Source: Mustelus asterias
Taxonomy: Eukaryota
Direction of reading: 5' to 3'
NCBI RefSeq assembly: GCF_964213995.1
Contig: NC_135830.1
Location: 14,818,001-14,882,000 of the forward strand
DNA: 64,000 bases
Positions 1 to 64,000 of this stretch are shown piece after piece. Under the pieces are notes generated by a model. It did no database searches, had not been told where the DNA came from, and saw only the letters and a list, made by a program, of their open reading frames with translations. The position numbers were made by a program, and so were the translations under genes. How positions within the stretch are numbered: the first letter of the stretch is position 1; each line of letters begins with the position of its first letter.

Positions 1-1654
1 ACAGTCCAGAACATAGTTTACCGAATCTGAGATGGCTGTTTTGGAGGGCACTCTCTGTTTTAACACCGCTGCACACAATGAAAACATTGCCTATTTATAG
101 AGCAAAGAATGTCCCTGGTGAAATAATTAACTATGTGCCTAGTGACATTAATCACAATCACTGAAGTAACAAGATGGCATCAGGTTTTATTGCAAAATAC
201 ATGTTTATTAAAGTCCTTTGCATTCTTAGTAATGGAACTGACTGAAGGCAAAGAGATTTGTCCCGCAGTTTTGTGAAAAAATATGAATATTGATTAGCAC
301 CATGTTACTGAACTGAAGTGAATCAAAATAGTTACGAATATTTCTATCACGTGATGTCAGTCTACAATTTCAGAATTTCAATAAATTGTAATCGTGAAAT
401 TAGTGCAGATTCGGGAATGATGCTGATTCTCCTGTTGATACAAGAGAGGTGCCAGAAGCAGGACGTTTGGGAACATTACACTGCTACTATTCAGCACAAA
501 ACAATTCTAAAATCAATAAGACTGACATTTACCCTCAAGTTGTTCACAGATGATATTGTACGTGAATTATTTCGAGAGATGGGTAAATCACATGTCCAAA
601 CTATGTTCGGAAATACGTGTAAAATGTCTGGTATATTTGGTGATAAGAGAGGATGTGTCTTGTATCCTTCATTCAAACTTTCACCTTCTTCCTTTGCCAT
701 GTTCGTTGCAGTCTGTGTGGAAGCTGTCCCTTCGATCTGGAACTGTTGCATTCTCGAAATGCCTTGGACTTTCAACGAACTTATCCTGTAATATTCAATG
801 CCTTCTATTATTTTTGATCGGGAGATTGAAAAAAATGTCAGTCCAGCGTGTTGGTAAGACTGGTAAAAAATATTATTTAATGTGAAATACACCCACTATA
901 ATGTATACATACCCTTTCAGTTTGCAAACCTCAGAAAAGCGATGTTGCAGAAAGTAACCATTCAGCCGATCGTGTGGCGCTGGACACAACAGAGACAAAA
1001 GGAGCTAGTAGCTCCACATTTATAACCACATTTTAGCAAGTGATCCGAGGCCTTGAAGGTTGCAGCACTTTGGATGGAGAGCCCATATTAGAAATATTGT
1101 GCGTACTCCTGCATCTCGTTACTTTATAGGAAATGTAATTGCAGTCTAGGCGGTCCAGATCAGATTTTCTGGATGATTTGTTGTTTTCCTTATGGAGATG
1201 GTTGGCGAGGATCTCCCTGCACATCCACTAAACCTGCCCACGCCTCGACTGGTGCTGCCTGTACATTTAGCACCAGCGATGAAGCTCCAACTTCGATCAG
1301 TCGCCTCTCCCCACTCCAACTCTGTAGAGAACGGCAGAACCTTTGCCTCTCTTATTAAACTGCTCCACATCAACATTTCCCTCATACTCTCATCTTTTCC
1401 ACCTCTCTCGCACGCTGTTTTTCACACGCCAGGTTGTGGAGAGCCAAAGGGAGAGAGAGAAATCCACATTCAGTCCCTCAATGAATTGCAATCAAAACGT
1501 TTCCTGCACATTCCACTCGTCCCATCAGTTGACTGCGAAGTCTAAAACTGCCAGTGTTATCAAAGAATACAGATTGAAAGATGACAACCTTCATTTGGCG
1601 AGTGGTTAACACTGAGGTTGAGAGTCTTTGACGATAACAAAATATGGACCGAAT

Positions 1655-2390
1655 GTTCAAATGGTAAGTTGCAGATGGAATTTAACCCTGAAAAGAGTGT
1701 GGTGATAGAATTGGGAAAGAGTAATTTGACAAGGAAGTATTCAACGAATGGCATGACACTTGGAAGTTCTGTAGAACAAAGGGAACTTGGCGTGTTTGCC
1801 ATTTTGGAATTGTATCGAACTTTTCTAAGGCCACACGTGGTGTATTGTGTGCAGTTCTGGTCGCCACGTGATGGGAAGGATGTAAATGTACTGAAGGGGG
1901 TTCAGAGGAGATTAACCGGGATACTCCCTGGGATGGAACATTTACGTTATGACGAGAGGTAGAATAGGTTTGGGTTGTTGTCCTTGGAGCAGAGAAGACT
2001 GAAGGGTGACCTGATCGATGTGCATAAGATTATGAGCGGCATGGACAGAGTAGATAGAGAGCAGCTATTCCCCTTAGTTGAAGGATCAATCACGAGGGGA
2101 CAAAGGTTTAAAGTGAGGGGCAGAGGATTTAGGAGGGCTGTGTGGAAAAGTTTTTTTTTTAACACCGTGGGTGGTGATGGTCTTAAATGCGCTGCCTGGG
2201 AGGGTGGTACATGTGGGTTGCCTCACATTCTTTGGAAAGTACCTGGATCACTGGCACGTCATAACATTCAAAGCTATGGGCCAAGCGCTGGTAAATGGGA
2301 TTATGTGGCAGTTCAAGGGTTTCACGCATGTCAGTGCGGACTCGATGGGCCAAAGGTCTCCTTCTGCACTCTTTGAGTCTATGATTCTAT
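1655..2390 (+). mobile_element. Old 5'-truncated CR1-clade LINE fragment (RT C-terminus and 3' tail)
   Basis: ORFs 1618-1962 and 1975-2376 carry CR1 motifs QMEFNPEK, LYRTFLRPHVVYCVQFWSP and SLEQRRLKGDLIDV; tail gatgggccaaaggtctccttctgcact...ctatgattctatg. Confidence 0.85.
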
Positions 2391-4750
2391 GCGTCCATCG
2401 CCCCCATCCCCGAGCACCCGTACACCTGCCATACAATTAGATGAATGGTCGTTTTTATTTTCAGAAGTGTGATCACTATTCGGTCATTTCAGAAATCCTG
2501 CTGGGCATGCTGCATGGCAAGTTCCCCGACACACATTGCGATGTGGTAGCAGCCTGATTTAAGGCACAACGTTGCAGGTGTGAGTGAATGAAAAAGTGAG
2601 GCAGGGCGATATCGTTAGAATATACCAGCATAGATTCATCCTCTTTTGCAATCGCGAACGAGAAATCCAAACACCTCGGAAGATGTGAATGAGGCACTTC
2701 TTCCCAGAAAATGGGTAGCTGGACTCCGACGAGAACGAAGACGTCACTCTAACCTCGTCGTCATCGTCCGTCCCCCCCACCCTCCCCCCTCCCCCCCCCC
2801 CCCGCCCCCCCGCCGCCCACCCCGCCACCAATGTCTGGTATCTCCTAATTGGTGTTGAAATGAGTGATCAAGTATTCTTATCTCGCTGTTTATAATCACT
2901 ACAAATCACATTGCTGTCTGTGGAACGATCTTTTTCGATTAAATGAACAAAGACAAACAAACAAATCTGCAGAGAGAGAGAGAGAAATGCTGAGGGAGAT
3001 AAATAGATATAGGGAGACAGTGTGTGTGAAAGAGAGCGAGAGATAGAGAGACGCATCAAATGCTTTTTGATTTGATGTATTATTGTCACATGCATTCGCA
3101 TACAGTGAACAATATTGTTTCCTGCGCACGATACAGAGAAAGCATACCGTTGATAGAGAAGGAAACGGGAGAGTGCAGAATGTAGTGTTACAGGCATAGC
3201 TAGGTGTAGAGAAAGATCAGCTTAATGCAAGGTAAGTCCACTCAAAAGTATGACAGCAGCAGAGAAGAAGCTGTTCTTGAGTCGGTAGGGACGTGGCCTC
3301 AGACTTTTGTATCATTTTTCCCGACGGAAGAAGGTGGAAGAGAGAATGTCCGGGGTGCAGGTGGTCCTTAATTATGCTGACTGCTTTGCCGAGTCATCGG
3401 TAAGTGTAGACACAGTCAATGGATGGGAGGCTGGTTTGCGTGATTGATTGGCTCCATTCACGACCTTTTGTAGTTCCTTGCAGTTTTGGGCAGAGCAGAA
3501 GCCATACCAAGCTGTGATACAACCAGAAAGAATGATTTCTATGGTGCATCTGTAAAAGTTGGTGAGAGTCGTAGCTGACATGCCAAATTTCCTTCGTCTT
3601 CTGAGAAAGTAGAGGTGTTGGTGGGCTTTCTTAACGATAGTGTCAGCATGGCGGGACCAGGACAGGTCGTTGGTGACCTCGACACCTAAACACTTGAAGC
3701 TCTCGACACTTTCTCCTGCGTCCCCATTGATGTTGACAGGGGCAAGTTCTCCTCTACGCTTCCTGAAGTCGATGACAACCTCCTTAGTTTTTTTAACATT
3801 GAGGGAGAGATTATTGTCGCCGCCCCAGTTCACCAGGCTCTCTATCTCATTTCTGTATTCTGTCTCGTCATTGTTTGAGATCTGTCCCGGGACGGTGGTG
3901 TCGTCAGCAAACTTGAAAACAGAATTGGAAGGGAATGTGGCTGCACAATCATAGGTGTAGGGGGCTGAGAGCACAGCCTTTTGGGGCACCAGTGTTGATC
4001 GTGGAGGAGGTGTTGTTGCCTATCCTTACTGATTGTGGTCTGTGAGTTACGAAGTTCAGGATCCAGTCACAGAGGGAGGAGCCGCGGGCCAGGCCACGGA
4101 TTATGGAAATGAGCTTCATGGGAATATTAGTGTTGAAGGCTGAACTGTAATCAATAATTAGGAGTCTGACATAGGAGTCTTTGTTATCACGGTGTTCCAG
4201 GGTTGAGCGCTGAGCCAGGGAAATGGCGTCTACCATGAACCTGTTGCAGCGGCAGGCAAACTATAGTGGATCCAGGCAGTACGGGAGGCTGGAATTGATT
4301 CTTGCCATGACCAGCCTTTCGAAGTACGTCATAATGATGGACGTCAGAACCACTAGACGATAGTCATTGAGGCGCGCTGCTTGGCTTTTATGAGTCACCG
4401 GGATGATGGTCGTCTTCTTAAAGCAGATACGGACCTCAAATTGTTATAAAAAGATCTCGAAGATATATGTGAATACCCCCACCAGCCGATCCATGCAGGA
4501 TCTGAGTGCTCATCCGGGCACCCCATCTGGGCCAGTTCCTTTCCGTGGGTTGACTTTTGAGAAGGCTGCTCTGACATCTGCAGTGATGGCCCCAGACACA
4601 GTTTCATCCAGGGCTTCCAGGGCGGAGGGCATGCTCTCGCTGACCTCATGCTCAAAACGAGCATAGAATGCATTGGGCTCGTCAGGGACGGGTACGTTGG
4701 ATTTGGCGATTTTACATGCCTTCATCTTGTAGCCTGTTATGTCTTGCAGA
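2236..4750. repeat. Left arm of an inverted segmental duplication (partner about 15118-17612)
   Basis: Non-TE sequence 2390-3060 is the reverse complement of about 16445-17105; paired ORFs MYGRCTGARG... and ...RRKQYCSLYAN... appear on opposite strands. Confidence 0.9.
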
Positions 4751-5520
4751 CCCTGCCCATAGTCGGTGGGGGCCTGTTTGGCTAACCTGGGACTCTAGCT
4801 TCGTCCGGTACTGTCTTTTGGCATCTTCGATGGATCTGCTGAGATCGTATCTGGCTTTTTTGTATCGGTCAGTGTCGCCTGACTTGAATGCCTCAGACCT
4901 GGACTTCCGCAAGATGGGGCTATCCCTGTTCATCCATTGTTTCCGATTGGGGAGCACGTGGATTTGCTTCTTTAGTACACAGCATTCTACACACTTACTA
5001 TTGAATCAGTTACTGTAGTGGCGCACTCGTTCAGACTGGTCAACGAGTTTTTATGTACTGACCAGTCCACTGCCTCCAAGCAGTCGCATAGGAGATTTTC
5101 CGATTCCTCAGACCACCATTGCACGACTTTCTTGGATGGATTCTCCTGCTTCAGTTTTTGCTTGTAAGCCAGAAGGAGGAGCACAGCCTTGTGGTCTGAT
5201 TTGCCAAAGTGTGGGTGGTCGAGAGAGCGGTAAGCGTGTTTGATATTTGTGAAGCAATGGTCTAGGATGGTTTGGGCCTCTGGTGGAACAGGAGTTGTAT
5301 TAGTGGTAACTTGGTAGTATGCTTTTGAGCTTCACGTGATTGAAGTCCCCGGCCACTTTGAAAAAGGCTTCGGGATGTTTCGGCTCAAGGTTATTCGTAG
5401 TTATGTATATTTCGTCCAGCGCGATCTTCACGTCGGCATGGGGGCAGGATGTAAACTGCCGTCAGGATAACGGAGGTGAACGCCCGTGGAAGATAGTAGG
5501 GGCGACATTGAATGAGGTCG
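3066..5520 (-). mobile_element. Rex1/Babar-type LINE, degenerate (EN and RT fragments)
   Basis: ORF fragments FKFADDTTV...NNLSLNVKKTKEVVIDFRK...KKAHQHLYFLRR...FYRCTIE, YVRLLIIDYSSAFNT and KGTGPDGVPG. Confidence 0.85.
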
Positions 5521-6039
5521 AATTGGAGAGAAATCTGGAGTTAGGGGAAGAAAGCTTCAAATAAAGAATAAAGGGCTGGCGAGAGATAGAAGAAAAGGGG
5601 AAGAGATAGAAAGAGAGATTGCAGAATGGATCGAGAGACATACAGAGAAAGGAGTCAGGCAAAGAAACAGAAAAGCTTGGGTGAGAGAGAGAAGGGAGAA
5701 GACACTTGGAGAGGAGTACATGAATGTTGTCTCTGAATTTCCAAAAACCGAACTGTAATGCCCTCTGAGAATCTTGCACAACAATTGACTTAATCGCTGT
5801 GCCTCCCACTCCTGTTATTTTTGAATGATAACAAACTTTGAGACAGGTTCATATTGCAGGTTTTTAATTTTCTCTTTGTCACCCACCAAAGGGTTAAAAT
5901 GTTTGTGGCGAATTGTAATGCCAGACTGCTTGTTCCTCAGGGTTTCAAGCTCCAGAAACACCCCCACAATCTACCAGGGGCTTGTTCACTCCAGGAACTG
6001 AAATTAAAATTGAAATTAACCCTGCAATGGGGAAATTAA

Positions 6040-8842
6040 CAGACAACAGCTCACGAGGAATTTGGATGTGGTTGCGGTGACGGAGACTTAGTTGAAAGAG
6101 GGACAGGACAGGCAGCTGAATATTCCGGGGTACAAGTGTTTTAGGCGAGACAGAGGAGCGGCCAAAGGAGGTGGCGGAGTAGCAGTATTCGTTGGAGAGC
6201 ATATTGCAGCGGTGCAGAGGGAGGACAATTCAGAGGGGTTGTGTAACAAGTCACTCTGGGTGGAGCTTAGAAACAGGAAGGGCGCAGTCACTATGTTGGG
6301 GGTGTACTACAGGCCCCCCAACAGCCCAAGGGAAGTGGAAGAACGGATATGTCAGGAGATATTGGATAGTTGCAGGACAAATAGGGTTGTTGGAGTGGGA
6401 GACTTCAATTTCCCTGGTATAGACTGGAAATCGCTGAGAGCAGGGACTCTGAATGGGGAGGAATTTGTAAAATGCGTACAGGAGGGTTCTTTAGAACAAT
6501 ATGTAGATAGCCCGACTAGAGAGGGGGCTATACTGGACCTCGTACTGGGGAATGAGCCCGGTCAGGTCTTCAAAGTTTCGGTAGGGGAACATGTGGCAAA
6601 TAGTGACCACAATTCTGTTAGCTTTAGGATAGTGATGGAAAAGGATGAGTGGTGTCCCAAGGGTAAGGTGTTGGATTGGGGGAAGGCTAACTTTAGTGGG
6701 ATTAGGCAGAAATTGGCAGCTCTTGATTGGGAGAGGCTGTTTGAGGGTAAATCCACATCTGGCATGTGGGAGTCTTTTAAGGAACAGTTGTTAGGGCGCA
6801 GGACAAGCATGTGCCTGTGAAAAAGAAGGATAGGAAGGGTAGGATTCGAGAACCGTGGATAACCAGGGAAATTGAGGGACTGGTCAAAAAGAAAAGAGAG
6901 GTGTATGTTAGGTCCAGGCAGCTAAAAACGGAGGGAGCTCTGGAGGAGTACAAAGAAAGTAGGAAAGAACTCAAACGGGGAATTAGAAGAGCAAAAAGGG
7001 GTCACGAAATTGTCTTGGCAGACAGGATTAAGGAGAATCCCAAGGCATTTTATTCATACGTTAGGAACAAAAGGGTTGTCAGGGAAAAAATAGGACCTCT
7101 CAGGGACAAAAGTGGGGAATTATGCTTGGAGCCCAAAGAAGTAGGGGAGATCCTAATTGAATACTTTGCGTCGGTATTCACAAAGGAGAGGGATGTGGTG
7201 ACTGGGAGTGTCTCGGAGGGGAGTGTTGAACCGTTGGTGAAAAGCTCCATTACAAAGCAGGAAGTCTTAGGTTTGTTAGAGAATATAAAGACTGACAAAT
7301 CCCCGGGGCCTGATGGAATCTATCCGAGGCTGCTCAGGGAGACGAGAGATGAATTCGCTGGGCCTCTGAGACAAATCTTCGTCTCGTCACTGGACGCAGG
7401 TGAGGTCCCAGAGGATTGGAGGATAGCTAATGTGGTCCCGTTATTTAAGAAGGGTAGAAAGGATAACCTGGATAATTATAGGCCGGTGAGCTTGACGTCC
7501 GTGGTGGGGAAGTTGTTGGTGAAGATTCTTAGAGATAGGATGTATGCGCATTTAGAAAGGAATAAACTCATTAACGATAGTCAGCATGGTTTTGTGAGAG
7601 GGAGGTCATGCCTCACTAACCTGGTGGAGTTTTTTGAAGAAGTGACCAAAATGGTTGACGAGGGAAGGGCCGTGGATGTCGTCTATATGGACTTTAGGAA
7701 AGTATTTGACAAAGTCCCTCATGGTAGGCTAGTGAAAAAGGTTGGATCTCATGGGATAAAGGGGGAGGTGGCTAGATGAGTGGAGAACTGGCTTGGTCAC
7801 AGAAGACAGAGGGTGGTAGTGGAAGGGTCTTTTTCCGGCTGGAGGCCTGTGACTAGTGGTGTTCCGCAGGGCTCTGTATTGGGACCTCTGCTGTTTGTGA
7901 TTTATATAAATGATCTGGAAGAAGGTGTAACTGGGGTGATCAGTAAGTTTGCGGACGACCCAAATTGGCTGGACTTGCAGATAGTGAGGAGCATTGTCAG
8001 AAGCTACAGAAGGATATAGATAGGCTGGACATTTGGGCAAAGAAATGGCAGATGGAGTTCAATCCTGATAAATGCGAAGTGATGCATTTTGGTAGAAATA
8101 ATGTAGGGAGGAGCTATACGATAAATGGCAGAACCATAAAGGGTGTAGATACGCAGAGGGACCTGGCTGTGCAAGTCCACAGACCCTTGAAAGTGACGTC
8201 ACATTTGGAGAAGGTGGTGAAGAAGGCATATGGCATGCTTGCCTTTATAGGACGGGGCAGAGAGTATAAAAGTTGGGGTCTGATGTTGCAGATGTATAGA
8301 ACGTTGGTTCGGCCGCATCTGGAATACTGCGTCCAGTTCTGGTCGCCACACTACCAGAAGGACGTGGAGGCTTTGGAGAGAGTACAGATGTTGCCTGGTA
8401 TGGAGGGGCTTAGTTATGAGGAGAGATTGGGTAAACTGGGGTTGTTCTCCCTGGAAAGACGGAGGACGAGGGGAGACTTAATAGAGGTGTATAAAATTAT
8501 GAAAGGCATAGATAGGGTGAAAGGTGGGAAGCTTTTCCCCAGGTCGGTGGTGACGTTCACGAGGGGTCATAGGTTCAAGGTGAGGGGGGAGGTTTAACAC
8601 AGATATCAGAAGGACATATTTTACACAGAGGGTGGTGGGGGGCTGGAATGCGCTGCCAGGCAAGGTGGTGGAGGCGGACACACTGGGAACGTTTAAGACT
8701 TATCTAGACAGCCATATGAACGGAGTGGGAATGGAGGGATACAAAAGAATGGTCTAGTTTGGACCAGGGAACGGCGCGGGCTTGGAGGGTCGAAGGGCCT
8801 GTTCCTGTGCTGTATTGTTCTTTATTCTTTGTTGTTCTTTGT
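6040..8842 (+). mobile_element. Young CR1 (HER1-type) LINE with near-complete but disrupted ORF2 (APE endonuclease and RT)
   Basis: APE motifs GVYYRPP, GDFNFP, LDLVL and SDHN; RT motifs [30 protein letters not shown] and KFADD; frameshifts and a stop at about 7778; (tgttctt)n tail. Confidence 0.95.
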
Positions 8843-9321
8843 TTGAGGGTGAAGCCTATGCAGCCGGTCTCAGTCCATCCATTCTCCCTTGGAGAAAATA
8901 TCTTGTCCGAGGATTGTAGATCACATTGCAGTCTACAAAATTCAAATTTCCAGAGAAAAGGGAGAAAAGCATTGATTAAAATAAAAGACAACATAAGAAT
9001 CGTACAATAGGTTCCCACGCTGGTCCAGGTGTTATGCAATCTTTCAGTAACATCCAAATACAAAATATTTCAGTTTGTAACTCACTCTCACCCTCTCCCT
9101 CAGAGATTAAAATTAAACATCGATCGCGGTAATAATAAGGCACAACTCACGAGCGTGAAATCTGTGGGACAGCCAGCCCTCCTTCTGGAATAAGTGTCTC
9201 TCTCTTGGTCAGTTCATAAACATTCATCCTTTTGTATTCTCAACGCCTTCCAGGTTTCAAAATTCTAATTCCTCGGGAGAAAGTGGGATTAAATTCGTGG
9301 AAATGACAAAAGCAGGGACAT

Positions 9322-9480
9322 GTAGAATCATAAAATCCCTCCAGTGCAAAAGGAGGCAATTCCGCCCATCGAGTCTGCACCGTCTCCCCGACAACGCATA
9401 CCACCCAGGCCCACTCACCCCACCCAATCCCCATAACTCGATACATTTACCTCCCTATTCCCCCTAACCTACACATCTCG
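9322..9480 (-). mobile_element. HE1-type SINE 3' fragment
   Basis: Reverse complement of ggtgcagactcgatgggc...tail, as seen in the full copies. Confidence 0.7.
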
Positions 9481-9684
9481 GGCTCAATGGCATGAAAACC
9501 TCTCACTGAATTAAACACGAAACTGTTCGACTTCCAGCGGAATAGAGGCAATATTCACTCAGAAACCAGTAACTGTGAGGTTAACAAAACGGGATGGAGG
9601 AAGACACAGTTTGAGCGGTGACACTGCCGGAGGGATGGAGAGCTGGAGTTCACCCAGGAAAGCAGCAAAGTTTAACAACAATGG

Positions 9685-9757
9685 TGCCCCACGTGGGGCT
9701 CGAACCCAACGTTCTGAGATTAAAAGTCTCATGTCCTCCAGACTGAGCAAACAGGGC
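9685..9757 (-). tRNA. tRNA-Lys pseudogene (Lys-CTT body, TTT anticodon)
   Basis: Minus strand reads GCCCTGTTTGCTCAGTCTGGAGGACATGAGACTTTTAATCTCAGAACGTTGGGTTCGAGCCCCACGTGGGGCA, co-linear with vertebrate tRNA-Lys(CTT) but with stem mismatches. Confidence 0.85.
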
Positions 9758-9780
9758 TGGTTAACGAGAAAGCTCAATGA

Positions 9781-9855
9781 GGGCTTGTCCGGCATTTCTC
9801 GCATGCTTGTTTTTCAACCCCCAAAGGATGAATCATACCTCGATGTTAACGAATC
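9781..9855 (-). pseudogene. Degenerate tRNA-Pro(TGG) with a 16 nt insertion after position 37
   Basis: Plus strand gggcttgtccggcattt..ctcgca[tgcttgtttttcaacc]cccaaaggatgaatcatacc matches the reverse complement of tRNA-Pro(TGG); T-arm partly deleted. Confidence 0.7.
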
Positions 9856-10234
9856 GCCTCTGGGGGAACTTTCGCCTGAAGATTGTTTCATTGCCATCCT
9901 GAAACATTTAGACCTCTGCAGTGAATAGTTAAAATGCTCAAAAAACTCAGCAAGTCGGGCATGTACAGGAAAACACATCTCATCTTTCACCTCCATCAAC
10001 TTTCATTCAAACGAGGGAAAGTGAGGAAGCTAAGAAGTTTCGAACAAGTGATATTCAGGAGAGAGGAAACATAAGATAAGGAATGGGCCCTAAAATAGTG
10101 GAAGTCAGGAGGGATTAACTTGGAAAGGCATTCACGGTTCATGGTCTCAGCGTGAGGGAATCAGGGAATTGCATAATGATTAAACCACAGAATGAGACCA
10201 TTGCAAAGAACTTTGCAGGACTCAAATGTGCTGT

Positions 10235-10860
10235 TGGTAAAGGGGAACCGGTGGATGTACTGTACTTAGAAGGTATTTGGTAAGCTGCTACATCAAATGT
10301 TGCTGCAGAAATTAAAATCTCATTGTGCAGATTGCAGTGCACTGGCCTGGATAGGAGATTTCAGAGCTAACAGGAAAGAGAGCTGCCATCATTGGAGAAT
10401 CATCTGGTCAGCAGGATGTGACGAGTGGTCCGCCTCAGGGATTGTTGGTGCTGGGGCCTCAATTGTTTTCAGTTTATTGGAAAGACTGAAAATATGATTA
10501 CTAAATCTGCTGATGACACAAGGCTAGTTATGAAAGCACTTTGTGCAGAGACTGTAATGAGGCTACAAATGGGACATAAATAGGTTTAGTGAGAGGGCAA
10601 ATGCCTGCCAGACGGATTACAATTATAGGTAAAATGAAGTTGTCCATTTTAGCAGGAAAAACAAAATGAAGCTTATTGTCGAAATGATGAGAGATTGCAG
10701 AGCTCTGAGGCGCAACACTATCTGGATATATAGTGCATGAATGAAAAAAAATAGTTTGAATGTACAGCATGTAATTAGGAAAAGCTAATAGAATAGTATT
10801 CTTCATTGTGAGGGTAACTGATTACAGAGCTTTGATTACATTCCATTTGGAGTTTGTGTG
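10235..10860 (+). mobile_element. Old degenerate CR1-clade RT fragment
   Basis: Residual VDVLYL and K.ADDT-like coding remnants (gctgatgacaca). Confidence 0.55.
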
Positions 10861-11107
10861 CAGAATTGATTCATAAATCTGAGTTCTCCGGTTGGTTCCT
10901 CCTGCATTTTTTCATCTGCTAACTGACAATATTTTGCAAAATATCCTCTCAATCCTTCGCCTTGCATCATGTCCAGGGATGAAGAAGTTCAGTTTGGTGC
11001 ATAAATTTGGACCAATATTATTCACTTGGGAGCAAGAAGTTTCAACAGAAATGTCACTGCAGAATTGGAGATTACGGGGTTTGACAGTAGGGACGGGAGG
11101 CTTGTTG

Positions 11108-12448
11108 CAAAGAACAAAGAACAAAGAACAGTACAGCACAGGAAACAGGCCCTTCGGCCCTCCAAGCCTGTGCCGCTCCTTGGTCCAACCAGACCAATCG
11201 TTTGTATCCCTCAATTCCCAGGCTGTTCATGTGACTATCCAGCTAAGTCTTAAACGATGTCAGCGTGTTTGCCTCCACCACCCTACTTGGCAGCGCATTC
11301 CATGCTCCCACCACCCTCTGTGTAAAAAACATCCCTCTAATATCTGAGTTACACTTCGCCCCTCTCACCTTGAGCCCGTGACCCCTCGTGATCGTCACTT
11401 CTGATCTGGGAAAAAGCTGCTCATCCTTCACCCCATCTATCCCCTTCATAATCTTGTACACCTCTATTAGATCTCCCCTCATTCTCCGTCTTTCCAGGGA
11501 GAACAACCCCAGTTTACCCAATCTCCCCTCATACCTAAGACCCTCCATACCAGGCAACATCCTGGTAAACCTTCTCTGCACTCTCTCTAACGCCTCCACG
11601 TCCTTCTGGTAGTGCGGTGACCAGAACTGGACGCAGTACTCCAAATGTGGCCTAACCAGCATTCTATACAGCTGCATCATCAGACTCCAGCTTTGATAGT
11701 CTATACCCCATCCGATATAGGCAAGCATACCATATGCCTTCTTCACCACCTTCTCCACTTCTGTTGCCACCTTCAAGGATTTGTGGACTTGCACACCTAG
11801 CTCCCTCTGTGTTTCTATACTCTTGATGACTCTGCCATTTATTGTATAACTCCTCCCTAAATTATTTCTTCCAAAATGCATCACTTCGCATTTATCCGGA
11901 TTAAATTCCATCTGCCACCTCTCCGCCCAATTTTCCAGCCGATATATATCCTGCTGTATTGCCCGACAATGCTTATCGCTATCTGCAAGTCCTGCCATCT
12001 TCGTGTCATCCGCAAACTTGCTGATTACACCAGTTACACCTTCTTCCAATTCATTTATATATATCACAAACTGCAGAGGTCCCAGTACAGAGCCCTGCGG
12101 AACACCACTGGTCACAGACCTCCAGCCGGAAAAAGACCCTTCGACCGCTACCCTCTGTCTCCTATGACCAAGCCAGTTCTCCACCCATCTAGCCACTTCT
12201 CCTTGTATCCCATGAGCCTTAACCTTCTTAACCAACCTGCCATGTCGGACTTTATCAAATGCCTTACTGAAATCCATATAGACGACATCCACGGCCCTTC
12301 CTTCGTCAACCGTTTTTGTCACTTCCTCAAAAAACTCCACCAAATTTGTAAGGCACGACCTCCCTCTTACAAAACCATGCTGTCTGTCACTGATGAGATT
12401 GTTCCGATCTAAATGCACATCGATCCTGGCTCTAAGAATCCTCTCCAG
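11108..12448 (-). mobile_element. 5'-truncated CR1 LINE with a 391 aa open RT C-terminal frame
   Basis: ORF 11243-12418 has [23 protein letters not shown] and KFADD; tail aagaacaaagaac at 11109. Confidence 0.95.
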
Positions 12449-12819
12449 CGGACTCTGAGAAACTATTTCGACTGACGAGAGTAATAAACGCAGGGCTGTG
12501 ATTGAAGTTAGTTACAGAAAGACAGACGTGCATTTATATAGCACCTTTCCAGACCAGCGAGCGTTATGAAACGCTTTCCAGCCAAGGAGCGACTTTTTGG
12601 AATACCATAATTGTCCTGCTGCTGGAATTGGAATACCCATTCATCAGTGAAATTATCAAAACCCCTAGTAAACGACTCACTCGGAAATAGAACGACATTT
12701 GTACATCACGAGGAAATATCTGGTGAAGCATGATTTACAAAATCAATGGTCATGCATATGTGTAAGCAGCAATGTTTAAGACAAGTAATCCATATGCCCA
12801 GGGAAATGTACAGGGGACC

Positions 12820-13060
12820 CAAGTTCGAGACCTTCCACGGCATATGATGAAATTTGAATTCATCGTCAATTGTTCTAAATACTCATTGGGTTCACTCAGG
12901 CCCTTTAGGGAAATAAATCTGCAGACTTTACCTTGTCTGGCCTACATCTGAATCCAGATCCGTATCAATGTGGTTGACTCTCAAATGCCCTCGGAAATGG
13001 AGGGCAGTTGGGGATGTGCAATAAATGTTGGCCCCAGCAACGATGCCCGCATCCGTTAAA
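12820..13060 (+). mobile_element. Degenerate SINE whose tail resembles the 3' end of the LINE at 60475-61790
   Basis: ggttcactcaggccctttaggga...caatgtggttgactctc...caataaatgttggcc..gatgcccgcatcc; a related copy lies at about 53000-53250. Confidence 0.55.
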
Positions 13061-13708
13061 ATTGTTTTTACAAAGTGTTTACCAATCCCCATAATAGCAG
13101 TATTCCATTAATACTTCCATTAAGCACTGGATGTTTATTATCGGCAGGATGCGAACCTGCCACCCGAGAACTCACTGGATCTTCTATGTTTACATATCAA
13201 CAGTCTCCGACGAGACGAACAAAAAATGCTGTTATTGACTTTATTACAAGTCACCATTATTAGGAAAAGGTTTCAATGAGCAAAAGTTACGCCTCAGATA
13301 AACCCCCATTGGCTACAATACTGCCACTGCGCAAAGCTAGTAATGGGTCCAGTGGCAGGTGCTGATCGACCACACCGAAACTCTTCACACTATTGGCGAG
13401 TAAAATTATTTGATTTCTGTACATTGTGCTTTCTTACCTGGGATTAACTGTATTAATGTTAAGTTATTTGCTGAGAAATTGAAACTTTTTTTATCAGCCA
13501 CAATTGCGGAAATGAGAAAGTGAGGATTCTGGGATGGGAATATGCTAATCTTACCTGTGAAACTTTGTGAAAGGAAATGATGTGTTGTTTGCAGGGAGCA
13601 TGTGTCAGAGCCTCCCCCCCCCCCCCCCCCCCCCCGACCGCCCCCCCACCGACCCGCCCCAGGTGATTGTTTAAACGATTGTGTTAACCTTACCCAACAA
13701 AACAAGCA

Positions 13709-13980
13709 TTATTCCTTCACCTTCTGTCTCCATTTCCGGTGATAGGCTAACCACCAAAATTCATTAATAACCCACTGACGCCCACAGCTACCTCGATGAC
13801 AGCTCCTCAAATCTCGCCGCGTGTAAAGTATCCATCCTATTCTCCACGTTTCACCGCCAAATCTGTGCTGAAGATGCCACCTTCGAAAAGAGAGCATTGG
13901 AAATGTCTGTATTTTTCATCAACCGGGATTTCCCAGCACTGTTGTAAAACGGAGAACACAGCCGTGCCTAACCTACTTTC
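13709..13980 (+). mobile_element. Old Penelope-like RT fragment
   Basis: Degenerate frame FL.LSVSISGDRLTT...PTD.HSYLD.SSS, typical of the PLE RT C-terminus. Confidence 0.55.
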
Positions 13981-13999
13981 TGCACCTCTGCTCTCATCT

Positions 14000-14585
14000 C
14001 ATAGAGGTTTACAGCCGGAAAGATGCCCTTCAGCCCATTTTGTTCGCGCTGGACAGCAAGTTTCTATCTATTTTAATCCCATTTCCCCGCAATTGGCCCA
14101 TAGCCTTGTCTATTACGGCAATTCAAGTGCACATCTAAATACCTCTTTCATGTTGGGAGTGTTCCCGCCTCTACCACCCTTTCAGAAAGTGAGCTCCAGA
14201 TTCCCTCCACCCTCTGAGGGAAAAATAAATCCTCACGTCTGGAGTAAAACTCCTGTCTATTAACTTAAATCCATGCCCCCTGGTTAATGGCCCACCTACT
14301 AAGAGGAACAATTCTCCCTCTCCATTCTAATTGTGCCACTCATAAATTTGTACACCTCAATCAGCTCTTCCCTCAGCCTTCTCTGCTCCAAGGAAAACAA
14401 CCCCAGCTTATCCAGTCTCTCCTTATAGCTGAAACGTTCCAGTTCAGACAACATCCTGGTCAATCTCCTTTACAATCACATCCTTCCTACAGTTTGGCGA
14501 CTAGTACTGCACACATAACTCCAGCTGTGCCCTAACCAGAGTTTTGTACAGCTCCAGCAGAACCTCCCTGCCCTTATATTCATTC
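14000..14585 (-). mobile_element. Old CR1 3' fragment
   Basis: Plus-strand cttctctgctccaaggaaaacaaccccag and aacatcctggt are reverse complements of CR1 LGLFSLE and TRML coding. Confidence 0.65.
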
Positions 14586-15117
14586 TCCCCCCCTCTCTGC
14601 CAGAATGATAATAGGTTCCCACTTTTCACCCCACTCCAGACTGATGCATCCACAAGGAGAATAAGTTTAAAACAATGAGGGGAAATCTATGTGATGGATA
14701 CAAATGCTAAATGTGATTGAATCTCATGAGACAACAATCTGTTTCCTCCCAAAGAAGAATCTAGGGAACCTTCGCTGTGCCTATCCAACGCAACTACATC
14801 CTGTCTTAAATATGGAGGACCAAACGGCACCCAGCATTCCAGATGTTGTCTCACCAAAACCCTAAACGACTGCAGCAATAATTCAAAAAAGACAAGACTT
14901 AACAACGTGAACAAGACTGGAAGTACAGTGTGACTGTGGAGAATTGGCACTGTGCACATTCCAGCAATCAGTAACTGGGGGAATAATGGAAGATGAGATC
15001 CTGGAGGTTCTTCACACTATCATCTGCAAACTCTATATCTTTTCAAAACGGTTTGACTGTAGCCCTGTTCCTGTAATCCAGGTAAAGGTTGGGTTCACCC
15101 ATTGACTGTGACAAGGT

Positions 15118-16445
15118 ATGCAAGACATAACAGGCTACAAGATGAAGGTGTGTCAAATCGCCGGCTCCAACGCACCGCTCCCTGATGAGCTCAATGCATT
15201 CTCCACCCGTTTTGAGCAAGAGGTCAGCGAGAGTATGCCCTCCACCCTGGAAGCCCTGGATGAACCTGGATCTGGGGTCACCATTGCAGATGTCAGAGCA
15301 GCTTTATTGAAGCAGCCCACAGAAAGCAACTGGCCCGGATGGGGTACTCGAATGTGCACTCAGATCCTGCATGGATCAGCTGGCGGACGTATTCACATAC
15401 ATCATTAATCTCTCGTTAAAACAGTCTGAGGTCCCTATCTGCTTCAAGAAGGCGAAAATCATCCCGGGACCTAAGTAAAACCAAGCACCGTGCCTTAATG
15501 ACTGCCGGCCGGTGGCTCTGACATCCAAGATTATGAAGTGCTTCGAAAGGTTAGTCATGGCACGAGTCAATTCCAGCCTCCCGGACTACCTGGATCCACT
15601 ACAGTTTGCCTATTGCCGCAACAGGTCCATGGCAGACGCCATTTCCCTGACCCTGCACTCAACCCTGGAACCCTGAAAATTCCAGTCCATCACCTTAAAC
15701 CCTGGGCAGGGAATGTTTGCAATCCTAACAAAACGAAGGAGATTTCCATCGACGACAGGAAGCGTAGAAGAGAACATGCCCCTGTGCACATCAATGGGGA
15801 CACAGTAGAAAATGTCGAGAGCTTCAAGTGTTTAGGTGCCTCGGTCACCAACGACCTGTCCTGGTCCCACCGTGCTGACCCTATGGTTACGAAAGTCCAC
15901 CAACACCTCTACTTTCTCAGAAGACGAAGGAAATTTGGCTACGACTCTCACCAACTGTTATAGATGCACCATAGAAAGCATTATTTCTGGTTGTATCACA
16001 GCTTGGTATGTCTTCTGCTCTGCCAGAACTGCAAGGAACTACAAAAGGTCGTGAATGGAGCCAATCCATCACGCAAACCAGCCTCCCATCCATTGCCTCT
16101 GTCTACATTTACGGATGACTCGACAAAGCAGTCAGCAAAATTAAGGGCCACATGCACCCCAGACATTCTCTCTTCCACATTCTTCCGTTGGGAAATAAAG
16201 AGACAAAAGTCTGAGGTCACGTACCAACCGACTCAAGAACAGCGTCTTCTCTGCTGCTGTCAGACTTTTGAATGGACTTACGTTGCATTAAGTTGATCTT
16301 TCTCTACACCTAGCTATGCCTGTAACACTACATTCTGCACTCTCCCATATCCTTCTCTATGCACGGTAATGTTTGTCTGTATAGTGCGCAGGAAACAATA
16401 TTGTTCACTGTATGCTAATACATGTGACAATAATACATCAAATCA
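15118..16445 (+). mobile_element. Rex1/Babar-type LINE fragment (paralogue of the 3066-4750 part, internally deleted)
   Basis: LPDELNAF..RFEQEV, ESFKCLG and YRCTIESI motifs; shares the FKCLG variant and the 3' flank with the left copy. Confidence 0.85.
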
Positions 16446-17193
16446 AAAATCATTCAATGCTTCTCTCTACCTCTCTCTCTCTTTCACACGCACTTTCTCC
16501 CTATATCTGTTTATCCCCCTCAGCGTTTCTCTCTCTCTCTCTCTGCAGATTTATTTGTTTGTCTTTATTCATTTAATCGGAAAAAATCGTTCCACAGACA
16601 GAAATGTGATTTGTCATCATCATAAACAGCGAGATAAGAATACTTGATCACGCATTTCAACACCGATTAGGAGATACGAGACATTGGTGGCGGGGGCGCG
16701 GGGGGTGGGGGGGGGGTGGGGGGGGGGGCGGGCGAGGTTAGCGTGACGTCTTCCTTCTCGTCGGAGTCCAGCTACCCATTTTCTGGGAAGATGTGCCTCA
16801 CTCACATCTTCCTCGGTGTTTGGATTTCTAGGTAGCGATTGCAAATGAGAATGAATCTATGCTCCTATCTCCTAACAATATCGCTCGACCTCACGTTTTC
16901 ATTCACTCACACCTACAACATTTCATCTTAAATCAGGCTGCGACCGTATCGCAAAGTGTATCGGAGAGCTTGACATGCAGCATGCCCAGCAAGATTTCTG
17001 AAATGACCGAATAGTGATCACACTTCTGAAAATAAAAACAACCATTCATCTAATTGTATGGCAGGTGTACGGGTGCTCGGGGAGGTTGGAGGTGGATGCA
17101 TAAAATCATAGACTCAAAGAGTGCAGAAGGAGACCTTTGGCCCATCGAGTCCGCACTGACATGCGTGAAACCCTTGAACTGCCACTGCCATGG

Positions 17194-17541
17194 GGGCGGC
17201 ACGGTAGCACAGTGGTTAGCACTGCTGCTTCACAGCTCCAGGGAACTGGGTTCGATTCCCGGCTTGGGTCACTGTCTGTGTGGTGTATGCAAACTCTCCT
17301 CGTGTCTGCGTGGGTTTCCTCCGGGTGCTCCCGTTTCCTCTCACAGTCCAAAGATGTGCGGGTTAGGTTGATTGGCTATGCTAAAATTGCCCCTTCGTAT
17401 CCTGGGATGTGTAGATTAGAGGGATTAGCGGATAAAATATGGAGGGATATGGGGGTAGGGCTTGGGTGGGATTACGGTCGGTGCAGACTCGATGGGCCCA
17501 GTGGCCTCTTTCGGTACTGTACGGTTTCTATGATTTCTATG
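17194..17541 (+). mobile_element. Full-length HE1/V-SINE-type tRNA-derived SINE
   Basis: gggcggcacggtagcacagtggttagc A box, ggttcgattccc B box, V-domain gcgtgggtttcctccgggtgctcc, CR1-like tail ending (tttctatga)n. Confidence 0.9.
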
Positions 17542-17615
17542 ATAATACCATTTACCAGCGCTTGGCCCACAGCTTTGAATGTTATGAAGTGCCAGTGATC
17601 CAGGTACTTTCTAAT

Positions 17616-18935
17616 TGGAAGGGGCCTGAAAAAAAGGATAAATGAAAAGACTGTGTTTTCTGGAAATATGGGTAAATTTAATGAAAAAGACATTTGCCAT
17701 TGTTCTTTGTATTCTTGTGAGTTTCAATATCCTGTTGACTGGGCCAAATACCGTGACCAGATACAGTTAGTTTGAATGATGTAAGCTATGCCAATCCGTT
17801 TTCGAGAGAACTGCACTTTAAGCCAATCAGATTAGTTTGGGGGAGGGAAAAAGAAAAACGGCGGGAGGCAGAGGAAGCTGCAGTGGGAGACACACGGAGG
17901 GAAGAGGAGCTGTTTTCATGCGGTAAAAACCCAGTTTTAACATCGAGGCAAATAATATTTGCAGACAAACATACTTCACAGTATGGGCACAAATATTACC
18001 CTGCAGTTAAGGCTCGTGTTTGTCGCAGTTTAGTAACTCGTTTTTTCCAGTTTGAAGTGAAAGGCAGCAAGGTTTAGTCCTTTTTGTTATTTTCATTACT
18101 GTTGAGAAAAAGAGTAAAGTCTTGTACTCTCAAGCATGGGCGTTTCTGCTCGAAACTGCCGTTGAGGGACAGTCAGCTATAAACGCCGAGCGTAGTTTTC
18201 ACTGAGAAGACGGAGAGAACGAGGATTAGCTGAAGCTAACTTGCTAAGTAGCACTGTGGAGGAGGACAGACTTCAGCGCACTGGACCTGCGCCACTACAC
18301 GGACAGCTTGCTGCATTTTTGTTCCTGCTGCATCATCTTCCCGCTTGCAGACCCTTCTGGACTGTGTGTGTCATGGTTGCGTGAGTCACTGGAGACGATA
18401 CAATCAGACACTGAACGGAATCAGCAGTGTGTTGTTGAGGGCGTGTTTTCTTCATATGTGCACCAACGTATGGGCCCCAGCGTTTATAAATCCAAGCGCT
18501 TGGTAATATTTTGAACATTTCTCAGATTTGAAACTGTTTAATTGAAAAATCTTTAGTTCAGGACTCTTTACCTGTTTTATGAGACGCAACAACGCAAGAT
18601 AATAAATTTATTTTTGTTATTCCTTTTGCATGGTTGTCCTGAACCTTTTCTTATTATAAGGTTTACATACTTACCACTTTCGGAGGCACCACGCCATTAT
18701 TAATAGGTTATTATTCTAGATTGCAACTGAATACACTAATAATTTTCATTCACGCCTGTACTGACATTTATTGGTAAATAGGAAGTTTAGCCTAGCTCAA
18801 CACCAACCGCTAAGAACTCAGGATCCTGTTAATTGAACATTTACATAGTAGCCCCTTATAACATCAAGCACATCCCAGGTACAGCTTTACTTAACTCAGC
18901 TGGTCAGAGCATATAGTTTTCAGCAGGGGGTTAGA
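17616..18935 (+). repeat. 5' LTR (about 1.32 kb)
   Basis: Begins tggaagggg and ends cagcagggggttaga, homologous to the 3' LTR ends tgtaagggg and cagcagggggttaca. Confidence 0.8.
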
Positions 18936-18939
18936 TTTT

Positions 18940-18957
18940 TCGAGGCACCGCTGAGAT
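18940..18957 (+). promoter_or_regulatory. Primer-binding site complementary to the tRNA-Thr(AGT) 3' end
   Basis: tcgaggcaccgctgagat versus expected TGGAGGCACCGCTGGGAT (16/18), immediately after the 5' LTR. Confidence 0.7.
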
Positions 18958-19077
18958 ATTTCCTGTTTACCAGACAAGTCAAATATTTTTTTTCTTCTTT
19001 TCGTCAGTACGTAACAGTTAACTCAATAATTACAACAGCAAAATTTTTTTTTCAGTGTTAGTAGCTCACTTAAGACA

Positions 19078-20445
19078 ATGGATTTTTCTCAGGCTGCTGA
19101 TTGGAGCCACCAAAAGAATATCAGTCTTTCTCCTGGCGTATTACTGAGCAATGTGTCAATAGATAATCGTGAGGAGACCATTGCGAGGGTCTTAAACACC
19201 GTGAAAGTCTTTGGTCGCACCAAGGTTTGTGGTTGCCGTGGGGATTCTACTGGCACACAGTTGTTCATACTAGTGGAGACTAGCATTGATTTAACCCCTG
19301 ACACTGTACCTCCGATTTAGGTATTGAAGGAGAAGCTTTGAAAGCCTTGTCACACAGGATGCTGTTCCTGAAGGGGACGCTTTCCATACAAAGCTGTTGT
19401 TATTACTACAACAGGAAGGCAAGTCAATGGAGGATTTTCAGGCCATAGTATCAGACAATCAAGCTCCCAAAGTGGATGTCAACATGGATTCAGTGACTAC
19501 TATTGGCAAACTAGTGGACAAGTGCAACCAAGTGTCTACCGATGGGCCTAGCTACAGAAATCTGAGACTGTTTTCAGGGCTGAAACCTGGACCCCCAGTT
19601 CCGAAATAATATGATGCCTGGATGGAGCAGGCTACCCAGATGATCAGTGAGTGGCAATGCACTGACGCCGCCAAGAGACAGCGTATAGTGGAGAGTTTAA
19701 AAGGGCCTGCTGCTGACATCGTTCAATTTTTGAAAGTTAGCATTCCCACTGCTACAGCCACCGATTATTTATCTGCTCTGGACACAACTTATGGCACCAC
19801 AGAGAGTGGAGCCGACATCTTGGCCAAGGTCAGACACACATACCAAAATGAAGGAGAAAAACTCTCTGCTTTTCCATATCGCCTTGACAAACATCTCCAT
19901 AGTGCTCTTCTTACGGGAAGAATTACGGCTGCAGACATGAATCGAGCTCGGATGGAACAGCTAGTTAAGGGTGCACTCACTCGAGACATGGTTGCTCTGC
20001 GTGTGAGGATGAGCCACACCCTGGAGAAACCCCCTTCCTTCTCCCAGCTGATGCGGGAGGTAAGAGAGGAAGAAAATTTGCTTAGCGCCAGAGAAAGGGT
20101 GAAAACTACTGCTCAGTGACGTCTGAGTTGAACAGCCTACGAAATGAGGTAAGGGAACTGACTCCTCAGGTGGCTAGACTGCTGAGCGCCGTTCCAGTTA
20201 TCCCTACATCTGAAAGTACGACAGCAAGGACTGGGTCTGTACAGCAAGCGCCAGAAGCTACTATTCGGGACGTGTCGCCCCGAGTGAAAATTTTCAAACC
20301 ACTGCCGGCAGGAATCTTTTGCTACAGGTGTGGGCAAGATGGGCATACAAGGAGAGAGTGAAAAGAACCCGAGGATTTGAGGAAAGTGAATCAGAAGCTG
20401 ATCAAAGCAAGCAGACAGCAGGGAAACTTCCCAGGAGCCAGGTGA
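19078..20445 (+). pseudogene. Gypsy gag (PNMA-like capsid and CCHC knuckle), disrupted
   Basis: YRNLRLFSG, WMEQATQMISEWQC...KRQRIVESLKGPAADIV and FCYRCGQDGH; contains stops and frameshifts. Confidence 0.85.
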
Positions 20446-20559
20446 AGGAACAGTGCTTGGTTCTGTGTGAAATATTTTCCACCCAATGTCCACCCCCAGC
20501 AAAGCAAGGCTCAAAACAGTTACCTGCAGGATGAGTGGGGCCCATCTCTGATGTACCTG

Positions 20560-23027
20560 TGGAAAAATAGAAGGAGTTTGTGCAAGAGCTTTGCTTGACA
20601 GTGGCTCCCAAGTAACCATTTTGTACCGCAACTTCTGTGACACCTACCTGAAACACGTACCTCTCCAGCCACGTGAAGACCTGGAAATATGGGGTTTAAG
20701 CTCTCACCAATACCCATATGATGGCGATCTGTCCATACAACTCGAGTTCACTGCTGCTGTAACCGGAATGCCGCAGGCAGTTGACACTTTGGCCTTACTG
20801 TGTCCTGACCCTGTGAAAGATGACAACATTGCCATGCTGGTGGGGACAAATACCCGGCTGGTGAGACAGTTGGTGGAGTACTGTAAAGAACAGGCAGGAG
20901 AACGCTTCTTGGGTACTTTGACCATACACCCCTTCCTCCGAGAAGCTTATAAGACACTCACCCAGTCTGAAACCACAGAAAGGGTAGACAAGCATGGTAC
21001 TGTGTGGTTTACCCAGCACAAGCCAATCACCTTGCAACCAGGACAAGTGTTTAAAGTCACTGGCCTCCCAAAGTTTCCTGGTGATTTCACAGACCAGCTA
21101 GCACTGATAGATCAGCCTAATGACACTTTTTCCCCTGAAGAGTTGTGGGTGAGGCCTGAGGATCATCCTGCATCAGTCGTTTCCAGCAGACGCATTACTG
21201 TGACTGTGAAGAACCTGTCATCCAGAGAAATCTCCTCGAAACGTGGGACTCCACTAGCCCACATTTTTCCAGTAGCCCCTGTTCCTCTGCCGAGGGCACC
21301 GTGTGCAGATGAAGCTGCAATCGAACTGAACCCTTCATCTTTTGATGTCGGAGCCTCTCCTATGCGAGAGGAGGCAAAAAGGCGTCTCTGTGAGAAAATG
21401 ATGGAGAGGAAGGAGGTCTTCTCGCAGCACGAGTGGGATGTAGGTTGTCCTAAAAGCACCAAACATGAAATAAGACTGAAGGATGCAAGGCCCTTCTGAG
21501 AGAGGTCACGTCGCTTGTCGCCTGCTGACTTTGAGGATGTGCGCCAGCACCTACAGGAACTACAAAGCCATGGCATCATCTCTGAATCGCGTAGTCCCTA
21601 CGCATCGCCAATAGTAGTCGTACGCAAGAAATCAGGAAAGGTACGAATGTGCGTGGACTACCGAACCCTTAACCTTCGAACAATACCGGACCAGTACACT
21701 CTCCCAAGGATAGAAGACGCTCTTCACTGCTTGTCTGGGAGTAAATGGTTCACAGTCCTCGACCTGAGGAGCGAGGTACTATCAAATACCCATGAGTGAG
21801 GCTGACAAGGAGAAGATCGCATTTATCTGCCCGTTGGGCTGTTATCAGTTCAAACGCAAGCCTCAGGGAATTTCAGGAGCACCGGCCACTTTTCAGAGAG
21901 TCATGGGACGTACTGTCGGCGACATGAACTTTCTGGAGGTGTTGGTGTACCTGGATGACCTCATTGTGTTTGGACGAACCCTCGATGAACAGGAGGAGCG
22001 GTTGCTCAAAGTCCTCGAGCAGCTCCAAGAAGAAGGTTTGAAGCTGTCGATTGACAAGTGCCAGTTTGGCAGGACTTCTGTCACCTACATCGGACATGTA
22101 GTGTCGCAGGATGGAATAGCGACGGACCCATCCAAGATAGAGGCTGTTGTCTCTTGGCCGAGAACCCAAACTGTGACAGAGCTCAGATCCTTCCTTGGAT
22201 ATTGTGGCTACTACCGCTGCTTTGTTAGGGACTTCTCCAAACTCTGCCGTCCCTTCAACGGACTACTTCAAGGATATCCTCCCCGCTCCCGCTCCAAGGG
22301 GAGTCAGACTGCAAACTCACCTGACAAGACTTACTTCAAGCCTTCTGAACCCTTTGGCTCTCGGTGGAGTGAGAAATGCGAACATGCTTTCCAAGGACTC
22401 AAGACCTGGCTCACCAAAGCCCCTGTATTGGTGTTCGCAGATCCACAGAAGCCTTACGTTCTGCACGTGGATGCTAGCCTGGATGGACGAGGTGGTGTCT
22501 CATACGAAGAGCAGGATGATTGTCTACGCCCAGTTGAATTCATCACCAGAAGTCGCTCGCCATCTGAGAAAAACTTTCCAGCGCACAAACTGGAGGTTTT
22601 AGCTCTCAAGTGGGCTATTGTGGATAAACTACATGACTATCTTTACGGAGTTACCATACAAGTCAGAACGGACAACAATCCCCTGACATACGTCACAACG
22701 TCAGCTAAACTGGATGCCACTGGTCATCGCTGGCTCTCAGCACTGTCCACCTACTATTTTAGTCTTAAGTATAGACCAGGCCGGCAAAACCCTGACGCAG
22801 ACTCGTTGTCTCGACGTCCACATGACCGCATGACCCCAGATGATGAATGGCAAGAAATCCCAGTTCTAGGAGTGCGGGCTCTCTGTCAGATGGTGTTGAA
22901 TAGCACACGAGCAGGACACTCCTATCCATGTGTGATAGAACACATAGGAGCTCATGTGTCTGCAGTTCCCAAAGCTTTCTGTCATACTGCTGCAGTAATA
23001 GCTGATCAGCTGCCCACTTTCAGTCCA
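20560..23027 (+). pseudogene. Gypsy pol: protease, RT and RNase H, disrupted
   Basis: LLDSGSQVT, SPYASPIVVVRKK..RMCVDYRTLN, VYLDDLIVF, LHVDAS, TDNNPL and DADSLSR. Confidence 0.92.
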
Positions 23028-24747
23028 TAAGAAGTTTAACAACACCAGGTTAAAGTCCAACAGGTTTATTTGGTAGCAAAAGCCATACAAGCATTCGGAG
23101 CTCCAAGCCCCTTCTTCAGGTGAGTGGGAATTATGTTCGCAAACAGGGCATATAAAGACACAGACTCAATTTACATGAATAATGGTTGGAATGCAAATAC
23201 TTACAGCTAATCAAGTCTTTAAGGTACAAACAACGTGAGTGGAGAGAGCATCAAGACAGGCTAAAAATATGTGTATTGTCTCCAGACAAGACAGCCAGTG
23301 AAACTCTGCAGGTGCAGGCAAGCTGTGGGGGTATATCCCGGTTGAGGCCGTCCTCGTGTGTGCGGAGCTTGGCTATCAGTTTCTGCTCAGCGACTCTGCG
23401 CCGTCGTGTGTCGTGAAGGCCGCCTTGGAGAACGCTTACCCGAATATCAGAGGCCGAATGCCCGTGACCGCTGAAGTGCTCCCCAACAGGAAGAGAACAG
23501 TCTTGTCTGGTGATTGTCGAGCGGTGTTCATTCATCCGTTGTCGCAGCGTCTGCATAGTTTCCCCAATGTACCATGCCTCGGGACATCCTTTCCTGCAGC
23601 GTATCAGGGAGACAACGTTGGCCGAGTTGCAAGAGTATGTACCGTGTACCTGGTGGATGGTGTTCTCAAGTGAGATGATGGCATCTGTGTCAATGATCCG
23701 GCACGTCTTGCAGAGGTTGCTGTGGCAGGGTTGTGTGGTGTCGTGGTCACTGTTCTCCTGAAGGCTGGGTAGTTTGCTGCGGGACAATGGTCTGTTTGAG
23801 GTTGTGCGGTTGTTTGAAGGCAAGAAGTGGGGGTGTGGGGATGGCCTTGGCGAGATGTTTGTCTTCATCAATGACATGTTGAAGGCTCCGGAGGAGATGC
23901 CGTAGCTTCTCCGCTCCGGGGAAGTACTGGACGATGAAGGGTACTCTGTCCACTGTGTCCCGTGTTTGTCTTCTGAGGAGGTCGGAGCGGTTTTTCGCTG
24001 TGGCGCGTTAGAACTGTTGATCAATGAGTCGAGCGCTATATCCTGTTCTTATCAGGGCATCGTTCAGCGTCTGGAGGTGTCTGTTGCGATCCTCCTCATC
24101 CGAGTAGATCCTGTGTATACGGAGGGCTTGTCAGTCGGGGATGGCTTCTTTAACGTGTTTAGGGTGGAAGCTGGAGAAGTGGAGCACCGTGAGGTTATCC
24201 GTGGGCTTGCGGTACAGTGAGGTGCTGAGGTGACCGTCCTTAATGGAGATGCGTGTGTCCAAGAATGCAACCGATCGCCTCTCCAAGGCGGCCTTCACGA
24301 CACACGACAGCGCAGAGTCGCTGAGCAGAAACTGATAGCCAAGTTCCGCACACACGAGGACGGCCTCAACCGGGATATTGGGTTCAAGTCACACTATTTG
24401 TAACCCCCATAGCTTGCCTGCACCTGCAGAGTTGCACTGGCTGCCTTGTCTGGAGACAATACACATCTTATTAGCCTGTCTTGATGCTCTCTCCACGCAC
24501 GTTGTTTGGATCTTAAAGACTTGATTAGCTGTAAGTATTCACATTCCAACCATTATTCATGTAAATTGAGTCTGTGTCTTTATATGCCCTGTTTGTGAAC
24601 AGAATTCCCACTCACCTGAAGAAGGGGATTGGAGCTCCGAAAGCTTGTGTGGCTTTTGCTACCAAATAAACCTGTTGGACTTTAACCTGGTGTTGTTAAA
24701 CTTCTTACTGTGTTTACCCCAGTCCAACGCCGGCATCTCCACATCAT
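23028..24747 (-). mobile_element. Penelope-like element insertion (RT end and GIY-YIG) with inverted pseudo-LTR and 13 bp TSD
   Basis: NVVSLIRC..CPEAWYIGET.QTLRQRMNEHR...GLN GIY-YIG domain; cactttcagtcca repeated at 23015-23027 and 24748-24760; 24277-24709 is an inverted copy of about 23028-23430. Confidence 0.92.
24613..24649 (+). ncRNA. Minimal type I hammerhead ribozyme motif in the PLE terminus
   Basis: cac CTGAAGA a gggg attggag ctcc GAAA gctt gtg: catalytic core boxes, helix II, palindromic AAGCTT helix III and short helix I. Confidence 0.65.
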
Positions 24748-24760
24748 CACTTTCAGTCCA

Positions 24761-26700
24761 GCAGAGCTTCAAGCTGCTCAGAAAAGTGACCCGTGTATAG
24801 GAGAAGTATGGCTAGCTATCATTCAGAAGGCACCGGCAAGTCAAATACAGACAAGCCATCCTGATCTTACACTTCAGAAACGAGAGTGGGAGAAGCTGTA
24901 CATCGAGCAGGGTCTGCTTTACAGAATAGTCAAACAGTCTGTCCAACGCTTACAGCGACAGCTTGTGCTCCCCAAGCAGTTCCACAGCATTGTTCTGAAG
25001 TCACTGCATGACAACAATGGACATCTGGGATTTGACAAGACATAGGCACTCGTCTGTGACAGATTCTTCTGGCCCAGCATGAAGTTAGACGTAGATGCAT
25101 ACTGCAAGACATGTGAACTCTGTATTAAGAGAAAGACTCTGCCACAGAGAGCAGCACCACTTTCCCACATCCAAAGTTCAGGCCCGATGTATCTTGTATG
25201 CATTGACTTTCTCTCCATAGAACCTGATTCCCGCAACGTATGTAATGTGTTGGTAGTCACTGACCACTTCACTCAGTATGCACAAGCATTCCGAACCAAG
25301 GATATGAGAGCCATAACGGTTGCCAGAACTCTATGGGAGAAACACTTCATTCACTACGGCCTACCAATTCGCATACATTCAGACCAGGGTCGGGATTTTG
25401 AAAGCGAGTTGGTGAAGGAGATGTTGACCATGTTGGATGTGAGGAAATCAAGAACTTCACCATACCACCCACAAGGTGACCCTCAACCAGAGAGGTTCAA
25501 TAGAACCCTGTTGAACATGTTAGGAACTCTTGAGCCCAGTCAAAAGTCTAAATGGAGTCAGCACATTGCACATCTGGTCCACGCGTACAACTGCACCCCA
25601 AATGAAGCTACCGGGTATTCACCTCATTTTTAATGTTCGGGAGGGAAGCCAGACTTCCTGTGGACGTTTGCTTTGGCATGTCAGCGGATGGGACCTCAAC
25701 ACCTTCCCACTTGCAGAATGTGTCTAAGATGAAGAAAGAGCTGTAAGCAGCCTATCAGTTGGCCCAAGCCACTTCCGCTAAAATGAACCAAAGTAACAAG
25801 GAGAGGTATGACCAGAGAATGCGCTACCATTGCTTGAAGCCTGAGGATAGAGTCCTCATTCGAAACCTTGGCCTGAAAGGGAAACAGAAGCTTGCTGATC
25901 GGTGGAGTGCAAATCCTTATGTGGTTGAGAGTCAAATGTCTGATCTTACTGTTTATCGTCTAAAGTCTGCAGATGGTTCGGGACCCATTAAGGTCATGCA
26001 CCGAAATCATATTTTGCCCCTGGGACAAGAGGTTCAATTGAGCACTGAGGTTGACTCAAAGCCTACTCCCTCTCCAAGAGTCCTCAGGCGCAGAAAAGCA
26101 AAAGAAAGGAATCAAACTCCTGAGGTTCACAAAGATGACTCCGCAGCTGATGTGCCCCTGGGAGATCAAAACTCTTCAGACTCAGAGTATGGACATTATC
26201 CAGAGCACTTGATCATTGACAATCCGGAGGGAATCTGTGAACAACCGGAACAGGATGTCATGCCTATAGAGTCCAATCCCCCCACAAATGCTACAGAAGT
26301 GACAGAAGTCGCAGCGAGCTCAGAATCTTCAGAAGGGCTACCTGTTGTGATAGAAGAGGTAGTAACTGAGCAAAGGGAAGTAGAATCAGACCGTTCTGTT
26401 GAGGGTACTTACACTACAGACACATCTAACATAGCCAATCCAGAATCAGAGATAAGGAGATCACAGAGAGAGAGAAAGCCAGCAGACCGTTTCCATTATA
26501 CAAAGCTGGGAGAGCCGTGTGCAAAGTCTGTAGCAGTAGGACATACAAGTGTTCACTCAGCTACGCCACCCACTATGCATTTTCCTGAACACTGCAATAG
26601 TTGTCATACATGGTGGTGTAACTCCTTTGCTCAGTGCTCGTCATGTATAAACGAGGTACCAGTCTTTTCACCCACTATTATACAAGTCATCACACTATAA
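24761..26700 (+). pseudogene. Gypsy integrase (HHCC and DDE) with C-terminal region
   Basis: LHDNNGHLG, CKTCELC, VCIDF, HSDQGRDFES, ERFNRTL and W..PYVV. Confidence 0.9.
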
Positions 26701-26782
26701 GGTACATGGTGCAATTGGTTAACTGGGTCCTATGTCACGTACTTCAGCATGGGGGCATGCTGTATTTTTGGTGGGGGGAGAA

Positions 26783-38533: not shown

Positions 38534-39889
38534 AAACAAAGCGGGATGGAAAAAGGTTCAATTTGAACGGCGACACTGCTGGAACTAAACCCACTAAAAA
38601 CAGAGCCCAACATGAGACTCGAATGCACGACCCTGACCTAGACGGACACATTTCAGAACTGGCACTCCATATACTAAAATGCATGGAGACAAATATGGCT
38701 TTTCCATCTGGTATCTCAGCTTATTACAATTAGAAAGTTTACGATTAATCAACCGACTGAATCTTTGAAGTAGAATGCATATAGAACAATGGAACAAAGA
38801 ACAAAGAACAATACAGCACAGGAACAGGCCCTTCGGCCCTCCAAGCCCGTGCCGCTCCCTGGTCCAAACTAGACCATTCTTTTGTATCCCTCCATTCCCA
38901 CTCCGTTCATATGGCTGTCTAGATAAGTCTTAAACGTTCCCAGTGTGTCCGCCTCCACCACCTTGCCTGGCAGCGCATTCCAGGCCCCCACCACCCTCTG
39001 TGTAAAATAGTCCTTCTGATATCTGTGTTAAACCTCCCCCCCTCACCTTGAACCTATGACCCCTCGTGAACGTCACCACCGACCTGGGGAAAAGCTTCCC
39101 ACCGTTCACCCTATCTATGCCTTTCATAATTTTATACACCTCTATTAAGTCTCCCCTCATCCTCCGTCTTTCCAGGGAGAACAACCCCAGTTTACCCAAT
39201 CTCTCCTCATAACTAAGTCCCTCCATACCAGGTAACATCCTGGTAAACCTCCTCTGTACTCTCTCCAAAGCCTCCACGTCCTTCTGGTAGTGTGGCGAAC
39301 AGAACTGGATGCAGTATTCCAAATGCGGCCGAACCAACGTTCTATACATCTGCAACATCAGACCCCAACTTTTATACTCTATGCCCCGTCCTATAAAGGC
39401 AAGCATGCCATATGCCTTCTTCACCACCTTCTCCACCTGTGACGTCACCTTCAAGGATCTGTGGACTTGCACACCCAGGGCCCTCTACGTATCTACACCC
39501 TTTATGGTTCGGCCATTTATCGTATAGCTCCTCCCTACATTATTTCTACCAAAATGCATCACTTCGCATTGATCAGGATTGAACTCCATCTGCCATTTCT
39601 TTGCCCAAATTTCCAGCCTATCTATATCCTTCTGTAGCTTCTGACAATGCTCCTCACTATCTGCAAGTCCAGCCAATTTTGGGTCGTCTGCAAACTTACT
39701 GATCACCCCAGTTACACCTTCTTCCAGATCGTGTATATAAATCACAAACAGCAGAGATCCCAATACAGAGCCCTGCGGAACACCACTAGTCATGATGTGG
39801 AGATGCCGGCGTTGGACTGGGGTAAACACAGTAAGAAGTTTAACAACACCAGGTTAAAGTCCAACAGGTTTATTTGGTAGCAAAAGCCA

Positions 39890-39926
39890 AACAAGCTTTC
39901 GAGGCTCTGAGCCCCTTCTTCAGGTG
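39890..39926 (-). ncRNA. Minimal hammerhead ribozyme motif
   Basis: Minus strand reads cac CTGAAGA a ggggct cag agcctc GAAA gctt gtt. Confidence 0.6.
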
Positions 39927-40897
39927 AGTGGGAATTCTGTTCACAAACAGAACTTATAAGACACAGACTCAATTTACATGAATAATGGTTGGAATGCGAA
40001 TACTTACAACTAATCTGTGTTAAACCTCCCCCCCTCACCTTGAACCTATGACCCCTCGTGAACGTCACCACCGACCTGGGGAAAAGCTTCCCACCGTTCA
40101 CCCTATCTATGCCTTTCATAATTTTATACACCTCTATTAAGTCTCCCCTCATCCTCCGTCTTTCCAGGGAGAACAACCCCAGTTTACCCAATCTCTCCTC
40201 ATAACTAAGTCCCTCCATACCAGGTAACATCCTGGTAAACCTCCTCTGTACTCTCTCCAAAGCCTCCACGTCCTTCTGGTAGTGTGGCGAACAGAACTGG
40301 ATGCAGTATTCCAAATGCGGCCGAACCAACGTTCTATACATCTGCAACATCAGAACCCAAACTATGCAGACGCTGCGACAACGGATGAATGAACACCGCT
40401 CGACAATCACCAGGCAAGACTGTTCTCTTCCTGTTGGGGAGCACTTCAGCGGTCACGGGCATTCGGCCTCTGATATTCGGGTAAGCGTTCTCCAAGGCGG
40501 CCTTCGCGACACACGACAGCGCAGAGTCGCGGAGCAGAAACTGATAGCCAGGTTCCGCACACACAAGGACGGCCTCAACCGGGATATTGGGTTTATGTCA
40601 CACTATTTCACATAAATATTTCTGCTTTTTTCCTCCTGAGTCTTTATCATGCGATCCTAGAATCAGACTTTATGTCACACTATTTGTAACTCCCACAGTT
40701 GCGTGGACCTGCAGAGTTTCACTGGCTGTCTTGTCTGGAGACAATACACATCTTTTTAGCCTGTCTTGATGCTCTCTCCACTCCCATTGTTTTGTTTCTT
40801 AAAGACTGGATTAGTTGTAAGTATTCGCATTCCAACCATTATTCATGTAAATTGAGTCTGTGTCTTATAAGTTCTGTTTGTGAACAGAATTCCCACT

Positions 40898-40934
40898 CAC
40901 CTGAAGAAGGGGCTCAGAGCCTCGAAAGCTTGTG
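40898..40934 (+). ncRNA. Minimal hammerhead ribozyme motif
   Basis: cac CTGAAGA a ggggct cag agcctc GAAA gctt gtg. Confidence 0.65.
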
Positions 40935-42324
40935 TGGCTTTTGCTACCAAATAAACCTGTTGGACTTTAACCTGGTGTTGTTAAACTTCTTACTGTGAAC
41001 ACCACTAGTCACAGGCCTCCAGCCGGAAAAAGACCCTTCCACTACCACCCTCTGTCTTCTGTGACCAAGCCAGTTCTCCACCCATCTAGCCACCTCCCCC
41101 TTTATCCCATGAGATCCAACCTTTTTCACCAGCCTACCATGAGGGACTTTGTCAAATGCTTTACTAAAGTCCATATAGACGACATCCACGGCCCTTCCCT
41201 CGTCAACCATTCTAGTCACTTCTCCAAAAAGCTCCACCAGGTTAGTGAGGCATGACCTCCCTCTCACAAAACCATGCTGACTATCGTTAATGAGTTTATT
41301 CCTTTCTAAATGCGCATACATCCTATCTCTAAGAATATTCTCCAACAACTTCCCCACCATGGACGTCAAGCTCACCGGCCTATAATTACCCGGGTTATCC
41401 TTCCTACCCTTCTTAAATAACGGGACCACATTAGCTATCCTCCAATCCTCTGGGACCTCACCTGCGTCCAGTGACGAGACAAAGATTTGTGTCAGAGGCC
41501 CAGCGAATTCATCTCTCATCTCCCTGAGCAGCCTCGGATAGATTCCATCAGGCCCTGGGGATTTGTCAGTCTTTATATTCTCTAACAAACCTAGAACTTC
41601 CTCCCTTGTAATGGAGATTTTCTCCAACAGTTCAACACTCCCCTCCGAGACACTCCTAGTCAACACATCCCTCTCCTTTGTGAATACCGACGCAAAGTAT
41701 TCATTTAGGATCTCCCCTACTTCTTTGGGCTCCAAGCATAATTCCCCACTTTTGTCCCTGAGAGGTCAACAACTTCATTCACATCTTGCACTTCTTAGCT
41801 TTACCTCCTTTTAAACATTGCAAACTCCTCTTACATCTTTTGCCTTAATATTTGTGATCGAAATACTCAAACAGATGTGGAAACAGCGTCTCAGTATGCC
41901 CAAAGTCAAACTATCGCCCCATTTTCAGACTTTTCCATCTGACCACCTCTCATCCCAAAATCATCTCACTGAGTCTCTCCTCCCCGCACAACTGCCTCGT
42001 CACAGGATTAAACCCAGTGAACGTTGTTTAAACATAGAAAGCGAGAGAATAGAGGGTGCAAAGAGCAAAAGAGGGAACAGTGTTCGATGCACAGACAGAG
42101 AGACTGAAAATTGAAAGAGTCAGAGACAGGTCTCCAGTGACAAAAAGAGACAGACAGGGAAAGAGAGTGAAGCAATCACCCACAACTCAATTTCCACAAA
42201 ACAACTCTCGGAACCCACAAGCATGGGGTCCTCTGAATGGGTGAATAAGGATTAAATGAATGTCTGCAAGCATTGTCACCTTTTGAAAATGTCTGGATCC
42301 TCTGTGCGTGTGTTGTGCGAATAT

Positions 42325-42682
42325 AATTTGATTTGTTTTATTGTCACATGTATTAACATACAGTGAAAAGTATTGTTTCTTGCGTGCTATACAGACAAAA
42401 CATACAATTCATGCACCAGGAAACGAGAGAGTGCAGAATGTAGTGTTACAGTCATAGTTAGGGTGTAGATAAAGATCAACTTAATGTAAGGTAACTCCAT
42501 TCAGAAGTCTGACAGCAGCAGGGAAGAAGCTGTTCTTGAGTCGGTTGGTACGTGACCTCAGACTTTCTGTATCTTTTCCGGATGGAAGAAGGTGGAAGAG
42601 AGAATGTCGCGGTGCGTGGGATCCTTAATTACGCTGGCTGCTTTGCCGAGACAGCGGGAAGTGTAGACAGAGTCAATGGGAA
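42325..42682 (-). mobile_element. Rex1/Babar-type LINE 3' end
   Basis: Homologous to about 3066-3430 (tttgatttg..ttattgtcacatg, gaagaagctgttcttgagtcgg). Confidence 0.8.
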
Positions 42683-42790
42683 GCCTTTCAGTGTGTTCTC
42701 AGGTTCTCAAATCATGCGCCATGTGACCCAATTCCGCCACGTCACGGGAAATAAACTAACAAAATCCACGACTTGTCCACTACAAAGCAA

Positions 42791-42880
42791 GGGGTTGTCC
42801 GGGATTTAAACCAGGGACCTCTCCCAAGCCTGCGGATTTTAACACCCAAAGCGAGAATGATACCCATCGACCAACAGACC
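42791..42880 (-). tRNA. tRNA-Pro(TGG) with an 18 nt intron-like insertion at 37/38 (degenerate)
   Basis: Minus strand: GGTCTGTTGGTCGATGGGTATCATTCTCGC TT TGG G [TGTTAAAATCCGCAGGCT] T GGGAGAGGTCCCTGGTTTAAATCCCGGACAACCCC, i.e. a 72 nt Pro body plus 18 nt. Confidence 0.85.
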
Positions 42881-43319
42881 ATCGTTAAAAAAGCATGTCA
42901 ACTAAATATATTTTCATTCCCATCTAACAGCGGATCAGAAATTTGCAATGAAACGTGATAATGTTGGAAAAACTCAGGAAGTCAGACAGCGTCTGTGCAT
43001 AGGGAAACAAAAGATAAACTTTTGTTTCCCCATGACCTTTCGTTAACATTGGGAATGTTTAGAAATGTAGGACTTTTCAAAGAAGTGAAATCCAGCAGGG
43101 AGGAAACATAACAACCTCTGATATGGTGGAAGCCAGGGGAAAATAAATGAGGGAAACAGAGAATGACAGAATGATTACACCACAGAATGAGACGATTACA
43201 AATTTACTTGCAGGACTCACATGCGTTGTGGGTGAAGGGGGACTAGAGGGCGTACTGTTCATATATTTCAACAAAACCGTAGTGATGAGGTTGGTGGGCT
43301 TGAAAATTGAACGCTCTAC

Positions 43320-43800
43320 ATAGAAACATAGGAACATAGGAATTGGGAGCGGATGTCGGCAAATTCAGCCCTGTGGTCCTGCTCAACATAGGAACATAGG
43401 AATTGGGAGCAGATGTCGGCAAATTCAGCCCTGTGGTCCTGCTCTGCCATTCAATCAGATCATGGTTGACCTCTCCTTGATCTGAAATCCACCTCCCCAC
43501 CTATTCTCCATATCCCTTTAATGTGTTTTTCTTCATCAGAAATATTTATATCCCTTCTTGAAATCATTCAACAATTCAGATTCCAACGCGCTATGGAGCA
43601 GCGAGTTCCACCAATTCACCACTCTTTACGAGAAGTAGTTTCTCCTCACCTCAGTTTTAAATCCACGGGCTCTCAAACTATACACGTGAGCTCTTGTCCT
43701 TGATTGCCCCATAAGAAGAAACTTTTGGTCTACCTTTTCTTTATCAATCCATTTCGAATTTTATATACCTCTATCAGATTCCCTCCTCATCCTTCTAAAC
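43320..43800 (-). mobile_element. Old CR1 3' fragment with a 60 bp tandem duplication in the tail
   Basis: aacataggaacataggaattgggagc.gatgtcggcaaattcagccctgtggtcctgctc occurs twice at about 43325-43444. Confidence 0.65.
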
Positions 43801-44011
43801 TTCAGCATTTTGTGGGACCATTTCACCTCACTGTCAATTCCATGAACCAGCGAATTCAATCCATGTTGTCATTGGCTGAAGGAGGCAATAATGTTCCATC
43901 CAAACAGGACATTTTGAAGGAGAAACGTGTCACAAGTGAAAAAGATCTGAGAGGAAAATAATGAGCAAAGGGACATGTGTTAAGTCAGTTTGAAAAACAC
44001 AGTTCACCGGT

Positions 44012-44082
44012 TTCCGTGGTAGTCCAGTGGCTTGTGTTCAGCACTCTCCCTGTGATGTCTGGTTTCAATTCCCGCTTTGGAA
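44012..44082 (+). pseudogene. tRNA-Glu remnant
   Basis: tccgtggtagtccagtggct..ttcagcactctc..ggtttcaattcccg; upstream flank is homologous to 29070-29210. Confidence 0.55.
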
Positions 44083-44793
44083 AAGAGGACTATTTGCTCT
44101 CAGTAAACCATTAATAATGATCTGATTTGCTCTCTGATCGAAAGCAGATCTACTAGAATCAGCCGAGTGAGGTTTGCAAGTTTATATCAGAGCTGGAAAT
44201 TTCACATGTGCAACAGTTCAAGAACAAACACAAAAGGAGAAGGACAGTGATAGGGTGCAAAGTACGAACGATTGAGCCGTTGTTGCAAGGTAAAATCTGT
44301 TTGGTAATTAGTCAGATTTTACCGTTTACACTGACACTGAATTATGAAACTTTTTCCCGCACTCTGCATTGAAAAGCATTTGGAAATATTTCTGTCCGGT
44401 TTCGAACCGTTAAAAGCGCAAGTGATAATTGCACTGGAGGGTTTGTTACATGTTGTGATTGGCTGAACACATCACTGGTGTTGAAACAGAAGGCGCCATT
44501 TTGCAGGAGAAAGCTGTTTGTGGCGAAAGTGGCGTGAAAATTAAAGTAACAAAAGCAGTGGGGATAAATTAAATTATAAAACACGCTGTAAGCTGCTGGT
44601 CTGGTGGTTAGAGTTTGACTCTTTCCCTGCTAAATAAAGGTCAAAAATATTCAGCATTTCTTATTTTAAAGAAAGCACTGAGGCCGAGGTAAGAGCAAAG
44701 TTAATATGGCTGTAACATCGAGATTCGTATAAAGTTGAGCAACAAGATGAAATCATGCAGATTTCCCTCACCTGCAGGAGAAAGCTTAATGAA

Positions 44794-44866
44794 CGTTTCC
44801 GCCCGGTTCCGGACCGGGGAATTTTCGCGTATGAAGCGAACGTGATAACCACTGCACTGCAGAAAC
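44794..44866 (-). tRNA. tRNA-Val-derived pseudogene with CAT anticodon
   Basis: GTTTCTGCAGTGCAGTGGTTATCACGTTCGC TT CAT AC GCGAAAATTCCCCGGTCCGGAACCGGGCGGAAACG; B box damaged. Confidence 0.85.
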
Positions 44867-45892
44867 AATTGACAGCATAGTACCGCCAATTTGCCTGACT
44901 ACAATGATCAACTCCACTATGTTGCTGCAAGTACTAATGGTTAGGTTGAGGGACCAAGTCACTTAATATAAGATCACATCCGGTACTTTCAACTTGACAT
45001 CTCAACTTATCTTGTACTTCAAAATTAAAAAGCTTTCTTCTGGCAAATGTCTAAGCAAGCAATGATTTCTGCTACATTAAGGCATCATTCTCATCTTCCG
45101 TCGAATAATTTCAACCAATTGTTCTCAGTAATTGTTCGTTATTCAATATTTAATGTCAATACGTTATTTAACACACATGTCCTCATTATGAATTGAATAT
45201 CTCTGAAATTGAATATCACTGAATTGCAAACATAATTGGCCAACAGACGATATCGAGTCACCGGGTAATATAGATCCCATGGTGTTTATTTGAGATTGAT
45301 CGCAGTCAGCTTTTAAACAAAGTCAACTATTTTCAAATGGAAGCGACTGAAGAAGTATCTGCTGGTTATATTCGAGCCGTTTTTATTCTGGGTGTGAAAC
45401 ATTCAGGCGCGTAAATTCCGGCCATCTATAGAAAAGTCCCCTAAATCTGCACTGAGACTCAATTTCCTCATCTGTCTGAGTAGTTTTTCCTTTTTATTTG
45501 TTATGAAGAACGATTTTTAAAAAGGTTCTTCTGGAAAATGTGCGCAAGATCCCCTAGTTCTGTTACAGTATCATTAGTTTTTGCCTTTTTGAGCACATAC
45601 TACTATTCGAAATGTTTCAGATGGTGAATAACGATGTTTGTCTGCGCAGATAACCCAATTATCTTTCGTGTAGACAGAACGAGGTGCCAATATGTGCACG
45701 TTGTCAAAATAGAAACGCTTCCTTCCCATCAGTGCGTCAAAAATAAACCAACATCTCTGATTTTACAGAATGCATTTGAGGCCGATGTCAGAGCAAAGAT
45801 AAAGTGGCTGCAACATGGAGATTCAGAAAACGTTCAGCAACGAACTGAAATCAGATAGATTTCCCTCACTCTTCATGAGAAAGCTCAGTAAA

Positions 45893-45965
45893 TGTTCCTG
45901 CCCGGGTACGAACCGGTGACCGTTAGCATGTGCGGCAAACATGATAGCCACGACATTACAGAAAC
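45893..45965 (-). tRNA. tRNA-Val(CAC) pseudogene
   Basis: Co-linear with the Val consensus but with many substitutions. Confidence 0.75.
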
Positions 45966-46031
45966 AAGTGCCAGCACATTACAGCAAATCGTCCTGTCTG
46001 CAATGATCAACTGCGCTGTGTTGCTGCAGGT

Positions 46032-46350
46032 TGGGTGGCACAGTGGCTAGCACTGCTGCCTCATAGCGCCGGGGTGCCAGATTCAATTGCGGCCTTGGGT
46101 CACTGTCTGTGTGGAGTTTGCACGTTCTCCCCGTATCTTCATGGGTTTCCTCCGGGTGTTCCGGTTTCCTCCAGCACTCCAAAGATGTGCGAGTTAGGTG
46201 GATTGGCCATGCTAAATTGACCCTATTGTCAGGGGGATTAGCTAGGGTAAATGGGCAGTGTTAGAGAAATAGGGCCTGGGTGGGATTGTGGTTGGTACAG
46301 ACTTGATGGGCCGAATGGCCTCCTTCTATACTGTACAGACTCTATAGATT
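46032..46350 (+). mobile_element. HE1-type SINE inserted in Val unit 2
   Basis: gtggcacagtggctagcactgctgcctc head, V-domain and tail. Confidence 0.88.
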
Positions 46351-47437
46351 CGAATGGTTAGACTGAGAGCCCCGAACCCCCATGTCACTTAATTCAGGAA
46401 GAAAACTGTTAATTTTAATCTGATTGCTCAACTTATCTTCAACTTCAAAATTTAAAAGTGTTCGTCTGGCAAATATGTAAGGGGCAACGATTTCTGCTCG
46501 TTCATTAATGCAACATTCTCATCTTCCTTCGAGTAATCTCAACCAATGGTACTTCGTCATAAATCCAAATTACTGCGGATGCTGTAATTTGAAACCAAAA
46601 GAGAAAATGCTGGAAAATCTCAGCCGGTCTGGCAGCATCTGTAAGGAGAGAAAAGGGCTGACGTTCCGAGGTTAGATGGCACTTTGTCAAAGTTCATTGT
46701 GCAATTGTACTCAGTATTTGTTTCAATATTTAATATCAATGCATTATTTAACACATACGTCTTCATTATGAATTGAATATCTCTGGAATTGAACATCACA
46801 AATTGCAAACGTAAGTGGCCAACAAAAGGAATCGTGTAATACAGATCGCAATTTTGAGATTGACCATAGTCAGCTTTTAAACAAATTCAACCACATTTAA
46901 ATGGGAGAGATTGAAAAGATATCTGTTTGTTACACTTGAACCTTTTTATTATGGGCGTGAAACATTCAGCTGCATGAATTCCGGCCATCTTTAGGAAAGT
47001 CCAATAGATCCACACTGAGTCTCGATTTCCTCATCTGTCTGAGTCTTTTTTTCCTCTTTCTTTGTTATGAAGAACGATTTTTAAAAAAGATTCTTCTGGG
47101 AGATGTGCGCCATTTCCAATAGTTCACTTACAGTATCACCTGTGTCTGTCTTTTTTGACATACAATATCAGGCATGTTTCAGATGGTGATTAACTATGTT
47201 AGTCTGCACGGCGCAATCCATTAAATTCTTTTCTGGACGGAACGAGTTGCGAATATGTGGACAAACAACAGAAACATTTTTTTTCTCCGGCCTAAAATAC
47301 TGCATTTCTGATTTTCCCAAACGCATTTGACGCCGAGGTCAAAGTCGGCATGAACGTAACATAGGATTCTCATGATGTTGAACAATGACATTAGATCATG
47401 CAGGCTTCGCTCAGGCTTGATGAGAAAGATCCAACAG

Positions 47438-47510
47438 TGTTTCTGCCCGGTTTCGGACCAGGCAACTTCCGCGTGTGAGGCGAACGTGGTAACCACTACA
47501 TTACAGAAAC
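47438..47510 (-). tRNA. tRNA-Val(CAC) pseudogene
   Basis: Plus strand tgtttctgcccggtttcggacc..cgcgtgtgaggcgaacgtggtaaccactacattacagaaac. Confidence 0.85.
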
Positions 47511-48196
47511 AACTCACAGCCGACCACAGCAACTCAGCCTGTCTGCAATGTTCAACTGCGCTTTGTTGCTGCAGGTTTAAATGGTTGGACTGAGAGCCCA
47601 TGTCGCTTAATTCAGGAAGATAACCGTTAGTTTCAATCTGATTGTTCAACTTATCCTGAACTTCAATCTTTAAAAGCGTTCGTCTGGCAAATATCTGAGG
47701 GAGCAATGATTTCTGCTTTTTCATTATTGCATCATTCTCATCTTCCTTCCAATAATCTCAACCAATTGTAGTCAGTAAGAGAAGCAAATTACTGCGGATG
47801 ATGGAATCGGAAACCAAAAGAGAAAATGCGAGAAAGCCTCATAAGTTCTGAGGAGAGAAAAGGGCTGACGTTTCGAGTCCAGATGACAGCTTATCAAAGC
47901 TCGTTCTACAATTGTACTCAGTATTTGTTTGAATATTTAATATCAATGCATTATTTAACACATATGTCTTCATTATGAATTGAATATCTCTGAAATTAAA
48001 TATCACAGAATTGGAAATATAACTGACCAACAGATGGAATCGAGTCAGCGGGGAATGCAGATCGCAATTTTGAGATTGACTATAGTCATATTTTAAACAA
48101 AGCCAACTACATTTACATGGAAGAGATTCAAGAATTAACTGTTAGTGACACCTGAGCCTATTTAACAGCTTAGCTGTTACTAGGGGGCAGTAGCTG

Positions 48197-48470
48197 TTAC
48201 AAGGGGCATAACTATAAGGTTCATGGTGGGAGATGTAGGAAGGATGTCCGAGGTAGATTCTTAACACAGAGAGTGGTTGGGGTGTGGAATGGACTGCCTG
48301 CTGTGATAGTGGAGTCGGACACTTTAGGAACTTTCAAGCGGTTATTGGATAGGCACATGGAGCACACCAGAATGATAGGGAGTGGGATAGATTGATCTTG
48401 ATTTCGGACAAAGCTCGGCACAGCATCGAGGGCCGAAGAGCCTGTACTGTTCTATGTTCTGTGTGTTCTA
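48197..48470 (+). mobile_element. Short CR1 3' end inserted in Val unit 3
   Basis: Near-identical to 31130-31412. Confidence 0.85.
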
Positions 48471-49226
48471 TTTTATTATGGGCGTGAAACATTCAGACAC
48501 ATAAATCCCGGTCATCTATAGGAAAGCCCAGTAGATCCGCACAGAGTCTTGATTTCCTCATTTGGCTGAATGGTTTTTCATATTTCGTTGTTACGAATAA
48601 TGATTTTTTAAAAAATATTTTTTTCTGGGAATCCTGTTCCATTTCCTCTAGTTCGCTTACAGTATCACTTGTGCCTGCCTTTTTGAGCACACAATACTAT
48701 TAGACATGTTTCAGATTATGATTAACTATGTTAGTCGTGTTGCTGGGTGAGTCAGTGTGTCCCAGACTATAATAATAGTCATGTTGCTGGGCGAGTCTGT
48801 GTGTTCCAGATTGATAATAATCGTCGTGTCGCTGGGGAGTCTCTTTAGGCTGTTATTCTACATCCCATTTTTAAGTACGAGAGATCCATTCTGTATTTCA
48901 TTACAGGAACGAGTGCCGTGGAGTCAGGATCCTTGGACTCGTCTGAGATAAAAGTCTGGAAGAACAGCCTTTAATTTTCTGCTATGTTAACTCCACTTCT
49001 GAGTACATCTTTCAGCTGGGTGTTAAATGTTCCGCGTTAAATTTTACCATATAAACCGCAGATTTTGTTTAGTCCCGAGATTTTCCAAACTCCTTCTTTG
49101 TGAATCTCAACAAGAACAGAAAAAAACTGTTAAATGGACCTCACTAACTTTTTAAACCCGGGATCAAGCCATGCTCGCAGAAGGAAATTTAGTACATAAG
49201 AACATAGAGCTGTAAATACTCGCTGA

Positions 49227-49265
49227 GCTTTTTGAACGGGGTCTTAGCTGTAATGTAACGCTGTG
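49227..49265 (-). promoter_or_regulatory. 23 bp spacer recombination signal sequence
   Basis: Heptamer CACAGCG, exactly 23 nt spacer, nonamer TCAAAAAGC, directly after YYCAVR. Confidence 0.9.
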
Positions 49266-49558
49266 CCTCACTGCACAGTAATAGATCGCCCCGTCCTCCA
49301 CAATGAGGGCGCTGATGTTGAGGTAACCATTCTGGTTAGACGTGTCAGAAGCCGCCAGATATCGTCCTGAAACTTTATTTTCTTTCAGTACTAATGTTTT
49401 GGTAATAATCCATCTTGGTGCCTGTGGCGGTTTTTGCTGATACCATTGCATGTAGTCCATACTCTTCTCTGTATATTTACAATCTAACTGCACCGAATCC
49501 CCTTCTGACGCGGCCATTGTCACCGGTGACTGCGTTACTGGATCTGCACACAGTCCGC
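49266..49558 (-). CDS. T-cell receptor alpha/delta-like variable (V) gene exon
   Basis: Acceptor ttctgaccttcacAG, then an open frame GLCADPVTQSP...VQLDCKY...MQWYQQKP..APRWII...YLNISAL..EDGAIYYCAVR with Cys23, Trp41 and Cys104, followed by a 23-RSS; no leader exon identified. Confidence 0.88.
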
Positions 49559-50804
49559 CTGTGAAGGTCAGAAAGATCAGAAATATGTCTGACTGAATAT
49601 CTTTCAGTGAATGAGAATGGACTTAGTCAGAGATTGAGAAAGAGAGAGGGAACCCAAGCTCTGTTCCGTTGATTGCAGCGTGTGAGTGAGTGTGTGTCAG
49701 TTTGTCTGTGTGGGTGTGATTGTGGGGAGGGGAAGGGGCAGTCTATTGTGACCTCACCACTCTACCATCCATACAGGCTCGAGTGATAATGTCACATGAG
49801 ATTATGACACCTCACCACTTCCACCCCACCCCCACCCCTACCCCCGCGTCCTCCACCTCCCCTCCGCACACCCAAAACCGGGCTTGAATTTGGCTCCCTC
49901 TTGTGACAAATGTTGTTTGTTGCAAGTTCACATTTGGCTGTTGAGTAGATTCAGGGTTCACTCCAATATATGACAAGACGGAAATGCTGCCCATGAATTC
50001 TGAATTGGTGCTCTGTAAACACTATCTTTGTTACGTTTCCTATTTATATCGTAAAATGATGCGAAACGTGCGGACATCAAAGCCAGAATTCTCTGTTCAA
50101 ATCCTGGGTATGACCAAGTCGAGAGTACACCAAGACTTTGGAAACAGTGCGGAATTGGAGAAGCCGATTCTGTGAGCAGGAGAGACTTGGATCCGAGGGC
50201 ACAGCCTCAAAGTAAATGGACGACACTTTAGAACAGAGATGAGGAAGAATTTCTGCTACCAGTAGGTGGTGAATCTTTGTAAATCATTACCACAGAAGAC
50301 TGTGGAGGTCAGGTGACTGATTAGATAGGTTCGAGTTTTAAGGGGATCAGAGGATACGGGAAAAAGGCAAGAAAATGAGGTTGAGAAACGTAGCAGCCAC
50401 GACTCATAACCTGCGTTACTGTCCTTTTAGTGTGGCTTTTGTTTGTTGTGTTCAGTAATTTTAGGTATAGCTTATACCATCAGGTAACATATATGTGCTG
50501 TACTGAATGATGCATCAACATCAAGATAAACTCACATGAAGAAAACATTTTCCATCTCAACTTACCAGAGAACTGCTCCTATTGTTTCCCCATCATCATG
50601 TCTAACTTTCTTAAATGATTGCAGTTGCCTGGTTTCAATCCCAGCCATTGGGAATGCACCTATGGTAAAACACTTTATGCACCTCTCGATGACCCTGCAC
50701 TACTTGAACCTACAATTAAAATTCTATCAAGTAGAAAAATTTAAATGATCACATTCCTCCCACATTACAGTCCCTGTTGTTTGCTTAGATTTGCATCTGC
50801 GTGC

Positions 50805-51080
50805 AATGTACAATGTACTTACAATGTACTCTATTGTAACTTACAATGGACTCGATTGTTACATACAATGGACTCTATGGTAACTTACAACAGAGTCCAT
50901 TGTAAGTTACAATGGAGTCCATTGTCAGTTACCATAGAGTGCATTGTAAGTTTCCATCGAGTCCATTGTAAGTTACAATAGAGCACATTGTAAGTTACAA
51001 TAGAGTACATGGTAAGTTACAACAGAGTCCATAGTAAGTTACCAAATAGTCCATTATAAGTTACAATAGAGTCCATTGTG
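50805..51080. repeat. Palindromic 22 bp minisatellite with an orientation switch
   Basis: Unit gagtccattgtaagttacaata; the first copies are the reverse complement (ttgtaacttacaatggactc). Confidence 0.85.
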
Positions 51081-51374
51081 GATACTCGCAATGTATTCTC
51101 GCTGGTTGTTATTGAGCTTTGTTGTTTGCGCTATTGTATTAAAAATGACATGTTTATTATTGATACTCTGTTATATTGTGTGTTTTCTCTATAATTTATT
51201 AATGTGGTTTGATATTGTATTCTGGTTTGTAATTTGAAAGTGTAATGTATATTGTCTTTGTAAGCTCTTTGATAAATAAAAATATTGACTCTCACTGATG
51301 GCTTTTGGAAATACGTTTTACATGGGATTAGAAGGGGAGCATTTAGACACACAGAACTCACACCAAGAGATATG

Positions 51375-52068
51375 TAGGATCAGAAGGACCTTGGGGTCCG
51401 GGTCCATAGGACTCTTAAATCGGCCTCGCAGGTGGAGGATGCGGTCAAGAAGGCGTATGGCGTACTAGCCTTCATTAATCGAGGGATTGAGTTTAGGAGT
51501 CGGGAGATAATGCTGCAGCTTTATAGGACCCTGGTTAGACCCCACTTGGAGTACTGCGCGCAGTTCTGGTCACCTCATTACAGGAAAGATGTTGAAGCCA
51601 TTGAAAGGGTGCAGAGGAGATTTACAAGGATGTTGCCTGGATTGGGGGGCATGCCTTATGAGGATAGGTTGAGGGAGCTTGGTCTCTTCTCCCTGGAGAG
51701 ACGAAGGATGAGAGGTGACCTGATAGAGGTTTACAAGATGTTGAGAGGTCTGGATAGGGTAGACTCTCAGAGGCTATTTCCAAGGGCTGAAATGGTTGCT
51801 ACGAGAGGACACAGGTTTAAGGTGCTGGGGGGTAGGTACAGAGGAGATGTCAGGGGTAAGTTTTTCACTCAGAGGGTGGTGGGTGAGTGGAATCGGCTGA
51901 CGTCGGTGGTGGTGGAGGCAAACTCGTTGGGGTCTTTTAAGAGACTTCTGGATGAGTACATGGGATTTAATGGGATTGGGGGCTATAGATAGGCCTAGAG
52001 GTAGGGATATGATCGGCGCAACTTGTGGGCCGAAGGGCCTGTTTGTGCTGTGGCTTTCTATGTTCTAT
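51375..52068 (+). mobile_element. 5'-truncated CR1 LINE (different subfamily)
   Basis: ORF 51432-51992 encodes the CR1 RT C-terminus; ttctatgttctatg tail. Confidence 0.92.
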
Positions 52069-53940
52069 GTATCTTCTCAATTTATATCCTGCTCTGACGA
52101 TGTTGACTTCTTTTGTTTTTACAGGCTATTAGAAGATCAACATTAAAAACCAAACCAAACATCAGATTGGAACCTGACGGATTCACTCAATTCATCAGAA
52201 CCCGAATGTAAGTGTGTCATGAAGGGATGCGAAATTAAGAATGCAAATTTTAAGTTGATTTGCTCTTTACCCAGAACCTGTGTAGGTCAGTGAGTAGAGG
52301 AATTTAGATAGCTACAAATTTACCATGGGTTGACTGTGGGAGGCTGGTCAGTCAAGTCTCAAGGAAATAAAGGAACAAATGAAAGTTTCAGGAACAGGAG
52401 CTGAGGCAGCGTCATGTTGAGCGATGTTACTAGGATTCGTTCGGAACAGGAATGGAGTTAATTAAAACCACATTGATTTTTCCTCTCGTCAGCTCTCCGT
52501 GAACTGAAATAAGTTTTTTGGTTTCACTACTCCTGTATAAGTGGGGGCATATTTCCCAACCCCTTGAGGCAGGGTGAACTCAAATGGTTTGTTTATTTAC
52601 ATTCATTTAATGAAAATGCAACAAGAGGGTCTCAGCATTGACCTTTTGTATTCATACAGAAATGTTGGACAGAGAAAGGAAAGACTTACAGAGCAGAGAT
52701 CACAGAAAACAATTGTGTTGCACATGGTTCCACAGTCCAGAATTACAACGTCTCTTCAGGGATGATGAAGTGTGTGTTTCCATGCTCCAACCAGATATTT
52801 CCCTTTGTTCAGAAATCACAGACAGACATAATTTCAGGATTTTAAAAAGGTCTGTGTCCAGTTTTGAAGGTGTTACCAACATCCGTTACCAATATCAATT
52901 GTATTTTATGGTGTGAGGTCTCAGTCCCGTCACCAGTGGAAATCCATTCTTGGAGATGGCACAGATGTGTGGTTGGAAGGGCATCTTGGGGTGAGACTCA
53001 GGACAATGCTCTGAAAACGCAGGTTCAAATCCCGCCACGGCTTGTGGTGGAATTTGAAGTTAATATCAGTCTGAAATTGAAAGTCTAATGATGAAAAAGA
53101 TTAAATATTGATATTATTGATAAAAACCCATCTGGTTGACTAATGCGGCTGAGGAAAAAAATATCTGCTGTCCTCACCTGGTCTGGCCGACATGCATCAC
53201 CAGATCTGCAGCAATCTAGTTGAAGCTGAAAGCACCTTTGATGTTTCAAACTGCTACAAAGTTACTAACAAGGTAATAAGAACAAAGCATCATAAGAACT
53301 AGGAACAGGAGTCGGTCATCTGGCCTCTCGAGCCTGTATACCCTCCAAAGTCAGATTTAGAAAAAAATATTTCACCATTAGTGTGAACATTCTGATTCAG
53401 CCTCAGACAGTTGCCAGGGAGTGAGCTGGTGTTGGTGGAGTTTGGAGCGCAAACTGAAGACAATGGCTTCATGTTTCTCACTGTTTAAATGGAGGAAGTT
53501 TATCTTAATCCAGGACTGGATCTCAGTTCAGTTATAATAGTTTCTGACTTGGAGGTGATGATGTTCACATACACATGCAAACCTGGTCGTTCTATGTGGG
53601 GGCTGTTGAGGGTTTCAGACATTCTATCTGGTTGTACGTACATAAAACTCCTCTCTGTCATCTCTTCTCCTCCCACCTCTCTTCACCCATCCACTTGCTC
53701 CGTCCTCCCATCGAAGTCCCGGTCTTGTGTAGGTTCAGACCGGGTCACAGATTTCCTTCTCTGAAGGACATTAGTGACCCATTTGTGCTTGTACAACAAT
53801 CCAGCAGCTTTCATGTCAATTGTTCCCTCGTGCAGGCCCAAAAATTACCAGATTCATTCTGCTCAATTCCACAACCCGCCTTTTTGTTTTTGTGGGTTCT
53901 CTCTCACACCTTTTTCTTCTGTTTCCAATCAATTTCACAG

Positions 53941-54609
<669 letters not shown>

Positions 54610-54687
54610 ACCTTGTTCATTGGAATCTGATTCTGCTGATCCTGACTGGTGGTCTACCTCAAATATCCTGCCTCAAAATCAAATAAA

Positions 54688-55405
54688 TCAGTGGTACAGT
54701 GAGGTGCTGAGGTGACCATCCTTAATGGAGATGCGTGTGTCCAAGAATGCTACCGATTCTGGAGAGTAGTCCATGGTGAGTCTGATGGTGGGATGGAACT
54801 TGTTGATGTCATCATATAGTTGTTTCAGTGATTGTTCGCCATTAGTCCAAAGGAAGAAAATGTCATCGATGTATCTCGTGTATAGCATCGGTTGTAGGTC
54901 CTGTGTGGTGAAGAAGTTTTGTTCGAACCTGTGCATGAAGATGTTGGCATATTGAGGTGCGAATATGGTCCAAATGGCTGTTCCGTGTGTCTGGATGAAG
55001 AACTGGTTGTTGAAGGTGAAGTCATTGTGGTCCAGGATGAAGCGGATGAGTTATAAAATTGCATCTGGAAATTGGCAGTTGTCGGTGTTGAATACTGAGG
55101 CAGTTGCAGCAATGCCATCATCGTGGGGGATGCTGGTGTAGAGTGCCGAGACATCCATTGTGACGAGGAGTGCTCCTGGTTCAACTGCTCCATGTGTGCT
55201 GAGTTTCTGTAGGAAGTCCGTAGTGTCGTGACAAAAGCTGGGGGTTCTTTGTACAATGGGTTTCAGGATGCCCTCGACATAGCCGGAGAGGTTCTCGCAC
55301 AGGATCCCATTGCCCGATACGATGGGACGGCCGGGTGTGTTTGCCTTGTGTATCTTCGGGAGGCAGTAGAGATCTCCAAGGCGGGGAGTACGTGGGATGA
55401 GAGCA
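54688..55405 (-). mobile_element. Penelope-like RT fragment
   Basis: YTRYIDDIFFLW, INKFHPTIRL and FLDTRIS motifs; a PLE terminus fragment also lies at about 55618-55690. Confidence 0.88.
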
Positions 55406-55759
55406 CGGAGGGTTCTGTTGTCTCCTCATTAAATCTTTGAATTCTTCCGGTTTGGTTAAATTTGAAACACAAAGTTTGCAGTGGGCTTTGAAGCGGGAAA
55501 ATTCTCCTGTAAAGTTGCGGGGAAATGAGTGTGAATCCCCCAGCCCCGGACAGAGGGCAACTGACCATCCATCTCTAGCTCTAATTTCCAAACAGAAAAT
55601 GCTGCCAATAATCAGCAATGATGTGGAGATGCCGGCGTTGGACTGGGGTAAATACAGTAAGAAATTGGACTTTAACCTGGTGTTGTCAGACTTCGTACAA
55701 TAATCAGCAAGGCAGCCTGAGTCTGTGGCCGCTCCCACCATCTGAAACTGTCACAATGC

Positions 55760-56200
55760 CTGGCTGATTGACGGGAGGCTCCAGACCAATGGAGAGAGAG
55801 GGGGCGGGACTGGAGGACTTCGCGGGAGCGGCTGGTCCTCCAACCAATGGGAGTGAATGAAGGGCGGGGCTTGAAGTGGAGCATGCGCTGTGTGAGTAAT
55901 GGCGAGGGAGATTGAGGTAGGATGTACATTGGACTGGTCGGTAAGTGGATGGAATGGCGGCTCCGAGAGAGCGATGAATCCGGTGGGTGGGTGGAGAGGA
56001 TTCGGAGCCAGGTGATGTAAAACGTAAATTCAGAAAATGGAATCCCCTGTTCTCGTTTGCAGCCAGCGGAGCCCAGTTTTTTTCCCGTTTCTGCCCCGAG
56101 TTCACGGCCATGTTTCCAGTGGGCGCTGTGCGCCTGCGCCTACTCACCTGAGGAGCACTGTGAGGACAGCGCATGCCCAGTCCCCATGTCTGTCTGGGTT
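55760..56200 (+). promoter_or_regulatory. CpG-rich housekeeping-type promoter (CCAAT, GC boxes, NRF1-like and YY1-like sites)
   Basis: CCAAT at 55786 and 55844; GGGCGGG at about 55802 and 55862; GCATGCGC at 55881; AATGGCGGC at about 55953; TGCGCCTGCGC at about 56129. Confidence 0.6.
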
Positions 56201-56409
56201 TGACCAAAGGGCAGAGGTGAGGAGTGTTTCAGAGGGGATGTGAGGAAAGAATGTTTACCAGACTTGGCCGGAAATATGGAACTCGCTGCCTGAATGGATG
56301 GTGGAGGCAGGGAGCCTCTCCTTTCAGAAGCATCTGGACAATTATTTAAATCGCCAAGGTATCGGGGGCGATAATCCAAGTGCAAGTAAATGGGATTAGT
56401 ATAGATTGG

Positions 56410-58125
56410 AAGTGAGGGGGGCTGGTGCGGGAGTGAGGGGGGCTGGTGCGGGAGTGAGGGGGGCTGGTGCGGGAGTGAGGGGGGCTGGTGGGGATTGGTG
56501 GAAGGGTGGGGGCCGTTGGGGTGGATGGGGTGTGGGTTGAGGGGGCGTGGGGGGAGGGGGTGCGGGAGTCGGAGGGGGAGGGGGTGTGGGGGTCATTGGG
56601 GGAGGGGGTGTGGGGGTCATTGGGGGAGGGTGGGAGGGGGTGGGGGGCGGGGTGGGCTGGGGGGTGGGAGGGGGAGGAGGGGGTTGGGGTGTGGGGGTCA
56701 TTGTGGGGACGGGTGGGAGGGAATGGGGGTGGGGGTTGTTGTGGGGATGGGTGGGTGGGAGGGAGTGGGGGTGGGGGTTGTTGGGGCGGCTGGGGTGGGA
56801 TGGAGGGGTGAGTGGGTGGGGAGGAGGGGGCAGTTGGGGGGGACATGTCGTCGGGGGGAGGTGGGTGGTGGTCGTTGGGGGGGGAGGTGGCGTGGGGGTC
56901 GTTGGGGGGGTGGGGACCATTGGGGGGGTGGGGACGGTTGGAGGGGAGTGGACGTGGGGGCGGTTGGGGAGGAGGGGGCGGGTGGGAGCGTGGGGGCAGT
57001 TGGGGGGGAGGTGTGGTTGTGGAAGAGTGGACGTGGGGGCGGTTGGGGGAGAGGGGGCATGGGGCGGTTGGGGGAGGGGGCGGGTGGGAGCGTGGGGACG
57101 TTTGGGGGAGAGGGGGGAGGGGGCGGGTCGGGGGGAAGGGGGTGTGGGGGGCGGTTGGGGGAGAGGGCTGTGGGGGGGTGGTTGGGGGGGAGGGGGTGTG
57201 GGGGGAGGGGGCGGTTGGGGCATTGAGGGTGGTTGTGGGGAGGGGGCGGTTGGGGGGGAGGGGGCGGTTGTGGAAGAGTGGCCGTGGGGGCGGTTGGGGG
57301 GGAGGGGGCATGGGGCGGTTGGGGGGTGGGGGCGGTTGGGGGGAGGGGGCGGGTGGGAGCGTTGGGGGGGTGGGGGTAGTTGGGGAGAGGGGGGGTGGGG
57401 GCGGTTGGGGGGAGGGGGTGGTGGGGGCATTTGGGGGGAGGGGGCGGGTGGGGGGGAAGGGGGTGTGGGGGCGGTTGGGGGCAGTGAGGGTGGTTGTAGG
57501 GAGGGGGCGGTTGGGGGGAGGGGGCACGAGGGTTAGGGTGTGTTTGGGGGTAGGGGACCTGGTGGCAGTTGGGGGGGAGGGAGCGTGGGGGCGGTGGTTT
57601 GGAGGGGGCGGTTGGGGGGAAGGGGACATGGGGGCGGTTGGGGGGGGAGGAGGCGGTTCGAGGGGAGGGGCGGTTGGGGTGGAGGGGCGGGGGGGTTCGT
57701 GGTGGGGGTTGTTGGGGGGAGGGGGTGAGGGTTGGTTGAGGGGGAGGGTTCGGTGTGGGGGGAGTGGGCGTGGGGGGGGTGTAGGTTGGGTGGGGGAGGG
57801 GGTGTGGGGTTGGTTTGGGGGAGGGGCATGAAGGTGGGGAGTAGGGGGAAGCTGGGGTGATGTCGGGAGGGGAGTGGGGTGAGGTTGAGAAAGAGAAGCG
57901 AGGTTGGGGGTGGGTGTTGGGTTGTGAGAGGGGTGGGTGTAAGGGGGAGGGAAGGGTTGAGAGGGGGTGGGGACAGCAGTGGGGGTGAGGGGAGGGGTTT
58001 GGGAGAGGTGTTGGGGAAGCGGAGAGGGAGCTTTTGGGGTGGGGAGGGAAGTGGTATAGGGTTTTGGGGAGGGAGATGGGGTCGGAGTTAGTGATAGTGC
58101 TGGGGGAGGGCGGGTGAGGGGAGAG
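56410..58125 (+). repeat. 1.7 kb G-rich low-complexity tract starting with a 21 bp tandem repeat
   Basis: Dense G3-G8 runs; the agtgaggggggctggtgcggg-type unit occurs about four times at 56410-56490; recurrent gggggcggttggggg. Confidence 0.9.
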
Positions 58126-58361
58126 AGCCATTCCCTGAGTGAAGCACTGGGATATAGTGCTGGGAATGTGGAAGCCATTACCAGCAGAGTTTGAGATCTA
58201 TGTCTGAGCCAAAAATATAGAGGTAACTCACACTGTAACCAGATTGTTAACCAGCTGCGGGAGGAAAGAAACTCACTCTACAGGCATGATAGGTGCTTGA
58301 TGGCTGGCGCTGACACAGTAATGGTCACTTACTGTGCTGTGGACCACATGAGTCCATTGTC

Positions 58362-58678
58362 AGGTGGAACAGTGGTTCGCATTGCTGCCTCACAGCGCCA
58401 GGAACCCGGGTTAGATTCCCGGCTTGGGTAACTGCCTTTCCAGAGTCTGCACATCCTCCCTGTATTTGCATCGGTTTCCCGGATACTCTGGATTTCTCCC
58501 ACAATTCAAAGATGTGTAGGTTAGGTGGATTGGCCATGCTAAATTGCCCCTTAATGCCAGGGGGATTAGTAGGGTAAATACATGGGGTGACGGGTATAGG
58601 GCCTGAGGGGGATTGTTGTCGGTGAAGGCTTGATGGGCTGAATGGCCTTTCCTGGGACTGTCGGGATTCTGTGATTCT
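58362..58678 (+). mobile_element. HE1-type SINE
   Basis: tgctgcctcacagcgccagg..ttcccggcttggg head and tail. Confidence 0.82.
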
Positions 58679-58935
58679 AACTGTACGGAACTGCTGTTGT
58701 AATGGCACAAGCCATCGGCAAGACCACATCTGGAGTACCACACACAATTTTAGTCCCCTTACTTTTCTTGCAGGACAATTGGTGAAGATTCTTAGACAGG
58801 AAACTCGATCCAAGCATCACATCGAAGTTGGACAGAATCACTCGATTTGTCAGGACTTGGATATTATCAGCCTCTGAGTGTAAGTATTGAATTCCAGGTC
58901 ATTACCACTCACTGTGTAAAAATTCTTCTCCACAT

Positions 58936-59830
58936 ATTTGATTTGATTTATTGTCACATCTTTAGTATACAGTCAACGTATTACTTCTTGCGCACCATAC
59001 AAACAAAGCATAACATTCATAGAGAAGGAAGGGAGAGTGTGCAGAATCTAGTGCTACAGTCATAGCTAGGGTGTTGAGAAAGATCAACGTAATGCAGGGT
59101 AGGTCCATTCAAAAGTCTGATGGGAGCAGGGAAGAAGCTGTTCTTGAGTCGGTTGGTACGTGACCTCAGACTTGTGTACCTTTTTTTTCCGGTCGTAGAG
59201 AGTATGTCCTGGGTGCGTGGGCTGCTTAATTATGCTGGCTGCTTTTCCCGAGGCAGCGGGAAGTGTGGACGGTATCAACGGGTGGGAGACTGGTTTGTAT
59301 GATAAACTGGGCTTCGTTCACAACCCTTTGTCATTTTTTGCAGTCTTGGGCAGAGCAGGAGCCATACCAAGCTGTGATAGAGCCAGAAACAATGCTTTCT
59401 ATGGTGCATCTATAAAAGCTGGTGAGAGTCATAGCAGGCATGCCAAATTTCCTTGGCCTCCTGAGAAAGTTAGTGAGCTTTCTTAACTTTGGCCTCGGCA
59501 TGGGGGGACCAGGACAGGTGGTCGATGATCTGAGCATGTAAAAAGTTGAAGCTCTTGACCATTTCTACTTTGTCCCCTTTGATGTAGACAGGGGCATGTC
59601 CTCCACTACGCTTCCTGAAGGCAATGATTATCATCTTCATTTTGCTGATAATCAGGGAGAGATTATTGTCGTTGCACCAGTTCACCAGATTCTCCATCAC
59701 CAGATTCTCCTGTTCGCCGTCTCATCATTGTTTGAAATCCGACCCACTATGGTGGTGTCATCAGCAAACTTGAAAATCAAGTTGGAGGGGAATTTGGCCA
59801 CACAGTCATAGGTGTATAAGGAGTATAGTA
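58936..59830 (-). mobile_element. Rex1/Babar-type LINE fragment
   Basis: NLVNWCNDNNLSL and FYRCTIESIVSGSITAWYG. Confidence 0.82.
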
Positions 59831-60474
59831 AGGAGCCTTGAATCTACTTTGCTTCAAGGAGAACCCCAGTTTCTCTACCCACAGTGGTAGCCGTATGTGC
59901 CATCTCCACAATGCACTGCAACAACACACCAGGTTCCTTCGGCAACACATTCCAAGCGGTGACGTGGACTTCTAAGGACAAGGGCAGCAAATGCAAAGGA
60001 ACCTGCAAGATTTCACTCCAAGTCACACAGTATCTTGACTTGGAACTATATTGGTGTATGACCTGGAGGGGAACTTGAGGATGAGGATGTTCAGATACAC
60101 CTATGACTATCTTGGTGGTGGAGAATGAGGTTTTAGAGGATTCTGTCAGAATTCTGGTTAAGAGGTGACTATATAATATCTCTCCTTCACCCTCTTCTTC
60201 ACCAACTTCTATCTCTCCCTCTCTTGTTCGCTCAACCTCTCCTACTTTGTGGACCAGGGTCTTGTGCAATCCCAGATCACATTTCAGGTTCCCTTCCCTA
60301 AAGGACATTCGTGAATCAGTTGGGTTTTTATGACGATCCAACAGCTTTCATGGTCACTTTTTCCGAGTGCCGGCCTACAAATTACCAGATTCAATCTGCT
60401 CAATTTCACAGCCTGTGTTTGTGGGTTCTCTTTCACCCCCTTTTGTTCTGTTTTAAATTAATTTCACGGGGTAT

Positions 60475-61910
60475 TTTTTTTTATTCATTCGTGGGACACG
60501 GGCGTCGCTGGCTGGCCAGCATTTATTGCCCATCCCTAGTTGCCCTTGAGAAGGTGGTGGTGAGCTGCCTCCTTGAATCGCTGCAGTCCATGTTCTGTGG
60601 GTTGACCCACAATGCCGTTAGGGAGGGAATTCCAGGATTTTGATCCAGTGATTGAAGGAACGGTGATATATTTCCAAGTCAGGATGGTGAGTGGCTTGGA
60701 GGGGAACTTGCAGGTGGTGGTGTTCCCATGTATCTGCTGCCCTTGTCCTTCTAGATGGAAATGGTCGTGGGTTTGGAAGGTGCTGTCTAAGGATCTTTGG
60801 TGAACTGCTGCAGTGCATCTTGTAGATAGTACACACTGCTGCTAATGAATGTCGGTGGTGGAGGGATTGAATGTTTATAGATGTGGTACCAATCCAGCAG
60901 GCTACTTTGTCCTGGATGGTGTCAAGCTTCTTGTGTGTTGTTGGAGCTGCACCACCCCGGCAAGTGGGGAGTATTCCATCACACTCCTGACTTGTGCCTT
61001 GTAGATGGTGGATAGACTTTGGGGAGTCAGGCAGTGAGTTGCTCACTGCAGTATTTCTGACCTTCTTTTGTCGCACTGTGTTAATCTGGTGAATCCAGTT
61101 GAGTTTCTGGTTAATGGTAATCCCAAGTATGTTGACAGTGGGGGATTCAGTGATGGTTACACCATTGAATGTGAAGGGGCGGTGGTTAGAATGTCTCTTA
61201 TTGGCGATGGTCATCGCCTGGCATTTGTGTGGCGTGAATGTTACTTGCCACTTGTCAACCCAAGCCTGGATATTGTCCAGATCTTGTTGCATTTGCACAT
61301 GGACTGCTTCAGTCTGACGAGTCGCGAATAGTGTTGAACATTGTGCAATCTTCGACGAACATCCCCACTTCTGATCTTATGAAGGTGGGAAGTTCATTGA
61401 TGAAGTAGCTGAAGATTATTGGGCTGAGGACACTACCCTGAGGGACTCCTGCAGAGACGTCCTGGAGCTGAGATGACTGACCCTCCACAACCATCTTCCT
61501 ATATACCAGGTTTGACTCCACCCAGCCAAGTGTTAGCCCCTTGATACCCATTGATTTCAGTTTTGCTTGGACTCCTTGATGCCACACTTGGTCGAATGTG
61601 GCCTTGATGTCAAGGGCTGTCACTCTCACCTCACCTCTGGAACTCAGCTCTCTTGTCCATGTCTGGCCCAAGGCTATAAAGAGGTCAGGAGCTGAGTGAC
61701 CCTGGCGAAACCCAAACTTGGCCACTAAGGTTGAGACAATCCAATCCGCTGTCTCTGCTGCTTCCCTCCCATCCACTAGCCCCCTGGACAAACTGTTGGA
61801 GCTGCACCACCCAGGCAAGTGGGGAGTATTCCATCTCACTCCTGACTTGTGCCTTGTAGATGGCGGATAGGCTTTGGGGAGTCAGGAGGTGAGTTGCTTG
61901 CTGCAGTTTT
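60475..61910 (-). mobile_element. CR1/L2-group LINE distinct from the HER1 type, rearranged
   Basis: [31 protein letters not shown] and QQDLDNIQAW.DKWQVTF; A-rich tail at about 60475; about 60938-61055 is repeated at about 61795-61905. Confidence 0.82.
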
Positions 61911-61961
61911 GCCTTGTTTGAGCCTTGAACTCGCATCTTTCTTTACTTTCTTTTCCATGTC

Positions 61962-64000
61962 ATAGAGGTTTACAGCATGGAAACAGGTCCTTCGGCCCAA
62001 CTTATCCATGCTGCCTCCCTTTTTTTTGAAACCCCTAAGCTAGTCCCAATTGCCCGCATTTGGCCCATATCCCTCTGTACCCATCATACTCATGTAACTG
62101 TCTAAATGCTTTTTAAAAGACAAAATTTTACCCGCCTCTACTACTACCTCTGGCAGTACCTTGTTCCAGACACCACCCTCTGTGTGAAAAGCGTACCCCT
62201 TTGGACCCTTTTGTATCTCCCCTCTCACCTTAAACCTATACCCTCTAGTTTTAGACTCCCCTACCTTTGGGAAAATATATTGATTATCCAGCTGATCTAT
62301 GCCCCTCATTATTTTATAGATCTCTATAAGTTCACTCCTAAGCCTCCTAGGGTCCAGACAATAGACTCCCAGTCTGTCCAGCTCTCCTTATAACTCAAAC
62401 CATCAAGTCCCGGTAGCATCCTAGTAAATCTTTTCTGCACTCCTTCGAGTTAAATAATATCGTTTCTATAATAGGGTGACCAGAACTGTACACAGTATTC
62501 CAAGTGTGGCCTTACCAATGTCTTGTACAACTTCAACAAGACATTCCAACTCCTGTATTCAATGTTCTGACCAATGAAACCAAGCATGCCGAATGCCTTC
62601 ACCACTCTGTCCACCGTGCCGCCACTTTCAAGGAGCTATGAACCTCTCTCCAACGCCCTACCATTAACTGAGTAAGTCCTGCTCTGGTTTGATCGACCAA
62701 AATGCATCACCTCGCATTTATCTAAATTAAACTCCATCTGCCATTCGTCAGTCCACTGGCCCAATTGATCAAGATCCTGTTGCAATCCGAGATAATCTCC
62801 ACTATGCTACCAATCTTGGTGTCATCTGCAAATTTACTAATCATGCCTCCTAAATTCTCAACCAAATCATTAATATAAATGACAAATAACAGTGGACCCA
62901 GCACCGATCCCTGAGGCACACCGCTGGTCACAGGCCTCCAGTTTGAAAAGCAACCCTCTACAACCACCCTCTGTGTTCTGTCATTAAGCCAATTTTTGAT
63001 CCATTCGGCTACCTCACTCTGGATCCCGTGAGATTTAATCTTATGCAACAACCTACCATATGGTACCTTGTCTAAGGCCTTGCTAAAGTCCATGTCGACA
63101 ATGTCAACTGCATTGCCCTCATCTACCTTCTTGGTTACCCCTTCAAAAAATTTAATCAAATTTGTGAGACATGATTTTCCACTCAGAGTCATGCTGACTG
63201 TCCCTAATCAGTACTTGCATCTCTAAATGCTTGTCGATCCTGTCTCTCAAAATACCTTCTCATAACTTACCCACTACAGATGTGAGGCTCACCAGCCTGT
63301 AGTTCCCAGGCTTTTCCGTGCAGCCCTACTTGAACAAAGGCACAACATTTGCCACCTTTCAATCTTCAGGCACCTCACCTGTGACTATCAATGATTCAAA
63401 TATCTCTGCTCGGGGACTCGCAATTTCCTCCCTAGTTTCCCAGTGTCCTGGGATACACTTCATCAGGTCCCGGGCATTTATCTACCTTGATGCGCTTTAA
63501 GACTTCCAGCACCTCCTTCTCTGTTATAAGTACACTCCTCAAGATATCACTATTTATTTCCCCAAGTTCCCTAGCATCCATGCTTTTCTCAACAGTGAAT
63601 ACTGATGAGAAATATTCATTTCGGATCTCACCATCTCTTGTGCATCCGCACACAGATAACATTGCTGATCCTTAAGAGGTCCTACTCTCTCCCTAGTTAC
63701 TCTTTTGCCCTTTTTGTATTTGTAGAAGCTCTTTGAATTCTCCTTTGCCTTTTCGGCCAAAACAATCTTGTGTCCCCTTTTTGCCCTCCTGATTTCTCTC
63801 TTAACTCTACTTCTGCACTCTCTATACTCTTCAAGGGATCCACTTGATCCCAGCTGCCTATGCATGTCATGTGCCTCCTCCTCCTTCTTGACCAGGGCCT
63901 CAATATCCCGAGTCATCCAGGATTCCCTACTTATACCAGCCTTGCCCTTCACTTTCAGAGGAATGTGCTTACCCTGAACACACTTTTGAAAGCCTCCCCC
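61962..64000 (-). mobile_element. CR1 LINE, degenerate, running off the window
   Basis: [31 protein letters not shown] and KFADD. Confidence 0.9.

Follow-up and report, generated by a model that had tools for sequence, protein, structure and literature searches.

Intron-like inserts in proline tRNA genes of a shark: a damaged tRNA-Pro(TGG) copy and the large family to which it belongs

The window analysed here (the whole stretch of 64,000 nucleotides, situated on contig C71 of a 3.68 Gb genome) contains, on the reverse strand at 42791-42880, a tRNA-Pro(TGG) copy in which 18 nt stand after G37 (Table 1). The copy consists of 36 + 18 + 36 nt, the 18 nt being those that the preliminary description had pointed out. 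Its exons can be aligned gap-free with L063, an intronless Pro-TGG gene from the same genome, and 11 of the 72 nt differ, including T13G, G15T, G51T and C56T. The insertion point can slide by 0-2 nt toward the 3' side, and the third-last base of the insert is a G opposite T32, as described before. The damage to stems and B box is equally borne out: besides the C56T change, the copy keeps 5 of 7 base pairs in the acceptor stem, 4 of 5 in the anticodon stem and 4 of 5 in the T stem. It is missed by ARAGORN with default settings and by Rfam (which gives no score); ARAGORN in intron mode with a relaxed score detects it, but as Gln, and its free folding is uninformative (z 0.36).

The window sits inside a small-RNA gene cluster, the other copies being tRNAs (Lys, two Glu, Gln and two Val-like, several of them with mismatched stems) and one U4 snRNA. 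It also holds two repeat regions, one a 12-copy tandem repeat with a 22-nt unit and the other a long G-rich tract.

Table 1. Location of the features discussed in the text (positions without a contig are those of the window).
Feature	Position	Strand	Basis
5' exon, tRNA-Pro(TGG) positions 1-37, 36 nt	42845..42880	-	sequence alignment
Anticodon of the window copy	42848-42846	-	
A box of the window copy, carrying T13G and G15T	~42873-42863	-	
18-nt intron-type insert, site 37/38	42827..42844	-	alignment
Insert bases -3 to -6, able to pair with 32-35 (G-U, G-U, A-U, C-G)	42829-42832	-	
3' exon, positions 38-73, 36 nt	42791..42826	-	alignment
B box of the window copy, C56T common to all 18 subfamily copies	~42812-42802	-	
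Nearest downstream run of four T, 26 nt beyond the window gene	42761..42764	-	
Duplicated DNA segment holding the damaged gene	41766..44463	.	93-96% identity to segments around other copies tested
Other small-RNA copies in the window	9682-9757, 29265-29338, 31544-31616, 35140-35211, 44793-44867, 47437-47510, 13204-13338		
22-nt tandem repeat	50817-51079		
G-rich repeat tract	56411-57826		
Head-to-head Pro-AGG genes L034 and L035	G000:C19:64524696-64526512		
Inverted duplicate L140	G000:C3:136697304-136697385	-	
Arg-TCG insert genes L180-L199	G000 C85, C102, C103, C130, C141, C155, C2, C72, C75		
Tyr-GTA intron-bearing tandem array	G000:C7:40238218-40356618		
Arg-TCT-like gene with anticodon TCA	G000:C85:833412-833483	-	

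The window copy is a pseudogene and belongs to a set of 18 copies, all damaged and duplicated. Judged as a functional gene, it has damaged A and B boxes, damaged stems and exons that are not more conserved than the flanks. Its 18 best matches all carry C5T, G15T, G51T, C56T and G68A, and they sit in duplicated segments that are 93-96% identical across ~2.7 kb where tested. Among the 18 subfamily copies the exons have diverged by 6.3% and the flanks by 5.0%, so nothing protects the exons of this subfamily; several pairs of copies are identical across the aligned stretch, and some may therefore be assembly duplicates. The window gene is a decayed, duplicated member of a large insert-bearing Pro family. 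Its subfamily lost C56 and other conserved bases first and then spread by segmental duplication, and because of this early loss the copy is likely silent or non-functional. Its ancestor, on the other hand, was likely transcribed, as judged from a dispersed relative (L019) that retains the trailer of the window lineage up to the T run and in which C56 is still present. Since the 30 nt of trailer kept by this relative pass directly into SINE sequence, the run of four T downstream of the window gene likely served the ancestral gene as terminator.

The extent of the family was mapped by searching the whole genome for an exact motif that runs from the anticodon stem across a gap to the T arm. This motif has 143 matches with a gap of 8-30 nt vs 9 with a gap of 0-7 nt, and the reversed control motif with the 8-30 nt gap has no match in the genome, so the insert is not due to chance. 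The preliminary description had supposed that this lineage may have an intron-containing Pro-TGG family; the 143 insert-bearing matches uphold this and make the family wider than claimed, with AGG and CGG anticodons included (49 TGG, 39 AGG and 12 CGG among the 100 listed of the 143, tallied by eye). Among the 100 listed insert-bearing matches (143 in total), 44 lie on C71, C85 or larger contigs, and the excess of inserts therefore holds even if every smaller contig is redundant. The nine intronless matches (five TGG, three AGG, one CGG) are found on C3, C4, C10 and C17, and a similarity search adds several further intronless copies, which are decayed.

The loci fetched for closer comparison, a non-random set (25 chosen for distinct intron sequence and 30 from a search with the damaged copy), contain 87 Pro genes, of which 77 carry inserts of 11-18 nt and 10 carry none. 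The absence of any intact Pro-TGG gene with a 37/38 insert, which the preliminary description had named as the sign of a one-off indel, is not what we find: in these loci, 25 of the 77 insert-bearing genes are perfect at all 71 non-wobble exon positions relative to the intronless gene, and 51 of the 77 have at most two exon differences. ARAGORN in intron mode reports Pro with an intron in five 10-kb stretches and a pair in a sixth. Without intron mode it calls the insert-bearing Pro genes of L023-L060 Gln, Lys, Arg or unknown, or calls nothing, which matters for annotation, where tools lacking this mode will mislabel or miss such genes. The head-to-head Pro-AGG genes L034 and L035, on a large contig, have different 18-nt inserts and a T run 2-3 nt downstream of each gene, and are candidates for old single-copy intron genes.

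The position and pairing of the inserts were analysed in 45 distinct near-intact intron types. All 45 can be placed after G37, and 14 are unable to slide and lie exactly there. Pairing between loop bases 32-35 and intron bases -3 to -6 is seen at 168 of 180 positions, vs a mean of 85 in shuffled introns (0 of 10000 shuffles reach 168), although the 45 types form five single-linkage clusters, so that the shuffle figure overstates independence and the helix evidence rests on few lineage events. The register is specific, with a mean of 3.73 of 4 pairs here vs at most 2.18 in eight other registers. U32 stands opposite A or G in 40 of the 45 types (U-A in 22, U-G in 18), and the five with a U-U proximal pair are one CGG family in which bases 33-36 are paired. 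The partner of the wobble base tracks the anticodon: 16 of the 21 TGG types have A there, 16 of the 17 AGG types have T, and 4 of the 7 CGG types have G. The family has the hallmarks by which tRNA introns are recognised: site 37/38, an intact cloverleaf on removal, a 32/-3 pair and a predicted bulge-helix-loop. The pairing agrees with the rule described for eukaryotes, in which C32 or U32 pairs with the third-last intron base and the pairing is extended into the anticodon loop (PMC10275265, available text). In the fly, however, the proximal pair is C-G in all 16 intron tRNAs, and in a reporter a U-G pair gave almost no product and a U-A pair a reduced one (PMC6614914, available text); this result counts against splicing of the Pro genes, because their types mostly have U-G or U-A.

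A similar arrangement is found in Arg-TCG genes, where a tally made by eye among 100 listed of 118 matches gives 61 full-length genes with inserts of 16-20 nt at 37/38 vs two intronless ones. All 19 fetched Arg-TCG types have C32-G(-3), and their helix is paired at 53 of 76 positions vs 33 in shuffles, with a register 3 nt away scoring equally.

Several comparisons show that the exons of the Pro insert genes are under constraint. Mismatch is 3.0% at the 40 exon positions outside the motif (27 of the first 30 matches, three having been left out for 3' deletions), and nine representatives, selected for near-perfect exons, show 0-2 exon base differences with most of their flank pairs at shuffled background. 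In a filtered set of seven near-intact sister copies the exons differ by 0.8%, the upstream DNA by 7.5% and the introns by 9.5%, and the overall divergence is 1.8% for exons vs 52% for introns, a contrast inflated by the filtering. A perfect cloverleaf of this kind would presumably be useful as a tRNA only after removal of the insert. Four T within 25 nt follow 28 of 51 near-intact insert genes vs 8 of 10 intronless genes, and looser terminator patterns follow 45 of 51 vs 9 of 10. Within a family, the cluster copies share their whole flanks (the best extension has a median of 300 of 300 nt), and between families they mostly share none. An identity as tRNA-derived SINEs was rejected, there being no shared tail and the flanks being unrelated between families; the Helenus tRNA-derived elements, as far as the accessible part of PMC10886601 describes them, are not a match either.

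Probable traces of transcription are preserved in dispersed copies. Five insert-bearing copies on large contigs (L019, L031, L032, L033 and L036) match the cluster genes for 6-10 nt upstream and 2-30 nt downstream and then run into SINE or LINE sequence, unlike the cluster genes, which match one another across the full 300 nt tested; these five look like copies of unspliced precursors. A sixth locus, L061, is intronless, with a leader of ~4 nt, a 43-nt trailer that corresponds to the one of intron family B with 5-7 differences in 41 nt, and a junction to a LINE reverse-transcriptase fragment on the same strand. It is likely, from this single locus, a retrocopy of a spliced but untrimmed precursor. 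Convincing target-site duplications were not seen at the dispersed copies (the best are 8-9 nt), and none is clear at L061. The nearest known parallels are chimeras of small RNAs and LINEs formed by template switching, and retropseudogenes of pre-tRNAs (PMC4476161, available text). The chimeras resemble L061 in having the small RNA 5' of a 5'-truncated LINE on the same strand; they are, however, mainly of U6, from mammals and usually with target-site duplications. L061 is accompanied by a 352-nt inverted duplicate of its 3' exon, trailer and LINE (L140, 96% identity), whose start coincides with base 1 of the 3' exon and lies ~320 nt upstream of L061, and a 15-bp hairpin adjoins the 5' end of L061.

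Sequencing runs were compared with a flank next to an intact gene. The one raw RNA run (X24) has 0 reads there, a count that says nothing on the intron, and the unique part of the same flank is covered by a few contigs in two of three contig runs (X1, X6), which are likewise silent on the intron. In a search of sequencing runs the shares were small, the highest being 0.22 of 27 words, which speaks neither for nor against. Reads of mature tRNA could not decide on splicing, because the intronless genes yield the same molecule as splicing would.

Based on position, helix and exon constraint, we consider it very probable (about 0.85) that the Pro inserts of 11-18 nt at 37/38 are, throughout the family, ordinary TSEN-type tRNA introns. 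In this mechanism, the A and B boxes inside the insert-bearing genes would direct transcription by RNA polymerase III, as in established tRNA biology, and the anticodon-intron helix would leave 3 nt bulged out at the 3' splice site. TSEN would then dock on the tRNA body and cut both sites (as is established; PMC10485636 and PMC10275265, available text), and RTCB would join the halves, yielding the same tRNA as the few intronless genes. The Pro inserts would in that case form the extra class of TSEN substrates envisaged in the preliminary description. The putative retrocopies point indirectly to transcription and to one splicing event, and splicing may be dispensable, since intronless genes exist for all three anticodons.

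An unlikely alternative grants that the inserts derive from introns but supposes that the majority of the cluster genes are silent or inefficiently spliced, that about nine intronless genes supply tRNA-Pro and that the clusters persist through segmental duplication. The weak proximal pair in most types, the weaker terminators of the insert genes and the large number of decayed copies (the window subfamily with its 18 copies among them, as well as the three of the first 30 matches that have 3' deletions) would all be expected from it, as would RNA-derived copies of which five are unspliced vs one spliced. It is harder to reconcile with exons, stems included, that are identical across families with unrelated flanks and introns, or with the gradient from exons to upstream DNA and introns in the filtered set of seven sisters; moreover, U32 with A or G fits the described rule (PMC10275265, available text).

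The remaining alternatives have very little probability. A chance indel in a pseudogene or in a tRNA-derived mobile element, later amplified and never spliced, would describe the window subfamily well, its 18 copies being pseudogenes in duplicated segments, and tRNA-like SINEs with a long spacing from A to B box are abundant in the genome. Nevertheless, the inserts of the family form at least five clusters, 13-18 nt in length, every one of them at 37/38 and with a helix pairing that tracks the anticodon; there is no common tail, the family flanks are unrelated, and the L034/L035 pair combines a large contig, two different inserts and good terminators. The chance-indel reading is in fact largely refuted by the intact genes, and we regard it as very improbable. 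Even less credit is given to gene conversion with intronless genes, which could keep exons alike and would make L061 the descendant of a converted, intronless family-B gene. Conversion among tRNA genes has been described (PMC4090602, available text), but here it would need to reach both 36-nt exons while leaving the insert untouched, and this in many families located on different contigs, and the helix would stay unexplained; besides, apart from L061 and its local inverted duplicate, no intronless gene with a family-B trailer was found among the 40 candidates scored, of 435 in all.

For tRNA introns as the preferred reading, the mechanism itself is already known, and what is unexpected is likely the occurrence of a canonical tRNA intron in Pro (and Arg-TCG) types. 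Fungal tRNA-Pro genes with introns are known, for example Pro-UGG of budding yeast, and they resemble the shark Pro family in isotype and position. Yeast families are, however, wholly intron-bearing with near-identical introns (PMC10275265, available text), whereas here the introns are diverse and intronless genes coexist. Metazoan introns are stated to be prevalent in Tyr-GUA, Ile-UAU, Leu-CAA and Arg-UCU and essentially absent elsewhere (PMC12530127, with the underlying survey in PMC12168002; available text of both). These animal TSEN families (PMC12530127, PMC12168002 and PMC10275265, as far as available) are like the Pro genes in their short and varied introns at 37/38, in the pair of base 32 with the third-last base and in also having intronless members, and differ in belonging to the four usual isotypes instead of Pro, with three anticodons, and Arg-TCG. 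The Pro introns would accordingly be a clear exception to the stated four-type rule of animal tRNA splicing.

Our literature search, with most subscription journals outside its reach, found no report of vertebrate Pro introns, and such an intron is not named in the available text of PMC4090602, PMC8450103, PMC11408192, PMC4033280, PMC13578239 and PMC4536317. Expanded intron-containing tRNA loci of sharks are described in a preprint (bioRxiv 10.1101/2025.06.08.657570), whose available text does not name the isotype, and UCG, AGG, UGG and CGG are among the first 14 of 45 anticodons on the axis of a eukaryote-wide figure (PMC12168002, axis labels alone). Annotations of shark genomes of the tRNAscan type probably already contain these genes. 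As to intronic circles, none were detected for fly introns below 21 nt (PMC4536317, available text), and the Pro inserts lie below this length.

If the Pro inserts are spliced, one mature tRNA would come from both intron-bearing and intronless genes, with an intron that tracks the anticodon by compensating changes. This would offer a natural test of the gain and retention of tRNA introns, of the tolerance of TSEN for U-A and U-G pairs and of the effect of introns on modification and supply. A tentative and rather doubtful extension is that the shark-type lineage gained introns in Pro-AGG, Pro-CGG, Pro-TGG and Arg-TCG, types left unspliced in other animals, and that the clusters represent a second, separately controlled, TSEN-gated supply (in the egg or germ line, for instance) alongside a small set of intronless housekeeping genes.

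The other isotypes were surveyed with A-box and B-box motifs, and these surveys show that intron-bearing Tyr-GUA, Ile-UAU, Leu-CAA and Arg-UCU are all present in the genome. One survey yields Tyr genes and SINEs among 100 listed of 124 matches, and a second yields Arg-TCT, Ile-TAT, their anticodon variants and SINEs among 100 listed of 143. In the Val/Asp/His class no intron family appears among 100 listed of 103, which are SINEs and one rearranged Val, and two further surveys (of classes including Gln, Gly, Leu and Ser) are dominated by a SINE among 100 listed of 2030 and 100 of 1231. The SINE-like family is dispersed and abundant genome-wide, with a spacing between A and B boxes ~15-20 nt above that of a tRNA. 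The Tyr-GTA genes with introns form a tandem array of at least 76 matches with a period of ~1445 nt. Finally, the anticodon TCA (of the stop codon UGA) is found in Arg-TCT-like intron genes, the one given in Table 1 and seven further matches on C85 and C103 (eight among the 100 listed of 143); their anticodon stem is damaged, and they are probably duplicated pseudogenes.
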